Below are positions 1-64,000 of a stretch of 64,000 nt of DNA, in pieces. Source of the stretch: Capsulimonadales bacterium (GTDB lineage: Bacteria > Armatimonadota > Armatimonadia > Armatimonadales > Armatimonadaceae). Both the position numbers and the translations under genes were made by a program. The first letter of the stretch is position 1. Every line of letters starts with the position of its first letter. The stretch lies in contig JANRLW010000090.1 in the NCBI GenBank assembly GCA_033762295.1, positions 35,813 to 99,812 of the forward strand, in the 5' to 3' direction. The notes below the pieces were generated by a model. That model searched no databases and had not been told where the DNA came from. It saw only the letters and a program-made list of their open reading frames with translations.

Positions 1-746
1 AGGCCATCGGTCATGCTCTCCACCAGACGATCCCGTGCGACCGGCGCGAGATCAAACAGGCCCCGGTGCGATAAGGCGAGCAGAATCCAGAGGCCGCTGA
101 TGCCGAAAAAGAACGGTGTGGGGTCCACCCCCGGTATCGGAAACTTCCCTGACAGATAGACGATATTGCCGATAAACGGGAAGAAAATCCCAAGAAGAAT
201 GGCGAACGTTTGTTGTTTGTACAGGGTATGCTGTCGAACGACGCCACGAACGAGCATAATCGTCCCCGAGACGAGGAGGATGTAGCCGTAAAAGGCAAAA
301 ACCCAGAAGACCGGCCCGTGTTCGTAAATGAGGGAGCTGTTCGGGGCGGAGGTTCGGGGAACGACGGTGGGCCAGACCAGGCGATGGGAGTCGTTCGTCA
401 GGACGGCGACAATGGTCAGTACGGGCAGCATGAAGAACAGAGGAAGCAGCGAATTACGGACCGTCCGGATGCGTTCCTGGTAGCGCAGGGCAAAAATGAA
501 CCAGAAGACCGGCAGGGTGGCGATACCGAAGTAGGCCATCTTGGAGCAGAAAATCTTATCAGGGGCGGACGGGACCAGGGTTTCCGCGGCCTGGGCCAGT
601 GTCCAGATCGTACAGGAAATGAGGGCAAGCGTAAACCACTGGCTGCCGGGCGTCAGACGACGACGCCAGGAGAGAAGCGCCGCGACGACACAGAGGGTCG
701 CCGCACCGCATAGCGCGACGACTTCCGGACGAAACAGGGTATTCAT
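1..746 (-). CDS. HisKA_7TM-type membrane sensor protein, N-terminal part only (runs off the left edge; absent from the ORF track)
   Basis: Hand translation from ATG 746 (purine-rich RBS): MNTLFRPEVVALCGAATLC...IWTLAQAAE...KMAYFGIATLPVFWFIFALRY...HGPVFWVFAFYGY...GVDPTPFFFGISG...GLFDLAPVARDRLVESMTDG. This is a multi-TM 7TM sensor followed by the start of a PAS-like segment. Confidence 0.85.
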   Translation of the reverse strand, partial: MNTLFRPEVVALCGAATLCVVAALLSWRRRLTPGSQWFTLALISCTIWTLAQAAETLVPSAPDKIFCSKMAYFGIATLPVFWFIFALRYQERIRTVRNSLLPLFFMLPVLTIVAVLTNDSHRLVWPTVVPRTSAPNSSLIYEHGPVFWVFAFYGYILLVSGTIMLVRGVVRQHTLYKQQTFAILLGIFFPFIGNIVYLSGKFPIPGVDPTPFFFGISGLWILLALSHRGLFDLAPVARDRLVESMTDG

Positions 747-898
747 CCCTTTTCCCTTCGGGCATCCGATGGATTGGCCGGAACCACGAACATGGTGACG
801 AACGCTTTCTCCCCCTTCTATTTTTACAGGTTTCGCGAATTTCGATAGGGTGGTTTCGGGGAATCGGGCGAAACGGGGAGCGCGATTTGCCCGGTCGG

Positions 899-1603
899 TT
901 AACCGGTTCGGTTCAGGAGAACGCCCTGGATCCAGTCGTGGATCAGAAAGTGAATCCGACCGATCAGGAGGGACATCCGCGCCATGATGGTCGAACCGAA
1001 AATCGCACCGAAGGCGAACATCAGCAGAAACCGCCCGATACGGGCGATGGCCGGTGTGATCTTTCCTTTCTGTTCGAACGAGAAGAAGAAGTAGGTCATC
1101 ACCGAAACCAGAATCGCGAGAAAAAGAAGGTTGTTGAGGACCGCGGAGAAGGGAGTCAGAAAGTAGGCGGTCGGCGCGGCGGCCTCGGGCGGGTTCAGGA
1201 GCGGCATATTGACGGCGGCGCGAATCTGCGGAAAATAGAAGGCCGCGAACCCCTGGAAGGCACGTCCCGCCGCCGCGCCGAAGAACAGCCCGAAGATCAG
1301 GCGGCTGAGCCAGGCGTGTTTTTTGGAGTAGATGAAATAGAACAGCAGGCCGGCGGGGACGGCGAACGCCCACCACCACATCCCTTTGGTGGTCATCGGC
1401 TCCCACCACCGTGGCTTCAGGACGTCGTTCCAGGTCGTGTAGATGGTATAACCCGTCGCCAGACCGATGAACAGGTGCTCGAAAAAGCGAAAGACCTTGT
1501 TTTCCTTGTATAAGACCGAATAGATGCCGAGGGTGCAAAGAGCGGCCAGCCAGACCGAGATCACCTTGATAAGGGGGGCGTTGTCAAAGAGGCCCATGGT
1601 CAC
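899..1603 (-). CDS. Conserved multi-pass membrane protein, last gene of the DUF6754-like operon
   Basis: About 6 hydrophobic helices; motifs YKENKVFRFFEHLFIG and FGAIFGSTIMARMSLLIGR; start overlaps the upstream stop. Confidence 0.8.
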   Translation of the reverse strand: MTMGLFDNAPLIKVISVWLAALCTLGIYSVLYKENKVFRFFEHLFIGLATGYTIYTTWNDVLKPRWWEPMTTKGMWWWAFAVPAGLLFYFIYSKKHAWLSRLIFGLFFGAAAGRAFQGFAAFYFPQIRAAVNMPLLNPPEAAAPTAYFLTPFSAVLNNLLFLAILVSVMTYFFFSFEQKGKITPAIARIGRFLLMFAFGAIFGSTIMARMSLLIGRIHFLIHDWIQGVLLNRTG

Positions 1604-2481
1604 TCCTCCTCTCGCAGACGCGCCAGCCGACGTTGTGCGAACATCCCGGCGTTCCCAAGGGCGATCAGCAGGACGATCAGCAACTGGGAGTAGGAAAGCG
1701 GCGCGGAGACACCGGAACCGAACCCCGGCTCGTTGAGCAACTGTTCGTACTCGGTCGCGCCGTTCAGCCCGGCCAGCATGCCGCTCAACTGGCCGGACGC
1801 GAGCAGCGGGAAGGCCTCGGGCGCCATGACGTTGGTGGGGCAGTAGAGGGTCGGAATCGGTTCCTCGCCGACGCGCTGAAAGAACGCGATCCAGAGCTGC
1901 AGGGTATTGGAGGAGGCGACCTCGACAATCATACCGATATCGTTGACCGTGCGAATCCCCTGCATCACCGGGATCTCCGCGAGCGGCGTCCCGTTGATAT
2001 CGTTGCCGAAGTTGCCGGGGATATCCCGAACGGCGGCTTTAAGCAGCGGCTCGACCGAGTCGGGCGGACGGAAGCCGAAGTGGACATAATCCCGCCCGTA
2101 TTCGTAACCGTAGCGCGAGGCGAGTTTCTCGGCGGAAGCTTTGCCGAGTTCGCGGCCCTGCGGCGTCGAGAAGGCGAAAAGCGCGAATTTCAACCGCTTT
2201 CGCATCAGGTGGTGCAGCACCGCCTCGGTCTGCGTCTGGTTCTCCGCCGAGGTGCCCGAACCGTAGTTGGTACAGAGGATCACGAGTTTGTGTCGCCGGG
2301 CCGGGTCATCGGCGAACTGCTCGACGGTCCGGAAGAACTGGCGCGACTGCGGGGTGATCGCGACGGGCGGGACCGGAAGACGAATGACCATCGGCAGGGC
2401 GACGGTCGCCGCCAGCAGGAGATACAAAACGCGGCGGTCGATCCGCTGTCCGCGCACCAGAAGAACCAGAAGGGGGCGCAT
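1600..2481 (-). CDS. Membrane-anchored conserved hypothetical protein (TM - soluble alpha/beta domain - TM)
   Basis: IDRRVLYLLL TM; motifs YGRDYVHFG and SGQLSGMLAGLNGATEYE; C-terminal TM. Confidence 0.8.
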   Translation of the reverse strand: MRPLLVLLVRGQRIDRRVLYLLLAATVALPMVIRLPVPPVAITPQSRQFFRTVEQFADDPARRHKLVILCTNYGSGTSAENQTQTEAVLHHLMRKRLKFALFAFSTPQGRELGKASAEKLASRYGYEYGRDYVHFGFRPPDSVEPLLKAAVRDIPGNFGNDINGTPLAEIPVMQGIRTVNDIGMIVEVASSNTLQLWIAFFQRVGEEPIPTLYCPTNVMAPEAFPLLASGQLSGMLAGLNGATEYEQLLNEPGFGSGVSAPLSYSQLLIVLLIALGNAGMFAQRRLARLREEE

Positions 2482-2484
2482 TCC

Positions 2485-3294
2485 TTACACCTCCTCCTCG
2501 AAGTACGACCCCTGTTCCAGCGAGAGCCAGAGTCGCAGGGAGGTCGCCAGCGCGCCGATCCCGATCCCGAGTTCGATCGCCAGAACGGCGGGCGCATTGA
2601 CCCGCGTCAGAATCCAGTTCCGGAGGATCTCCAGCCGGAAGTTCGCGGCGAACCCTTCGGCGGGCAGCCAGGAGGTCAGGGCCTGACCGACGGCGATCTG
2701 TCCCAGAATCACCACCAGGGCCGAGCAGAGAAGAATGGTCGCCTCGACGGATCGGGCGCGGAACGCCCGGTAGGCGGCGGACACGATATAAAACGCGACA
2801 ATGGAGAACATGGCGGCGTTCAGCGCATTGAATCCCCCGTCGTAGGCCAGCGTATACAGGCCGCGGGCGACCGTGTTCTCCCGGTCGTACTCCTTCCAGA
2901 GGGCGGGGACGGCAATCGCCAGGATCGAACCGACAAGGACAACGGAAAATCCCCACCCCTGCCGACGACGGGCGATGGCGCGCAGGTGAACGTTCAGCAG
3001 GGAGTAGATGCCGACACCGAGGGCGAACGCCTGCAGGACGGTCGTCATATCGGAGACCGGCTTCAGGTACGGGGTCAGAAAGTTTTTTCCGATGTTGTCG
3101 CCCGAGGTCGCGACCGGCCAGAAAAACTCCGCCGCGAAAAAGAGACCGGCGAGAAAGGTGACGGCCGCGATCAGAGGCTTGCGGGCGCGCGGCGGGGCAA
3201 GCGTCAGCAGGAACAGGCAGAGGCCGCCGAACAGCAACGCGCCGACGATGAACAGCCAGAGGAGGGGGCCGGACTGCGGGACGAAAAGGCCCAT
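2485..3294 (-). CDS. Multi-pass membrane protein of the DUF6754-like operon
   Basis: Start moved to ATG 3294, next to the upstream stop; motifs AMFSIVAFYIVSAAYRAFRARSVEATILL and LRLWLSLE. Confidence 0.8.
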   Translation of the reverse strand: MGLFVPQSGPLLWLFIVGALLFGGLCLFLLTLAPPRARKPLIAAVTFLAGLFFAAEFFWPVATSGDNIGKNFLTPYLKPVSDMTTVLQAFALGVGIYSLLNVHLRAIARRRQGWGFSVVLVGSILAIAVPALWKEYDRENTVARGLYTLAYDGGFNALNAAMFSIVAFYIVSAAYRAFRARSVEATILLCSALVVILGQIAVGQALTSWLPAEGFAANFRLEILRNWILTRVNAPAVLAIELGIGIGALATSLRLWLSLEQGSYFEEEV

Positions 3295-3295
3295 C

Positions 3296-4108
3296 TCAGC
3301 GGCCCTCCGGCGTGGGCAGAAAATAGGCCGCGAGCGAGGCCAGATCCCGGTCGGAAAAGAGGTTCCGGACGACCGGCACATTCGCCGTCAGCAGGACCGC
3401 TCCGACCAGGATCAGGGCGAGCAGAAGCCCCTTGACCAGGTCCTGACCGGCGAGCGACCCCATCAGGGTCGGCTGTCGGGTGAGATAGGCGGTCGCACCG
3501 TAAAATTCGTCGCCGATGATGACATAATCGCACGACACGATGAAGAAGGGGATCTGGGTCGTGGACGGGGTTCCGGCGACCTGGATCGCACCGACCTGGT
3601 TGGCGTTCTCGGCGATAATCAACGATTCGGCGAAGAAGGTTCCGAAAAGGAAGGTCGCGGCCACCCTTTCCCGCTGAATGATACCGGCGATTCCGGCGGC
3701 GTAGGCGAACTGCTCACCCGAAAGGAACAGAATATCCTCTTCGTGAAAGGCGTCCGGCCGTCCGGCGGCGTTGTAAGCGTTTCGAATGGCGTCCTCGGCG
3801 ACCGGCACCAGGGCGGCGTTACGCACCGGGAGCAGCAGGCGACTGCCGAACCGCGCGGCGACCGCGGCGACATTGGTCACGATCGCCAGCGCCTGCAGGG
3901 TGACGATGTCAATGCCGCCAAGACCGACGGAGGACAGGATCGGTCGGCCCATTTCGACCGCGCGCCCGACGGCTTCGTCGATGGCGGTCAGGCCGGGGAT
4001 ACGACGAATGAACGGTCGGTGTCCCCGTTGCGCGCGAATCACCTGCCAGACGATGATGATGGAAAAGGTCAGCAGAATCCAGCGTGTCGGGCCGGTGGCG
4101 TGTTCCAT
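3296..4108 (-). CDS. DUF6754-like membrane protein
   Basis: Motifs IRRIPGLTAIDEAVGRAVEMGRP, QFAYAAG, FFAESLIIAE, QIPFFIVSCDYVIIGDEFYGATAYL. Confidence 0.8.
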   Translation of the reverse strand: MEHATGPTRWILLTFSIIIVWQVIRAQRGHRPFIRRIPGLTAIDEAVGRAVEMGRPILSSVGLGGIDIVTLQALAIVTNVAAVAARFGSRLLLPVRNAALVPVAEDAIRNAYNAAGRPDAFHEEDILFLSGEQFAYAAGIAGIIQRERVAATFLFGTFFAESLIIAENANQVGAIQVAGTPSTTQIPFFIVSCDYVIIGDEFYGATAYLTRQPTLMGSLAGQDLVKGLLLALILVGAVLLTANVPVVRNLFSDRDLASLAAYFLPTPEGR

Positions 4109-4109
4109 G

Positions 4110-4409
4110 TCAGGCGGTCTCCGTTTCCGGGCGGGCGGACTCGATGCGGGCGATCAGTTCGTCGGTGACCCCCGGCTCGGCGAGGAGACGTCCGACCTCC
4201 TGTAATCGATCGATGCCGATCAGGGGAGCCAGCAGCGGCGCGAACGGAATCAGCGCCTGAGAGGCGATGAAGGCGAACGGGCGGTTGAGTTCCAGGGCGA
4301 GGACGGCGGGGGTCTCCAGTCCGCGTCGGCGAATCGCTTCGGCGACGGATCGGAGCAGGCGTTCCCGCCGATCGGGCGGCAACGGTTCGTTCCAGCGTTC
4401 GAGTGACAT
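4110..4409 (-). CDS. Small conserved hypothetical protein (99 aa)
   Basis: ATG overlaps the upstream TGA (TGATG); MSLERWNEP...GLETPAVLALELNRPFAFIASQALIPFAPLLAPLIG. Confidence 0.75.
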   Translation of the reverse strand: MSLERWNEPLPPDRRERLLRSVAEAIRRRGLETPAVLALELNRPFAFIASQALIPFAPLLAPLIGIDRLQEVGRLLAEPGVTDELIARIESARPETETA

Positions 4410-4891
4410 CAGGCGGCTCCTTGTTTGCGCCCTTCCGCTCTCAGGGAGCGAACGAGTTCGGTCACTTCGTCGGCGTTGTCGGCGAAACGCAGGCGGACGC
4501 CCCGAAAGGCTTCCAGTCGGGACGGCGCGGCGAACGGCGACAGGTAGAGGCCGTCCCGACCCTTTGTGGCCCGCCGTACGTCGGTCCAGGCGATAAACCA
4601 GCGGGACAATCCGCAGTCGGCGTGCGCTCCCAGATCGGTCAGACGAAAGCGGATCGGCAGGAGGTAATCGCTGAGCGCGGCCAGCAGGCAGAGGACGGGC
4701 ACCGGCAGGAGGACCGGATGCGGGAGAACCAGCCACCAGACACTGACCGCCCCGGCGATCGCGACGGCAACGAGCGGGATCGGATGCGGGTCTTCCTGCA
4801 ATCGATGGATCTCCCAGGCGAGGTAAACGGTTTCGCCCGTCGGGCGGACGGGCGGGAGGGGGCCGGAGGTTCTCTGGAGGTCGAAAGGCAT
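4409..4891 (-). CDS. Two-TM membrane protein with a small soluble C-terminal domain
   Basis: Two hydrophobic segments, then YLLPIRFRLT...LSPFAAPSRLEAFRGVRLRF; start uncertain (4891 or 4963). Confidence 0.7.
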   Translation of the reverse strand: MPFDLQRTSGPLPPVRPTGETVYLAWEIHRLQEDPHPIPLVAVAIAGAVSVWWLVLPHPVLLPVPVLCLLAALSDYLLPIRFRLTDLGAHADCGLSRWFIAWTDVRRATKGRDGLYLSPFAAPSRLEAFRGVRLRFADNADEVTELVRSLRAEGRKQGAA

Positions 4892-4977
4892 TTTTCGGCA
4901 GGCGAGATGGCGATTTCGTGATCCGGCGGCGTTGCCGGTAACGGGCAAGCCCGTTTGCATCATTCGGAGGATGTCGC

Positions 4978-5007
4978 ATTATAGGGGCAACCGCGAAACG
5001 GTGTCAA
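4978..5007 (-). promoter_or_regulatory. Consensus sigma70 promoter TTGACA-N18-TATAAT for the six-gene membrane operon
   Basis: Plus strand shows ATTATA at 4978-4983 and TGTCAA at 5002-5007. Confidence 0.8.
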
Positions 5008-5059
5008 GTGATCCGGCGAAAACCGGCGGGTTGCATCGGAAATCGCGTAAAATAGGAAC

Positions 5060-5557
5060 ATGACACCATCCGTTCCCCCTGTTCCGGAGCGTGCGAGCGA
5101 CGAGGATTTCGCCCGATACGAACGAATCGCCCCGCTTATTGAGGGGTTGGAAACGCGTTTCCCGCGCCAGAGTCGTTACAACACCATGCTGCCGGGCCTT
5201 TATGCGATCAGCGCGCTTCTCAGTATCCTTCCGATCGTGATCACGGTCGTGTCGCTGGTCGCCCTTTGGATCGGGTTTCGGAAGGAACCGAGCGTCTCAA
5301 AACTGACGTCCATTGTCGGTATTTTGCCCTGGGTGGGGCTGACCGCGTTTCTTCTGGTGATGCCTGTGCGGTTTTTTCTCGGAAGCCTGGGGCCATGGCT
5401 GCGAAGGAAAATCCCCTCGGTGCGTCGGGTCGATGCCGAACGAGCGGCGAACGCGGCGGGTATTGGCGAACGGCCGCGCCCTGTCCGGGACCGCCGACAA
5501 TGGAAAGTTGCCGACCTCGATGAATCCCACCGACGGATACGCGTCGGAGAGAAGTGA
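5060..5557 (+). CDS. Hypothetical two-TM membrane protein
   Basis: Two hydrophobic helices; TAAAAT 6 nt before the ATG. Confidence 0.6.
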   Translation: MTPSVPPVPERASDEDFARYERIAPLIEGLETRFPRQSRYNTMLPGLYAISALLSILPIVITVVSLVALWIGFRKEPSVSKLTSIVGILPWVGLTAFLLVMPVRFFLGSLGPWLRRKIPSVRRVDAERAANAAGIGERPRPVRDRRQWKVADLDESHRRIRVGEK

Positions 5558-5638
5558 AATACCCCATACGTTCCGGTATCGTTAGGGCAGCCTATTTTTG
5601 TCTGCAAGGGAAAGGTATAACGTGTGCGGAGGCGTACC

Positions 5639-6499
5639 GTGACGAACCCGTTTGATCTTGCCCTTACCGACGAACCTCAGGCTCTGCATCGCATCGACGA
5701 CGACCAGCATCGCCTGACCGCGGTCACCTTCGATCACCCGGCGCACTGGCAGGCCGAAAGCGCCGTCCGCTGGAACTTTCAGCACCATCGTCTGCCGGTT
5801 CGGATGAGTGCGCGGACTTTCGACCCGCTGTCCGGGTGGACGCTGGAGTTCTTTCCGGTCGAACTGTTTTGCTGGATCGAACCCTCGGTCGGGTCCGGCG
5901 AAGAGGGGCAGGAAGCGGGGGGCGGCGCGATCCTTCTGCGTCCTCTGTCGGCGGCGGACGCCCTCACCCGTTTCGTCCTTCCCCGACTTCGTCGCGACCG
6001 TCCCGATGCGGGAATCCTCGGTATCTTTCCCCTGCCGCACCTCGCGCAGATGCTCCGGGTCGCGACTCCGGCGGGCGCGTTCCATGAAGGCGTCTGCGTC
6101 CGTATCGGTTATTATGAGAACGGTCGGGCGATGGAGGAGGAGTTTTACGGTTTGAAGGTGGCGTACGAGGGCGTTCCGTCCCACGGATTGGCGGGAACGC
6201 CGGTCCGGTACGACTGGGGGTTCGAACGGCTTTTCGCCTTTCGCGTCCCGGTCGGGCAGATGGACGCCGCGCGGGAACGGTTCTGGCGCATTATCCGCTC
6301 GGTGAAGGTAAATCCGGCCTGGGAACAGGTTTTCGGGCAGGTCGTTCGCCAACTGGCGGGTCGGCCCGGCGGGTCGGTCATTTCAGCGCCGCCGCGACCG
6401 CCTCACGGGAGGCCGCAGATAGAGGATCGGCGTTCGGCAGACGAAGCAGGCGAAGCCGAAGAACGTGGGTCAGCGTTTCTCCCTGTTTCATGGCGGTGA
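5639..6499 (+). CDS. Hypothetical protein
   Basis: GGAGG RBS before GTG 5639; GC-biased codons; 3' end overlaps the convergent gene by 122 bp. Confidence 0.65.
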   Translation: MTNPFDLALTDEPQALHRIDDDQHRLTAVTFDHPAHWQAESAVRWNFQHHRLPVRMSARTFDPLSGWTLEFFPVELFCWIEPSVGSGEEGQEAGGGAILLRPLSAADALTRFVLPRLRRDRPDAGILGIFPLPHLAQMLRVATPAGAFHEGVCVRIGYYENGRAMEEEFYGLKVAYEGVPSHGLAGTPVRYDWGFERLFAFRVPVGQMDAARERFWRIIRSVKVNPAWEQVFGQVVRQLAGRPGGSVISAPPRPPHGRPQIEDRRSADEAGEAEERGSAFLPVSWR

Positions 6500-7379
6500 G
6501 TGGGGACATCACTTCGATCTCGTTGTACCGGGCCGGCGCGCTGTCCGCCCCGTTGTTCCAGACGGTGAGGGGGAAGCCGCTTCCTTCCGCGCCTTCCGGG
6601 TAGGGGGCGTCCTTCTTCTCGGAGCGCAGAATGATCGCCCGGTCACCCTTCACCCCTGCCGCGACGGATCGGGGGGCATCGATGCCGAACTTGTATCCGC
6701 CTGTGGGCGTCGGTCGGTACACCAGGAGCCGGTCCTCACCGATCTCGGTCGGGTGCGCCTCCTTCGGCGTTTTCCCGCCGAACCAGTAGCCGCCGTTTTT
6801 GTAGGGGCTGTCCGGGTTGACCGGCAGGTAGATCACGTCCGGTTGCGGCAACTGTACGACGTTCCAGGCGGCGATCTGGCGCGGTTCGCCGGTTTCCTTT
6901 TTCAGCACGGTGGTGATGACGAGTTCTCCGGTCGCGGGATCGAGCCGGAATTCCCGGGTCGCGCGGACGCCGAAACCCTCCATAACCGGACCGACGGTCC
7001 GCAGAATTCCGCCCGGCACGACCTCCGTCCGGTGCGGCATTCCGTCGTACGTGGGATGTGGGGGCCAGCCGGGACCGAACAGCGGCCACGCGCTCTGCAG
7101 GGCGGGCCACACCTTCTCCCCGCCCCAGTTCGCCCATTCGCCGGGGGGAAAAACCGTCCCGGACGGCGCGTTCCAGAGGGCGTTCGTCCCACCGACCATC
7201 CGATAGGTCATCAGGCGGCTGCTGAGCGAGGGGACGATGACGGCTTCCGTCCTGCCATCGGTAAGAAGGAAGGCTTCCCGACCGTTCCATTCCGTTTTTT
7301 TCGGCGCGTTCTGCGCCTCCGCCGACTCAACACCGGACATAAGCAGAACTCCCAGGGCGATGATCGCAAAAAACCGCAT
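6378..7379 (-). CDS. Secreted DUF4380-like / galactose-mutarotase-fold protein
   Basis: Signal peptide; WANWGGEKVWPALQ; YNEIEVMSPL. Confidence 0.7.
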   Translation of the reverse strand: MRFFAIIALGVLLMSGVESAEAQNAPKKTEWNGREAFLLTDGRTEAVIVPSLSSRLMTYRMVGGTNALWNAPSGTVFPPGEWANWGGEKVWPALQSAWPLFGPGWPPHPTYDGMPHRTEVVPGGILRTVGPVMEGFGVRATREFRLDPATGELVITTVLKKETGEPRQIAAWNVVQLPQPDVIYLPVNPDSPYKNGGYWFGGKTPKEAHPTEIGEDRLLVYRPTPTGGYKFGIDAPRSVAAGVKGDRAIILRSEKKDAPYPEGAEGSGFPLTVWNNGADSAPARYNEIEVMSPLTAMKQGETLTHVLRLRLLRLPNADPLSAASREAVAAALK

Positions 7380-7515
7380 CGTTTTTCTCTCCTTACGCTG
7401 AAATTCGCCGCAGGTTCGACAAAAGCCTTCTCCCGACGCTCCCGACGTCCGAAAGCAGGAAACCGGGGGCGCACGGAGGAAATCCTTTCCGAACCTTCAC
7501 CGTCAGGAGTCGAGC

Positions 7516-8280
7516 ATGTCCGATCGAAACATTATCTCCGTCAATCTGGGAAGTTATGGCCATTTCCGGGAAGGCGCGCTGGCGCATCTGGCCGAACTGG
7601 GCGTCCGGCACGTCGAGATCGGCGTTCCGAAACCCGAGGAGGTCGAGGAATGGACCGGGCGACTGACCGAATACGGTCTTTCGGCGACGACTCTGCAGTG
7701 TCCCTGCGATCTGTCCGAGGAACCGGAGACGATGCGTCCCTCTCTGGAAGTCGGGAAGGCGATGGGAGTCGGTATTTTCTTCGTGAGTGTCAAGGCGGGG
7801 GAGAAACTGACCAAACCGCAGGCGTACGACCGCCTCCGGGCGCGGGCCGAGATGGCCGATGAGTACGGCATTACCCTGGCGATGGAAACGCACCCGGACC
7901 TGGGCGAAAACTTCAACGAAGCGCGGGCGACGATCCATGCGGTCGCGCACCCCCGCCTCCGATGGAATCTGGATACGGCGAACCTCTATTATTATAACGC
8001 CAACATGGACGCGGTGGAAACGGCGAAGAAGGGAGCCTCCCTGATCGCCGCCGTCCACCTGAAGGATACCAACGGGGCGCAACGCTGCTGGTGGTTCCCT
8101 GCCCTCGGGGATGGCGTGGTGGATTTCGGCGGCGTGTTCGGCGTGCTGGGGGCGGTCGGGTTCCGCGGTCCCTACACCCTGGAACTCGAAGGGGTGGAAG
8201 GACGACCGCTTGACGAGGCCGGGACGAAGGACCAGGTAGCCCGCAGCATCGCCCATCTTCGCGCGCTTGGCGTCTTCTGA
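7516..8280 (+). CDS. Sugar phosphate isomerase/epimerase (xylose-isomerase-like TIM barrel)
   Basis: Metal-binding motifs AMETH, LDTAN, VHLKD, YTLELE. Confidence 0.85.
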   Translation: MSDRNIISVNLGSYGHFREGALAHLAELGVRHVEIGVPKPEEVEEWTGRLTEYGLSATTLQCPCDLSEEPETMRPSLEVGKAMGVGIFFVSVKAGEKLTKPQAYDRLRARAEMADEYGITLAMETHPDLGENFNEARATIHAVAHPRLRWNLDTANLYYYNANMDAVETAKKGASLIAAVHLKDTNGAQRCWWFPALGDGVVDFGGVFGVLGAVGFRGPYTLELEGVEGRPLDEAGTKDQVARSIAHLRALGVF

Positions 8281-8284
8281 CCGG

Positions 8285-10561
8285 CTACCGTTCGGGAGGA
8301 CCGATCAGGCCATAGTAGCGGCCCATCCAGTAAGCCATCAGCCAGTCATTCTGCCGGTCCTCCCGTTCGCCGTTACGCCCGATCACGGCTTTGTACGGCT
8401 CCTGGTCGAACATACAGAGACCCATTTCGCTGCGCGGCGGCAGACGTTTGAGGCGGAATTCGTCGATTCCGGGCGTCAGGTCACGTTCGATATCCTCGCG
8501 CAGACGGTTATCCACCGTCCATTCGATATGGTCGAGCGGCCAGTCCCGCAGCTGTTCGACCGCCGCGTCCAACGGCACGCGGTCCCCCGAATACCGGTTA
8601 TAGACGAAATCGTAGAACGGTATCCGGTCATGGCGAATAAACCGGTGCCAGTTGCGCATACTGGTTCGCATCACCTGACGCAGTTCGGGTGAAACCGCAT
8701 GGGTGACGGCATAGGGATAGACCATGGACAGCAGTTCGTCCTCGATGTGCGTATGCTCGGAGGGCGTACCGAAGTGAACGTTCGCGGCGCGTTTGTCGTA
8801 GCCGTACTTCCCGGTGAGGAGTTTTGTCGCTTCGATATAGCGCGGGTTTTTCGTCATGTGGTAGGCGACGCCCAGGAAGGCCAGAATCTCGATCGCGTTG
8901 CCGCCGGACTCCTCGTTCCAGGTGGGATCATCGACGAGGCTTTCCGGGTTCCAGTGGCCCCAGCGGGTGGCGACGCCGTCGATATCCCGGAGGACGAACC
9001 CGTGGTCCACGATCCCGCCGATGATCCGGTCGACCTGCGCCGCCACCCGCTTCTTTTCCTCATCGTCGGCGGCCAGGTCAAAATAGTGGCTATAGCCGAA
9101 CATATGTCCGTCGACCTCGTCCGAACTGGCGTCACGTTTCCAGAGCCACTTGCCGTCGGCCGAGGGGACCCACCGTTTCTCGATGATCTTCTCACGCGGG
9201 TCCTGGCGTCGTGACTCAGCGATTTCCAGCGGGGTAAACGTCCGGTCGACCTCGTGGCGCGGCGGGGTTCCGATCGGAAGGACGGACCGCGCGATGAAGT
9301 GGCGGGTGCCGGTCACCTGTTGCAGGACTTCGAGCGCATGGAACGCGGCTTTCGCGTTTTCGCGGGCCTGCGGGTCTTTGGTGACGGCGTAGCGCATCGA
9401 TTCCATCGCCAGGTACATGCCGGTATGTTCACCGTCGTTGTCGTCATCCTCGATGAAGCTTTCCGAGAGGTCACCGGGTTTGACCAGGACGGCGGGACCG
9501 ACGAGACCGGGCGGGCGCAGGTGGCGGGCGCGCAGGTCCTTCAGAAGTTCGTCGGCCTTGTCGGCGAGGGTCATTTTTCGACGGCGGATCGCATCGACGC
9601 CGCCGGCGGTGGCGACCCAGGCGGTTCCGTCCGGACCGACAGCGACATCGCGGACATCGTCGTCGAGGAGCCAGCGTCGACTATGGCGCAGAGTCCATGC
9701 GTGGGCCTCTCTCCGAACGACCCCGTTAGGCGTTGCGATCCAGTAGCGACCGTCGGCATCCACGGTCACGCTGCGTGCGGTCCGAAACGGCATCCCCTGC
9801 GCCTGCGAGAGCGATCGAACACGTTTCTCGCCCCGGTAGAAATCGAGGCCGCCGGTGGACGCGATGCACAGGGTTCCGTCGGGCATCTCCTCCAGATCGT
9901 GGATATTGCTGCTGAGCAGGACGTCCGGGCGTCCGAAGCGGCGGGCGGGGGGCGCGCCGGGGGCCAGACTTTGCCGGTACAGCCCACTCGCCGAACCGAT
10001 CCCGAGGGCGTTGTCGGCGGTCAGCGCGACCGCGCGTATCGCCCGGTGCCATGCGCCGGAAACCGGACGCCAGCCGTTGCTGCCGCGCCGGAGGCGGATA
10101 CCGTCCGGCCCGGCGGCAACGACGGTTTCGCCTTCCGGCGTTTCGCGGATCGAAATCGCCCCGACCGGGCGCAGGTCGAGGTCGGTCGGCGTAATCCCGT
10201 CCGGTGTCGCGCGAAACAGTCCGTTCGCGGCCCCGACATACAGACGACCGCCCCGGTCGAGGCGGAGGGCGTTGGCCGGACCCGTCGCGTCGGAGCCGGA
10301 CGGCGTCCGCCAGGTTTTACCTTCCAGGTAACGAACGCCGGCGGCCGTCGCGATCCAGACCCGTTGCTGTCGGTCGAGAGCGATCGCACGGACATCGTTC
10401 TCGGCGGCGGAACCGAGTGGGAACGCTTCGTGGTATTCCTGGAAAAAGGGTGTGTCCCGGATCGGGGATTGGGCGAGGCCGGTGACCGGCAGGGCGAGCA
10501 GCGCAAGAACGAACGCGGGAACCGACCGTAACGAAACGAAAATGTGAGGGCGCAACGACAT
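8285..10561 (-). CDS. Secreted protein with an N-terminal regulator-type beta-propeller and a C-terminal helical catalytic-like domain
   Basis: GGAGGT RBS before ATG 10561; signal peptide; WIATAAG/WIATPNG/WVATAGG propeller repeats; acidic motifs DDDNDGEHTG and DASSDEVDGH. Confidence 0.75.
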   Translation of the reverse strand: MSLRPHIFVSLRSVPAFVLALLALPVTGLAQSPIRDTPFFQEYHEAFPLGSAAENDVRAIALDRQQRVWIATAAGVRYLEGKTWRTPSGSDATGPANALRLDRGGRLYVGAANGLFRATPDGITPTDLDLRPVGAISIRETPEGETVVAAGPDGIRLRRGSNGWRPVSGAWHRAIRAVALTADNALGIGSASGLYRQSLAPGAPPARRFGRPDVLLSSNIHDLEEMPDGTLCIASTGGLDFYRGEKRVRSLSQAQGMPFRTARSVTVDADGRYWIATPNGVVRREAHAWTLRHSRRWLLDDDVRDVAVGPDGTAWVATAGGVDAIRRRKMTLADKADELLKDLRARHLRPPGLVGPAVLVKPGDLSESFIEDDDNDGEHTGMYLAMESMRYAVTKDPQARENAKAAFHALEVLQQVTGTRHFIARSVLPIGTPPRHEVDRTFTPLEIAESRRQDPREKIIEKRWVPSADGKWLWKRDASSDEVDGHMFGYSHYFDLAADDEEKKRVAAQVDRIIGGIVDHGFVLRDIDGVATRWGHWNPESLVDDPTWNEESGGNAIEILAFLGVAYHMTKNPRYIEATKLLTGKYGYDKRAANVHFGTPSEHTHIEDELLSMVYPYAVTHAVSPELRQVMRTSMRNWHRFIRHDRIPFYDFVYNRYSGDRVPLDAAVEQLRDWPLDHIEWTVDNRLREDIERDLTPGIDEFRLKRLPPRSEMGLCMFDQEPYKAVIGRNGEREDRQNDWLMAYWMGRYYGLIGPPER

Positions 10562-10680
10562 ACCTCCCGGAGACCTTCGGACATTTCCCCGGCGACCGAG
10601 GCGTTCCCCGTACCGACGGTCCTCTAATGTTGCTTCGTCGCTTGCCGGATTTCCTCCCGTGGGCCAGGCCGCCGCCTCCC

Positions 10681-10720
10681 GTGACGTTCGGCGACATTCG
10701 GCGACATTCGGGGACGTTCG
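10681..10720. repeat. Four tandem 10-bp direct repeats, consensus GNGACRTTCG
   Basis: gtgacgttcg gcgacattcg gcgacattcg gggacgttcg. Confidence 0.9.
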
Positions 10721-10729
10721 GGGAATCGC

Positions 10730-10759
10730 TTGCCACCTTTTCATCGGAAACGGTATAAT
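10730..10759 (+). promoter_or_regulatory. sigma70-like promoter TTGCCA-N18-TATAAT for the phn operon
   Basis: Read directly from the sequence; lies upstream of phnD. Confidence 0.7.
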
Positions 10760-10886
10760 GCACCTGCCCGGAGCGTACCGAGACACCGGTATCGGTGACC
10801 GTTCGCTCCCGCGCCGTCCATCGTTGCGCGACGCCGCCCGTTTCCGATTCCGGTCCGTTTGTGCGATGGCATCCGAGGAAAGTACC

Positions 10887-11924
10887 ATGAGATTTACCCG
10901 CCGACTGTTCGTTGTCTGTGCGGTTTCCCTTCTGACATCGATAACCGCGTTTACCGCCGGTTGCGGCGAGACAACGCCTGAGGCGGGGAACGCCTCCGGC
11001 GCGCCGTCCGCCGGTGCTTCTCCGGCGACCTCCGGGGAAACGCCGAAGGAACTCGTGCTCGGATTCACCCCGGCAGCCGAGGCGACGAAAGTGGGCGACT
11101 ACGCGAAACCGCTGGCCGAGCATCTGGGTAAGGAACTGGGGATACCGGTGAAGACGTTCACCTCGACCGATTACAGCGGTCTGGTGGAGGCGATGGGCAG
11201 TGGAAAGGTCGATATCGGCGCGGTCCCGCCGCTTGCCTATGTGCTTGCCAGCGATCAACAAGCCGCCAAGGTCATTCTCAAGGTGCAGCGCAAAGATAAG
11301 ACGACCGGAAAACCGACCCTCACCTACCGCGCCATGTTCGTCGCCAAGGCGGGATCGGGGATCAAGAAGATCGAAGACGCCAAGGGGAAGCGCATGGCCT
11401 TTGTCGATCCGTCCTCGACCTCCGGCTACCTGTTCCCGGCCGCCTATCTGAAGGCGAAGGGCTATGATCCGGAATCGTTCTTCTCGCAACTGATCTATGC
11501 CGGGTCGCACGATCGGGCGGTGCAGTCGGTCTACAACGGCGATGTCGATGTCGCCGCCTGCTACGACGACGTCCGGGACCTTCTCGTGAAGAACGGTGTC
11601 AAAGACGCGAAGGAGAAGGTCGTCATCGTCGAGTACACCGGCGAGATCCCGAACGACACCATCTCGGTCCGCGCGAATATGGACGAAGCCCTCACCAACC
11701 GGATCAAGTCCATCCTGATCGCCTATGCGAAGACCGAGGAGGGGAAGAAGACGCTGGATAACCTGTATCAGGCGGTCGATCTGGTCGAGGCGCAGGACAG
11801 CGATTACGATTCGGTCCGCGAGGTTGCGAAGTCGATGGACGTTCAACTGTCGATGTTCTCCAAGGACAAGAAACCGGCGAGCGGCGCTCCGTCTCCCGCC
11901 CCGTCCGCCGCAAAGGCACCCTAG
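10887..11924 (+). CDS. phnD: Phosphate/phosphite/phosphonate ABC transporter substrate-binding lipoprotein
   Basis: Lipobox-like TAGC; AFVDPSSTSGYLFP; AGSHDRAV; IPND. Confidence 0.9.
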   Translation: MRFTRRLFVVCAVSLLTSITAFTAGCGETTPEAGNASGAPSAGASPATSGETPKELVLGFTPAAEATKVGDYAKPLAEHLGKELGIPVKTFTSTDYSGLVEAMGSGKVDIGAVPPLAYVLASDQQAAKVILKVQRKDKTTGKPTLTYRAMFVAKAGSGIKKIEDAKGKRMAFVDPSSTSGYLFPAAYLKAKGYDPESFFSQLIYAGSHDRAVQSVYNGDVDVAACYDDVRDLLVKNGVKDAKEKVVIVEYTGEIPNDTISVRANMDEALTNRIKSILIAYAKTEEGKKTLDNLYQAVDLVEAQDSDYDSVREVAKSMDVQLSMFSKDKKPASGAPSPAPSAAKAP

Positions 11925-11944
11925 GAAAGGCGGCTGTTGCCCGT

Positions 11945-12790
11945 ATGCCTTCCGAGCGCCCGTCGGTCGAACCGCTCGTCGTGCTGGAGAACGTGTCCAA
12001 GCGGTACCCCAACGGGCACCTGGCCCTGGACCGGGTCTCGCTGTCCTTCCGCCCCGGCGAGTTCGTCGTCATCGTCGGACTATCCGGCGCGGGAAAATCC
12101 ACGCTTATCCGCTGCCTGAACCGGCTGGTCGAGCCGACCGAAGGACGTATCCTGATCGCCGGAGAGGATATTACCCGGTTCGGTGATGCCGACCTGCGAC
12201 GTCAGCGCGCGAAGATCGGGATGATCTTCCAGAACTACAACCTGGTGCGTCGCTCCTCGGTATTGCGGAACGTCCTGGCGGGGCGGCTGGCGCACCTGCC
12301 GACCTGGCGAACGGTGATGGGATGGTTTCCGAAGGACGATATCCGTCTGGCCCTTCGCTGCCTGCAGCGGGTCGGCATTCCGGAAAAGGCGTATCAACGG
12401 GCGGACACGCTTTCGGGAGGGCAACAGCAACGGGTGGCGATCGCCCGTGCGCTGGCGCAGGAACCGATGATCCTGCTGGCCGACGAACCCGTGGCCTCAC
12501 TGGACCCGCCGACCGCCCACCAGGTTCTGCGCGACCTGAAACTCCTTTCCCGTGAGGAGAATCTGCTGACCTTCGTCAATCTGCACTTTGTCGATATGGC
12601 GATGGAGTATGCCGATCGGATTATCGGATTACGCGCCGGCAAGGTCGTGTTCGACGGTCCGACGACCGGCATGACCGAATCGACCTTCGAGGAGATCTAC
12701 AACCGCCGGATTCGACCGGACGACCTGCGCGGTGCGGTCGACGACCGGAGTCCGACACCGCTATTGCCGGAGACGATCGTTGTCCGCTAG
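11945..12790 (+). CDS. phnC: Phosphonate ABC transporter ATP-binding protein
   Basis: GLSGAGKST, LSGGQQQRVAIARAL, LADEPVASLDP, VNLH. Confidence 0.93.
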   Translation: MPSERPSVEPLVVLENVSKRYPNGHLALDRVSLSFRPGEFVVIVGLSGAGKSTLIRCLNRLVEPTEGRILIAGEDITRFGDADLRRQRAKIGMIFQNYNLVRRSSVLRNVLAGRLAHLPTWRTVMGWFPKDDIRLALRCLQRVGIPEKAYQRADTLSGGQQQRVAIARALAQEPMILLADEPVASLDPPTAHQVLRDLKLLSREENLLTFVNLHFVDMAMEYADRIIGLRAGKVVFDGPTTGMTESTFEEIYNRRIRPDDLRGAVDDRSPTPLLPETIVVR

Positions 12791-13616
12791 GACGGCTCGT
12801 CCGGAGGTCGCGGAGACGGAGATCCCCCGTCCTCCGTTTCCCTGGCAGGGATGGATCGCCGCCGTCGCGGTCGTCGGACTGCTCTGGTGGAGTTCGATGC
12901 CACCGCCAATCGGGACCGGGTTCAACCTCCGCGAAGTGGTCGAGGGATGGCCACAGATGCAGGTCTTCTTTCAAAGGCTGTTTCCGACGCCGGACAGACC
13001 CTGGCCGCTCGACTACCTGCCGCAGATCGTGAACCGTATGACGGAGACGCTGAAGATCGCGACCGCCGCCTCGATCTTCGGCGCGGTGTTCGCTCTGCCG
13101 TTCGCGATGCTGGCGGCGCGCAATCTGGCGGCGGGGCGGATTGTCTATGGCTTCGGTCGCGGTCTCCTCAACCTGATCCGCACGATCCCCGACCTGGTGC
13201 TGGCGGCCCTCCTCGCTTCCGCCTTCGGAATCGGACCGCTGCCAGGTGTTCTCGCGCTGACGATCTTCACCTTCGGCGTGGTCGCGAAACTTCTCTCCGA
13301 TACGATCGAAACGGTCGATCCGGGGCCGCAGGAGGCGATTACCGCCGCGGGAGGAAACCGAATCCAGCAGGCGTTGTTCGCCGTCTTCCCGCAGGTCGCG
13401 CCGGATTTCGTCGCGTACTCCCTCTATGCGTTCGAGGTGAACATCCGGGCGGCGGCGTTTCTCGGATATGTCGGCGCGGGCGGTATCGGAATGATCCTGA
13501 ATCGGGACGTCAAATTCTTCAATTATGGCCGCGTCGGTCTGATTATCACCACGATCTTCGTGACGGTGCTGATCATCGACACCGTCTCAACCACGATCCG
13601 AAGGAGGCTGGTCTGA
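12780..13616 (+). CDS. phnE: Phosphonate ABC transporter permease
   Basis: RTIPDLVLA, FEVNIRAA, GYVGAGGIG; TTG start inferred. Confidence 0.9.
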   Translation: MSARTARPEVAETEIPRPPFPWQGWIAAVAVVGLLWWSSMPPPIGTGFNLREVVEGWPQMQVFFQRLFPTPDRPWPLDYLPQIVNRMTETLKIATAASIFGAVFALPFAMLAARNLAAGRIVYGFGRGLLNLIRTIPDLVLAALLASAFGIGPLPGVLALTIFTFGVVAKLLSDTIETVDPGPQEAITAAGGNRIQQALFAVFPQVAPDFVAYSLYAFEVNIRAAAFLGYVGAGGIGMILNRDVKFFNYGRVGLIITTIFVTVLIIDTVSTTIRRRLV

Positions 13617-14425
13617 TGTCGACCGACCACGGGCAGGGGTTGCCTCCGGGGGCGCGTCCGGCCTATGGCGTGGCGATCGGGTACGCGGTCCTGACCGTGG
13701 CGGCGCTCGCCTGGTCGCTGTCCGGTATCGAGGTGTCGCCGGAACGGATCATGCGCGGCTTCGGTCAGGCCGGGCACCTGCTGACGATGATGTTCCTCCA
13801 ACCGGACTGGTCGTATGTCGCAAAGGAGGACGGTCTTCTCGAAGGTCTGCGGCAGAGCGTCCAGATTGCGGCTCTGGGAACGGCGATCGCCGCGGTTCTG
13901 GCGATTCCGTTTGGCGTGCTGGCGGCGCGCAACCTTTACCCGTTACCGATTGCGCCCCTGATCGGCAAGCAGCTCCTCAACCTGATCCGCACCTTCCCGG
14001 AGTTGCTGCTAGCGATCGCGTTTATCAAGGGAATCGGTCCGGGAGCGTTCGCGGGCGTTCTGGCGATCGGCATCCATTCGATCGGAATGATGGGGAAACT
14101 GTACGCCGAGCGGATCGAAACGACCGACAAAGGGGCATTGGAATCTCTCCGCGCGGCCGGCGCGTCCCCGCTGGAGGTCTTCGTCTTCGGAATCGTCCCG
14201 GAGGTCCTGCCCGATTTTCTGTCGTTCACACTGTACCGGTTCGATCTGAACATCCGATCGGCGACGGTTCTCGGGATTGTCGGCGCGGGCGGCATCGGCG
14301 AGAAGCTGGTTTTTCAGCAGATGTCTTCCAACTGGCATACGATCGGCGTGATCGTGATGGGGATTATCGTGACGATCCTGCTGGTCGATTTTATTTCGGG
14401 GAAATTGCGGGCGAAACTGGCGTAG
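13616..14425 (+). CDS. phnE: Phosphonate ABC transporter permease (second copy)
   Basis: TGATG coupling; RTFPELL, YRFDLNIRSATVLGIVGAGGIG. Confidence 0.9.
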   Translation: MSTDHGQGLPPGARPAYGVAIGYAVLTVAALAWSLSGIEVSPERIMRGFGQAGHLLTMMFLQPDWSYVAKEDGLLEGLRQSVQIAALGTAIAAVLAIPFGVLAARNLYPLPIAPLIGKQLLNLIRTFPELLLAIAFIKGIGPGAFAGVLAIGIHSIGMMGKLYAERIETTDKGALESLRAAGASPLEVFVFGIVPEVLPDFLSFTLYRFDLNIRSATVLGIVGAGGIGEKLVFQQMSSNWHTIGVIVMGIIVTILLVDFISGKLRAKLA

Positions 14426-14428
14426 ACT

Positions 14429-14463
14429 CCTCACCCCGGATCGCCGGGATTACCGGGGTGAGG
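14429..14463. terminator. Inverted repeat between convergent genes, probable terminator
   Basis: CCTCACCCCGG ... CCGGGGTGAGG. Confidence 0.65.
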
Positions 14464-14470
14464 TTGGGGA

Positions 14471-14722
14471 CTACGCTCCGCGCAGTTCGTCGGAGGGTGG
14501 CGGAAGCAACGCCTTGTCGATCGCGCGTTCCGCCATGCGAACGAACTCGTTGTCGCCGTAGCGGGATTTGACCAGACCGAGAGCGTCGCGTCCGATCCGT
14601 CCGAGGGTATCCCCCCATTGATCGCGGGGCACTTTGCGTGAGAGAACGATCAATCCCACGGTGACCGCGCCGACGACGACTCCGGCGAGAAGATAACGCT
14701 TTCGCGTCTCATCCATTTCCAA
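14471..14722 (-). CDS. Small single-TM hypothetical protein
   Basis: AAGGAG RBS; N-terminal hydrophobic helix. Confidence 0.7.
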   Translation of the reverse strand: MEMDETRKRYLLAGVVVGAVTVGLIVLSRKVPRDQWGDTLGRIGRDALGLVKSRYGDNEFVRMAERAIDKALLPPPSDELRGA

Positions 14723-14867
14723 TGTTGGCTCCTTGTAATCGGGCTACGGGAACCGCCCGAAGTGACGATGCGACACTGTTATACCCAAAACGGGTCAGAC
14801 GCGGATGTCGGAGCGGCGTATCGATCGGAAAAAGGAAAGACCGCCGTCACCGGCGGTCCTGGCAACG

Positions 14868-15119
14868 CTATCGTCGGCTTTTCCGGGCCGACTTGTACCG
14901 GGAATCGCCCCGGTCACGGGACGGAGGGGGACCGGTCTCGCCGGCCGCGATCTGTCGGAACACCTGCGAAAGGTCGAGCATTTTACCGCAGCGTCCGCAG
15001 AAGAAGTTATTGCGCTGAATAGCCGACGGCGGGATCTGCGACGGGTGGTTACATTCGGGGCAAACGACCTGGATCTCACGTCGTCCGCCGCCGCCGATGA
15101 TTTTTGCCTGCATAACCAT
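14868..15119 (-). CDS. Small zinc-ribbon protein
   Basis: GAAAGGA RBS; CPEC...CGRC; basic C-terminus. Confidence 0.7.
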   Translation of the reverse strand: MVMQAKIIGGGGRREIQVVCPECNHPSQIPPSAIQRNNFFCGRCGKMLDLSQVFRQIAAGETGPPPSRDRGDSRYKSARKSRR

Positions 15120-15337
15120 CGTTCCTTTCTTTCGAAGCGGTTCTGCCGCGTTCGAACGCCGGGCCGGTACCTTCCGGTACTTGTCCGGCAATCGCCGTTC
15201 ACCCGGTGGCTACCCCCTCGGGCGGCGCGGGCGAAAGGCGTTGATTTGATCTTTTGAGACCGGGAAGGAGACACCGTTGCGCCGGAAACGGAGGCGCATT
15301 ATCGGATACCATTCAAACGATCAGTCGATCGGACGTC

Positions 15338-15368
15338 AAAAAAGGCCACGGCATGTTGCCCCGTGACC
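15338..15368 (-). terminator. Rho-independent terminator
   Basis: GGUCACGG-loop-CCGUGGCC-UUUUUU; the G-U wobble works only on the minus strand. Confidence 0.8.
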
Positions 15369-15485
15369 GCGGTACGATCGCCAGAAGGTTTCGCATCCTG
15401 TCGTCTCCCGAACAGGAAGCCCGCCTCCTTGAAAAGGATGACCGAGAGGCATCCTCACGTTACAAATGTGGCTAAATGGGAACGT
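15338..15485 (-). ncRNA. Candidate ~150-nt small RNA or attenuated leader
   Basis: Bounded by a TTTACA-N17-TATAAT promoter and an intrinsic terminator; two internal hairpins; no convincing ORF. Confidence 0.6.
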
Positions 15486-15491
15486 CGATGA

Positions 15492-15520
15492 ATTATATCA
15501 TCCTCTTTTACGAATGTAAA
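15492..15520 (-). promoter_or_regulatory. sigma70 promoter TTTACA-N17-(TGa)TATAAT
   Basis: Plus strand shows ATTATA at 15492-15497 and TGTAAA at 15515-15520; extended -10. Confidence 0.8.
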
Positions 15521-15597
15521 TCGTTTTAAGCGAATCGTTTTGTCCGACCGGGTAGGAAGGGGGCGCACGACCGCCGCCGTATCTCGGTCTGCGGGGG

Positions 15598-15627
15598 TTG
15601 CCGCCGCACCCTTTGTACGGCTATAAT
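15598..15627 (+). promoter_or_regulatory. sigma70-like promoter TTGCCG-N18-TATAAT
   Basis: Upstream of the SLH gene and the aro cluster. Confidence 0.6.
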
Positions 15628-15668
15628 CCCGATAGCGGTCCGTTCCGGGCCGGCGGAAGGAGCCTCCT

Positions 15669-16154
15669 TTGCGAAATCGAGCACCGTTTTTTCCGGCTGC
15701 GCTGATCGGCGTTTTTGCGCTGACCCCGGCGCAGGCGCAGGTCGCGGGTTTTTCGGACGTCCCGGCCAATCACTGGGCCGCGGAGAGCGTTCAAAAGCTG
15801 GCCGCGATGGGGATTCTTCAGGGAAACCCCGTCAAAAAGCCGACCCCGGCGAAATTCGACGGCAACAAGCCGGTCACACGCTACGAACTTGCGGCGACCC
15901 TGTATCGATTCGTGCTTTATATGGAGCGAGCCGACCGACAGCCGAAGTCCAAACTGGGAGCGGACGCCAGCGGGGCGGACGCCGTAAAATATCTGACCGA
16001 CAACGGCTATCTGCCCAAGGGCACGCCGCTGGCGAAGAACGGGAACACCCTGGTGACGGCGAACCTGTTCGCGGATTCGCTCTACACGGTCATGGCGCGT
16101 ATCCGCGAAAAGAGCGTGCCGGTGACCCCCGGCTCGAAATATTCCGCCGATTGA
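15669..16154 (+). CDS. S-layer homology (SLH) domain protein
   Basis: Signal peptide; FSDVPANHWA...FDGNKPVTRYELA. Confidence 0.85.
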   Translation: MRNRAPFFPAALIGVFALTPAQAQVAGFSDVPANHWAAESVQKLAAMGILQGNPVKKPTPAKFDGNKPVTRYELAATLYRFVLYMERADRQPKSKLGADASGADAVKYLTDNGYLPKGTPLAKNGNTLVTANLFADSLYTVMARIREKSVPVTPGSKYSAD

Positions 16155-16244
16155 GGCGGGCCGACCGATCCGCCTGCGGCGACGATCCGGTCGGAGGATA
16201 CCTGGCGAAAAGCGAGACACAGACAGGTTGAAGGAGCGGAGTGC

Positions 16245-17267
16245 ATGGTTATCGTTATGAAGCCCGACGCGACGGAGCGGAACCGGGAGGATGTGGTTCG
16301 GAATCTGGAAGGGCGGGGCTACGGGGTCCATGTCTCTGTCGGCGCGGTGCAGACGATCATCGGCGTGATCGGCGTCGATATCGAGCAGAAAGCGGAGCTT
16401 TTCGACCAGTTCGAGGCGCTGCCGTTCGTCGAAAAGTGCATCGCCATCTCCCGGCCCTACAAGCTGGTGGATAAGGCGTTCCGCCCCGAAGGAACGATCA
16501 TCAACGTGCGGGGTGTGCCGATCGGCGGCGACACCGCCGTGATGATGGCCGGTCCCTGTACCGTCGAAACCGAGGAGCAGTTGATGGAGGCGGCAAAAGC
16601 GGTGCGTGCCGCCGGCGCCCATATCCTGCGCGGTGGGGCGTACAAACCCTCGACCTCGCCCTATTCGTTCCACGGACACGGTGTCGCCGCGCTGAAAATG
16701 CTGGCGAATGCCCGGGCCGAAACCGGCATGCCGGTCATTACCGAGGTCATGGACGTTCGCGATGTGGAAGTCGTCTGCGAGTACGCCGATATTCTTCAGA
16801 TCGGCACCCGAAACGCGCAGAACTATAACCTGCTCCGTGAGGTCGGCAAGGCGCGGACGCCGGTCATGCTGAAGCGGGGAATGTCGAGCCGCATCGAGGA
16901 GTGGCTTCAGGCGGCGGAATATATCGCGTCCCAGGGCAACTACGATATCATGCTCTGCGAACGCGGCATCCGGACCTTCGAGACGTACACACGCAATACG
17001 TTCGATATCAATGCGATACCGGCCATCAAGGAACTGTCGCACCTGCCGATCATCGCCGATCCGTCCCACGGCACCGGCAAGGCGTCTCTGGTGGCGGCGG
17101 TGACCCTGGCCGCTTTCGCCGCCGGAGCCGACGGAGCCATTGTCGAGGTGCATCCCAACCCGGCGAAGGCGCTGAAAGACGGCGCACAGTCCCTGACACC
17201 GACCGCCTTCCGGGCGATGATGAGCGACCTGGAACGGCTGGCGCCGATCACGGGTCGACATCTCTGA
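16245..17267 (+). CDS. aroF: DAHP synthase (type I-beta, N-terminal regulatory domain)
   Basis: [39 protein letters not shown]. Confidence 0.95.
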
Positions 17268-17274
17268 TCCATCC

Positions 17275-18144
17275 ATGCCCCGACCGTTCTCCCGGATCGC
17301 CATTGTCGGCGTCGGCCTGATCGGCGGATCGCTCGGCCTGGCGGTTCGGGAACGGGGACTGGCGGCGGAGGTGATCGGCATCGGTCGTAATCCGGTCACC
17401 CTTTCCGAAGCGCGGGAGCTTCGCGCCATCGACGCGTTTTCCCTCGACCTTGCGGAAGGAACGGCCGGCGCCGACCTGGTCGTTCTGGCGACACCCATCC
17501 CGCAGATCCTCGCCGATATCGAGCGGCTGGCCGCCCTTGCCGATTTCCAGGGAATCGTGACCGATGTCGGGTCGATCAAGGGTGAGATCGCCGCGCGCGG
17601 CGCGCGTTTCCTCCCGGACCGATTCATCGGTTCCCATCCGATGGCCGGTTCGGAGAAGGCCGGGGTGCGTTTCGCAAGCGCCGACCTCTTCGTCGGGGCC
17701 ACCTGGGTTCTCACGCCGACGGAGGGAACGCCCGCCGACCGCTGCGAAAGGGTGCGCTTCCTGGCCGGGGCGATCGGGGCGCGTCTTCTGGAACTGTCGC
17801 CGGACGCCCATGATCGGGCGGTCGCCGTGACCTCCCACCTGCCCCATATCCTGGCCTACGCTCTGGCGGCGGTCGCGGGCGATCGGGCCGAGGCCGAACC
17901 GGACCTGCCCGCCGTCGCCGCCGGGTCGTTCGCCTCAGGGACGCGTGTCGCGCAGAGCAGTCCGGAACTCTGGCAGGGGATCTGTTCCGGAAACCGTGCC
18001 GCCGTTCTCGAAGCGTTGCGCGCCTACTCGGCGGAACTGGACGAAGTCCGTCGCGCACTGGAATCCGAAGACGACACCGCGCTTCTGGAAGCGTTCGATC
18101 GCGGGTTTCAGGCCAGAAACCGGTGGAAATCGCCTGCCGAATAG
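17275..18144 (+). CDS. tyrA: Prephenate/arogenate dehydrogenase
   Basis: GVGLIGGS, TDVGSIK, HPMAGSE, SHLPH. Confidence 0.93.
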   Translation: MPRPFSRIAIVGVGLIGGSLGLAVRERGLAAEVIGIGRNPVTLSEARELRAIDAFSLDLAEGTAGADLVVLATPIPQILADIERLAALADFQGIVTDVGSIKGEIAARGARFLPDRFIGSHPMAGSEKAGVRFASADLFVGATWVLTPTEGTPADRCERVRFLAGAIGARLLELSPDAHDRAVAVTSHLPHILAYALAAVAGDRAEAEPDLPAVAAGSFASGTRVAQSSPELWQGICSGNRAAVLEALRAYSAELDEVRRALESEDDTALLEAFDRGFQARNRWKSPAE

Positions 18145-18218
18145 GCTCTTTTTCCGCCGAACGGCGGTTTTGAACGATTCGGCTGTCGGAACCCCGGCAC
18201 CCGTTGTATGATAGGTTC

Positions 18219-19511
18219 GTGGAAACGCGACCCATTCTTCCGACCGACCGACCGCTTTCGGGAACGATCCCGGTCCCCGGTTCCAAAAGCATCACGAATC
18301 GCGCTCTGGTTCTTGCCGGTCTCTGCGCCGGGACGACAACGCTGACCAACGCCCTGTTCGCGGACGATACGGCGCGGATGCGCGACTGTCTCGGGGCACT
18401 GGGGGTTTCGGTCAAGAGCGATGCGGTGGCCGAGACGATGACCGTCGTCGGGACGGCGGGCCGTTTCCCGATTGCCGACGCGTCCCTGTTCGTGGGGAAC
18501 AGCGGGACAACGGCCCGCTTCATCACTCCGGTGGCGGCGCTGGCGACGGCGACGATTTTCCTCGATGGCGTGGCCCGGATGCGGGAACGGCCGATGGGCG
18601 ATCTGATCCACGCCCTGCATCAACTGGGAGTCCGGGTGGAAAGCGTCGGAGCCAATGACTGCCCGCCGATCCGGATGGAGGCCGGCGGTCTGCATGGGGG
18701 CGAATGCGTGATTCGTTCCGATGCTTCCAGCCAGTTTCTTTCGGGCCTGTTGCTCGCGGCTCCTTGCGCCGACGGCGAGGAAACGATCGTTCGGGTCGAG
18801 GGTCCGATACTGTCCGCGCCCTATCTCCGGATCACGGTTGAGATGGTTCGGGCGTTCGGCGGTCGGATCGAGGTGTCCGGGGACGGACGAACCTACCGTA
18901 TTCCGGGACGGCAATCCTATATCTCCCCGGAGCGGTATTCGATCGAACCCGATGCCTCCTCGGCCTCGTATTTCTGGGCGGCGGCGGCGATGACGGCCGG
19001 TCGGGTTCGTGTTCCCGGAATCGGGCGAAACGCGCTTCAGGGCGATGCCGCCTTTGTCGACGTGCTGGAAGCGATGGGCTGTGACGTGGTCCGCGGCGAG
19101 GATTTTATCGAAGTGACGGGGCCGGATCGTCTGTCCGGCGTTACATGGGATATGAACGCGATCTCGGACACCGTCATGACGCTGGCGGCGATCGCGCCGT
19201 TCGCGGACGGTCCCACCCGTATCGAAAATGTCGGCCACATCCGGCACAAGGAAACCGACCGTCTCCGGGCGGTCGCTACGGAACTGCGACGACTGGGGGT
19301 CGAGGTCGAGGAGCGGGCGGACGGACTGACGATCTATCCGACGGCTGTCTTCCGACCGGCGACCGTCGAAACGTACGACGACCATCGTATGGCGATGTCG
19401 TTCGCCCTGATCGGCCTGCGGGTGGCCGGGGTGGCGATTGCGGACCCCGACTGCGTCGCGAAAACTTTTCCGGACTATTTTGAGCGGCTGGAGCGGCTGC
19501 GAAACGGGTAG
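18219..19511 (+). CDS. aroA: EPSP synthase
   Basis: PGSKSITNR, GNSGTTARF, SSQFLSG, RHKETDR, DDHRMAM; GTG 18219 chosen as start. Confidence 0.95.
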   Translation: METRPILPTDRPLSGTIPVPGSKSITNRALVLAGLCAGTTTLTNALFADDTARMRDCLGALGVSVKSDAVAETMTVVGTAGRFPIADASLFVGNSGTTARFITPVAALATATIFLDGVARMRERPMGDLIHALHQLGVRVESVGANDCPPIRMEAGGLHGGECVIRSDASSQFLSGLLLAAPCADGEETIVRVEGPILSAPYLRITVEMVRAFGGRIEVSGDGRTYRIPGRQSYISPERYSIEPDASSASYFWAAAAMTAGRVRVPGIGRNALQGDAAFVDVLEAMGCDVVRGEDFIEVTGPDRLSGVTWDMNAISDTVMTLAAIAPFADGPTRIENVGHIRHKETDRLRAVATELRRLGVEVEERADGLTIYPTAVFRPATVETYDDHRMAMSFALIGLRVAGVAIADPDCVAKTFPDYFERLERLRNG

Positions 19512-19583
19512 AGGCAGGAACGCGAGTCCGGGTCTCGGAAAAAACTAGGATGCCGAATCCGGCAGAAGGTGTGACAGAAATAC

Positions 19584-20270
19584 ATGAGCAAACCGTGGAC
19601 AATTGCGATCGATGGCCCCGCCGGCGCGGGGAAGAGTACGGTCGCCCGACTGCTGGCGCGGCGTCTGGGCTACCTTTACGTTGACACGGGAGCCATGTAC
19701 CGGGTGGTGGCGCTGCATGCGTTGCGACAGCGCAGCCAGGATCTGTCCGATGACGAAATATCGGCGCTGGCCCGCGCGGTCCGAATCGAGTTCGTGGCGG
19801 TCCCGGGCGAGGAGGCGCAACGGATTTTATTGAACGGCGAGGACGTCACCGAAGCCATCCGGACACCGGAGGTGGCCGAACGCTCCTCGGTGGTATCGGC
19901 GATTCCGGGCGTGCGCAGCGCTCTGGTCGCATTACAGCAGGCGATGGGGGCCTCGGGCGGGGTGGTAATGGAAGGACGGGATATCGGGACGGTCGTCATG
20001 CCGACCGCCCAGGTCAAGGTATTTCTGACGGCCAGTCCGGAGGAACGCGCCGCCCGTCGACATGCCGATCTCCTGGCCCGCGGGAACTCCGTGAATCTGG
20101 AGGATGTCCGTGCGGAACAGGACGCCCGGGATCACCGGGATGCGACCCGGACCGTCGCCCCTCTCGTTCCGGCTCCGGACGCCGTCCTGCTGAAATCGGA
20201 CGACCTGCCTCCGGAACTGGTCGTCGATGAGATCATGGAAATCATCGATGACCGGAGGCGGGACGCGTGA
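19584..20270 (+). CDS. cmk: Cytidylate kinase
   Basis: IAIDGPAGAGKST, DTGAMYR, EGRDIGTVV. Confidence 0.95.
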   Translation: MSKPWTIAIDGPAGAGKSTVARLLARRLGYLYVDTGAMYRVVALHALRQRSQDLSDDEISALARAVRIEFVAVPGEEAQRILLNGEDVTEAIRTPEVAERSSVVSAIPGVRSALVALQQAMGASGGVVMEGRDIGTVVMPTAQVKVFLTASPEERAARRHADLLARGNSVNLEDVRAEQDARDHRDATRTVAPLVPAPDAVLLKSDDLPPELVVDEIMEIIDDRRRDA

Positions 20271-21019
20271 CGGATCGGGCGGCCGGAGAGTCTCCCCGAA
20301 AGAGGAAGGCTGAACCGGGGAGCTTAGCGACGACGGAGGGCGGAACCCGGCGCACCCCGGATACCTACTGGCTGCTGGAAGGCGTGACCCTGTTTTTGTT
20401 CGAAGCGCTGGGCGGGTTGTATGTTCAGGGCGAGGAGAACGTTCCGAAAAACGGCACGGTATTGATGGTATCGAACCATGTCTCCTACCTGGACCCGGTG
20501 GCGATCGGGGATGCCTCTCCGCGCCGGGTCGTCTTCATGGCGAAGGCGGAACTTTTCCGGAACCGGGTTCTCGGGTTCCTCCTGCGTGGAGTGGACTCCT
20601 TTCCGGTCAAACGGGGGGAACCGGACCGGGCGGCGTTCAAGAATACGCTATCGATGTTGGAAGAGGGGCGCGTGGTCTGCATTTTCCCGCAGGGGACGCG
20701 CCGTGAGGCCGGGGATCTGGCGGATGCCGAACCGGGGGCCGGCCTTTTCGCGATTCGGACCGGCTGTCCGGTGGTGCCGGTTTACGTCTCGGGAACCGAT
20801 CGAATGCTGGACCGGCAGGGAAAGTGGCATCGAGGGCGCGTGACGGTCGCGTTCGGCGAACCGTTTACTCTCGCCCGTGAAACGGACCGAGAGGAGGGCG
20901 GACGTCGAATGATGCGCGAGATTGCGGCGACGCGCGACCGTTTCGCCTCCGCCCCCGCCCGACGAATCCGACCGCACTGGATTCGGAAGCCGCGCGAGGG
21001 CGCTCGTGCCGTTCGCTGA
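20267..21019 (+). CDS. plsC: 1-acyl-sn-glycerol-3-phosphate acyltransferase
   Basis: NHVSYLD, FMAKAEL, FPQGTR. Confidence 0.88.
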   Translation: MTDRAAGESPRKRKAEPGSLATTEGGTRRTPDTYWLLEGVTLFLFEALGGLYVQGEENVPKNGTVLMVSNHVSYLDPVAIGDASPRRVVFMAKAELFRNRVLGFLLRGVDSFPVKRGEPDRAAFKNTLSMLEEGRVVCIFPQGTRREAGDLADAEPGAGLFAIRTGCPVVPVYVSGTDRMLDRQGKWHRGRVTVAFGEPFTLARETDREEGGRRMMREIAATRDRFASAPARRIRPHWIRKPREGARAVR

Positions 21020-21048
21020 AACGAGTTCGTAAGAGGATCGCGCCGAAA

Positions 21049-21519
21049 TCAGGCGTCGCCGTTTTCGGCGACCGGCGGTTCGGCTTCGACGGGCGTTTCC
21101 GGCGTCCCGACGTGGCGAAACACCAGTTCTCCGTTCTCCTCCACGTTCAGGGCGATCGCGCCTTTCAGGACGCCGTTCAGCAGGGAAAGATTCATTTCGT
21201 AGCGAGCGATTCGATCGGACGAAATCTCGGCGCGCTGTCGTCGGGAGGTCTCACTGCGTCCGGAATGAATGGCCGTGCCCTCCTCGCGAACGGAACGCGC
21301 CCAGGAGACGACGCTGTGCAGGACATCCGGCGTTGCCCCTTTGGTACCACGCCCCCGTAATACCACATCAATCAGGACGGCGGTTTCATTGATCGGTTCG
21401 GTTATTTTTGTGCGGCGACCCCGTCGCCTTACACCGTTTTCGGCGGGCGTATCGGCAACCGTCGCGGGTGTTGCTTCGGCATTTTCCGGCTTTACTTGTG
21501 CTCTTCTGCCTCTGGGCAT
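21049..21519 (-). CDS. Hypothetical protein with an Arg-rich disordered N-terminus
   Basis: MPRGRR...RRRGRRTK followed by a helical domain. Confidence 0.7.
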   Translation of the reverse strand: MPRGRRAQVKPENAEATPATVADTPAENGVRRRGRRTKITEPINETAVLIDVVLRGRGTKGATPDVLHSVVSWARSVREEGTAIHSGRSETSRRQRAEISSDRIARYEMNLSLLNGVLKGAIALNVEENGELVFRHVGTPETPVEAEPPVAENGDA

Positions 21520-21759
21520 GGGAATTTACCATCGAAAGTCCAAACAGGTTTGAACTTTGGTCGATGTGTCCTTTCTAAAGTATAAAAAAGTTCATGAATG
21601 AACGGAGTGCATCCATTGTCGGATTTGCATCACTCCGATTGTACCAAGGATTGTTTCGATTTTAAACGATCACGGGAACAATCCGTGAGAATATCCGGTA
21701 GACCCGCAAACAGAGTCGGGCAATTATTAGGTAATGGCGGCTCACGAAAAGGTTCCCAT

Positions 21760-21807
21760 AAAGAAAAGGTCTGTCCGGTCGGCGACCGGACAGACCTTTT
21801 CTTTTTT
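21760..21807. terminator. Strong bidirectional intrinsic terminator downstream of dnaN
   Basis: 21-bp perfect inverted repeat AAAGAAAAGGTCTGTCCGGTC-ggc-GACCGGACAGACCTTTTCTTT. Confidence 0.85.
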
Positions 21808-21836
21808 GCCAATGGATTCGGCGGAAATGGAAATCT

Positions 21837-22967
21837 TCAGATGACCTGCATCGGCATGAGAACGCAAAGATAGTCCGCGTCATTTTCACCGATCGGACGG
21901 AGAAGACCGGGACGGAGCGGTTCGGTCAATTCGAGGACGACGCCATCCGTCTCGACGACATTGAGAACGTCCTGAAGATACTTGGCGTTGAACGCGATCT
22001 GAATATCGTCGCCCTCGCGGGCCACCTCGATCTCTTCTCGAACGGAGCCGACCGTTCCGGATTCGGCGGAGAGGATTAACTGCGCGCCTTCGGTTTCCAG
22101 TTTTACGCGGTTCGCGTTGTCGCGGGCGACGATCGCGGCGCGTTTGACCGCACGGGCAAATTCATCGCGTTCCAGGGTCAATTTTCGATCATGACCTTGC
22201 GGAATGACCCGTTCGTAGTTCGGAAACTGGCCTTCCAGTAACCGCGTGACCATCGTCGTTTTGCCGACTTCGATCCGGCACTGACCGGCCGCCAGGGAGA
22301 TGGTGATCGTATCCTCGTCTCCGGCCAGACGAAGCAGTTCGTTCATGGCGCGCGCCGGAACGATGGCCGTGGCGTTGCCGTCCCCTCCCGGTATTTTCGC
22401 GGTCCGAACGGCCAGTCGATGGGTGTCGGTCGCCACCATCTTCAGGATGTCGCCGTTGTAGGACAGAAGGACGCCGGTCAGGATCGGACGGGTTTCGTCG
22501 GTGGAAACGGCAAAAAGAACGTGGCGGATCATGTCGCGCAACAGTTCGCCCGACAGGGTGAAACTGGCCGTGGTCGTCACCTCCGGAGGGGCAGGAAACT
22601 CCTCGGCGGGAAGTCCGAGGATGTTATACTCGGAGCGTCGGCACTGTACCTGGATCTTGTTGCCGCCGTCGGGGCGATCGAGTCGGACGTCGTCATCGGG
22701 AAGGGCGGCCAGCATTTCGGTGAAGACACGCGCCGGAACGGTGAAGCCAAGCGTCTCCTCACCGCCGTCGAGCGTTCCTTGAAGACGGGCGGGAAGATTG
22801 CATTCCATCCACATCTCGAGGTCGGTGGCGGTCAGTCGAAGCGATCCGTCGCCTTGCGGCCGGGCGAGGATATGGGAGAGTATGGGCAGGGTCGATCGAC
22901 CGGAGACGGCGCGACCGACGGTCTGAACGGCTTCATACAGGTCTTTTCGCGGACAAACAGCTTGCAT
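21837..22967 (-). CDS. dnaN: DNA polymerase III beta sliding clamp
   Basis: ATDLE, AVSTDETRPILTGV, VATDTHRLA, GQFPNYERVIP, AFNAKYL, VLMPM. Confidence 0.97.
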   Translation of the reverse strand: MQAVCPRKDLYEAVQTVGRAVSGRSTLPILSHILARPQGDGSLRLTATDLEMWMECNLPARLQGTLDGGEETLGFTVPARVFTEMLAALPDDDVRLDRPDGGNKIQVQCRRSEYNILGLPAEEFPAPPEVTTTASFTLSGELLRDMIRHVLFAVSTDETRPILTGVLLSYNGDILKMVATDTHRLAVRTAKIPGGDGNATAIVPARAMNELLRLAGDEDTITISLAAGQCRIEVGKTTMVTRLLEGQFPNYERVIPQGHDRKLTLERDEFARAVKRAAIVARDNANRVKLETEGAQLILSAESGTVGSVREEIEVAREGDDIQIAFNAKYLQDVLNVVETDGVVLELTEPLRPGLLRPIGENDADYLCVLMPMQVI

Positions 22968-23011
22968 GGGTTATCTCTTTCATCGGACGGCGGTCCGGAA
23001 GTACGTTGGGA

Positions 23012-23302
23012 TCAGAACCCGATCGGCAACTGGTAGGGTTGCGACGCATTTTCGGGTTCGGCCGTATTGAGGTGCGGGTTGTCCGCACGGAGCCGGGTGA
23101 GCAGGCGAGAGCGAAGGGCGTCCGAAGCCATCTCCTCGCCGATGCCGGCGCGGAGCCGATCGCGCGTGATACGAAGGGTTTCGGCCTCGAACGCACAGTG
23201 CGGACAGGTCAGAAGGTGTCGTTCCGTCCGCTGTCGGGTCTCCTCGGGAAGGTCGTCGTCCACGTAGGGACCGATCCGGTCGGCGTTTTCGCTACAGGTC
23301 AT
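23012..23302 (-). CDS. Soluble zinc-binding anti-sigma factor (zf-HC2/ZAS)
   Basis: C3 ... HLLTCPHC (HxxxCxxC); no TM; overlaps the sigma stop; C-terminal QLPIGF. Confidence 0.85.
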   Translation of the reverse strand: MTCSENADRIGPYVDDDLPEETRQRTERHLLTCPHCAFEAETLRITRDRLRAGIGEEMASDALRSRLLTRLRADNPHLNTAEPENASQPYQLPIGF

Positions 23303-23891
23303 GGGCCTCCTCGTAATACGCCCGGAGGCGGTCGCGCAGGGCGCGCCGGGCGCGGTATAAAAGCGATTTGGTGGCGGCGACGGACTTTCCGAGCGCCGCC
23401 GCCGCTTCGGCGTGGGTTACCTCCTCCAGATCGCAGAGGGTCAGAACGACCTTCCACTCCTCGGGGAGCGTATCCAGAGCGTTCAGCAGGGCGGAGCGTT
23501 CGGCATGGCGTTGCCATTCCTCTTCCGCGCTGCGGTCGGCCGGGGCGGACGATAGCTCCAGGGACGAGAGCGAGAGTGTCGGCAGGCGCAACTGGCGGCG
23601 TTTGTCGGCGGCCAGGTTGCGAACGATAGCGAAGAGCCACGGGCCGAACGTCGGCGCGTCGCCCCGGAACTGTCGCGCCTGTCGAAAGACGCGCAGGAAT
23701 GCCTCCTGCGTCACTTCCTCCGCATCCTCCCGCGTTTCCGTCAGGCGAACCGCCAGCCCCAACGCACGATCGACATATCGGTCGAACAGCGTTTCCAGCG
23801 CCCGAGCGTCTCCCTGGCGGAAGCGAGCGACCAATCGGGCTTCGTAGGCGTCGGTGGTAGGTTTCATCGTCTTACGGAACGGCGTCGTCAA
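23292..23891 (-). CDS. ECF RNA polymerase sigma factor
   Basis: Region 2 DAEEVTQEAFLRVF and FGPWLFAIVRN; region 4 KSLLYRARRALR. Confidence 0.92.
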   Translation of the reverse strand: MTTPFRKTMKPTTDAYEARLVARFRQGDARALETLFDRYVDRALGLAVRLTETREDAEEVTQEAFLRVFRQARQFRGDAPTFGPWLFAIVRNLAADKRRQLRLPTLSLSSLELSSAPADRSAEEEWQRHAERSALLNALDTLPEEWKVVLTLCDLEEVTHAEAAAALGKSVAATKSLLYRARRALRDRLRAYYEEAHDL

Positions 23892-23975
23892 AGGGAAGAC
23901 GTGATCGACCGGGGAAAAGCGTCGCGACGATGCGAAAAAATCCGCGGGGTCATCGGAAAAGGCGAAGACCCGCTT

Positions 23976-25241
23976 TCAGAAGGTGACGCGGGTCTGCAGA
24001 GTCAGGCGACGTTTGATGATCTGATCTTTTTCCCCGCTGGAAGGGACATCCCGTTCGTACTCGAACAGGGTTCGGATGGTGAAGCCGGGGAAAACGTCGA
24101 AGTTTGCGCCGATCCCCATGGTCCCCGCATGTTCGGGCCGGTTCGGGAAGTTCCAGCGTTTTCCGTAGGCGACCAGGGTGATCTGCCGCCTGACCTGCAC
24201 ATTCCCTTCGACGAAGTAACCCCACACGGGGTCCTGATCATCCGCCCCGAAAACGATTTCGCCACGACCGAGAAACGGGCCGTAACGGTAGATGCCGTCG
24301 CCTGCGAAACGGGTTTTTCGAATCACGCGACTCCGGTCCCGGGCGCCGGAAAAGCCGGAGGGGGAAAGGATCGTATCGAAATTGGTGATGGGGCCGTTCC
24401 CGGTCAGCAGGGAACCGCCGATCTGGAACTGGCCCAGACGGGTGGGGAAGGTGCGATCGAGTCGGAACGTCAGGACCGAATTGGTATCCGTGTCGCGCCG
24501 GTTCGGACCCGCGCCGGTCGTGATCGACCCGGCGTAATGATAGTACTTACCGTACTCTCCCTCGATCATGATGCCGGTATCGACCCGTAAGCCCAGCGAG
24601 AGTTCGTACAGGGGCTGGATCGGTTGGAGCGGCGTGTCGTAGGTGGCCAGAATCCCGAAGGGGAGAACGAACTGCCCGACCCGAACATTCGCCGAGACGC
24701 CGGGGAAAAGGAAGCGGTAGAACGCGTAGACCTCGGAGGCACGAAGTCGGTTCAACGACGTTCCCTGCTGATCGTCCTCCAGCACGAGCTGAAAACGGGC
24801 GCCGCCGCGTTCGTCGCCGGTGACCGGGTTGGCCCGTATGTAGTCCAGAGTGAACCGCGTGGCGGCGACGTAACCGCCGATGGTTTCCGAGGTGCCGCTG
24901 GTCGTTCGGTTCCGGTATCGAAGGTCGGCGGCGGCATTGAAGAAAAGATTGTTGCGTCGGCGGTAGAAGGGGAGCGGGGCGAAAAGGTCCGGCCGACGGG
25001 AAGCGGTGGAGGGAGGCATGGTCGGCTTGACGCCCGGGGTCGGTTGGGGAACGCCGTCGGCGTTGAATTGGACGTCCGGAACCGGGGGGGCGGTTTGGGC
25101 ATGGGCGGAACCGGCCAGGGACAACAAAACTAGCGTGACGGCGAGGCCGACACACCGGCTCTTTTTGAAATCGTCCGCTCCGCTGCCGACGCGGGCGACC
25201 GTCCGGAGCAGGAATCGTAGGCAGAAAAAACAGGTGGACAC
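23976..25241 (-). CDS. Putative outer-membrane beta-barrel protein
   Basis: Signal peptide ending AHA-Q; alternating strands; VGQFVLPFG; C-terminal Phe; start uncertain. Confidence 0.65.
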   Translation of the reverse strand: MSTCFFCLRFLLRTVARVGSGADDFKKSRCVGLAVTLVLLSLAGSAHAQTAPPVPDVQFNADGVPQPTPGVKPTMPPSTASRRPDLFAPLPFYRRRNNLFFNAAADLRYRNRTTSGTSETIGGYVAATRFTLDYIRANPVTGDERGGARFQLVLEDDQQGTSLNRLRASEVYAFYRFLFPGVSANVRVGQFVLPFGILATYDTPLQPIQPLYELSLGLRVDTGIMIEGEYGKYYHYAGSITTGAGPNRRDTDTNSVLTFRLDRTFPTRLGQFQIGGSLLTGNGPITNFDTILSPSGFSGARDRSRVIRKTRFAGDGIYRYGPFLGRGEIVFGADDQDPVWGYFVEGNVQVRRQITLVAYGKRWNFPNRPEHAGTMGIGANFDVFPGFTIRTLFEYERDVPSSGEKDQIIKRRLTLQTRVTF

Positions 25242-25452
25242 GCCAGTATTCTCGGACTTTCCGATCCATTCAGAGAGTGGGAAGGGCGGCAGGGTTTCGC
25301 GTTTTCCGTTCGCCGTTGACTGTGATTTATGGCATCGGTATAATAGGAGGTCGGGTCCGACCTGTCCGGCCGAAAGGCCAGGGTGTCGGCCCGCCGCTCC
25401 GAAGAAGATTTTGAGGTCGTTCGGAGCGTTTAAGAAAGGATTGCTTACCGCG

Positions 25453-27216
25453 ATGCCCACGGATGGCGAAAGCATGGATACGCTCCGGGATCGCTTGCTG
25501 CGTGTCGAGGCGGAACTGGAGAAGCGCAACGACCGAGTCAAGCGACTGGAAAAAGAAATCGAGCGACTGCAGCAGCAGATTCAGGAGGCCCAGGGCCAGC
25601 CGGCGGTGGATTTCTCCGAGATGGAGGAGGCCCTGAAACGGCTTCTGACGCGGGTCGTCATGATTCTGGCGGCGAGTAAGGCGTTGTTCATGGTCAGCGA
25701 TACGAAGACCGGTGAACTGTTCGCCGATACGCCGGCGATCGGTTTCGAGGACGCCGATGTCCGACGGCTGCGTATCAAGGATCACCTGGGCATCTCGGGT
25801 GAAGTGTTTCGGGAGAACCAGCCGGTCATTCTGTACGACGCCGAAGCCGATGATCGAGCGGCGGAAGAGCAGTGGTCGCGGCTCGGTATCCGGAACGGTC
25901 TGTGCGTTCCGCTCGTTATCGAGAAACGCGACGAGGAGACGAACGCGGTCATCGAGCGTCGAACGTTCGGGGTTCTCTGGGTCTTCAACAAAAAGTTCGG
26001 CAACGCCTTTATCGCCGAGGACGTTCAGTTGCTGACGAGGATGTCGCGGAACGCGGCCGCCATTATCAACGCGGCGGAAACGTTCAAAATCCTCGTGAAA
26101 GAGCGAGATGAAGCGCTGGAGACCATCGAAAGCCTCTCGATGGGACTGATCATGGTCAACACCAACCAGCGGATCACTCAGATGAACCACTCCGCGCTCC
26201 GGATCTTCGGTTTGACGAAGGAGGATCTGGCGGGTGGGCGTACCTATGACGCCGTCATCAAGGACGAGAAGGTGCGTGAACTCCTGCGCCGATCGCTGGA
26301 AGAGGATGCGGATGTGTCGGCGGAGGTGCCGCTGACCAATCCGGATAACCCCGACCACAGCCATACCTTTCAGGTTCAGTCGGCGACGGTGCGCAATGAA
26401 ATCGGCGAGGCGATCGGGTCCGCGACGATCTTCAACGATATCACCGAGATCAAAAATGTCGACAAGATGAAAACCGCGTTCGTTTCGACGGTGTCCCACG
26501 AACTTCGGACGCCGCTGACCGCAATCAAGGGATTCATCTCCACCCTGGTACAGGACACCGAAGGGTTTTTTGACAATAACACCCGGCATGAATTCTATAC
26601 CATCATCGATACGGAATGCGACCGCCTCCGTCGACTGATCGATGACCTGTTGAACGTTTCCCGTATCGAGGCGAATGCCGCTCTGGAAATGAACCTGACC
26701 AAGTTCAATCTGCGCGAGACGCTCGACAAGGTGATCGCCATCCAGAGCGGAAGCACGTATAAAAAGGAAAACCATTCGCTGTCCTGGGAGATGTCGCCGG
26801 ACGTCCCGACGGAGATTGAGGCCGACCAGGACAAGATCGAGCAGGTGTTCCATAACCTGATCGGAAACGCGCTCAAATATGCTCCGGGCGGCGGTCCGGT
26901 GCAAGTCACCGGAAAATTGTTGCCCGGCGGTGAAATGCTGGAGTTCGCTATTTCCGACAGAGGTATCGGTATGTCCGACGCGTTCCTGAAGAAAGTCGGC
27001 GAAAAGTTCGCACGCGCCGACAACCGGGATACCCGGACGATCGGCGGCACCGGTATCGGTCTGTTTCTGGTGAAAGCGTTCGTCGAAGGGCATGGCGGTC
27101 GTATGTGGCCTCATTCGGAAGGGGAAGGCAAAGGCTCGACCTTCTTTTTCACGTTGCCTCTGAACCCGAACGCCGACGGTCGGGACGGCAACCTGGGAAG
27201 CCGCGTCGCGGGCTAA
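25453..27216 (+). CDS. Cytoplasmic sensor histidine kinase (coiled coil-GAF-PAS-HisKA-HATPase)
   Basis: [30 protein letters not shown]. Confidence 0.92.
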
Positions 27217-27290
27217 AGGAAACACGGTCGGGGCGACCTTCGCCGCCCCGACCGAAGGAACCGATCATCGGTTCGACGAACGGAGGCTTA

Positions 27291-27743
27291 ATGGACCTGC
27301 GAATTCCGATTCGGCGGCTTCCCGGCGCGGAGGATCTTCCGTTGCCCTCCTACCGGACCGACGGGGCGGCCGGGATGGACCTGTACGCTGCCATCGCCGA
27401 ACCGGTCACCCTGCTGCCCGGAGAGCGCGCCGATGTGCCCACCGGGATCGCGATCGCCGTTCCGGTCGGGTTTGAGGCGCAGGTACGGGCGCGGTCAGGA
27501 TTGGCTTTGCGACACGGGATTGCGCTCGTCAACGCGCCCGGAACGATCGACAGCGATTACCGCGGAGAAATACGGACGCTTCTCGTAAACCTGGGCAGCG
27601 AACCGTTCCTGATCACGCGAGGCGACCGGATCGCCCAGTTGACCGTCGCTCCGGTGGTGCGGGCGATCTGGGAGGAGGGCGAGTCATTGACCGAGACCGA
27701 CCGGGGCGCGAACGGGTTCGGCAGCACGGGGGTACGGGAGTAG
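27291..27743 (+). CDS. dut: dUTP diphosphatase
   Basis: [31 protein letters not shown]. Confidence 0.96.
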
Positions 27744-27807
27744 GGCGGGATTCATATCCTGATTCGCGAGGGCGTGTCGGCAATGAGGCGGACCGCAGGA
27801 GTGGACG

Positions 27808-28929
27808 ATGGCAACGGCAATCGATCGAAAGAGACTTCGTGAGGAAGAGGACCTGTCCGTAGGTCCTCTGCTGGCCCGCGCCAAGCTGTTTCGCATCCGG
27901 CAGCAATGGGATGAGGCGATTGCCGCCTGTACGGACGCGCTTCGAAAGTTCCCTCTGTCGGTGACCGCCTGCTCTCTTCTCGGCGAGATTTACGAGGCGC
28001 AGAAACGTCCGGAGGATGCCGCCCAGTGGTATGCGATGGCACTGGAACGGGACCCGGAGAGCGAGTCGGACCGGGCCGGACTGGAACGGATGACGGCCGC
28101 GCAACGGGCGAAGCAGTCCTCTTCGGTGGCGTTAAAACCGGCGAACCCCGCTCCCGTCACGCCGAAACCGGTCACGGAAAAGACGCTGGAATGGTTCGAT
28201 CGTCTGTTCCCGCCCGGGGACAGCCGCAGCATCGCGCGGATGCTGTACGCCGTCAGCGGAATCATTGTCTGCGTTCTTCTCGTGATTGCCGTGGGAGCCA
28301 GTGCGTTTTTCAGAAGTCCGGCCCGCCGTGGCGGAAGCGATCTGCCTCTGCCGGGAACGGCCGTCACGGAACTGCCCGCCCCGCCGACGCCCGTCGTGGT
28401 GTTGCCCAATGCGGCTTCCACTCCGTCCGGTGCGGTTGTTCCCGCGATGCGCCCCTCGCCGTTGCCGTCCGCTCCGCCGCCGTCCGCTTCGTCATCGCCG
28501 ACGCCTCCCGGCACCTTCCCGGCCTCTCCGATGACGAAGAACGACCGGCAACTCAAGGATGCCCTTAACGGGCTTTTGCAGGGACCGTTCGCCGTGGAGC
28601 ATTTGAACCGAAGCGACGGCGGAACGCGGATCCGTCTGGATGTTCTCGTTCCTGCCGGTGAGAACCCGGCGGCATCTGCGGAACTCGCGTTGCGTGCCAC
28701 CGGACACGCCGCCAAACTGGCTGCAATCTCCGATAATGCATTGCGAACCGCGACCGTTCAGGCATACGTTCGAAGCGGTGAGTCCGTTTTACCTGTCTTT
28801 TCGGGGGACCTGTCGCTGGCCGATCTGCGAAATATCGAACCGCTCCAGGCGCGATACGGGGAACTGATCGGACTTTTTACCCGGGCGAACTGGCAGGGTC
28901 CGCTCGCCGGACCGGAACCGGGGAATTAG
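27808..28929 (+). CDS. TPR-containing bitopic membrane protein with a Pro-rich linker
   Basis: N-terminal TPR-like helices, one TM, Pro/Ser/Thr-rich linker, C-terminal domain. Confidence 0.75.
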   Translation: MATAIDRKRLREEEDLSVGPLLARAKLFRIRQQWDEAIAACTDALRKFPLSVTACSLLGEIYEAQKRPEDAAQWYAMALERDPESESDRAGLERMTAAQRAKQSSSVALKPANPAPVTPKPVTEKTLEWFDRLFPPGDSRSIARMLYAVSGIIVCVLLVIAVGASAFFRSPARRGGSDLPLPGTAVTELPAPPTPVVVLPNAASTPSGAVVPAMRPSPLPSAPPPSASSSPTPPGTFPASPMTKNDRQLKDALNGLLQGPFAVEHLNRSDGGTRIRLDVLVPAGENPAASAELALRATGHAAKLAAISDNALRTATVQAYVRSGESVLPVFSGDLSLADLRNIEPLQARYGELIGLFTRANWQGPLAGPEPGN

Positions 28930-28957
28930 CGCGGTCCCGGGGCGTTCGCATTGTCGT

Positions 28958-29905
28958 CTATTCGGTGATTTCACGGCGGGGTATCGGAACCCGGAGCAGA
29001 TCGAACGCCAGGTGGGACGCCGGGAAAACCCGTTGCGCTTCCTGCAGCAGGTCTTCCAGGCGCAGACCTTCCACGGATTCGTAACGCGGACTGAAATGGG
29101 TGAGGTACAGAGCGGAAACTTCGGCTTCCCGGGCGACGGAGGCCGCGCCCTCGGCCGTCGAATGGGCGGCGCGATCGGCGAGGGCGCGATCGGCTTCGGC
29201 ATAGGTCGCTTCATGGATCAGGATATCCGCCCGGTGCGCCATTTCCACCAGTTCACGGCAATACATTGTGTCGCCGCTCAGGACAATCTTGCGTCCGGGG
29301 CGCGCCGGGCCGATCAGGCCATCCGGCGAGACAACACTGCCGTCCGGAAGAGTGACGGTCTGTCCGGCTTTCAGGCGTCCGAACAGGGGGCCGTCCGGGA
29401 CGCCACGGGCACGGGCGGCGGCGACATCGAAACGTCCCGACCGGGGTTTCTCGACAACGGCATAGGCGTAAGCCTCGATCCGGTGCCGAACCGGCGCCGC
29501 CCGGACAAGGTATTCGTCGTCCTCAAAGACAATACCGGGGCGCACCGTCTTCATTTCGACCGGGAAGCCGAATCGCATACCGCTGGCGCGCAGCGATACG
29601 CGAACATAATCGCCGAGTCCTTCCGGACCGTACAGGGTTACCGGGGAGGTGCCTCCCTGCGCCAGAGCGCGGGTGGCGAGCAGACCGAGAACGCCGAAAA
29701 GATGGTCGCCGTGCAGGTGGGTGATGAACAGGCGGGTCAATTGAGAAAGCCGCACCTGGGGCGCGCGAAGAATCTGGTGCTGCGTGCCCTCTCCGCAGTC
29801 GAAAAGCCAGAGTTCGCCGCGCTCCGTCAAAACGAGCGCGATGCCGGAGACGTTGCGGGTTCGCGAAGGCGCGCCGGAACCGGTACCAAGGAACGTGATT
29901 TCCAC
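28958..29905 (-). CDS. rnz: Ribonuclease Z
   Basis: FLGTGSG, FDCGEGTQ, THLHGDH, exosite arm, HEAT, THFSPRY. Confidence 0.95.
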   Translation of the reverse strand: MEITFLGTGSGAPSRTRNVSGIALVLTERGELWLFDCGEGTQHQILRAPQVRLSQLTRLFITHLHGDHLFGVLGLLATRALAQGGTSPVTLYGPEGLGDYVRVSLRASGMRFGFPVEMKTVRPGIVFEDDEYLVRAAPVRHRIEAYAYAVVEKPRSGRFDVAAARARGVPDGPLFGRLKAGQTVTLPDGSVVSPDGLIGPARPGRKIVLSGDTMYCRELVEMAHRADILIHEATYAEADRALADRAAHSTAEGAASVAREAEVSALYLTHFSPRYESVEGLRLEDLLQEAQRVFPASHLAFDLLRVPIPRREITE

Positions 29906-30029
29906 CCTGTTGCCTGCTTCTCCATGCGATCGGTCGTCACATCGAGATAACGCAATACTTTATCACACAGCAGCAAAGGACTTCCGCATTCGTCCCGAGT
30001 GGCGGCATAATAGGGAGACGGCGAACCTG

Positions 30030-30935
30030 ATGATTTCCAAACCCCAAACCTTGGTTGAAGCTTCTCCGGACCTCCCACCCGGTTTCCCGCCTATCGTGAT
30101 CCAAAAGGGCGGATATCCTGGTGAGGAGGAGATCGTTCGGGAGATCGGTGGAACTTCGTTCATCCAGTCCGGCTATTCTGCGACCGTTCGTATGCCGTTA
30201 CACAGTCACCCCTTTCCGGTTTTACACATCGTATTGGGCGGAAATGTTACCAATCGGTCCCGGCGGAGCGCCGAGGCGTTTGCAGTGGCTCAAGTGGAAT
30301 ATTTACCCGCCAACGTTCCGCACGAAACGCAGTGGCAACGCGGAGGTGCGGGTTTTGCGGTGGCCTTCGAGGGGAGGAAGGCGGAGGAATGGCAGGCATG
30401 GGGAATGCTGCCTGACTCTCCCATAACCTTACCTCCCGGATTGGTTTCCGCGCTGCTGCTCGCCGTTAGACAGGAGGCTCTTTCACCGGACCTTGCCGCC
30501 GTCACCGGAGCGGAAAGTCTGGTCGCCGAAACTCTGGGTGAAATCGCCCGCCGCACACAGCCGGACCACCGAAAAGAAGGGCCCTCCCGTCGATTGCGAC
30601 AGGCGCGCGCGATTCTGCTCGACACTTATAATTCCCTACCGACGCTGGCCGATATTGCCCGTCAGGTCGATGTCCATCCGGTCTATCTCGCCCGAGCCTT
30701 CCGACGGGCATTTGGAGAAACGGTCGGCGATTGTTTGCGACGACGGCGTCTGGAAGTGGCATGCCAGCTCATGGCCGGTTCCTCCTTCCGTCTGAGCGAG
30801 ATCGCCCGGGAAGCGGGATTTGCGGATCAGAGCCATTTGACCAGAACCTTCAAGCAGTATCTCCGTATGACCCCGGTCGATTATCAGCGGACCGTTCAAG
30901 GAACCGGTTCGAAAAAAAGGAGTGATCGGATTTAG
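30030..30935 (+). CDS. AraC-family transcriptional regulator
   Basis: Cupin motif PLHSH; HPVYLARAF; GFADQSHLTRTFK. Confidence 0.9.
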   Translation: MISKPQTLVEASPDLPPGFPPIVIQKGGYPGEEEIVREIGGTSFIQSGYSATVRMPLHSHPFPVLHIVLGGNVTNRSRRSAEAFAVAQVEYLPANVPHETQWQRGGAGFAVAFEGRKAEEWQAWGMLPDSPITLPPGLVSALLLAVRQEALSPDLAAVTGAESLVAETLGEIARRTQPDHRKEGPSRRLRQARAILLDTYNSLPTLADIARQVDVHPVYLARAFRRAFGETVGDCLRRRRLEVACQLMAGSSFRLSEIAREAGFADQSHLTRTFKQYLRMTPVDYQRTVQGTGSKKRSDRI

Positions 30936-30940
30936 TCGAG

Positions 30941-30988
30941 GTTAATCCGGTTCAAGGCATTGCCGCAACGCCTCGTTATACTCGCCTC
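30941..30988 (+). promoter_or_regulatory. Probable AraC-activated leaderless promoter
   Basis: GTTAATCCGGTTCAAG in the -35 zone; TATACT at 30977-30982, 6 nt before ATG 30989; no SD. Confidence 0.55.
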
Positions 30989-33001
30989 ATGCAACATCTT
31001 CTTAAAGTCATCGCCTGTGGCGCGGTTTTCCCGTTTGCTTCCGCCGCACTGATAGGTGGCACGGCCTCTGCCCAAACGGATTCCGGTCCCGCGAAAACAT
31101 ATACTCTTTCCCGTTTTGAGCGCAGTTTTCTGCCCGACACCCCGATTGCCGGTGAATCCGGCTGGCGTCTTTCGGATCGGATGAGACATTACCATGTACC
31201 CGGATTACAGGTTGCCGTTCTGGTCGACGGAAAGATGGTGGCCGCCCGAGGTTATGGCCTGGCGGATCCGTCGCGACGCCGATCCGTCACCGACAGGACT
31301 CTGTTCGATGCCGGTTCCATTTCCAAGGCCGTGACCGCGCTGGCGGTGGTCAAGCTGGCGGATGAGGGGCGCATTTCGCTCGATGCGCCGATCAATACGC
31401 TGCTCCGCTCCTGGCATCTGCCGGAGAATGAGCTCACACGGCAAACGCCGGTCACAGTTCGCCACCTCTTGACACACACGGCGGGAACCAATGTCAGCGG
31501 CTTCTGGGGCTATACCGAGAAACAGGCGCAACCGACGCTGCGGCAGATTCTGGATGGTTTGCCTCCGGCAAGCAATGCACCGATTCGTGTCGAAAATCCG
31601 CCGGGAAAGGCATGGCGGTACTCCGGTGGTGGCTACGTTATCCTTCAGCAGATGCTGGAGGATGTTACCGGAAAGCCGTTTGCGGAAGCCATGGAGGATC
31701 TCGTTCTCCGCCCGCTCGGAATGACCCGGAGCACGTTCGTTCAGGGACTACCGCCCGCATTACGTCGGGATGTCGCCGTTCCGACGTCGGAAGCCTCCTA
31801 TTTTGCCGGACGAAGAGTGCATCCCCACGCCGCAGCGGCCGGGTTGTACACGACCGCGCCCGATCTGGCCCTCTTCGTCGCGGCGCTCTGTCGATCCTAT
31901 CGGGGAGAGACCAATGCATTCCTCTCCCGGGAGATGGCGCGACAGATGGTCGAGCCCACGATTTTGGATCGTGAACCGTGGGACCGCTCGTTTCCCAATC
32001 GACGCAATACGCAAAAGGATCAGGCTCTCGGACTCATGCGGATCAGTCGCAATGGTGCGCCCGGTGAAACCAAATATGCCTATCACGATGGTATCAACGC
32101 CGGGTTTCGCTCCCGCCTGATGTTTCAGCCGAAAACCGGTCAGGGAGTCATCCTGCTCGTGAATTCCGATGGCGATGAGGAGTTTCTCCTGGAAGCCACC
32201 CGGGCAGTCGCGTCTGCGTTCGACTGGAAGGACTGGGTCAGCGACCCGATTCATCCGATTCGGCTGTCTTCTGCCGAACTCGATCGCTACGTCGGACGCT
32301 ACCGACGAAACGCGGATACCGTGGTGACGATCCGCCGGGAGGGGAACCATCTCCTGTGGCAGGACCTCTACACGGCGGCACAACCCGTCTATCCGATCGG
32401 CGAGGGGCGGTTCGAGCATCGGGAACTGTTCGGACGTCCGAGTGTTTTTCTGATGGATAAAACCGTTAATGCGGGCAGAGCGATTTCCCTGGATGGCTGG
32501 CCCCGTCTGCCGGACAGCGCACCGTTTGTGGCCTCGGAGTATCTGCTGGCGGGGAAGTTGTCACAGGGAACGAACGCGTTGCGGGCCGATTCCGCCATCG
32601 ACGGTCAACGTATCTTCGAAATGGCGTTCAATCTTCTGGAGATCCATCGGATGCCGAAAGCGGCGGTGGCTGTTTTTCGGGTCGGAACGGAAAAATCTCC
32701 GGGCGCTCCCGGTGCCTGGGATGCTCTGGGCGATGCGCTGAAGCGTGCCGGTGATCGCATGGGCGGGGAGCAAGCGGAAGCCCGAGCGACACGGTTGCGT
32801 ACGTTCCAGGACCGTCTGAGCCGTGCCTACGAAGAGAATGGCGTGAAGGGTGGCACCGCTGAGTACGCACGATTACGCCGGGAGTTTGGCGCATTGCCGC
32901 TGGGCGATATGCTACGAAGGCTGAGTACGCGCTTTCGAGAGTCGGGGAAAATCGACGAAGCGGATTCCGTGAGCCTTCTGGATCGCCGGGCTCTTCCCTG
33001 A
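30989..33001 (+). CDS. Secreted serine hydrolase (class C beta-lactamase-like) with C-terminal accessory and TPR-like domains
   Basis: SISK (SxxK), LLTHTAG, YSGGGY, HDG. Confidence 0.88.
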   Translation: MQHLLKVIACGAVFPFASAALIGGTASAQTDSGPAKTYTLSRFERSFLPDTPIAGESGWRLSDRMRHYHVPGLQVAVLVDGKMVAARGYGLADPSRRRSVTDRTLFDAGSISKAVTALAVVKLADEGRISLDAPINTLLRSWHLPENELTRQTPVTVRHLLTHTAGTNVSGFWGYTEKQAQPTLRQILDGLPPASNAPIRVENPPGKAWRYSGGGYVILQQMLEDVTGKPFAEAMEDLVLRPLGMTRSTFVQGLPPALRRDVAVPTSEASYFAGRRVHPHAAAAGLYTTAPDLALFVAALCRSYRGETNAFLSREMARQMVEPTILDREPWDRSFPNRRNTQKDQALGLMRISRNGAPGETKYAYHDGINAGFRSRLMFQPKTGQGVILLVNSDGDEEFLLEATRAVASAFDWKDWVSDPIHPIRLSSAELDRYVGRYRRNADTVVTIRREGNHLLWQDLYTAAQPVYPIGEGRFEHRELFGRPSVFLMDKTVNAGRAISLDGWPRLPDSAPFVASEYLLAGKLSQGTNALRADSAIDGQRIFEMAFNLLEIHRMPKAAVAVFRVGTEKSPGAPGAWDALGDALKRAGDRMGGEQAEARATRLRTFQDRLSRAYEENGVKGGTAEYARLRREFGALPLGDMLRRLSTRFRESGKIDEADSVSLLDRRALP

Positions 33002-33047
33002 CGCGTCGGAAAATTGACATAGGGTATTGACCCGAAGGAGAAAGGTA

Positions 33048-33794
33048 ATGTCGACGGGATTCGCGGGCAGGGTTGCGTTGGTGACCGGAGCGAACCGGGG
33101 AATCGGTTATGAGGTTTGCCGTCAACTGGCGGATCAGGGAGTGGTCGTCTATCTGGGCGCACGGGACGCGGCAAAGGGGGAAGCGGCGGCCGCCGAACTG
33201 ACGGCCGGTGGCGGGGACGTCCGGTTCTGCGCGATCGATGTGGCGTCGGACCCCTCGGTGGCGGCTGCAGCCCGATGGATGGACGCCGAAGCCGGGCGGC
33301 TCGATATACTGGTCAACAACGCCGGGATCAATTTCGACGTTCAGGTGCGGACGTCGGAAGCCGATCTCAACACCATCAAGGAGACGCTGGAAACCAACCT
33401 GTTCGGGGCATGGCGAACGACGATGGCCTTTCTGCCGCTGCTCCGGCGGAGCGAACACCCGCGCATCGTCAACGTCTCCAGTGAGGTCGGCGGGTTCGGC
33501 GATACGCCGGGAAGCCCGTTCGGTCTGACGAAGATGGGAGGGGTCCTCCCCGCTTATGCGATCTCCAAGACCGCTTTAAACGCACTGACGGTCAAACTGG
33601 CGCTGGACCTGAAAGAGAGCGGTGTGCTGGTCAACGCGGTCTGTCCGGGGTTTACCGCCACCGCACCGGGCACGGCGGAGATGGGGGCGCGACCCGTGCG
33701 GGAAGGGGCCGAAGGAATCGTCCGGGCGGCGCTTCTTTCCGACGATGGCCCGACCGGCGGATTCTTCCGCGACGGGCAACCGTTGCCCTGGTAG
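33048..33794 (+). CDS. SDR carbonyl-reductase-like oxidoreductase
   Basis: TGANRGIG, NNAG, YAISK. Confidence 0.9.
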   Translation: MSTGFAGRVALVTGANRGIGYEVCRQLADQGVVVYLGARDAAKGEAAAAELTAGGGDVRFCAIDVASDPSVAAAARWMDAEAGRLDILVNNAGINFDVQVRTSEADLNTIKETLETNLFGAWRTTMAFLPLLRRSEHPRIVNVSSEVGGFGDTPGSPFGLTKMGGVLPAYAISKTALNALTVKLALDLKESGVLVNAVCPGFTATAPGTAEMGARPVREGAEGIVRAALLSDDGPTGGFFRDGQPLPW

Positions 33795-33843
33795 CCGGAA
33801 AAGCCGGCGGGGACACGGTGATGCGTGTCCCCGCTGGACGGGG

Positions 33844-34968
33844 CTATTCGCCGTCGGGGGCGACGAACGTGGTGGTCAGTTCCTGGGTCTGTCCGGTTTC
33901 GGCGGCTTTGTAGCCGGCTTCGATGATCTCGATCACGTGACGGGCATGTTCGGCGGTCGCGATCGACGGAATCCCTTCACGCACCCAGCGAACGAGTTGC
34001 ATCGAGTCCTCGAAAACGTGCATCTCGCCCATGTGGGCGTGGACGGTGCCACGGACATGGTCGGTGAGCTGGATGGCATCGAGGCCGTCGGTTTTGCCCG
34101 GATAGTCGAGGTCCTGACCGTTATGCTTCAGGCCGACGATGCTTCCCTTGCTGCCGTAGAACGACGGCTGGCCGAACTGGGTGTTGCTGCCGGCGAACGT
34201 GCCGTAGACGAAGGAGAAAAGGCTGTCTCCGAAATCGACCAGGATCAGGGTATTGTCGTCGGCGTCACAGGGATACATCTCTCCCCGGAACTCCCGTTCC
34301 CGAATGCCAACCCCGCTCAGAGCGGTGACCCGTTTGGCGGGGCCGAGAACGCCGGTCAGGGTATGGAGTCCGTAGACCGTCATATCGTAGAGCGGGCCGC
34401 CACCGGGTTTGCGCCAGTACCAGGACGGGTTGATATTGGAGAGGACGTCGTCGCCGGTTCGGACGCCTTCATTCTCGTGATAGCTGCCGAACGCCGCCCC
34501 GGTGCTGGCCCAGGCGAGTTTTCCGAGTTCGCCTTCCTGAATCAGGCGTCGGATGCGTTTGTTGGAGGGGCGCAGCATCTGACCCGGCGAGGCGACGATT
34601 TTCACGCCTTTTGCGGCGGCCTCATCGATCAGATGGGTCGCTTCGGCGGTGGTGACGGTCATTGTCTTGTTGAAATGGAGGTGCTTTCCGGCGCGGATGG
34701 CGGCCAGTCCCTGTTCGTAGTGGATGCCGATCGGCGAACAGACGATGATGGCGTCCACGCCGTCATCGTTCAGCAGTTCCTCCAGGGTTTCGTAGGCGTG
34801 GGTGACGCCGTATTTCTCCGCGGCGGCCCGGGCGCGTCCGGGAACCGGGTCACAAACGGCCGCCAGGTGCGTCCGGTCCTTGACGTCGTCCAGGCAGAAG
34901 TGGTCCAATGCGCCCCGAATGCCGATGCTGCCCGCGCCGACAATCCCGAGGCCGACTTTATTGCTCAT
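33844..34968 (-). CDS. Gfo/Idh/MocA-family oxidoreductase
   Basis: IVGAGSIG; GGGPLYDMTVY; NKTM replaces the usual EKP. Confidence 0.88.
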   Translation of the reverse strand: MSNKVGLGIVGAGSIGIRGALDHFCLDDVKDRTHLAAVCDPVPGRARAAAEKYGVTHAYETLEELLNDDGVDAIIVCSPIGIHYEQGLAAIRAGKHLHFNKTMTVTTAEATHLIDEAAAKGVKIVASPGQMLRPSNKRIRRLIQEGELGKLAWASTGAAFGSYHENEGVRTGDDVLSNINPSWYWRKPGGGPLYDMTVYGLHTLTGVLGPAKRVTALSGVGIREREFRGEMYPCDADDNTLILVDFGDSLFSFVYGTFAGSNTQFGQPSFYGSKGSIVGLKHNGQDLDYPGKTDGLDAIQLTDHVRGTVHAHMGEMHVFEDSMQLVRWVREGIPSIATAEHARHVIEIIEAGYKAAETGQTQELTTTFVAPDGE

Positions 34969-35085
34969 AACATCCCTCTTGCAGTTGACAAGTACGCGTA
35001 AGTTCGGCCCTTTCTCCGCCCGTTCCTGCCGTGAGACCCTCGATTTCGACCCGGCGGATCGCCCGCCCCGTGGTAGACTTTCGAC

Positions 35086-35862
35086 ATGAAGGAAAATCGA
35101 TGGGGCCTTGCCGGGCGACGTGCGCTGGTGACCGGCGGGACCAAGGGAATCGGGGAAGCGGTGGCGCAGGAACTGCTATCGCTGGGCGCGCGGGTGACCA
35201 TTGTCGCCAGGAACCCGGACGATGTCGCGGGACGGACGGAGCGTTGGACGGCGGAGGGATACCCGGCGTTCGGGGTCGTCGCCGATGTGGCGACCGCTTC
35301 GGGACGCGCGACGACGCTCGAACAGGCGACCGCCGCGATGGGCGGGATCGATATCCTGATCAATAATGTCGGAACGAACCTGCGAAAGCCGTCTCTCGAT
35401 TTTACCGAGGGGGAGTTCGCCCATATTGTGAACACGAACCTGACGACCGCCTGGGAGATGTGTCGCCTGACCGCGCCCTACCTGGCGCGGGAAAACGGTT
35501 CCGTCGTCAATATCGGGTCGGTCGCGGGCACCGTGTCGGTCGGTTCCGGCGGTCCCTATGCGATCACCAAGGCGGCGCTCGATCAGCTCTGCCGTTATCT
35601 GGCGGTCGAGTGGGCCACCCTCGGAATCCGGGTGAACAATGTCAATCCCTGGTACACGCGGACGCCGCTGGCATCGCCGGTGCTGAACGATACGGAGCGC
35701 GCGGAGCGTATTCTGGCAAGGACGCCGAACGGGCGCATCGCGGAACCGGAGGATGTGGCCGGTCTGGTCGCCTTCCTTTGCCTGCCGGTGGCGCGGCATA
35801 TCACCGGGCAGACGATCGCGGTCGATGGCGGTTTTCTGGCGAACGGGCGCTTCGATCCCTGA
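35086..35862 (+). CDS. SDR, tropinone-reductase-like
   Basis: TGGTKGIG, NNVGTN, YAITK, PWYTRTP. Confidence 0.9.
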   Translation: MKENRWGLAGRRALVTGGTKGIGEAVAQELLSLGARVTIVARNPDDVAGRTERWTAEGYPAFGVVADVATASGRATTLEQATAAMGGIDILINNVGTNLRKPSLDFTEGEFAHIVNTNLTTAWEMCRLTAPYLARENGSVVNIGSVAGTVSVGSGGPYAITKAALDQLCRYLAVEWATLGIRVNNVNPWYTRTPLASPVLNDTERAERILARTPNGRIAEPEDVAGLVAFLCLPVARHITGQTIAVDGGFLANGRFDP

Positions 35863-35874
35863 CCGCCCGCCGGT

Positions 35875-36930
35875 TTAACGTTCGGCGAACCATAAAAGGA
35901 CAAGGCCGGGAACGCCGAAGAGGATGTTCGTGGCCCAGGCGGCCACAAACGGCGGGAGCCATCCGCCGTAACCGACGTATTGCATCAGCAGAAGAGTGTT
36001 CCAGGCGACGAAGACCGTGCCGATCGACAGCATCACCCCCGAAAAGCTCCCGGTCCGGGCGAACCGCAGCGAGAGAGGAACGCCGAACAGGGTAAAGACC
36101 AGGGCCATGGACGGAAGCGCGAGTTTCGTCCAGGCATCCGTTTCGTACGCGATGGCATCCTGCCGGTTACCGAAGCGTTCCGCCTCACGCGCGCGCACAA
36201 TCAGTTCCGAAAACGCGTACTGGATCTGCGCCGAGTCCGGACGTCGGTATAGCGTGGAGAAATCGACCGGCAGACGGATCGTATCCGTGGCCCGTCGCTC
36301 CTCCCCGCTTGTAACTCCCCGGTGGTCGAAGGTAAGCCGGACGACCCCGCGCATCTGCCAGTTTCCGTTCTCGTAGTCCGCCTCCATCGCGGTGGTGACC
36401 CGGGTCGGTGTCCCTTCCCCGGAGGGCGATTCGATCAGCACCACCTTGAAAAGCCGACGTTTGGCGGCGGAAAGACGCTCCGAACCGGAATAGGCGACGG
36501 TGAAGCGGTCGACGGCAAAAGCGTTACCGGAGGCCGTTTCCTCCGCGGCCTGGCCGAAGCGCGCGGTCAACTGTTGCTGTCCCCAGGGAAGGACCCGGTC
36601 GAAGAGAACATAATCGACGACGCTCACCAGGAAGCCGACAACAAAGATCGGCAGAAAGGCGCGATAGAGCGGGGTTCCCGCCGAACGGAGGACGGTGACC
36701 TCGTGATCCCGTGCCATCCGGTTTACCTGCAGGCTGGCGGCCAGGGCGATGGCGACGGGAAGGGTCAGGGAGAGGTACCAGGGAATGCTGTAAGGCAGGT
36801 ACTCCCACGATTCCTGCTGAAAAAGGACGGCAATTCCGACGAGGAGAATCAGGACCGCCAGAGTGCTGACGAGGAAGAAGGTCAGGAGTTCTATCAGAAT
36901 GGAACGATCGGCGATGCGCATCGAATTCAT
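35875..36930 (-). CDS. LptF/LptG-family permease
   Basis: 3 TM - beta domain - 3 TM; EVTVLRSAG; LPPFVAAWATN. Confidence 0.85.
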   Translation of the reverse strand: MNSMRIADRSILIELLTFFLVSTLAVLILLVGIAVLFQQESWEYLPYSIPWYLSLTLPVAIALAASLQVNRMARDHEVTVLRSAGTPLYRAFLPIFVVGFLVSVVDYVLFDRVLPWGQQQLTARFGQAAEETASGNAFAVDRFTVAYSGSERLSAAKRRLFKVVLIESPSGEGTPTRVTTAMEADYENGNWQMRGVVRLTFDHRGVTSGEERRATDTIRLPVDFSTLYRRPDSAQIQYAFSELIVRAREAERFGNRQDAIAYETDAWTKLALPSMALVFTLFGVPLSLRFARTGSFSGVMLSIGTVFVAWNTLLLMQYVGYGGWLPPFVAAWATNILFGVPGLVLLWFAER

Positions 36931-37118
36931 TATGCGGTCCGCCAAACTCGAAGGCAACCGGGAAGGGGTCGAAGGTGTCCGATTTACGGAACTCGCCGTT
37001 GTTTACCCGAATTGCGTAAAGGGAAGTCTGCCGGAATTCGGTAACGTCGGAGAGCGTATATGACGATATAATAAACAGCAAGCGCCGAAAGGCGCCCCGT
37101 CCCGAAAGTTTACCACGG

Positions 37119-38174
37119 ATGACCGATCTCACACCGAATAACCCGACCGCCGAAGCGGCCTTAACCACCGGAACCACGTCCCGACGCACCTATCCCGGCA
37201 TCGCTCCCGAAGCCTATCGTCACCCACTGGATCAGCAGGCGACCGCCGCGTTGAAAGCGGTGCCGGGTTTCGAATTTGCCGTCTCCAAACTCTCCCGATA
37301 CAGTATCGAGCATATTGTCTACGTCGAACTATGTGCGTCCGCCGTCAAGGTGACCCCCCGTCAATGTTCGCGGGTCTATGCTCTGCTGAAGGAGGCCTGC
37401 GGCATTCTCGGAGTGGCCGAACCGGCCCTCTTTTTACAGCAGACACCGATCGCCAATGCGTTCGCTCTGGGACGCGAACGACCGCTGATGATGCTGCAGA
37501 CCGGTCTGGTGGAGCTTTTGACGGAGGAGGAACTGCTCGGGGTCATCGCCCACGAACTCGGTCATATTCATTGCGGGCACTCGGTATACCGGCTGATGCT
37601 CCTGCTGATCGAACTGGCGACCCGGGCCGGGGGCGATTTCGGCGGTGTGGGGGATGTCCTTTCGATCGCGATACAGACGGCGCTGCTGGAATGGCAGCGC
37701 AAAGCCGAGTTCTCCGCCGACCGGGCGGCGATTCTGGTCACCCAGAATCCCGAGGCCGTCTTCTCCTCGCTCTTCAAATTGACCGGCGGTTCTCCGAAAA
37801 TATTCGAACAGATGGACCGTGAGGAGTATTTGAAACAGGCGGAGGAGTACGATCGGCCGGATACCAGTCGTCTGGATCGGTTCTACAAGGCGATGCTGGA
37901 AGCGGGAAAAACCCATCCGATCCCGGTACTGCGGGCGCGGGAGGTGCTGAAGTACGGTGACAGCGACGAGTATCGTGCGATTCTCTCCGGTCGTTATGCC
38001 AAGTATGACAAGGACGGTCGTTTGACGGCGGCCTGGGCGGACATTCCGGTGCGCTGTCCGAACTGCCAGCAGGAAGCCGACCCGGCCTTTTCGTTCTGCA
38101 CCGCCTGCGGGAACGACCTGGCGGAAGAGCGCCGCAGGGCGTCGGAAGCTAGGGACGGCAAGGAGAATCCATGA
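37119..38174 (+). CDS. M48-family zinc metallopeptidase with a C-terminal zinc ribbon
   Basis: NAFA, HELGH, AEFSADR, THP; CPNC..CTAC; TATAAT at 37067. Confidence 0.9.
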   Translation: MTDLTPNNPTAEAALTTGTTSRRTYPGIAPEAYRHPLDQQATAALKAVPGFEFAVSKLSRYSIEHIVYVELCASAVKVTPRQCSRVYALLKEACGILGVAEPALFLQQTPIANAFALGRERPLMMLQTGLVELLTEEELLGVIAHELGHIHCGHSVYRLMLLLIELATRAGGDFGGVGDVLSIAIQTALLEWQRKAEFSADRAAILVTQNPEAVFSSLFKLTGGSPKIFEQMDREEYLKQAEEYDRPDTSRLDRFYKAMLEAGKTHPIPVLRAREVLKYGDSDEYRAILSGRYAKYDKDGRLTAAWADIPVRCPNCQQEADPAFSFCTACGNDLAEERRRASEARDGKENP

Positions 38175-39067
38175 TCGAGACTCGCGAGCGGTTCTGCCCG
38201 CATTGCGGACGCGCGAATCCGGTGACGATGCCCCGCTGTATGAACTGCGGGCAGCGTGTCGGCGGCAGTCTCCTGCTGACCGAGGCCGAACCGACGACGG
38301 TACGTTCCGAGGAGATACCGTGGTGGCAGACCTCGGCTCAAAGCCCGATTCCGCCGCCGCCGCAGGTTCGGGAGCAGATCGCCCGGCAGGAGGCCGCTCA
38401 GCGAGAAAAGGCGCGGGTCGTCGAGGAGCAGCGACGTTTCCAGGAACGCCTGGAAGACGAGCGTCAGCGGTCGGCGGAACGACTGGCGACCATCCGGGAG
38501 CGACGACGGGAACGGGTCGAACGGGTCGAGGGGAAGCGGTCGCAGACCGAACCGGCGGTAGCGCCGGCCGTCGGTACGACCGTCGCGCACTGCCACAAAT
38601 GCCATGCGCCCCTGGGACAGGCCGGACATACGTTCTCGTTCTGTCTGCACTGTGGCGCGGATGTCCAGCCACGGGGAAGAACGACCGCCGCCGTGCCGAC
38701 AAAGCCGACCGCCACCGTTTTCGAGGAGCAAACCCGGGTACGGCCGGTGGTTCGCCATTCGACCCGGACTACGGAGACCGTCGGCGTGACCGCACGGGCG
38801 ACCGAAACCCAGCGGACGGATCTCAACCCGGTGATTCCGGCGGTTCTTTCGGCGGTTTGCCCCGGAATCGGCCAGTTTATCAACGGACAGCCGACCAAAG
38901 GAGTATTGTTGCTCCTGGCATTGTTCATTGCGATGGCCGTGTTTAACGTGCCCGCCATTTTCCTGATCATCGGGCGCGGGTTGGCTGCGGCGGATGCCTA
39001 TACGATCGCCCGCCGCCGGCGCGATGGCTGGCCGGTACGCGAGGATGAGTGGGATTTCGGCGGCTGA
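38171..39067 (+). CDS. Double zinc-ribbon, coiled-coil, C-terminal TM protein
   Basis: CPHC/CMNC, CHKC/CLHC, PGIGQFING..KG TM hairpin. Confidence 0.8.
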   Translation: MIETRERFCPHCGRANPVTMPRCMNCGQRVGGSLLLTEAEPTTVRSEEIPWWQTSAQSPIPPPPQVREQIARQEAAQREKARVVEEQRRFQERLEDERQRSAERLATIRERRRERVERVEGKRSQTEPAVAPAVGTTVAHCHKCHAPLGQAGHTFSFCLHCGADVQPRGRTTAAVPTKPTATVFEEQTRVRPVVRHSTRTTETVGVTARATETQRTDLNPVIPAVLSAVCPGIGQFINGQPTKGVLLLLALFIAMAVFNVPAIFLIIGRGLAAADAYTIARRRRDGWPVREDEWDFGG

Positions 39068-39086
39068 AAGAGGTCCGGTGTCTTCG

Positions 39087-40358
39087 ATGGAAAACGATGC
39101 GCTGATCGAGGTCGAGACGAAAGCGGCGGCGGCGCGGAATGCGTCCTCCGTTCTTGCCGGGATCGGGACCGCCGTCAAGAACGCCGCGTTAGTGGCGATC
39201 GCGGATTCGCTGGGGGATGCGCGGCACGAAATCCTGGAGGCCAACGGGCGCGACCTTTCGCTCGCCGCCGACAAAGGGGTGCCGCCTCATATGCGGGATC
39301 GGCTCGCTCTGAACGATAAACGGATCGCCGCCATGCAGGCGGCTCTGCGTCAACTGGTGTCCCTGCCCGATCCGGTCGGTGTCGTCCTTGGCGGGTGGCG
39401 TCGTCCGAACGGCCTGCGGATCTCCAAAGTGCGGGTTCCGCTCGGCGTTCTGGGGATCATCTACGAATCCCGTCCGAACGTGACCGTCGATGCCGCCTCC
39501 CTCTGCTTGAAAGCCGGAAACGCGGTCGTACTGCGCGGCGGGTCCGAAGCGATCTATTCGAATATCGCATTGAGCCGGACAATCGCCGCCGCCGCGGAAT
39601 CGGCCGGGATTCCTTCCGGCGCGATTGCGCTGATCGAGAACACGGATCGCGCCGCTGTCCGGCACCTGATGACTCTCTCCCGGTATATCGACTGCCTGAT
39701 CCCCCGGGGCGGAGCGTCGCTGATCGAAACCGTGGTGAAGAACGCGACCGTGCCGGTGATCGAGACCGGCACCGGCAACTGCCACGTCTACGTGCATGAG
39801 GACGCTGACCGCGAAATGGCGACCGCGATCGCGGTCAACGCCAAGTGTCAGCGTCCCTCGGTCTGTAACTCGATGGAGACGCTGCTCGTTCATCGGTCCC
39901 TGGCCGATGACTATCTTCCGTACCTCCTCGGCACCCTGCACGAAAAGGGCGTCGAGTTACGTGGCTGTCCGGTCACCGTCGAACGGGGTTACCGGGCCGA
40001 TGTTCCCGTCACTCCGGCAACCGACGAGGACTACTTTACCGAATTCAACGACCTCGTGCTGGCGGTTCGAGTCGTCGCCGATCTGTCGGAAGCAATCGCT
40101 CATATCCGACATTACGGGACTCGCCATAGCGAAGCCATCGTGACGCGCGATTACGAGGCGGGACAACGGTTCGTCGATGCGGTGGACGCGGCCGCGGTCT
40201 ATATCAACGCGTCCACCCGGTTTACGGACGGCGAGGAGTTCGGTTTCGGCGCGGAGATCGGAATTTCGAATCAGAAACTGCACGCTCGCGGGCCGATGGG
40301 TTTGGAGGAACTGACGACCTACAAATATGTGGTTCAGGGAAACGGACAGTTGCGTTAG
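39087..40358 (+). CDS. proA: Gamma-glutamyl phosphate reductase
   Basis: IYESRPNVT, LRGGSEA, PSVCNS, NASTRFTDG, KLHARGPMGL. Confidence 0.96.
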   Translation: MENDALIEVETKAAAARNASSVLAGIGTAVKNAALVAIADSLGDARHEILEANGRDLSLAADKGVPPHMRDRLALNDKRIAAMQAALRQLVSLPDPVGVVLGGWRRPNGLRISKVRVPLGVLGIIYESRPNVTVDAASLCLKAGNAVVLRGGSEAIYSNIALSRTIAAAAESAGIPSGAIALIENTDRAAVRHLMTLSRYIDCLIPRGGASLIETVVKNATVPVIETGTGNCHVYVHEDADREMATAIAVNAKCQRPSVCNSMETLLVHRSLADDYLPYLLGTLHEKGVELRGCPVTVERGYRADVPVTPATDEDYFTEFNDLVLAVRVVADLSEAIAHIRHYGTRHSEAIVTRDYEAGQRFVDAVDAAAVYINASTRFTDGEEFGFGAEIGISNQKLHARGPMGLEELTTYKYVVQGNGQLR

Positions 40359-40419
40359 GGCGAAACCGCGCCCCCGTTTCCGCTTGTCATGCAGGACCGG
40401 CGGAAACGGGGATGGGAGT

Positions 40420-40911
40420 TCAGGGGTTCGCGAAGTAAAACGTCGTACCGCCTTGTCGACCGTGTACGCGGATCGTACCGTCGGATGAGAACGACGTCCT
40501 CGTTCGCAGGCCGTTCGCCGCATTGACGGAGAAGAGCGTTTCCTGAAGACCTCCGTACATGTCGAAGATCGCCATGCCTTCGGTATCCATGCCATAGTAC
40601 GTGCTGCGCTGCCCGTCCGGACGATGCAGGATCAGGCTCGGGACATTCTGCCAGGTGTCCAGCTGCAGGCGGTTGACATTATTCCGGTCGTAAAGGACCA
40701 GACCCGGTTCCCGATTTTCGTCGGTGCGCAGATGCGCTCGCAGATTACCCTGGTCGTCCACCAGGCGGATTTCGCGCGCGGTGAGGACGCCGTCAGAACC
40801 GGACGGGCAGCGGTGTCCGTAGATCATCAGGAAGCGGACGGAGAGGTCGATCGCGGTCAGGGCAACGGCGGTGAACACGATGATTTTTGTCTGGCTGTTC
40901 ATCTTGACCAT
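40420..40911 (-). CDS. Hypothetical membrane-anchored beta-rich protein
   Basis: N-terminal TM; repeated strands LVDDQGNLR / LYDRNNVNR. Confidence 0.65.
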   Translation of the reverse strand: MVKMNSQTKIIVFTAVALTAIDLSVRFLMIYGHRCPSGSDGVLTAREIRLVDDQGNLRAHLRTDENREPGLVLYDRNNVNRLQLDTWQNVPSLILHRPDGQRSTYYGMDTEGMAIFDMYGGLQETLFSVNAANGLRTRTSFSSDGTIRVHGRQGGTTFYFANP

Positions 40912-41072
40912 GTGCAAACCCTCGCTTTCAGTGTGAAGCATTGTCGAGGACGCGGCCGGTGGCAACGAGATTCGGTGGACCGCGCTCAATGTATAGACTA
41001 GACTATACCGCATGACGTTTCCGTGAGCGCATTTTCCCGTTGCTGTACGAAAAAATCCGGTTCGAAACGCCG

Positions 41073-41978
41073 ATGGAACTGCATCAGTTAGAGGCTTTTG
41101 AAGCGGTGGTCCTTCACCGCTCGTTTACGCGGGCCGCGGATGCTCTCTGCCTGACCCAACCCGCCGTCACGCGTCAGATCGCCGCGCTGGAAACGGAACT
41201 TCGGACCCGGCTGTTCGACCGCCTGGGGCGCAGCGTCCGACTGACGGCTTCCGGGGAGGTGCTCCATCGTTACGCCGAACCGGTGCTTCGCCTGGTTCGG
41301 GAAGCGCGCGACGCCGTGACCGACACCGAAGCGGGAACCGGCGGACGGTTGACGGTCGGAGCCAGCAGCACCCTGGCGACCTACGTTCTTCCCCCGCTGT
41401 TGCGCCGCTTCCGGGAGACGTATCCCCTGGTGGAGATCGGAATCAGCACCGGGGTTTCGGCGCATATCCTGGAAATGGTCCGGGAGGGATCGGCCGACGT
41501 CGGATTGATCACCACCGAAGCGGGACCGCCCGGTCCGGGACTGGTGGTCACGCTGCTGACCGATTACGAAACCGGGGTGGTCGTGCCGCCCGTGCATCCG
41601 CTGGCGGGACGGGAGCGGGTGAGCGCGGCCGAACTCGGTCCGTATCCGCTGATTCTGATGGAATCCGGGACGAACCTGCGGGCGTTCGCCGATGGAATAC
41701 TGGAATCGGGCGGCGTTCGCGGCCAGATCGCCATGGAACTGGATAACGTCGAAGCGATCAAACGGATGATCGAATCGGGCCTGGGAATCTCGTTGCTGCC
41801 GACGGTAGCCGTGCGCGCGGAGGTGGTGTCGGAGCGACTGGTGGCGCTACCCCTGGCCGAAGCGCCGCGCGGACAGCGTCGGATCGCCCTGGTCTACCGA
41901 CGGGACAAATATCTTTCCGGGCCGCTACAGGCGTTTCTGGAGCGCATCCGTCAGGACGTGGGGGCGGGGCGGATCTGA
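41073..41978 (+). CDS. LysR-family transcriptional regulator
   Basis: SFTRAADALCLTQPAVTRQIAALE; GLGISLLP. Confidence 0.93.
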   Translation: MELHQLEAFEAVVLHRSFTRAADALCLTQPAVTRQIAALETELRTRLFDRLGRSVRLTASGEVLHRYAEPVLRLVREARDAVTDTEAGTGGRLTVGASSTLATYVLPPLLRRFRETYPLVEIGISTGVSAHILEMVREGSADVGLITTEAGPPGPGLVVTLLTDYETGVVVPPVHPLAGRERVSAAELGPYPLILMESGTNLRAFADGILESGGVRGQIAMELDNVEAIKRMIESGLGISLLPTVAVRAEVVSERLVALPLAEAPRGQRRIALVYRRDKYLSGPLQAFLERIRQDVGAGRI

Positions 41979-42021
41979 ACCCGCCCCAGTCCGGGTGCGA
42001 ACCGGGGAGCGGGCAGTGGCG

Positions 42022-43203
42022 TCAGATCAGTCCGATTTTCCTTCCGGCCGTTTCAAACGCAGCGAGGGCTTCGTCGAAGTCGGCGCGTGTGTGCGCGGCG
42101 GTCGGCATGGTGCGGACACGCGCCTTGCCGCGGGCGACCGTCGGGAAAACGACCGCCAGGGCAATGACACCCGCCGCCCGAAGCTCCTTCTGCAACGCCT
42201 GGGTCTTCTCCTCGTCGCCGATCATGACCGGCGTGATCGGCGTCTCGGTGACGCCGGTGTCGAACCCCAGGCGGCGCAGCCCTTCCTGCCAGTAGCGGGT
42301 GTTTTCCCAGAGCCGTTCGGTGAGGGAGGCATCAGCCTCCATGATGTCGATGGCCTGAAGGCAGGCGGCGGCGACCGCGGGCGGCGCGCCGGTCGAAAAC
42401 AGAAACGGACGCGCCCGCTGGGTCAGGAAATCCCTGAGCGGCGCGGACCCGGCGATATATCCGCCGACGACACCGACCGCCTTACTCAGCGTCCCGAGCT
42501 GGATATCCACCCGGTCCTTGACGCCGAAATGGTACGCGGTGCCACGGCCGTTCTTGCCCATGACGCCGGAACCGTGGGCGTCATCGACCATGACGGCCGC
42601 GCCGTGCCGCTCGGCCAGATCACAGATCCGGTCTAGCGGCGCGACATCGCCATCCATCGAGAAGACACCATCGGTGATGATCAGCCGTTTTTTGGCGTCC
42701 CGGGTCGCCTTTAAGGCATCTTCGAGAGCGTCCATATCCTTGTGCTTGAACGCGACCCGTTTCGCTTTGGACAGTCGGCAGCCGTCGATGATCGACGCGT
42801 GGTTCAGTTCGTCGGAAAGAATCGCGTCGTCACCGTCCATCAGGGTCGGAATCGTTCCGGCGTTGGCGGTGAACCCCGACTGAAAGACCAGGACCGCTTC
42901 GACGCCTTTGAACGCCGCAAGGCGCGCTTCCAGATCGTCGTGCAGTTTCAGGTTGCCGATGATCGGGCGCACCGCACCCGCGCCAGCCCCGAACTCGATC
43001 GCGGCGCGCGCGGCGGCCTCACGGAGCCGTCCGTCTCCGGCAAGGCCGAGATAGTTGTTGGACGAGAGATTGATCATCTCCCGACCATCGACGGTGACCC
43101 GCGCGCCCGGCGCGGAGGTGACCGTCAGCAACGGTTTGTAGAGATGCTGCTCCTTCAGTCCGGCAATCTGCTCGGAAAGAAAACGTTGCAGGGTATCGTT
43201 CAT
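42022..43203 (-). CDS. kbl: Glycine C-acetyltransferase / AON-synthase-family PLP enzyme
   Basis: SSNNYLGL, DELNHASIIDG, TDGVFSMDGD, DDAHG, TLSKA, RPFLFST. Confidence 0.85.
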   Translation of the reverse strand: MNDTLQRFLSEQIAGLKEQHLYKPLLTVTSAPGARVTVDGREMINLSSNNYLGLAGDGRLREAAARAAIEFGAGAGAVRPIIGNLKLHDDLEARLAAFKGVEAVLVFQSGFTANAGTIPTLMDGDDAILSDELNHASIIDGCRLSKAKRVAFKHKDMDALEDALKATRDAKKRLIITDGVFSMDGDVAPLDRICDLAERHGAAVMVDDAHGSGVMGKNGRGTAYHFGVKDRVDIQLGTLSKAVGVVGGYIAGSAPLRDFLTQRARPFLFSTGAPPAVAAACLQAIDIMEADASLTERLWENTRYWQEGLRRLGFDTGVTETPITPVMIGDEEKTQALQKELRAAGVIALAVVFPTVARGKARVRTMPTAAHTRADFDEALAAFETAGRKIGLI

Positions 43204-43227
43204 GATTTTCGGCTTTCCATGTTTGCC

Positions 43228-45792
43228 TCAGGCAAAGGTGAGGACGGCAGTCTCTCCGGCGGCGACGGTTACGCCCCAGTGGGCCGAGGCGGCGTGCGCA
43301 CCCGTGCCGATCCGCACCGTGTCGACGCGCAGGGAGCCTTCGATCAGGCGAACTTCCAGCGACGTCTCCGTCAGATGCAGGGTACCGTATCCGGAATCGG
43401 TCGAAAAGAACATTCGGAAATCCGCGGTCGAAACGACGGGCGCAATCGTCAGCGCGCCGGTGACCGCCGAGTACCGGAAGCCGGACAACGCGCCGAGAAG
43501 GCCGTAGCTCGCCATCGCGCGGGCGTAGTAGTTGCCGCACTCGTATTCATTGTACGGGTTCCTGACACGCCCGTCGTACCGTTGCCGCGCCGCGCGAACG
43601 ATCGTCAAGCCCTCCTCGACGAGCCCTTCGAGGATCATGTGAACGGCGACCTGGTATTCGATGCCGGTCCAGACTTCGTCGGAATAGACGAACGGCAGGG
43701 TGGGCTTGCCGCCGCGCGGCCAGGAGCAGAGCAGCAGACCGGGTTCCGAGCCGAGGGCGTATCCCGGCCGCTGAAGGCAGGCGTGCTCGCTCAGGTCGGC
43801 CTTAAAGTTGTAGGCGAACAGCGACCGGAGGTGACTTTGGACGTTCTCCTTCGAGAGGGGCGTTTCGATGCCGTACAGCGTCGCCATCCACTCGCCGATC
43901 ACGCCGTCGGCAAGGCAACCGGTACCGTACTGATACTTTGGCCCCTCCTGCTTCAGCAGCATCGCCATCTCGTCCGCCGTGCCGTCGTCCGGAATCGCCG
44001 CGACCTCCCGGGCGAAGGACGTATCGCGAAGTCCCTCCCACTGAACCTTCTGGATGTAGTACTCGCCGTTAAACAGTTCGGTATCGAGGAAGCTCGCGCC
44101 GTTTTTCGCCAGTTCCTCGTATCCGGCGGCATCCGAATCCTTGCCGAGGGCGCGCGCCATGGCGGCGGTGGCGCAGAGCGCGCCGATATAGACGGTCGAG
44201 CACATGCCGTCCGGCCCCCAGAACTCGATATCGTAGGTGTTATGGTGCGGTTCGAAGAGCGCGCCGCGCTTCTCCGGGTCCCAGATCAGGATACAGTAGT
44301 CCATGCTCCGTTTGGCGAGAGGGTAAAGACGGGCCAGCCATTCGGAATCGCCGCTGATCTGCCAGTCGCGGTAGAGCTTCAGAAGACCGCCGAGTTGCCC
44401 GTCCGCGGCGGCATGGAAATCGTGCGACGTCGGCGCGTCGGGCAGGGCGGCGCGGAAGTTCACATGGCCGCGTCCGTCGATCGAGCGCAGGTACTCCTGT
44501 TCGCGCAGGGTCCGCTCCAGTTTCGGGAAGAGGTGCGGGAACGCCTGGGCATAGTTCCAGACATGCGTACAGGTGCCGTGGCAGCAGCCGCTACCGGCGA
44601 AACAGCCTTCCCAGCCCCAGAGGTTGCCGTTCGCCTGGCGAAGGACCGTCGGCGATTTCAGGATGGCAAGATTGGCGGAGATGGCATCGAGCGCCTCGGC
44701 CGGGAGAGTGGACGAGAACAGAGCGTCCTTGAACGCCGTCGTCCGCTGCCGGAGCGAATCGACGTTATCCAGAACGTAGCTTGCGACGTCGGCGGCATCC
44801 TGCCATTTCGTGGCGTAGAACGGTTTCCAGACCTTCGCGATATGGTCGCCGACCACGCCGACGCTCTGGTGGCAGTTCGGGAAATGCCAGGCCAGAACCA
44901 CGGTATAGGTCGCGGACGCCCCCGGTTCCAGCGTGCCCCGGACGAGAACCGAGCCGCCGTTCCGGCCCCACGGACTCTTCCGGCTGACGCTGCCGTCGTT
45001 CTCGCGGAAGGAACCGGTGGAGACATCGCGCCAGAGAGCGGACAGAGAGTCGAACCAGCCGCCGCGGAACCACATCGCCTTGATGGCGGGGTCCGCACCG
45101 GAGATGAACAGGGCTGCGCTGCCGAAATCGGCGCTGTCCGCCTCTTCAATATTGGAGAACAGAACGCCCTTGCCCGGAACCGCCGCGTTGCGCGTTCCCT
45201 TCTCGCCGGTCTGTTTCCCCTGGACCGGGTGGACCTGATGGCAGGAGAATTCAAACTCGACGGATCGTTCCGACGTGTTGACGAACGTATAGTCAAGGAT
45301 CGCCGCCGGGATTCCGGAGTGGACGTCATCGCCGGGAATGAACGGACTCCATCCGGTGAGCGTGACCGCGAGCGGCAGATCGGCGTCGGACAGGCGGACG
45401 GTGCCGAACGGGTACTGCCCTTCGAAGACGCACTCCGTGAACCGGGGCATGCCTTCATGACCGCCCTTGCGGTATCCCTGACCCTGCAAACCCTGATCGT
45501 ATATCTTCTCCGGCGGCAACGGTCCTTCTACCAGACGGGTTACCGGCTTTTCGCCTTTGATATGAAGCAACGCGAAGGCGGCGTCGGTATTGAAGTGTCC
45601 GTCGGGCATGGCGGTAATGGCGGGGACATTGCGGATCGAAAAATCCTGGAGTCCGCCGTAGCCGTTGAGGCAGATGCAACCCGCGCCGATCCCGCCGAGC
45701 GGCATCGCGATCTGAAGCAGATTCAACCCGGAGTAGGTTCGCGCGGCGGCAGAGGTCGGCGCGGAGGAGATCACAGACGAAAGAGGAGGCAT
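43228..45792 (-). CDS. GH116-family glycoside hydrolase
   Basis: MPLGGIGAG, WGWEG, AADGQ, NTYD, EVWTGIEY, ECGNYYAR. Confidence 0.88.
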   Translation of the reverse strand: MPPLSSVISSAPTSAAARTYSGLNLLQIAMPLGGIGAGCICLNGYGGLQDFSIRNVPAITAMPDGHFNTDAAFALLHIKGEKPVTRLVEGPLPPEKIYDQGLQGQGYRKGGHEGMPRFTECVFEGQYPFGTVRLSDADLPLAVTLTGWSPFIPGDDVHSGIPAAILDYTFVNTSERSVEFEFSCHQVHPVQGKQTGEKGTRNAAVPGKGVLFSNIEEADSADFGSAALFISGADPAIKAMWFRGGWFDSLSALWRDVSTGSFRENDGSVSRKSPWGRNGGSVLVRGTLEPGASATYTVVLAWHFPNCHQSVGVVGDHIAKVWKPFYATKWQDAADVASYVLDNVDSLRQRTTAFKDALFSSTLPAEALDAISANLAILKSPTVLRQANGNLWGWEGCFAGSGCCHGTCTHVWNYAQAFPHLFPKLERTLREQEYLRSIDGRGHVNFRAALPDAPTSHDFHAAADGQLGGLLKLYRDWQISGDSEWLARLYPLAKRSMDYCILIWDPEKRGALFEPHHNTYDIEFWGPDGMCSTVYIGALCATAAMARALGKDSDAAGYEELAKNGASFLDTELFNGEYYIQKVQWEGLRDTSFAREVAAIPDDGTADEMAMLLKQEGPKYQYGTGCLADGVIGEWMATLYGIETPLSKENVQSHLRSLFAYNFKADLSEHACLQRPGYALGSEPGLLLCSWPRGGKPTLPFVYSDEVWTGIEYQVAVHMILEGLVEEGLTIVRAARQRYDGRVRNPYNEYECGNYYARAMASYGLLGALSGFRYSAVTGALTIAPVVSTADFRMFFSTDSGYGTLHLTETSLEVRLIEGSLRVDTVRIGTGAHAASAHWGVTVAAGETAVLTFA

Positions 45793-45857
45793 CAGGGAAG
45801 ATCCTTATCCGAACGATCAAGAGATGTCGGAGTTTGGTTCGCTGACGCAACCGGGCG

Positions 45858-45881
45858 TTCCTCCCGGCGGACCGGGAGGAA
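45858..45881. terminator. Hairpin, possible terminator
   Basis: TTCCTCCCGG-cgga-CCGGGAGGAA. Confidence 0.45.
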
Positions 45882-45966
45882 AACCACAAAACCATGCTTT
45901 TACCGTCGGCGGGTAGAGGTACGGGCCCCAATTCCCAACGCATTGTCGCACAAATATCGCCTGTTT

Positions 45967-47781
45967 TTACAGCGAGCGGAGAAAGGCGACCAGGTCGGCG
46001 GTCTCCTGCGGAGTGCAGTCGGGTTTACCGGTCAGTTGGGAGGGACGATGCTCTCGGGTGACGACCTCTTCCAGGGTCTTTGCGCGACCGTCGTGCAGGT
46101 AAGGCGGGCGGCGGTAGACACCGCGCAGACCGGGCGGATTGAAGCCTTTATAGGCGTCTCCGGGCATTCCAGTGCCGATCTCAACGACCTGCGCCCCGGT
46201 ATAGAGCGGGGCCGTATGACAGGAGACACACCCCTTCGCGCCGAAGACGGTTTCACCGCGTTTCGCGGACGCCGTCAGAGCGCCGTCCGGGGAGCGATTC
46301 GGGTTTCGGCGCGGCTGCACGGTTTTCAGGTACGCGAAGACGGCTTCGATCTCGTCGGGTTCGGGGTCCCGTCCCTGCATCGTCGTGGTAAAGCTGTCCC
46401 GGATCAGTTTTCGCAGGTCCGTGCGCCAGCCATGCCAGGTCCAGGGAGCGGTATCGGTCACACCGGCCAGCGTCGGCGTGCGTTTCAGGGTGCCGAGGGA
46501 GCCGTCGTTAAAGGTATCGACCAGTGCGCCGTTCTCGGTCCCTTCGACGTGACAGCTGCCGCAGGAGTACCAGTTGCCGAAGGAGCGGGTGGCATCGGTG
46601 AACAGGGCTTCGCCGCGTCGGGCGAGGGAGGGGGTCTTCGGGCCGCCGAGGGGGATGGCGCGAACCACGGAACCGGTCGCGGTATCGACTACCTGAACGG
46701 CGTTCCGCAGGTAGTTCGCGACGAGCAGCGTTTTACCATCGGGCGCAAAGGTAATTCCGAGCGGTCGCCCACCGACTTTGATCCGTCGAAACCGGTCCGC
46801 GTCCGCCAGCAGTGCCGGATCGAGGTGGTCGCCCGGCCCGCCGTACGAAACGAACGGCAGGTCGGGGAGACGCATAGACAGGATTTCATGGGTTCCGGCG
46901 GCGGTCAGAGCCAGCCGTTTGCCGTCCGGAGAAAGGGCAATGCCGTCAACATCCCCGACGGCGTCGCTGCGAATATCGAGGGTGATCGCCTCACGCGGCC
47001 CCGGAGCGTTCAGAGGAATCCGGGTCAGACGGTTCCCGACCACCCAGCCACGGTCGATATTTTCGCGTGTCACGCCCTGTCCGCGTTCGGAAATATTCGG
47101 GAAATAGGCCCATTCGCCGTCCGGACTGATGGCGATATGCCGGAGGTTACGGCCCAGAACCTTGATGCCGAATCGTTCCTGGCCGGTGGCGGTATCGATC
47201 ACGGTCACGGTGCGCCCACGAGAATTGCCGACGGCGAGCCGGGTTCCGTCCGGTGTCAACGCCAGATGCCAGGGTTCCTGACCGACCGGAAGACGGCGTG
47301 TGACGATGCCTTTCGCGACGTCAATCTGCGCGACGGCGTCCGCCGACGCCAGGGCGACAAACGCGGTCGTGCCGTTGGGGTGCCAGGCGACGCCGCGCGG
47401 TTCCGGGCCGACGGAAAAGGTGCGGGTGACCGTCAGCGTATCGCCGTCCGGAGACAGGACGGTGACGCTGTCCGCATCGCGATTGGTGACGAGCGCGGAG
47501 CGACCGTCGCGGGAAACGGCGATCCCGAACGGACGCTTCCCGACCGGGACGGTCGACAGAACCGTGCCCTGCTCCCAGTCGACGAGCGAAGCGGTGTCGG
47601 CCGTGTGGTTCAGGACAATCACTCGGGGGCGACCCGGCACGAGAGCCAGGTCGATCGGCGACGGGTCGACGTCGCTTGCGACCGGCGCGGCGGAGGCGGC
47701 GACAAACCGGCCGACCGGCAGGACGGACGGAGCGGCGCAAAGCAGCAGTAGCGGAAGGGCGAGCAGTCCGAATGGTTTCAT
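45967..47781 (-). CDS. Secreted YVTN beta-propeller fused to a di-heme cytochrome c peroxidase-like domain
   Basis: Signal peptide; VGxxP..SPDG repeats; CGSCH and CVSCH; PYLHDGRAKTLEEV. Confidence 0.88.
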   Translation of the reverse strand: MKPFGLLALPLLLLCAAPSVLPVGRFVAASAAPVASDVDPSPIDLALVPGRPRVIVLNHTADTASLVDWEQGTVLSTVPVGKRPFGIAVSRDGRSALVTNRDADSVTVLSPDGDTLTVTRTFSVGPEPRGVAWHPNGTTAFVALASADAVAQIDVAKGIVTRRLPVGQEPWHLALTPDGTRLAVGNSRGRTVTVIDTATGQERFGIKVLGRNLRHIAISPDGEWAYFPNISERGQGVTRENIDRGWVVGNRLTRIPLNAPGPREAITLDIRSDAVGDVDGIALSPDGKRLALTAAGTHEILSMRLPDLPFVSYGGPGDHLDPALLADADRFRRIKVGGRPLGITFAPDGKTLLVANYLRNAVQVVDTATGSVVRAIPLGGPKTPSLARRGEALFTDATRSFGNWYSCGSCHVEGTENGALVDTFNDGSLGTLKRTPTLAGVTDTAPWTWHGWRTDLRKLIRDSFTTTMQGRDPEPDEIEAVFAYLKTVQPRRNPNRSPDGALTASAKRGETVFGAKGCVSCHTAPLYTGAQVVEIGTGMPGDAYKGFNPPGLRGVYRRPPYLHDGRAKTLEEVVTREHRPSQLTGKPDCTPQETADLVAFLRSL

Positions 47782-47796
47782 GCGCGGAGCGGTTTC

Positions 47797-47822
47797 AAAA
47801 GGGAGGGACCGAGGTCCCTCCC
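47797..47822 (-). terminator. Intrinsic terminator or attenuator after the redoxin gene
   Basis: GGGAGGGAC-CUCG-GUCCCUCCC-UUUU on the minus strand. Confidence 0.7.
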
Positions 47823-47848
47823 GAAGAGGTGGTTCGGATCAGGAGGGG

Positions 47849-48490
47849 TTAGAGGGATGCACGATCCCTGCGGTAACCGATCCCTCAGCCAAAGGCCATC
47901 GTCTGGGCATACGGGGCTTTTTTGCCGGTCAGGACCGCGTCCAGAACCGGGGCGATATACGGTTCACGTCCGTACTTGTCGAACGCGCCGATATACTGAA
48001 GAACGCCCTGCTTGTCGACCACGAAGAAGGTCGGGGTGCAGCGTGCTCCGATATATTTGGCCAGCGACTGGGTGGGTTTGTCATCGAGGACGGGCATCGC
48101 CAGATTGCGCTGTTCGATCTGTCCCATGATCTCTTCGTCGGTTTCGTTGTAGTTGGCGTGGATCGCGACAACCGCGACATCCTTCGGCGTGTAGTCCTTG
48201 ATCAGGTTGCCGATTTTCTGCTCGTAGGTCCAGGTCGTTCCGCATCGGTTCGCCATGAACACGCCAACGACCACCTTTTTGCCTTTGAAGGCGGCCAGGT
48301 CGACCGTGGTTTTCTTGTCCGAGGCGATATCGCGAAGCGCGAACGCTTTGAACGGTTTTCCGATGACGGCTTTGTCCGAAGCCGTCTGCTTGGCGGCCGG
48401 TTTGGTCCCCTGCTGCGCCGAGGCGATTCCGACGGAAACACCCAGGGTCAGCGCGGCGAGCCAGACGGTCCCGCGTCGTACTGTCGTCAT
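47849..48490 (-). CDS. Exported AhpC/TSA-like redoxin, candidate selenoprotein (ends at 47885 if UGA is a stop)
   Basis: Signal peptide; NRCG; GARCTPTFFVVD..G.LQYIG..D; ends MAFG-UGA-GIGYRRDRASL-TAA. Confidence 0.8.
47853..47869 (-). promoter_or_regulatory. Candidate bacterial SECIS hairpin
   Basis: AGGGAU-CGUGC-AUCCCU; the loop starts 21 nt 3' of the UGA and contains GU. Confidence 0.55.
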
Positions 48491-48602
48491 ATACCCTCCT
48501 GATAGGTATTGGCGGCAAGCGAAGCGCGATTTCGCCGCAACTTACTTGCACAGCCATTCATTCTATCGTAATTCGGATTCTTCGGGTTGAATCGTTCCCG
48601 CA

Positions 48603-49415
48603 TCAGGCGGAAATGGCATCCGGTTCGAGGGCATCGGTCACGATGCGGCCCTCCCACTGCGGCGCGGGGGATAGTCCGAGCAGATGCGCCAGGGTCGGGC
48701 AGGTATCATAAATCCGGACCGGGGTGGCGATTTCGACGCCGGCGCGAACGCCGGGGCCGTTCAGCACCCACGGGATGGTCATGTCCTCCGGACGGTCGGT
48801 GCCGTGCGATCGGTCGTGTCCGCCGTGATCCGAGACAACCAGGGTCACCGTTTCGCGTCCGAGACGGCGGAGGGTTTCGAGGACGCGGCCCAGGCAGGCA
48901 TCGGCATGGGTGATCGATTCCAGGTACGGAGGCGTCATCCAGCCGTGTTTGTGCCCGCATTCGTCGGGCCACCCGAGATAGAGGAACAGCAGGTCGAGGT
49001 CGTCCCGTTCGAGGTAGGCGCACGCCTGCTCCGCCAGGAACGCATCGCTTTTCTCCGACGTGCACTCGCCGTGCATCACGGCCACGTGCAGGCTTCCGGG
49101 GTCGGCGAGGTCGCGCAGTTGCTCCCAGTTATAGAAGAATCCGGTTCGGCGGCCCTGCGCACGTGCGGCGTCGATCAGGCTGGGAACCGGGCGCACGATC
49201 GGGGTGAAGGTGTTGGAGGTGATTCCGTGCCGTTCGGTCGGGACCCCGCGCAGCATGGACGTATGACAGGGCAGCGTCGAGGACGGCATGACGGTGCGGG
49301 CCGACCAGGTAAACGCGCCTTCGCGCGCCAGTCGATCGATGGTCGGCGTTTCGGTTGAGAGAATGGCATCGGGACGGACGCCGTCCATGGAACAGAGAAG
49401 GACACGTTTCTTCAT
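48603..49415 (-). CDS. Alkaline phosphatase superfamily / nucleotide pyrophosphatase-phosphodiesterase
   Basis: MDGVRPD, TLPCHTSM, PDECGH, SDHGG. Confidence 0.88.
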   Translation of the reverse strand: MKKRVLLCSMDGVRPDAILSTETPTIDRLAREGAFTWSARTVMPSSTLPCHTSMLRGVPTERHGITSNTFTPIVRPVPSLIDAARAQGRRTGFFYNWEQLRDLADPGSLHVAVMHGECTSEKSDAFLAEQACAYLERDDLDLLFLYLGWPDECGHKHGWMTPPYLESITHADACLGRVLETLRRLGRETVTLVVSDHGGHDRSHGTDRPEDMTIPWVLNGPGVRAGVEIATPVRIYDTCPTLAHLLGLSPAPQWEGRIVTDALEPDAISA

Positions 49416-49538
49416 CACCTCTTTTTTCGCGGCCGTAGGAGTGCATTCCTGCGGCAAAGGGATTTTCGTGGTCGATCGTGAATGTGGTCGCGGAACCGGA
49501 CGGACGTCGGCGTCTCGCCCGGCGAAGGAGGAACGACG

Positions 49539-50528
49539 ATGATCAGGATTGCGGAGTATTTTCCCTCGGAGCCGAACGACCTCTGGTTGCTGGCGGTACA
49601 GGCGGGCGTTACGGATGCGGTCGGTTTTCTGCCCCACGACCCGGAACCCGGAGAGACTCCCTGGGATATCGGCCCGCTCACCCGGATGAAAACGCGGTTT
49701 GAGGAGGCGGGCCTCGCACTGACCGTGATCGAGAGCAGCCCGCCGATGCAGAAGATTCGTCTCGGATTGCCCGGTCGTGACGAGGAGATCGAGTGGTTCG
49801 CCACGATGGTCCGTAACATGGGCGCACTGGGAATCCCGGTCGTCTGTTACAACTTCATGGCCGTCTTCGGATGGCTCCGGACCCATACGCAGATTCCGGC
49901 GCGGGGTGGCTCCCTGGTGACCGGCTACGATCATCGGGCCATGGCGGACCAGCCGTTGACCGAATACGGCGAAGTGTCCGAGGAACGGCTCTGGGAGAAT
50001 CTGGAATATTTTTTGAAGCGCATTGTTCCGGTCGCCGAAAAGGCGAACGTCAAACTGGCGATGCACCCGGATGATCCGCCGCTCAGTCCGATTCGCGGGA
50101 TCGGACGAATCATGAGGACCGTGGAAGCGTTCCAGCGTCTGATCGATCTGGTTCCGAGCGAGGCGAACGGAATCACCCTGTGTCAGGGCAATTTTACCCT
50201 CATGACGGAGGACCTTCCGTCGGTCATCCGTCATTTCGGGCGACAGGGTCGCCTCCATTTCGTCCATTTCCGGGATGTTCTGGGGGTGCCGGATCGGTTT
50301 GTCGAGACGTTCCACGAACTCGGTAAAACCGATATGCTGGCCTGTATGCGCGCCTACCGGGAGATCGGGTTCGACGGTGTCCTGCGTCCCGACCATGTGC
50401 CGACGCTCCATGGCGACAGCAACGACCTGCCCTGCTACTCGACGATCGGTCGCCTTCTGGCGATCGGGTACATTACCGGACTGCGGGAAGCGGTGTACGG
50501 AAAGCCGGATAGGGTTCAATCCGAATAG
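49539..50528 (+). CDS. uxuA: Mannonate dehydratase
   Basis: CYNFM, MHPDDPP, HFVHFRDV, RPDHVP. Confidence 0.9.
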   Translation: MIRIAEYFPSEPNDLWLLAVQAGVTDAVGFLPHDPEPGETPWDIGPLTRMKTRFEEAGLALTVIESSPPMQKIRLGLPGRDEEIEWFATMVRNMGALGIPVVCYNFMAVFGWLRTHTQIPARGGSLVTGYDHRAMADQPLTEYGEVSEERLWENLEYFLKRIVPVAEKANVKLAMHPDDPPLSPIRGIGRIMRTVEAFQRLIDLVPSEANGITLCQGNFTLMTEDLPSVIRHFGRQGRLHFVHFRDVLGVPDRFVETFHELGKTDMLACMRAYREIGFDGVLRPDHVPTLHGDSNDLPCYSTIGRLLAIGYITGLREAVYGKPDRVQSE

Positions 50529-50530
50529 AC

Positions 50531-51274
50531 ATGTCCACAACCCCGCGTTTCTTTGTGCCGCCGGAGGCGATTGTCGGCTCGGAGGCCGTCCTGCCGCCGG
50601 AGGTGCTGCACCATGCCCGGACCGTGCTTCGCCTGCGTCCGGGCGAAATCTTGATTCTGCACGATGGGCGCGGGTTCGCCCACGAAGCGATTTTCGGCGA
50701 GGGGAAGTCCTCGACCGTCGTCGTCCGTCGCTCCTACCCGCTGAAAACGGAACCCGTTCTTCGAATCACGGTAGCGCAGGCACTCACCAGAACGGGCGAG
50801 AAGATGGAGCAGGTGTTGCAGCACGGCACCGAGATCGGCGCAGCCGGGTTCATCGTGTTTCCCGCCGAGCGGTCGGTGGCGCGGCCGGAGTCGGCTGAGA
50901 AGTGGGAGAAACGGAAGGAACGCTGGGCCGCCATCGTCAAAAGCGCGTCCGAGCAGTCCCGGCGCGCCGTACTTCCGACCGTGGAATGGGAACCGCGCCT
51001 CGCGGCGGTCGCCGAACGGCTGGGGCGTTTTGACCTCGCCGTGGTTCTCCATGAATCGGCGGAGGCGGCGTTTCGAACCGTTTTTCCACCCCCTGAAACC
51101 CCGATAGGTACCTTGCTGTTGCTGGTCGGACCGGAAGGCGGGTGGACGGAGAACGAAGTGGAGGTTCTGGCGCGGGTCGGCGGACGTCCCGTGAACCTTG
51201 GGCCGCGTATTCTCCGAACGGAAACGGCGGCGCTGGCCGCCCTGGCGCAGGCGTTGTACGCCCGGGAGCCGTGA
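50531..51274 (+). CDS. rsmE: 16S rRNA m3U1498 methyltransferase
   Basis: HARTVLRL, SEQSRR, VGPEGG, LGPRILRTETA. Confidence 0.93.
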   Translation: MSTTPRFFVPPEAIVGSEAVLPPEVLHHARTVLRLRPGEILILHDGRGFAHEAIFGEGKSSTVVVRRSYPLKTEPVLRITVAQALTRTGEKMEQVLQHGTEIGAAGFIVFPAERSVARPESAEKWEKRKERWAAIVKSASEQSRRAVLPTVEWEPRLAAVAERLGRFDLAVVLHESAEAAFRTVFPPPETPIGTLLLLVGPEGGWTENEVEVLARVGGRPVNLGPRILRTETAALAALAQALYAREP

Positions 51275-51405
51275 TCGTCCGCCGATAAGACGGAGGTCGG
51301 ACAGCGTCTCCTCCGAAAGGCGTACTCACATATCCGGCTTCCGCCTCAGGCCCATGCGACCGTTCGACCTCAGAATAACGGTGAAATACCGATCTGAGGT
51401 GACCT

Positions 51406-52170
51406 ATGAAAACTATCCGAACTTCGATTCCGCTTCTCTTCAGTACCATGGTCCTGGCAACGGCAACGGCCGTCGCCGACCCGGGATTCTCGTTCAGCGT
51501 TACCATGACCGGGACGAACAACGGCAAGGCGGAAACGCCCGTGATTTTCAAGACGATCGTTTCCGGATCGAACGGCCGGGTCGATATCGAGGTCGATAAG
51601 GACGACTGGAAGAAGGGCGACTATCTGGTGACGACCGACGGTGGCACGGTCTTCCACCATGTCTCTCCGAAACGGAAAACGGTCCGGCGACTCGATCAGG
51701 CGGCGGTGAAGGCGATGATGGAGAAGGAAAACAAGAACCTTCGCATCGGAACCCCGACCGTTTCCCGAACGACCCCGGCCCCCAACCGGGAACACCTGGA
51801 GCGGAACTACACGCTCTCGTTCCGTGAAGGGCTGATTTCCGGCAAGGGAACGATTCAGGAGGCGCATGATTACACGCGAGCCGAACCCGGTGCGAATGTC
51901 CCCACGTTTAACCCGATGATCCGCTACCTGCTGATGGACGTCGCCTCCCTGCTGCTGAAGGACCGGCAGTTCGAATCCGAGGGACTCGCTTCCGTGCTTC
52001 CGAAGGAGTTTGTCACCGTGGCGGATGTGCGGCTGACCTCGGAGGTCTCGGCGACACTGGTCGGAAATAAGAAACAGGTGTCGGTTGTCCGTCTGGAAAC
52101 CTCGGCGATTACTCCGGAGGATATCGCGCCCGAACGGTTCGTGGTCCCGGCGGAGTTCAAAGCCCTTTGA
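51406..52170 (+). CDS. Secreted hypothetical protein (DUF4412-like ending)
   Basis: Signal peptide; C-terminal PERFVVPAEFK. Confidence 0.65.
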   Translation: MKTIRTSIPLLFSTMVLATATAVADPGFSFSVTMTGTNNGKAETPVIFKTIVSGSNGRVDIEVDKDDWKKGDYLVTTDGGTVFHHVSPKRKTVRRLDQAAVKAMMEKENKNLRIGTPTVSRTTPAPNREHLERNYTLSFREGLISGKGTIQEAHDYTRAEPGANVPTFNPMIRYLLMDVASLLLKDRQFESEGLASVLPKEFVTVADVRLTSEVSATLVGNKKQVSVVRLETSAITPEDIAPERFVVPAEFKAL

Positions 52171-52189
52171 CGGCCCGGACGTCGAGCGT

Positions 52190-52218
52190 TTGACAACGGC
52201 TCCGGTCCGCGCTATGGT
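52190..52218 (+). promoter_or_regulatory. sigma70 promoter TTGACA-N17-TATGGT
   Basis: Ends 9 nt before the glycosyltransferase ATG. Confidence 0.7.
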
Positions 52219-52227
52219 TGGGAAATC

Positions 52228-53388
52228 ATGCGGAATGTGGCCTTCGTCGTCGCCGAACCCTGGCACAGTACGGATTGGTCGACCGATCTCGGTCTGCTGG
52301 TGCGTGAGTTTCGAAGACGGGGGACGGACGCGAGCCTGACCTGCCTGCGGCGGGTCGGACCGGAACCGGATTATCCGGTGTTCGAGGCAACCTCCGCCGA
52401 GATGACGGACCCGGCGTACTGGCGGCGGCGCACGGTGACGGTGGCGATCGTCTTCAACTGGCTGATCCGTGCGGGGGACGTGCTCATCGCGTTACGAGCG
52501 GCGGGGGCGTTCGTCCTGCAGTACGGCGATAGCGACGGTCTGGAGGGAATGCGAGTACATCCCGGCGCGCAGGTCGTTCGCATGTGGCACCTCCAGCCGT
52601 CCTTTCTTCGAAAGGTGGGTGGGGTCGCCACCCTGGCGCGGAAGTATCTGTACGGTCACCGGCGGGAGGATGCGCTGCTGGTGCGCAATGCGGAATCCGC
52701 GCACCTGACGACCCTGACATCGGAGCCGGCCCGCGCGGCGTTTCTCCGTTTCCTTCGTTTCGCGCGGCGGACCGATCTGGCGAACCGGGTTCGGGTGTTG
52801 CCGTCCCCGGTGGCGGCTCCGTTTCGGACCCGCCCGATCGAACCGCGTCCCCGTCCCGTGGTCGTCGCGGTGGGCCGTTGGGACGACCCGCAAAAGGATG
52901 CGCCGCTGCTTGCCGCCGCTCTGCATCGGTATCTTTCCGATGCCTCTCCGGAAACGGAGGTCCGCCTGATCGGCGGCGGCGGGGAAACACCGTTTGCGCG
53001 ACTGGTCCGAGATTTTGCCGGTGTCCGGTATTTCGGACGCATCCCCCATGCCGACCTGACGGATCGTCTGGCGGACGCCAGGATCCTGTTTTTTGCGTCC
53101 CGATGGGAGGGAACTCCGGTCGTTTCGCTGGAGATGGTCGCTCTGGGCGGGACGGTGGTCGGCCCGGGCGGTCTGCCCGGACTTGCCCAGTTTGCGGCCG
53201 AGGGGCACGGAACCGCCGCCGTGCGTCGTTCGCCGGTCGCCCTGGCGCAGGCGTTACGGGAGGAGATGACGGCCTGGGAGAGCGGTGAACGCCGTCCGGA
53301 GACGATCGCCGCGTACTGGCGCGTCCGGGTGTCGCCGGAAAGCATCGTCGACCGGTGGATCGAATGGGTCGGAAACGAAAAACGGTAG
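52228..53388 (+). CDS. Glycosyltransferase, GT4-like
   Basis: VGRWDDPQKD; SRWEGTPVVSLE (EX7E). Confidence 0.85.
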   Translation: MRNVAFVVAEPWHSTDWSTDLGLLVREFRRRGTDASLTCLRRVGPEPDYPVFEATSAEMTDPAYWRRRTVTVAIVFNWLIRAGDVLIALRAAGAFVLQYGDSDGLEGMRVHPGAQVVRMWHLQPSFLRKVGGVATLARKYLYGHRREDALLVRNAESAHLTTLTSEPARAAFLRFLRFARRTDLANRVRVLPSPVAAPFRTRPIEPRPRPVVVAVGRWDDPQKDAPLLAAALHRYLSDASPETEVRLIGGGGETPFARLVRDFAGVRYFGRIPHADLTDRLADARILFFASRWEGTPVVSLEMVALGGTVVGPGGLPGLAQFAAEGHGTAAVRRSPVALAQALREEMTAWESGERRPETIAAYWRVRVSPESIVDRWIEWVGNEKR

Positions 53389-53407
53389 AGGGAATTCCCT
53401 CTACCGT
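53378..53407. terminator. Perfect 26-bp palindrome with a U-tract on the minus strand (tRNA-Tyr terminator)
   Basis: AAAA-ACGGTAGAGGGAATTCCCTCTACCGT. Confidence 0.75.
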
Positions 53408-53421
53408 GGAACGTGTCGATA

Positions 53422-53504
53422 TGGGCAGGACAGGATTCGAACCTGTGTAGCGTTGCCGCGACGATTTTACAGACCGCCTCCTTTAGCCTCTCGGACACCT
53501 GCCC
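53422..53504 (-). tRNA. tRNA-Tyr(GTA)
   Basis: GGGCAGG acceptor stem, CTGTAAA anticodon loop, long variable arm, GGTTCGAATCC; CCA not encoded. Confidence 0.95.
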
Positions 53505-53543
53505 GCAACCGATTCCGACCGGGGGGTGGAATCGACGAAGGAA

Positions 53544-53572
53544 AGAATATCACGATTTCCCGGTCGGGTCAA
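53544..53572 (-). promoter_or_regulatory. tRNA-Tyr promoter TTGACC-N17-TATTCT
   Basis: Read directly from the sequence. Confidence 0.7.
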
Positions 53573-53672
53573 GAGGTAAACCGGTATCGCGACCGGGCGG
53601 TCGTCCGCAACCTCCGGAGGGCGAGCGAATCCAACATAATGTAGACAGCGATACGCGGCGGGGAGGTACGGA

Positions 53673-54620
53673 ATGCGTCAGGAATTCGTGTCGGAGTCGG
53701 TGATCGGAGCGGCGCGGCAGCCGGGAATGGCGCAAAGCGCGACGTTCATCGACGATACAACGGAACTGCGGACGTCGGCGCTCGCGTCCCTGCGACGGTT
53801 CCATGCCGTTCTGGAACGGGGTTCGATGGCGACGGCGGAGGAGTGGCGGGCCGATCTGGAGGCGTTGCGACTGCTGAAACGGGATATGCCGACGACGCTG
53901 GCCCGTCTCGAGATGGCCGCCGAACCGGGGGATTTCGATCTGGTGGCGGCTCTGCGCGAGGCGACGGCGGAGCTCGCTCCGCTGGAAACGGAGATCCGGC
54001 AGCGGCTGGGCGGGGCACGTTCGAATGGCGAGTCCGGTTATGTGGACCTCGACGCGTTGCGGGGGCAACTTGCCGAGAGGGCGGCCCGGCGGGAACTGGG
54101 GGGAAGTTCCGGGGTCGGCACGGTGCCGACGCTGGAGATCGCGATGCGGCGTAGCAGTATGGCGGGAATCCCGATGCTCGTCTTCGGCACGGGATGGCTT
54201 TCGTTTACGACTTTCCATGCGATCATGATGATCGGGGGCTTGTCGCGGGCGATCGGATGGGCGGCCCTGTTTTTACTGGCGTTCTACAGCATCTTTTTCA
54301 TGGTCGGTTTTGGGATGCTCTGGGGGGGAATCACCCAGTTTCGGAAAGAGGAATTGATCCTTGCCGGTGCGAGTCTGACCGTGCGGTATACCCTGTTCGG
54401 CTACTCCTGGGACAAGGTGTATTCGCTCGATGCGCAGAGTCGCGCCTGGGTCGCCACCCCGGCGGTTCAGCAGAAGGGCGCACGCATTCAGGAGATCGCG
54501 ATTCTGACCGGCGAAGGCAAGGAGATTCGTGTCGGGAACGGTCTGCCGGACCCGATTCTCTATCAGGAATCGGATCGTATCAACGACTATGTGCATCGTT
54601 TGTTCGCCATCGGGCGATAG
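53673..54620 (+). CDS. Hypothetical membrane protein (helical N-terminus, 2 TM, soluble C-terminus)
   Basis: GGAGG RBS; two hydrophobic helices. Confidence 0.7.
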   Translation: MRQEFVSESVIGAARQPGMAQSATFIDDTTELRTSALASLRRFHAVLERGSMATAEEWRADLEALRLLKRDMPTTLARLEMAAEPGDFDLVAALREATAELAPLETEIRQRLGGARSNGESGYVDLDALRGQLAERAARRELGGSSGVGTVPTLEIAMRRSSMAGIPMLVFGTGWLSFTTFHAIMMIGGLSRAIGWAALFLLAFYSIFFMVGFGMLWGGITQFRKEELILAGASLTVRYTLFGYSWDKVYSLDAQSRAWVATPAVQQKGARIQEIAILTGEGKEIRVGNGLPDPILYQESDRINDYVHRLFAIGR

Positions 54621-54747
54621 GCTGTGGTGCCATCGGATGCCGGAACGGGAGCGGTAGCGAACCGGGAAATCCGTGGTATACTGTGAAGCGTCCCGCGCGG
54701 ACCACGTTCCACCGGCCTGCCACCGGGGCGGAAACTGCGGAACATAG

Positions 54748-54820
54748 CGGGGCGTAGCGCAGTTGGTAGCGCGCGACATTTGGGATGTTGAGGTCGCAGG
54801 TTCGAATCCTGTCGCCCCGA
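54748..54820 (+). tRNA. tRNA-Pro(TGG)
   Basis: CGGGGCG stem; CGACA-TTTGGGA-TGTTG; TTCGAATC; CCA not encoded. Confidence 0.95.
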
Positions 54821-54841
54821 TCGGTTCCGATCCCAAGATAT

Positions 54842-54912
54842 GCGGGAGTAGCTCAATGGTAGAGCTCCTGCCTTCCAAGCAGGTGGCGAGGGTTCGATTC
54901 CCTTCTCCCGCT
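54842..54912 (+). tRNA. tRNA-Gly(TCC)
   Basis: GCGGGAG stem; CCTGC-CTTCCAA-GCAGG; CCA not encoded. Confidence 0.95.
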
Positions 54913-54918
54913 TCGTTC

Positions 54919-54950
54919 AGGATGGGCCACCCAACCGGGTGGCCCATCCT
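54919..54950 (+). terminator. Terminator after the tRNA pair
   Basis: AGGATGGGCCACCC-aacc-GGGTGGCCCATCCT. Confidence 0.75.
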
Positions 54951-55122
54951 CTTGATTCCGGTCCTTCGAGTCTCGACAACGCTCGAAGGCGTGGTACAAT
55001 GCACGAAGGTTTGCCGTCCGGGCCCGTTTTTCGCCGCGCCGCTTCGTCGGGCGCGGTTTTGTGCGACAGGCGGCAGGGAACTTTGTTTAAGAAATTAGAG
55101 CGAGAAAGCGAGCGAAAAGACC

Positions 55123-55317
55123 ATGCCACTGCCCAAGCGACGGCATTCCAGCACCCGGCAGGCGAAACGCCGGACCCATTATAAACTGACCCCGCCGACC
55201 CTGACCACCTGTCAGCGATGCAAATCGATGGCGCAGGCGCACCATATCTGTCCGACCTGCGGTTATTACAACGGTCGCCAGTGGATGACTCCCAAGACCG
55301 TCGATACCGAGGTCTGA
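55123..55317 (+). CDS. rpmF: 50S ribosomal protein L32 (Zn-binding C4 type)
   Basis: MPLPKRRHS..KRR, CQRC, HHICPTCGYY. Confidence 0.95.
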   Translation: MPLPKRRHSSTRQAKRRTHYKLTPPTLTTCQRCKSMAQAHHICPTCGYYNGRQWMTPKTVDTEV

Positions 55318-55429
55318 GCCGGTATCCCGCTTTTTCGACCGTCCGGAAGGAGATCGCCGACCGGCGCATCTCCCGGCGGACGGTCCCCCGATTCGTTTTC
55401 TCCGTTACCTGACGGTCCAGGGCACGCCG

Positions 55430-56506
55430 TTGTCTGAATCCTTGTTCGTACCAATAACGATTTCTCCCCGCCCGGTGCGTATCGCCGTGGATGCCATGGG
55501 CGGCGATCATGCGCCGGCGGAGGTCGTGCGCGGAGCGGTGGACTTCCTCCGTCTTTCCGACCGCGACGAAGACGCCCAGGTCGTTCTGGTCGGCGACCCC
55601 GCGCCGATCGAGGCTGAGGTGGCGTTGCTTGCCTCGCTGGACGAGACGTTCGCCGAGGGAAGGCTCCTGATCCGACCGGCCTCGCAGGTGGTCGGAATGG
55701 ACGAGCATCCGATGGAGGCCGTCCGGAAAAAGCCCGACTCCTCTCTGGTGCTTTCGATTTCGATGGTGCGGAACGGAGAGGCGGAAGCGGCGTTTTCGGC
55801 AGGAAATACCGGCGCGATGATGGTCGCCTCCATGCAGATCCTCGATCGACTCGTTCCCGATATCCGGCGACCCGCCATCGCGACCTTTATGCCGACGGAG
55901 ACCGGACGGCATACCCTGCTGGTCGATGCCGGAGCCAACGTCGATTGTCGCCCTTCCCACCTCGTCAGTTTCACCCTGCTCGGGACCATTTACGCCGAAA
56001 AGGCGCTGGGCATCGTGAATCCGCGCGTCGGGGTGCTCGCCAACGGTGAGGAACCGGGTAAAGGCAACGATCTTTCACGCGAAGTGCATACGTTGCTGGC
56101 GGCGAATCCGGCCGTCAATTTTATCGGCAACGTGGAGGGCAACCACCTTTTCGAAGGGCGGGTGGACGTGGCGGTCTGCGACGGGTTCGTCGGCAACGTC
56201 CTGCTCAAAGGCGCGGAAGGGGTGGCGCGTCTCGGGTTGAACCTGCTGGCGGCGGAGGTCCATGCGGCGACCGATCCGACGGCGCGGGCCGCTCTGGCGC
56301 GGGCGCTGACCCATATGGCGGCACGACTGGACTACGCCGAGGTCGGGGGCGCGCCGCTGCTGGGCGTCAATGGGGTCGCCATCATCGCCCACGGACGCTC
56401 CAATCGAACGGCGATCGCCAACGGGATCCGTCAGGCGGCGCGGGCGGCCCGCTCCGGGTTCACCGAAGCCGTTCGCACCACCTTGAAGGAATCGCAGGGA
56501 AGTTAA
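55430..56506 (+). CDS. plsX: Phosphate acyltransferase
   Basis: IAVDAMGGDHAP, SAGNTGA, DAGAN, CDGFVGN, GGAPLLGV. Confidence 0.95.
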   Translation: MSESLFVPITISPRPVRIAVDAMGGDHAPAEVVRGAVDFLRLSDRDEDAQVVLVGDPAPIEAEVALLASLDETFAEGRLLIRPASQVVGMDEHPMEAVRKKPDSSLVLSISMVRNGEAEAAFSAGNTGAMMVASMQILDRLVPDIRRPAIATFMPTETGRHTLLVDAGANVDCRPSHLVSFTLLGTIYAEKALGIVNPRVGVLANGEEPGKGNDLSREVHTLLAANPAVNFIGNVEGNHLFEGRVDVAVCDGFVGNVLLKGAEGVARLGLNLLAAEVHAATDPTARAALARALTHMAARLDYAEVGGAPLLGVNGVAIIAHGRSNRTAIANGIRQAARAARSGFTEAVRTTLKESQGS

Positions 56507-56507
56507 G

Positions 56508-57578
56508 ATGTCCCGCTTACCGCTTCGATCCCTGCGCGGCGCGACGATCACCGGGCTGGGGATGTATGTCCCGAAAAAAATCCTGACCAATCACGATCTG
56601 GCGCAGATGGTGGACACGAACGACCAGTGGATCATCGATCGCACCGGCATTCGCGAGCGGCACATCGCCGCACCCGAGGAGGCGACCTCCGATCTCGCGG
56701 TGCGCGCGGCGCGAGAAGCGTTGTGTTCCGCGCACCTCTCACCGGAAACGGTCGATCTCCTCATCGTAGCGACCTCGACCGGCGACACGCTCGGGTTCCC
56801 CGCCACCGCCGCGTTTGTCCAGGAGAAACTTGGAGCCACTCGCGCCGCCGCGTTCGACGTCAGCGCGGTCTGCTCCGGGTTCACCTACGCACTCGACGTC
56901 GCCGTGCAGTATATTCAAACCGGACGGTACGACCGCGTACTGGTGATCGGCGCGGAAACCAACAGTCGCTTCGTGGACTGGACCGATCGCAGCACCTGCG
57001 TTCTCTTCGGCGACGGCGCGGGGGCGGTCGTTCTGGAACCGGCGGAGTATGGCGCGGAGGGGGTGCTGGTCTCCATCCTGGGTTCGGACGGCTCGGGGGC
57101 GGGCCTGCTCAATATTCCGGCGGGTGGGTCGCGGCTGCCGATGACCCCGGAACTACTGGCCGAGCATAAGAATACCATCTATCAGAACGGGCGCGAGGTC
57201 TACCGTTTCGCCGTGGAGAAGATGGGCGAGGCGGCGCTGGAAGCGGTGGCGGCGGCGGGGTTGTCGCCGGCGGACGTCGATCTTCTGATTCCGCACCAGG
57301 CCAACATCCGGATTATCGCGTCGGCGGCAAAGCGGATGGACCTGCCCATGGAAAAGGTCGTCATCAATCTGGACCGTTACGGAAATACGTCGGCGGCGAC
57401 CATTCCGATCGCGATGGCCGAAGCGTGGCAGGAAGGTCGAATCCTTCCGGGGATGATCCTCGTGACGGTCGGGTTCGGCGCGGGGCTGTCGTGGGGGGCG
57501 AATGTGATCCGGTGGGGGAACCTGTTGCCGCCGTCGAGACCGCAGAACGAGGAGACGGCGGAGGGAGAAAACCGGTGA
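56508..57578 (+). CDS. fabH: 3-oxoacyl-ACP synthase III
   Basis: AVCSGF, FGDGAGA, HQANIRI, YGNTSAA. Confidence 0.96.
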   Translation: MSRLPLRSLRGATITGLGMYVPKKILTNHDLAQMVDTNDQWIIDRTGIRERHIAAPEEATSDLAVRAAREALCSAHLSPETVDLLIVATSTGDTLGFPATAAFVQEKLGATRAAAFDVSAVCSGFTYALDVAVQYIQTGRYDRVLVIGAETNSRFVDWTDRSTCVLFGDGAGAVVLEPAEYGAEGVLVSILGSDGSGAGLLNIPAGGSRLPMTPELLAEHKNTIYQNGREVYRFAVEKMGEAALEAVAAAGLSPADVDLLIPHQANIRIIASAAKRMDLPMEKVVINLDRYGNTSAATIPIAMAEAWQEGRILPGMILVTVGFGAGLSWGANVIRWGNLLPPSRPQNEETAEGENR

Positions 57579-58498
57579 TTGCGTTTATTTTTCCCGGTCA
57601 GGGAGCGCAGGCCGTCGGCATGGGCCGGGACCTATACGAGCGGTCCGCCGCGGCCCGTCAGGCGTTCGATGTGATCAGCGGCGCGTGCGGCTATTCGGTC
57701 TCGGGACTCTGTTTCGACGGTCCCGAGGAGTTACTGAAGCAAACGGAGTACACGCAGCCGGCGCTGTTCGCAACGGAGTGTGCCGCTCTCGCGGCGTGTC
57801 GCGAGGCCGGACTGACGCCGATGGCGGTGGCCGGTCATTCGGTCGGCGAGTATGCGGCGCTGGTGGCGGCCGGTGTTTTGACGTCGGAGGCCGGGGCGCG
57901 GCTGGTGAAGGCTCGGGCGGCGGCGATGGGCCACGCCGCACAGGCGCAGTCCGGAACCATGGCCGCGATCCTGGGGTTGGACGCCGACGTTGTGGCCGAA
58001 CTCTGCGCGGCGACCCCGGGTATCGTCGTTCCCGCCAACGATAACTGTCCGGGACAGGTGGTGATCAGCGGGGAGACGGCGGCCGTCGAGGCGGTGTCGG
58101 TTCGCCTGAAGGAGCGTGGCGCAAAACGGGTGATGCCGCTGGCGGTGTCGGGCGCGTTTCACTCGCCGTTGATGCAGGCGGCGGCGGAATCGCTGGCGAA
58201 TACACTCGAGAGCACGACCGTTCGTGCTCCGGAAATACCGGTCGTCGCCAATGTCACGGCGGATTACGAAGGGACGGCGGACGAAATCCGCCGGAACCTG
58301 GCGGCGCAGGTCGCCGGGCCGGTTCGCTGGACGGAGACGATCCGGCGTCTGACCTCGGACGGGTATACGACCTTTATCGAGTGCGGACCGGGCAGCGTGC
58401 TCGCCGGGCTGGTCAAACGGATCGCGCCGGAGGCGAAAACCTACTCCGTCGGGGATATGACGACGCTGGAAGCGGCCGTCAACGCGTTGAGGACATAG
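57575..58498 (+). CDS. fabD: Malonyl-CoA:ACP transacylase
   Basis: FPGQGAQ, GHSVGEY, SGAFHS. Confidence 0.96.
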   Translation: MIAFIFPGQGAQAVGMGRDLYERSAAARQAFDVISGACGYSVSGLCFDGPEELLKQTEYTQPALFATECAALAACREAGLTPMAVAGHSVGEYAALVAAGVLTSEAGARLVKARAAAMGHAAQAQSGTMAAILGLDADVVAELCAATPGIVVPANDNCPGQVVISGETAAVEAVSVRLKERGAKRVMPLAVSGAFHSPLMQAAAESLANTLESTTVRAPEIPVVANVTADYEGTADEIRRNLAAQVAGPVRWTETIRRLTSDGYTTFIECGPGSVLAGLVKRIAPEAKTYSVGDMTTLEAAVNALRT

Positions 58499-58554
58499 GG
58501 TCGGAAAAAATGGGTCCTTCGTCTCAGGTCGGGGCGGCAGGAGGACGATCAAAT

Positions 58555-59316
58555 ATGAACAGATTCTCGCTGGAGGGCAAAACGGCGATCGTGACCGGCG
58601 CGGGCCGGGGCGGGCGTGGTATCGGACGGGGGATCGCTCTGGCGCTGGCGGAGGCCGGAGCGGACGTCGTCATTACCGCCCGGACGAACGTTGCCGACGC
58701 CGAGGCGGTGGCGGAAGCGGTCGTCGCGCTCGGGCGGCGCGGTCTGGCGCTCACCTGCGATGTCACGGACTCGGCCTCGGTCGAAGGGCTGTTCGAACGG
58801 GCAAAGGCGGATTTCGGAAAGATCGATATACTGGTCAATAACGCCGGTATCACGCGGGACGGTCTGTTGCTTCGGATGAGCGAGGAAAACTGGGATTCGG
58901 TCCTCGATTCGAACCTGAAGGGAACGTTTCTGTGTACGCGGGCGGCGACGAAGATTATGATCAAGCAACGGAGCGGACGGATCATCAATATTTCATCGAT
59001 CATGGGCCGGATCGGAAACGCCGGACAGGCGAACTATTCGGCGTCCAAGGGGGGCATCGAGGCATTCACGCGGACGGTGGCGCGGGAGCTGGGGTCGCGC
59101 GGGATTACGGTCAACGCGGTCGCGCCCGGCTTCATCGACACGCAGATGACGGACGCCATTCCGGCGGAGCAGCGGGAGGCGATTACAGGTAAGATAGCGC
59201 TGGGACGCCTGGGCGTTCCGGAGGACGTGGGCGCGGCGGTCGTGTTCCTGGCTTCGGAAGCGGCCGCGTATATCACGGGTCAGACCCTGACGGTGGACGG
59301 CGGAATGACGGTTTGA
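58555..59316 (+). CDS. fabG: 3-oxoacyl-ACP reductase
   Basis: NNAGITRD, GQANYSASK; operon context. Confidence 0.95.
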   Translation: MNRFSLEGKTAIVTGAGRGGRGIGRGIALALAEAGADVVITARTNVADAEAVAEAVVALGRRGLALTCDVTDSASVEGLFERAKADFGKIDILVNNAGITRDGLLLRMSEENWDSVLDSNLKGTFLCTRAATKIMIKQRSGRIINISSIMGRIGNAGQANYSASKGGIEAFTRTVARELGSRGITVNAVAPGFIDTQMTDAIPAEQREAITGKIALGRLGVPEDVGAAVVFLASEAAAYITGQTLTVDGGMTV

Positions 59317-59398
59317 GCGGACGCCGACCGGGTCGGACGGAACAAAAACAGGAACGAGTTGGAACTGATAACGAACTCTTTGAGGAGCGAATGCGGAA

Positions 59399-59632
59399 AT
59401 GTCTACGTTTGATCGTGTGAAAAAAGTCGTCGTGCAGCAACTGGAAGTGGCGGAAGAGGAAGTGACGTTGAACGCCTCTTTCGTCGATGATCTGGGGGCG
59501 GACTCCCTCGACGTCGTGGAACTGGTAATGGGCTTCGAAGAGGAGTTCGATATCGAGATTCCGGATGAGGACGCCGAGAAGATCGCGACCGTCGGACAGG
59601 CGGTCGATTACATCGATAACAAGACCAAGTAG
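59399..59632 (+). CDS. acpP: Acyl carrier protein
   Basis: [14 protein letters not shown]. Confidence 0.97.
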
Positions 59633-59649
59633 GGATCGGAACTCGGGAG

Positions 59650-59675
59650 GGGGCGAGCCGGGTTCGGCTCGCCCC
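59650..59675 (+). terminator. Hairpin after acpP (terminator or mRNA stabiliser)
   Basis: GGGGCGAGCCG-ggtt-CGGCTCGCCCC. Confidence 0.55.
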
Positions 59676-59712
59676 GGTTCTCGTGCGCTCGGGTCCGGGA
59701 TGTGTACCCAGC

Positions 59713-60954
59713 ATGAAACGTGTTGTCATTACGGGAGTGGGGGCGGTTACGCCCGTCGGGATCGGGAAAGAAGCCTACTGGAACGGTCTGATTACCGGGA
59801 CGTCCGGAATCGGACCGATCTCGAACTTCGACCCTACCGGGTTTGATGTCCGGATTGCGGCCGAAGTCAAAGGGTTCGAACCCGGCGACTATTTCGACCG
59901 TAAGGAAGGGCGTCGGATGGACCGGTTTACCCAGTTCGCCGTCGCCTCCGCGAAACTGGCTCTGGAGGACGCCGCTCTCACCATTAACGATTGTAACGCC
60001 GAGCGCATCGGCGTCCTCGTCGGCTCGGGAATCGGCGGACTGCAATCCCTGGAAGATCAGATTAAAATTCTGATCGAGAAGGGGCCGAACCGCGTCTCTC
60101 CCTTTCTGATTCCGATGATGATTGCCGACATGGCGACCGGCTACGTCTCGATCCTGACCGGGGCGAAGGGGCCGGGTTCGACGGTGGTCACCGCCTGTGC
60201 GACCGGCGCGAACGCGATCGGCGACAGCCTGGAGATACTGCGGCGCGGGGATGCCGATGTCATGATCGCCGGCGGATCGGAAGCCGCCGTCACACAGGTC
60301 GGTGTCGCCGGGTTTTCCAATATGAAAGCCATGACCGCCCGTTTCAACGACGCTCCGGAGAAAGCGTCCCGTCCGTTCGACGCCGACCGGGACGGTTTTG
60401 TGATCGGCGAAGGCGCGGGGGTCGTGATCCTGGAGACCCTGGAACATGCCGAAAAGCGAGGGGCCGCACAGATTTATGCCGAGGTCGCGGGATACGGGAT
60501 GAGCAGCGACGCCTACCATATCACGCAGCCGTTGCCGGACGGGTCGGGCGTGGCGCGAGCGATTGCGAACGCTTTGAAAGATGCGGGGGTGGAAAAGGAG
60601 CAGGTGCAGTATGTCAACGCCCATGGCACCTCGACACCCCTGAACGACAGAGCCGAATCCGCGACTCTGAAGCGCGTTTTCGGGGAACACGCCCACCAAC
60701 TGGCCGTCTCCTCGACCAAATCGATGACCGGGCATCTGCTGGGAGCGGCGGGCGCGATCGAGGCGATCGCCTCCGTGCTGGCCATCGACCGGGAGATTCT
60801 TCCCCCGACGATCAACTACGAGACACCGGACCCGGACTGCGATCTGGACTACATTCCGAATGTCGCGCGTCCGGCGAAAGTCGATGTCGTGATGTCGAAC
60901 AACTCCGGCTTCGGGGGGCACAACGCGGTTCTGATCTTCAAGCGTTTCCGGTAA
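59713..60954 (+). CDS. fabF: 3-oxoacyl-ACP synthase II
   Basis: TACATG, NAHGTST, GHLLGAAG, GFGGHN. Confidence 0.96.
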   Translation: MKRVVITGVGAVTPVGIGKEAYWNGLITGTSGIGPISNFDPTGFDVRIAAEVKGFEPGDYFDRKEGRRMDRFTQFAVASAKLALEDAALTINDCNAERIGVLVGSGIGGLQSLEDQIKILIEKGPNRVSPFLIPMMIADMATGYVSILTGAKGPGSTVVTACATGANAIGDSLEILRRGDADVMIAGGSEAAVTQVGVAGFSNMKAMTARFNDAPEKASRPFDADRDGFVIGEGAGVVILETLEHAEKRGAAQIYAEVAGYGMSSDAYHITQPLPDGSGVARAIANALKDAGVEKEQVQYVNAHGTSTPLNDRAESATLKRVFGEHAHQLAVSSTKSMTGHLLGAAGAIEAIASVLAIDREILPPTINYETPDPDCDLDYIPNVARPAKVDVVMSNNSGFGGHNAVLIFKRFR

Positions 60955-61062
60955 AACGGTACGGCGTTCATGACCGCGAATAACGCTGGCGGAGTTACCG
61001 TCGCCGGTCAAGAAACGCATCTGCCGGTTTAAGGCCGCTCAACCAGAGCGGCCCCGGACCGA

Positions 61063-61569
61063 TTAACCTTTGCCTTTGAGATAGGGGGCGACCGCTTTTT
61101 GCAGCGATTCGGTGTTCTGACCGCCGAGAAGCGATTTAACCACCTTGCCGTTGCGATCGATGACGTAGGTCCGTGGAATGGACCCGCCACCGTCCGGCGC
61201 TTTCGGGTCCAGAAATGCCATCAGTCCGGTGATATCCGGTCCGAGCGAGTTGAGCCAGCCCTGCGAAACGCCCGACTTGCCCAGGAACGTTTTGACCTTC
61301 TTCAGATCCGCCTGTTCGTCGCAGGAGATCGTGACCAGTTCCAGTCCCTTCGCCCGGTTGGCTTTGTACACTTTCATCAGGTCGGGAAACTCGGCGACAC
61401 AGGGGCCGCACCAGGTCGCCCAGAAGTTTACCAGCAACACTTTGCCTTTTTTGGCGGCAAGCGCCTTCTTGATGCCGGCGGCATCCGCCGTCGTCACCGT
61501 CTGCGCCTGGGCGGTGCCGGCGAGCAGGGTAAGAGCGGCCAGGCCGCCAAGAGCGTTTTTCAATTGCAC
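61063..61569 (-). CDS. Exported TlpA-family thioredoxin-like protein
   Basis: Signal peptide; VNFWATWCGPC; IPRTY. Confidence 0.88.
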   Translation of the reverse strand: MQLKNALGGLAALTLLAGTAQAQTVTTADAAGIKKALAAKKGKVLLVNFWATWCGPCVAEFPDLMKVYKANRAKGLELVTISCDEQADLKKVKTFLGKSGVSQGWLNSLGPDITGLMAFLDPKAPDGGGSIPRTYVIDRNGKVVKSLLGGQNTESLQKAVAPYLKGKG

Positions 61570-61573
61570 GGTA

Positions 61574-62170
61574 TTATCTGCCTTTTCGTTCGTTCGTTCG
61601 CGTTTTCCCGGCGGAGAGCTTTTCGAGCATCGCAATCGAGTCCTCGGCGGCCTGCTGCACTTTCGGACGGGTGTCGATTGCGGCGATATTGCCGGCCGGA
61701 TCGATATAGAACGTGACGCGGCGAGCGACCGTTCCCTTCAGGACCCCGTACGCCTTCGCCGTTTTCCCCTCGATATCGGAGAGAAGGACGTTTTTCAGAC
61801 TTTCCTTGCTGCAAAATTCCCGTTTGGAGCCGGTATTCTGGGTCGATACGGTGTAGACAACGGCGTTCAGCGGGGCGAACTTCTCAAAATTCTGCGAATA
61901 AGAGCGATTCTGGAAGGTGCATCCGGGGGTCATATCGGCCGGATAGAACGCGAGCACGACCCATTTGCCTTTACTGTCCTTCAGCCGAACCGTTTTGTCG
62001 TTCTGATCCGGCAGGACGAACGCGGGAGCCTTCTTGCCGACCATCGTTTGAAGCGCGGCGTCCGGGTCCGCGACCGGAGCCGCCGACACGGTTTCCTGGG
62101 CGAACGCCGGAATCGCGGTCAGGGATAAGGCGGCTGCCAGGGCCGGTGCGCAAAAAGGTTTTGTTTTCAT
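61574..62170 (-). CDS. Exported BCP/PrxQ-type peroxiredoxin
   Basis: Signal peptide AFA-Q; FYPADMTPGCT; ARRVTFYID. Confidence 0.88.
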   Translation of the reverse strand: MKTKPFCAPALAAALSLTAIPAFAQETVSAAPVADPDAALQTMVGKKAPAFVLPDQNDKTVRLKDSKGKWVVLAFYPADMTPGCTFQNRSYSQNFEKFAPLNAVVYTVSTQNTGSKREFCSKESLKNVLLSDIEGKTAKAYGVLKGTVARRVTFYIDPAGNIAAIDTRPKVQQAAEDSIAMLEKLSAGKTRTNERKGR

Positions 62171-62273
62171 AAGGAGTTTCTCGGGACGATCCTTCCACCA
62201 GTATACCCACCACCGGTAACCCGAAGTTCCGCGGGCAACCGGCGCAACTTCGTTTACCGTCGATATTCGACGA

Positions 62274-62984
62274 TTACATCGGGACGACCCAGATATTGCG
62301 GAACTGCACCGGGTCATGATCTCCCTGAAGGACGATCGGTCCGGTCGGCTTCATTTCCTTGTACTCTCCGTACTGAATGCCGGTCATGCCGACGAACTCC
62401 TCGTTGTTCTGAACGACGACGCCGTTCCAGAGGACCGTCGCTCGCGGCTTTTCGACCACCTCGCCTTTTTCGTTGAAGCGCGGCGCACGGAAAAGGATAT
62501 CGTAGGACTGCCATGCGCCGGGCTGTCCGGACGCGTTGACCTTCGCCGCCTTCTGGCTGTAGAAGGCCGCCCCGTTATGCGTATCCGGTTCCTTGCCGAA
62601 GGTGTTGAAGATCTGCACCTCATACCGGCCCTGCAGTCCGACGCCGCTGTTGCCGCCGCCCTGGGTCGGCGTACGGAACTCGATATGCAGGAGGAAATCG
62701 CCGAATTCCCGGGTGGTTCGAATATCCGTTTTATCGGCGGGGACCGCGACTCCGTTCTCGACCTTCCATCCCGGCGGGTTGGTCGTATACCGCTTTTGCC
62801 AGAGGGTCGCCAGTTCGCTTTCCTTACCGGAGAACAGGACGACGGCTCCTTTGGGCGGGACGGTAGGCAGGGAAAGGACGGCGGGCGCGGCGGACGATTG
62901 CGCGTTCGCGGCGGACGGAAGCGCGACGGATATCGCGAGGCAGGCGGCGGCGAGAACGCCGCGCAAACAGGTCGGGAAAGGCAT
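62274..62984 (-). CDS. DUF1080 / 3-keto-disaccharide hydrolase family secreted protein
   Basis: FGDFLLHIEF, GNSGV, YEVQI, GPIVLQGDH, FRNIW. Confidence 0.88.
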   Translation of the reverse strand: MPFPTCLRGVLAAACLAISVALPSAANAQSSAAPAVLSLPTVPPKGAVVLFSGKESELATLWQKRYTTNPPGWKVENGVAVPADKTDIRTTREFGDFLLHIEFRTPTQGGGNSGVGLQGRYEVQIFNTFGKEPDTHNGAAFYSQKAAKVNASGQPGAWQSYDILFRAPRFNEKGEVVEKPRATVLWNGVVVQNNEEFVGMTGIQYGEYKEMKPTGPIVLQGDHDPVQFRNIWVVPM

Positions 62985-63216
62985 GGTTCCGGTCTCGTAT
63001 TCCAGTTAGGTTCGTTGATCGATCTTTCGCGGTCCCTTCCGCGAAATCCTGCCCGTTTCGCTTCACGGACGTAAAACGCTTCGATTGGTTCGTAATCCTG
63101 ATCACATACATCAGGTGATGATCGGTACTTACCCTCCGCTGTTTTCCCGGTTGAATAAAGGTGTCGGGCAGAGGGCTCGACACGTGAACGAACCAGGCGG
63201 AAAGGATACCGGGACG

Positions 63217-63834
63217 ATGGAACAGTGGAACTCGTTGGAGTCGACGGAGGTATGGACGGCGGCAAAACGCTGTGCCTTTATCGTGTTGTGTGTTTCCGGC
63301 GCGCTTTCGGCGACGGCGGCCGTACTCCTGATCGGCGCTCCGGGCATGGTGCCCACAGCGGGGGGTATGCTTCTCTGGGGTGTGATCGCTGTCACACTGA
63401 GTGCGGCCGTCGCCGGATGGGAGAGGACGCCCACCGGATATCTCCTGCTCCTGATAGCGGCGACACTGGAGGTTTTCGCCCCCCGGATCGTTCCCCATCT
63501 GAACCCGGCGGACATGCGCGAGACTCTCTCCGCCTTTTCCCAGGCGGCCGGAATGCCGATGTTGGTCGGCGCGCTTCTGGCGATCAAGGATCTGGTGCAG
63601 CGCGTGTGGTTCGGTCTTTCGCTGAAGCGGACGGAAGCCCGGATCGAAACGGCGGTCGATGTCATGAACCTGATGAGCGAAGACGACGGCGACGCGGTTC
63701 GGCAGAATGTCAAGTATCGCCTTCTGGTCGTGCCGACGATCGTTATTGCGATCGGTCTTTACGTGTCCCTGGTCGGAACGATCCGGACGGGACTGAACGA
63801 TGCTCTTGTCCAGGTGAACGCGGTCGCCACCTGA
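63217..63834 (+). CDS. Hypothetical multi-pass membrane protein
   Basis: About 5 hydrophobic segments; AAAGGA upstream. Confidence 0.6.
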   Translation: MEQWNSLESTEVWTAAKRCAFIVLCVSGALSATAAVLLIGAPGMVPTAGGMLLWGVIAVTLSAAVAGWERTPTGYLLLLIAATLEVFAPRIVPHLNPADMRETLSAFSQAAGMPMLVGALLAIKDLVQRVWFGLSLKRTEARIETAVDVMNLMSEDDGDAVRQNVKYRLLVVPTIVIAIGLYVSLVGTIRTGLNDALVQVNAVAT

Positions 63835-64000
63835 GCGGTCGCCCCGACCTCCCGACCGACCCCGACGACGATTCAGGGAGGCATCCTTCGGTCGGTTGAG
63901 ACGTCGGCGGTACCGAATGCCGTAACGGAGAAGCGCCGAGCCGACGCTACCACGCATGTCGCACCGACCGTCGCACCGATCAACCCGACGTTTATCCATC

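Follow-up and report, generated by a model that had tools for sequence, protein, structure and literature searches.

A sigma/anti-sigma pair encoded with the sliding-clamp gene dnaN in Armatimonadota suggests a feedback loop between the replication clamp and its own transcription

A Capsulimonadales bacterium of the family Armatimonadaceae (f1; Armatimonadota, a phylum of soil and water bacteria) carries its sliding-clamp gene, dnaN, behind the genes of an ECF sigma factor and a soluble anti-sigma factor. To judge from the sequence, the three genes are one operon driven from one autoregulated ECF-type promoter, and the sigma factor very probably serves the single clamp gene as its dedicated regulator throughout the lineage. 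The anti-sigma factor ends in a conserved tail that resembles clamp-binding peptides, and we give a probability of about 0.5 to the full reading, in which the tail of this anti-sigma factor would dock on the clamp and the free clamp would feed back on dnaN through the dedicated sigma factor. These results suggest that replication machinery and gene control are joined in an undescribed feedback loop.

All genes of the operon lie on the reverse strand of the window, that is, the whole stretch of 64,000 nt analysed here (GCA_033762295.1, contig JANRLW010000090.1, 35,813-99,812, forward strand). The sigma ORF (23891-23292) counts 199 aa from a TTG codon, but an ATG at 23867, giving 191 aa, is the likelier start because of the conserved promoter position and the N-termini of the orthologs. 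The protein has sigma-2 and sigma-4 domains only (Pfam Sigma70_r2, 53.8 bits, 1.7e-14; r4_2, 49.4 bits, 3.6e-13) and exceeds the threshold of the family model TIGR02937 (85.4 bits vs cut-off 42.9), as expected for an ECF (group IV) factor, while none of the equivalog models reaches its cut-off on it. The ATG of the anti-sigma gene (23012-23302, 96 aa) overlaps the sigma stop by 11 nt, and this overlapping cognate gene, together with a predicted autoregulated promoter with CGTC in its -10 element, likewise places the sigma factor among the ECF factors. dnaN (22967-21837, 376 aa) begins 44 nt past the anti-sigma stop, and its product matches TIGR00663 with 291 bits (cut-off 137.65) and contains three Pfam clamp domains. 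The study genome (G000), which is 94.5% complete, has only one dnaN match, and its dnaA lies on a different contig from dnaN. An intrinsic terminator (21760-21796, reverse strand) with a 14-bp G+C-rich hairpin and a U-run closes the operon. The 82-nt stretch with this hairpin (21836-21755) folds with -43.4 kcal/mol (z = -9.1), and none of 200 shuffled sequences was as stable. A simple terminator scanner missed the hairpin at 21796-21760. An earlier note on this DNA had read the layout, the overlap, the 44-bp gap and a strong terminator from the letters alone; every coordinate holds, and the folding bears out the terminator.

The predicted ECF-type promoter (23893-23926, reverse strand) has its -35 element, GCGACGCTTTT, at 23925-23915 and its -10 element, CGTCT, at 23901-23897 with fixed spacing. 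This 34-nt architecture, GCGACGCTTTT-N12-CGTCT, was found in 18 of the 22 distinct upstream regions of f1; a closer-ortholog alignment search had given 12 related loci as extra upstream regions. When a PWM of 12 orthologous sites, with the site of the study locus left out, was run over the 10.3 million positions of the study genome, the operon site scored 35.3 bits and the runner-up 19.3 bits, and the core regex matched only twice, so that the promoter is essentially unique there. A promoter scan at the locus saw no sigma-70-like promoter upstream of the sigma gene or dnaN; an internal dnaN promoter inside the anti-sigma gene may be an alternative source of dnaN transcription. The promoter is also found in a family (f8) in which dnaN is unlinked from the sigma and anti-sigma genes, at a distance of 94 kb or 620 kb or on other contigs. 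At 6 of 9 f8 loci the motif stands upstream of the sigma gene, and it recurs on the strand of dnaN, 100-185 nt ahead of that gene, in five of six genomes, where about 0.13 matches are expected from the regex frequency (95 per 10.3 million positions). Because the unlinked dnaN has the same promoter, and because the tail motif persists in this family, dnaN appears to be the conserved target. Thus, the earlier idea of an ECF regulon that includes dnaN agrees with both the operon of most families and the unlinked gene of f8. On the other hand, the PWM trained on f1 and the regex did not find the promoter in the sister family f2 (regex, 0 of 19 upstream regions) or in f11, where, at loci L137 and L144, the PWM picks out a variant -35 element in the expected position.

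The synteny of the three genes is not confined to the study genome, a point that the earlier note had proposed to check. In f1, dnaN follows the anti-sigma gene in 25 of 26 loci, the remaining one being cut by a contig end, and sigma orthologs lie upstream of the anti-sigma gene in 23 of 26, while at L013, L029 and L031 no upstream sigma gene was found despite at least 1.4 kb of sequence there. A sigma gene and a short anti-sigma-like gene precede dnaN in 19 of the 20 f2 loci fetched. The same arrangement occurs in 26 of 96 loci of other Armatimonadota families (f11, 12/12; f15 genus g34, 9/9; f7, 2/4; f27, 1/4; f13, 1/1; f35, 1/1) and thus reaches at least six families of the phylum besides f1 and f2. 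In some lineages the intergenic distance is -1 or -4 nt, which points to translational coupling.

With regard to the anti-sigma factor itself, the claim of a soluble 96-aa ZAS protein is well founded: it matches zf-HC2 (36.6 bits vs cut-off 22.2, 4.6e-9, Pfam), lacks any hydrophobic stretch, and has the zinc ligands C3, H29, C33 and C36, that is, the H-x3-C-x2-C motif with an upstream Cys typical of class I (ZAS) factors. Its AF2 model (mean pLDDT 78.5) consists of four helices, which reach about residue 74, and a coil tail. SigR-RsrA and other ECF/ZAS pairs are similar in their overlapping genes, their zf-HC2 spacing (C...H-x3-C-x2-C) and their autoregulated ECF-type promoter, but the protein stays below the cut-off of the RsrA equivalog model TIGR03988 (41.1 vs 62.5 bits), and the cysteines are dispensed with in many orthologs: the H-x3-C-x2-C motif is lost in 9 of the 26 f1 rows that retain the tail and is absent from 21 of 23 f2 anti-sigma factors. 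Redox or zinc sensing as a conserved input was therefore rejected; since whole genera lost the ligands yet keep the tail, the zinc/cysteine site is an accessory input at most.

The tail is, as the orthologs indicate, under protein-level selection. At the study locus the C-terminus reads ...NTAEPENASQPYQLPIGF, with a linker (residues 79-87, NTAEPENAS, 23042-23068, reverse strand) followed by the clamp-binding-like QPYQLPIGF (23015-23041), in which QLPIGF occupies 23032-23015. Residues 79-96 are coil with pLDDT 54-62 in the AF2 model, as expected for a flexible, exposed segment. The polar linker described in the earlier note is indeed present and varies among orthologs, with a column entropy of 2.1-3.1 bits vs 0-1.2 bits at the fixed motif positions in 24 distinct f1 proteins. 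In f1 the motif lies at the extreme C-terminus with the consensus Q-[Y/F]-x-L-P-[I/L/M/F]-x-hydrophobic; 25 of 26 loci have the core [YFI]xLP[ILMF], and in 22 a Q stands immediately before it. Of the 19,786 six-frame ORFs of at least 80 aa in the study genome, 2 end in LP[ILMF]x[FLIVM], and this rarity makes the tail more than chance. Moreover, the invariant L and P of the f1 tails use five and four codons, respectively. A DNA-level signal for dnaN translation was considered as the cause of this conservation and rejected, because the codons vary and the motif is kept where dnaN is distant (500-900 nt away in L005, L007, L014 and L019) or unlinked (f8).

Across families the tail consensus is Q-[Y/F/W]-x-L-P-[I/L/M/F], in the register of QLSLPL of E. 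coli Hda. Similar tails were found in f11 (QY[QNR]LP[MLI] in 11 of 12, QYRLF in one), f8 (Q[WYR]xLP[FLI] in 8 of 9), f15 ([QE]P[LF]SLP[LF]L in 9 of 9) and f7 (QLVLGI in 2 of 2), and only near-matches in f13, f27 and f35 (QLVLAS, QRVLPG and QPILPM). The motif lies inside the protein in f15, f8 and genus g6, where variable acidic stretches of 2-15 residues come after it. Of 61 short proteins among the 150 best of 1,089 library matches, 37 have the core within their last 20 residues, against a background of 130 of 19,786 ORF tails for the same regex; across 19 representatives Q, W, L and P do not vary. The earlier note had claimed a clamp-like tail in the form QLPIGF; the conservation of the tail stands, but not this register, since the conserved Q is at -8, two residues upstream of the Q (-6) of QLPIGF, and position -6 varies among orthologs (Q/R/T/A/S). 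The study-locus protein has P at -8 where most orthologs have Q, and Q at -9 and -6, so that it fits the clamp-binding consensus, which is a loose one, only with a displaced Q (QPYQLPI) or as QLPIGF in the other register. The conservation is also incomplete, since f2 keeps the operon without the motif (strict core in 0 and loose core in 1 of 23 anti-sigma factors), and the tail is thus not obligatory for the operon.

Clamp-binding motifs are either the pentapeptide QL[SD]LF or the Hda-type hexapeptide QLSLPL. In Hda the motif is 6-QLSLPL-11, of which L7, L9, P10 and L11 are reported to lie in the clamp cleft (PMC5397184), and the clamp-binding consensus is described as loose (PMC9690074). The tail has an aromatic residue at position 2 in place of the canonical L, whereas QLVLGI of f7 and the one QYRLF of f11 fall within the hexa- and pentapeptide consensus. 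When the DnaN dimer was folded with anti-sigma residues 60-96, the score was 0.53, a weakly supportive value (runs 0.59, 0.42 and 0.53; no contacts returned), against 0.02 for the best of three controls, two of which had unrelated 37-residue natural proteins as partner (0.00 and 0.02); the runs shared at least 53% of contacts and the pLDDT of the partner was at least 63. Of 157 solved complexes, 116 reach the mark for such folds, as do 2 of 215 mismatches, but at scores of 0.60 or lower only 18 of those 157 reach it, together with both mismatches. As clamp-peptide complexes are common among solved structures, a fold that passes may reflect resemblance to them and not binding. Simple regexes found no clamp motifs in DnaE1, a second DnaE-like protein and an ImuB-like protein of the study genome, which thus offer no calibration for the lineage. 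One MBL-fold protein of the same genome ends in QLALF. The motif, synteny and regulon agree with the earlier proposal that the anti-sigma factor docks on the co-encoded clamp, and the docking itself we favour by a narrow measure: the conserved tail may dock in the hydrophobic cleft between domains II and III of DnaN in the fashion of Hda.

In the full reading, one autoregulated ECF-type promoter would drive sigma, anti-sigma and dnaN, the four-helix domain would bind the sigma factor, as its family membership implies, and the tail, behind its flexible variable linker, would dock in the DnaN cleft like QLSLPL of Hda, so that the free-clamp pool would feed back on dnaN transcription. Given binding, a negative sign is fairly probable, though it is argued from design logic only: with free clamp plentiful, tail-bound clamp would stabilise or protect the anti-sigma factor and silence the sigma factor, and with clefts taken by polymerases or clamp scarce, the anti-sigma factor would be lost and the operon induced. 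The opposite sign, with loaded clamps or free clefts drawing the anti-sigma factor off the sigma factor and replication switching dnaN on, has equal evidence in the motif, synteny and promoter, and clamp-coupled transcription has phage precedents in MuC and in T4 gp45 with gp33/gp55. However, we consider it unlikely, because it would set positive feedback atop an autoregulated sigma promoter, without obvious brake, for an essential housekeeping gene, and because the variable linker of 10-15 residues suggests that the tail and the sigma-binding domain are independent, not competitive.

The tail might also act with no clamp contact at all. Regulated proteolysis of anti-sigma factors is common, as in RseA and RsiW, and the hydrophobic, extreme C-terminal motif of f1 could be a degradation or adaptor tag, dnaN being a mere output of the regulon; a docking fold of 0.53 leaves room for this. 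The internal position of the motif in f15, f8 and g6, before variable acidic extensions, does not fit a C-terminal tag, QLVLGI and QYRLF lie inside the clamp consensus, and the unrelated partners scored far below 0.53 in the fold, so a tag seems quite unlikely. Still less probable is an extra contact of the tail to sigma or RNA polymerase in the inhibitory interface, with a coincidental likeness to clamp motifs. It would explain why, in all tail-bearing families, the tail evolves together with an orthologous sigma factor (HMM E-values 1e-40 to 1e-61) and why it persists in f8 without dnaN linkage, but the length and sequence of the linker are unconstrained, f2 retains both sigma and anti-sigma but has no tail, so that sigma binding does not depend on it, and the ECF promoter before f8 dnaN shows that the clamp is functionally linked.

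Docking of the tail on the clamp, which we prefer to these alternatives, has partial parallels in known systems. Hda of the RIDA system is likewise a regulatory protein with a hexapeptide in a flexible segment and the same register (Q, hydrophobic, x, L, P, hydrophobic), but it is an AAA+ protein acting on DnaA with its motif at the N-terminus, whereas the anti-sigma motif is C-terminal and aromatic at position 2, with dnaN transcription as its presumed output. The sliding clamp is made an input to RNA polymerase by terminal clamp-binding peptides of phages: MuC of Mu has two clamp-binding motifs (PMC12867686), and the T4 clamp gp45 works with gp33/gp55 in late transcription (PMC7892883). These are phage activators on DNA-loaded clamps, unlike a cellular anti-sigma factor that would control the clamp gene, and no homology to them was detected. 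The SocB toxin of Caulobacter is also a non-replicative protein aimed at the DnaN cleft by a clamp-binding motif (PMC9690074), but it blocks elongation and has no sigma/anti-sigma context. ShbA of Streptomyces is an ECF factor over an essential housekeeping gene instead of a stress regulon; its target is the principal sigma gene hrdB, with no clamp link in the account consulted (PMC12019637). The ECF reclassification contains an Armatimonadetes subgroup, ECF14s10, with a ZAS in position +1, which we compared by description only; its main text mentions neither dnaN, DNA polymerase, replication or sliding clamp nor the conserved tail, and in the part of its supplement consulted polymerase III is mentioned only for ECF30s1 (PMC7826278). 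A paper that shares the terms ECF, anti-sigma and dnaN (PMC3814617) was discarded as a precedent, ECF there being a transporter. In line with the earlier note, our literature search found no description of a sigma/anti-sigma switch tied to the sliding clamp.

Finally, the clefts of the clamp are contested by a large number of polymerases and repair proteins, and to our knowledge the control of clamp level is poorly understood beyond the dnaA-dnaN operon of model species. In the lineage described here, dnaN as a whole is uncoupled from dnaA and stands under a private ECF sigma factor, which is unusual because ECF factors normally regulate stress. That the clamp regulates itself via this sigma/anti-sigma pair across much of the Armatimonadota, with the sigma factor as the dedicated and probably essential driver of dnaN and the anti-sigma factor reading cleft occupancy, is a tentative view to which we give a little less than even odds. 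Two small proteins and one peptide would suffice for a direct test. Should the tail indeed read the cleft, free clamp would be sensed directly at the molecular level, with feedback on clamp synthesis, and this would be the first cellular case of a replication clamp as a ligand of sigma-factor signalling. The ECF factors, more abundant than any other family of alternative sigma factors, would then gain a new class of input beside proteolysis, redox, partner switching and phosphorylation.

The ECF sigma gene of the window (23891-23292, minus strand; Sigma70_r2 and r4_2 in Pfam; TIGR02937 at 85.4 bits, cut-off 42.9) is followed on the same strand by an ORF for a 96-aa anti-sigma factor (23302-23012; zf-HC2 in Pfam), with an 11-nt overlap between its ATG and the sigma stop, and then by dnaN (22967-21837; TIGR00663 at 291 bits, cut-off 137.65), which lies 44 nt past the anti-sigma stop. 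A terminator hairpin with a U-run closes the unit (21796-21760, minus strand; -43.4 kcal/mol and z = -9.1 for the 82-nt stretch around it). The coordinates and the Pfam and NCBIfam matches confirmed this layout, together with the C-terminal tail, as described in the earlier note. The anti-sigma scored 41.1 bits with the RsrA equivalog model of NCBIfam, under the cut-off of 62.5. Its AlphaFold model, based on 23 orthologs, shows four helices that end near residue 74, and residues 79-96 are coil (pLDDT 54-62); the C-terminus reads ...NTAEPENASQPYQLPIGF. The genome (94.5% complete) carries a single dnaN, and its dnaA is on a different contig. The ORFs flanking the operon (23976-25541, 521 aa, and 21049-21519, 156 aa, both on the minus strand) had no Pfam or NCBIfam match. 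The upstream one is not kept in the orthologs, which mostly have a 74-110-aa protein ending in ...RLNH[PH]..D at this place; their second usual upstream neighbor is presumably an anhydromuramic-acid-kinase-like gene.

The linkage to dnaN extends well beyond this genome. Searching the anti-sigma against 60 relatives gave 30 loci (L003-L032, including that of the window). In the window's own family, Armatimonadaceae (f1), dnaN follows the anti-sigma gene in 25 of 26 loci, and the sequence of the exception, L011, stops 140 nt past the anti-sigma gene. The sigma ortholog is upstream in 23 of the 26, while in L012 and L022 the contig start cuts off the region where it would be. In L013 and L041 (genus g7) and in L029 and L031 (genus g13), all four with dnaN downstream of an anti-sigma-like gene, the 1.4 kb or more inspected upstream of that gene yielded no sigma ortholog; the sigma gene may have been relocated in these genomes. 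The gap between anti-sigma and dnaN in f1 is shortest in genus g6 (-1 nt) and at most about 900 nt, the long gaps being due to an extra inserted gene. Such same-strand insertions were seen at L034:3291-3788 (165 aa) and L038:1609-2445 (278 aa), with the tail motif kept. In the sister family f2, a sigma gene and a short anti-sigma-like gene are upstream of dnaN in 19 of the 20 regions fetched. Among 151 genomes sampled from the phylum Armatimonadota, we inspected the region upstream of dnaN in 96 outside f1 and f2 and found the pair in 26: all 12 of family f11, 2/4 of f7, 1/4 of f27, the single genomes of f13 and f35, and 9/9 of genus g34 of f15 (0/4 in the remaining f15 genera). With an HMM built on the f1/f2 sigma, the sigmas of these loci gave E = 1e-40 to 1e-56 and are therefore orthologs. 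In 21 of the first 70 loci outside f1 and f2, dnaA takes the place of the pair.

With regard to the promoter, GCGACGCTTTT-N12-CGTCT occurs at fixed spacing upstream of the sigma gene in 18 of 22 distinct f1 regions. The window's copy of this ECF-type motif is at 23926-23893, and for this reason the sigma start is more likely the ATG at 23867. A PWM made from 12 orthologous sites, with the window's own left out, gave this site 35.3 bits, and the runner-up among 10.3 million genome positions reached 19.3 bits without an ORF behind it. The core promoter regex has two matches in the genome, where about 0.6 are expected by chance. Since the site is thus near-unique by both PWM and regex, the predicted regulon of this sigma in the window's genome seems limited to the sigma/anti-sigma/dnaN operon. 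The other regex match, at G000:C7:4244 (minus strand) outside the window, precedes a 238-aa ORF by 68 nt and may be a chance match. A search upstream of the sigma gene and of dnaN in the window detected no sigma-70-like promoter. Related promoters occupy the equivalent place in f15 (9/9) and f7 (1/1), and f1-type patterns were found in 0 of 19 f2 upstream regions. In six f1 loci (L004, L006, L008, L009, L010 and L019), a conserved TA[C/T]AAT box, followed after about 7 nt by GTGAAAAAA, precedes the ECF -35 by some 20-30 nt. This element could mark a second promoter of housekeeping type or some other signal; the window has no obvious copy of it at 23927-23990.

Family f8 is informative because its dnaN is away from the pair, by 94 kb in genome G081, by 620 kb in G188 and on other contigs in the rest. 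Its anti-sigma, marked by RQWxLPF, is present in 9/9 sampled f8 genomes (E = 1e-27 to 1e-38), with the orthologous sigma directly upstream in all nine (E = 1e-51 to 1e-61). The promoter GCGACACTTTT-N12/13-CGTC precedes the sigma gene in 6/9 loci and, moreover, occurs 100-185 nt before dnaN on its strand in five of six genomes examined, the sixth having a close variant; about 0.13 chance matches are expected in those 13,800 nt of dnaN-upstream sequence from the genome-wide frequency of the regex. By eye, 8/9 f8 anti-sigmas keep a tail Q[W/Y/R]xLP[F/L/I]. Thus, both the sigma-dnaN link and the tail outlast the loss of synteny. Right after the anti-sigma gene, L165, L167 and L169 share a gene for a protein (about 323 aa, conserved) that starts with M[TS][KQ]VRKAVITAAGRGTRMYPAT and is probably a sugar-nucleotidyltransferase. 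On these comparisons of genomes, the reading that this ECF sigma has dnaN as its conserved target is well supported (probability about 0.85).

The tail itself is conserved in the orthologs, though not exactly as first read. Of 26 f1 loci, 25 carry the core [Y/F/I]-x-L-P-[I/L/M/F], with Q immediately in front of it in 22. The earlier note had taken QLPIGF as the motif; a clamp-like C-terminal tail is indeed conserved, but the Q of that reading (-6) varies, and the conserved one is at -8, giving the register Q-aromatic-x-L-P-hydrophobic. The window's own tail has P at -8 and Q at -9 and -6. Over 24 distinct f1 proteins, L and P are invariant and written with five and four codons, respectively, behind 15 linker positions with an entropy of 2.1-3.1 bits, which places the selection on the peptide and not on the DNA. 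Zinc ligands are missing in 9 of 26 f1 rows that retain the tail, and therefore the tail is better conserved than the redox site. Elsewhere, the tail reads QY[QNR]LP[MLI]xG in 11/12 f11 loci (QYRLF in the twelfth), [QE]P[LF]SLP[LF]L plus 2-15 mostly acidic residues in 9/9 of genus g34, and QLVLGI in 2/2 of f7; QLVLGL is the clamp motif of E. coli Pol IV. Near-matches come from one locus each of f13 (QLVLAS), f27 (QRVLPG) and f35 (QPILPM). Profile matches (E <= 0.001) among 1.84 billion representative proteins numbered 1,089; 61 of the best 150 are short (60-125 aa), and 37 of these 61 have a clamp-like core within the final 20 residues. A large subgroup, that of f8, has RQWxLPF and then an acidic tail; its Q, W, L and P do not vary among 19 representatives, one per 50%-identity cluster. 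As background, the clamp-like-core regex matches 130 of 19,786 ORF tails in the window's genome, and the exact ending LP[ILMF]x[FLIVM] two of them. The sole ORF tail in this genome with QL[SDEAG]LF belongs to a 287-aa metallo-beta-lactamase-fold protein outside the window (G000:C75:39234-40097), whose C-terminal QLALF is a textbook clamp-binding pentapeptide.

Docking on the clamp would explain this tail best among the available explanations, and we put its chances as about even. The tail has the same register as QLSLPL (residues 6-11) of E. coli Hda, whose L7, L9, P10 and L11 occupy the cleft of the clamp (PMC5397184). The multimer model proposed in the earlier note was built from a DnaN dimer (19-ortholog alignment) and anti-sigma residues 60-96 (23-ortholog alignment). 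It scored 0.53 (runs 0.59, 0.42 and 0.53; contact sites not given) against 0.02 for the best of three controls; the runs shared at least 53% of contacts, with partner pLDDT of at least 63. Of 157 solved complexes, 116 reach the pass mark, as do 2 of 215 mismatched pairs, but the score is in the range up to 0.60, which holds only 18 of those complexes and both mismatches, and it counts as weak support. Moreover, the pass may reflect likeness instead of binding because many clamp-peptide complexes have already been solved, and the clamp-binding consensus is loose in the account of PMC9690074. Family f2 retains the operon with anti-sigmas that mostly lack the motif (strict core 0/23, loose core 1/23, zinc motif 2/23), and therefore the tail is not indispensable.

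The components are all of known kinds: ECF sigma, class-I zinc-finger anti-sigma and DnaN. In the consulted portion of its supplement, the ECF reclassification assigns a ZAS in +1 to ECF14s10, a subgroup from Armatimonadetes, and mentions DNA polymerase III solely for ECF30s1; dnaN, DNA polymerase, replication and sliding clamp do not occur in the main text (PMC7826278). Titles and abstracts on anti-sigma factors and the clamp yielded nothing relevant, and no paper was found on ECF, Armatimonadetes and anti-sigma. Within the literature searched, we found no description of an ECF sigma dedicated to dnaN, nor of an anti-sigma bearing a clamp-binding-like tail. By mechanism, the nearest analogies in the accounts consulted are Hda (PMC5397184), the clamp-coupled transcription of phages (T4, PMC7892883; MuC, PMC12867686), SocB (PMC9690074) and ShbA, an ECF sigma that transcribes the essential gene hrdB (PMC12019637).

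Finally, a tail docked on the clamp would put the dnaN-containing operon under feedback by its own product. Given such binding, and going by design logic alone, the sign of this feedback would somewhat more probably be negative.
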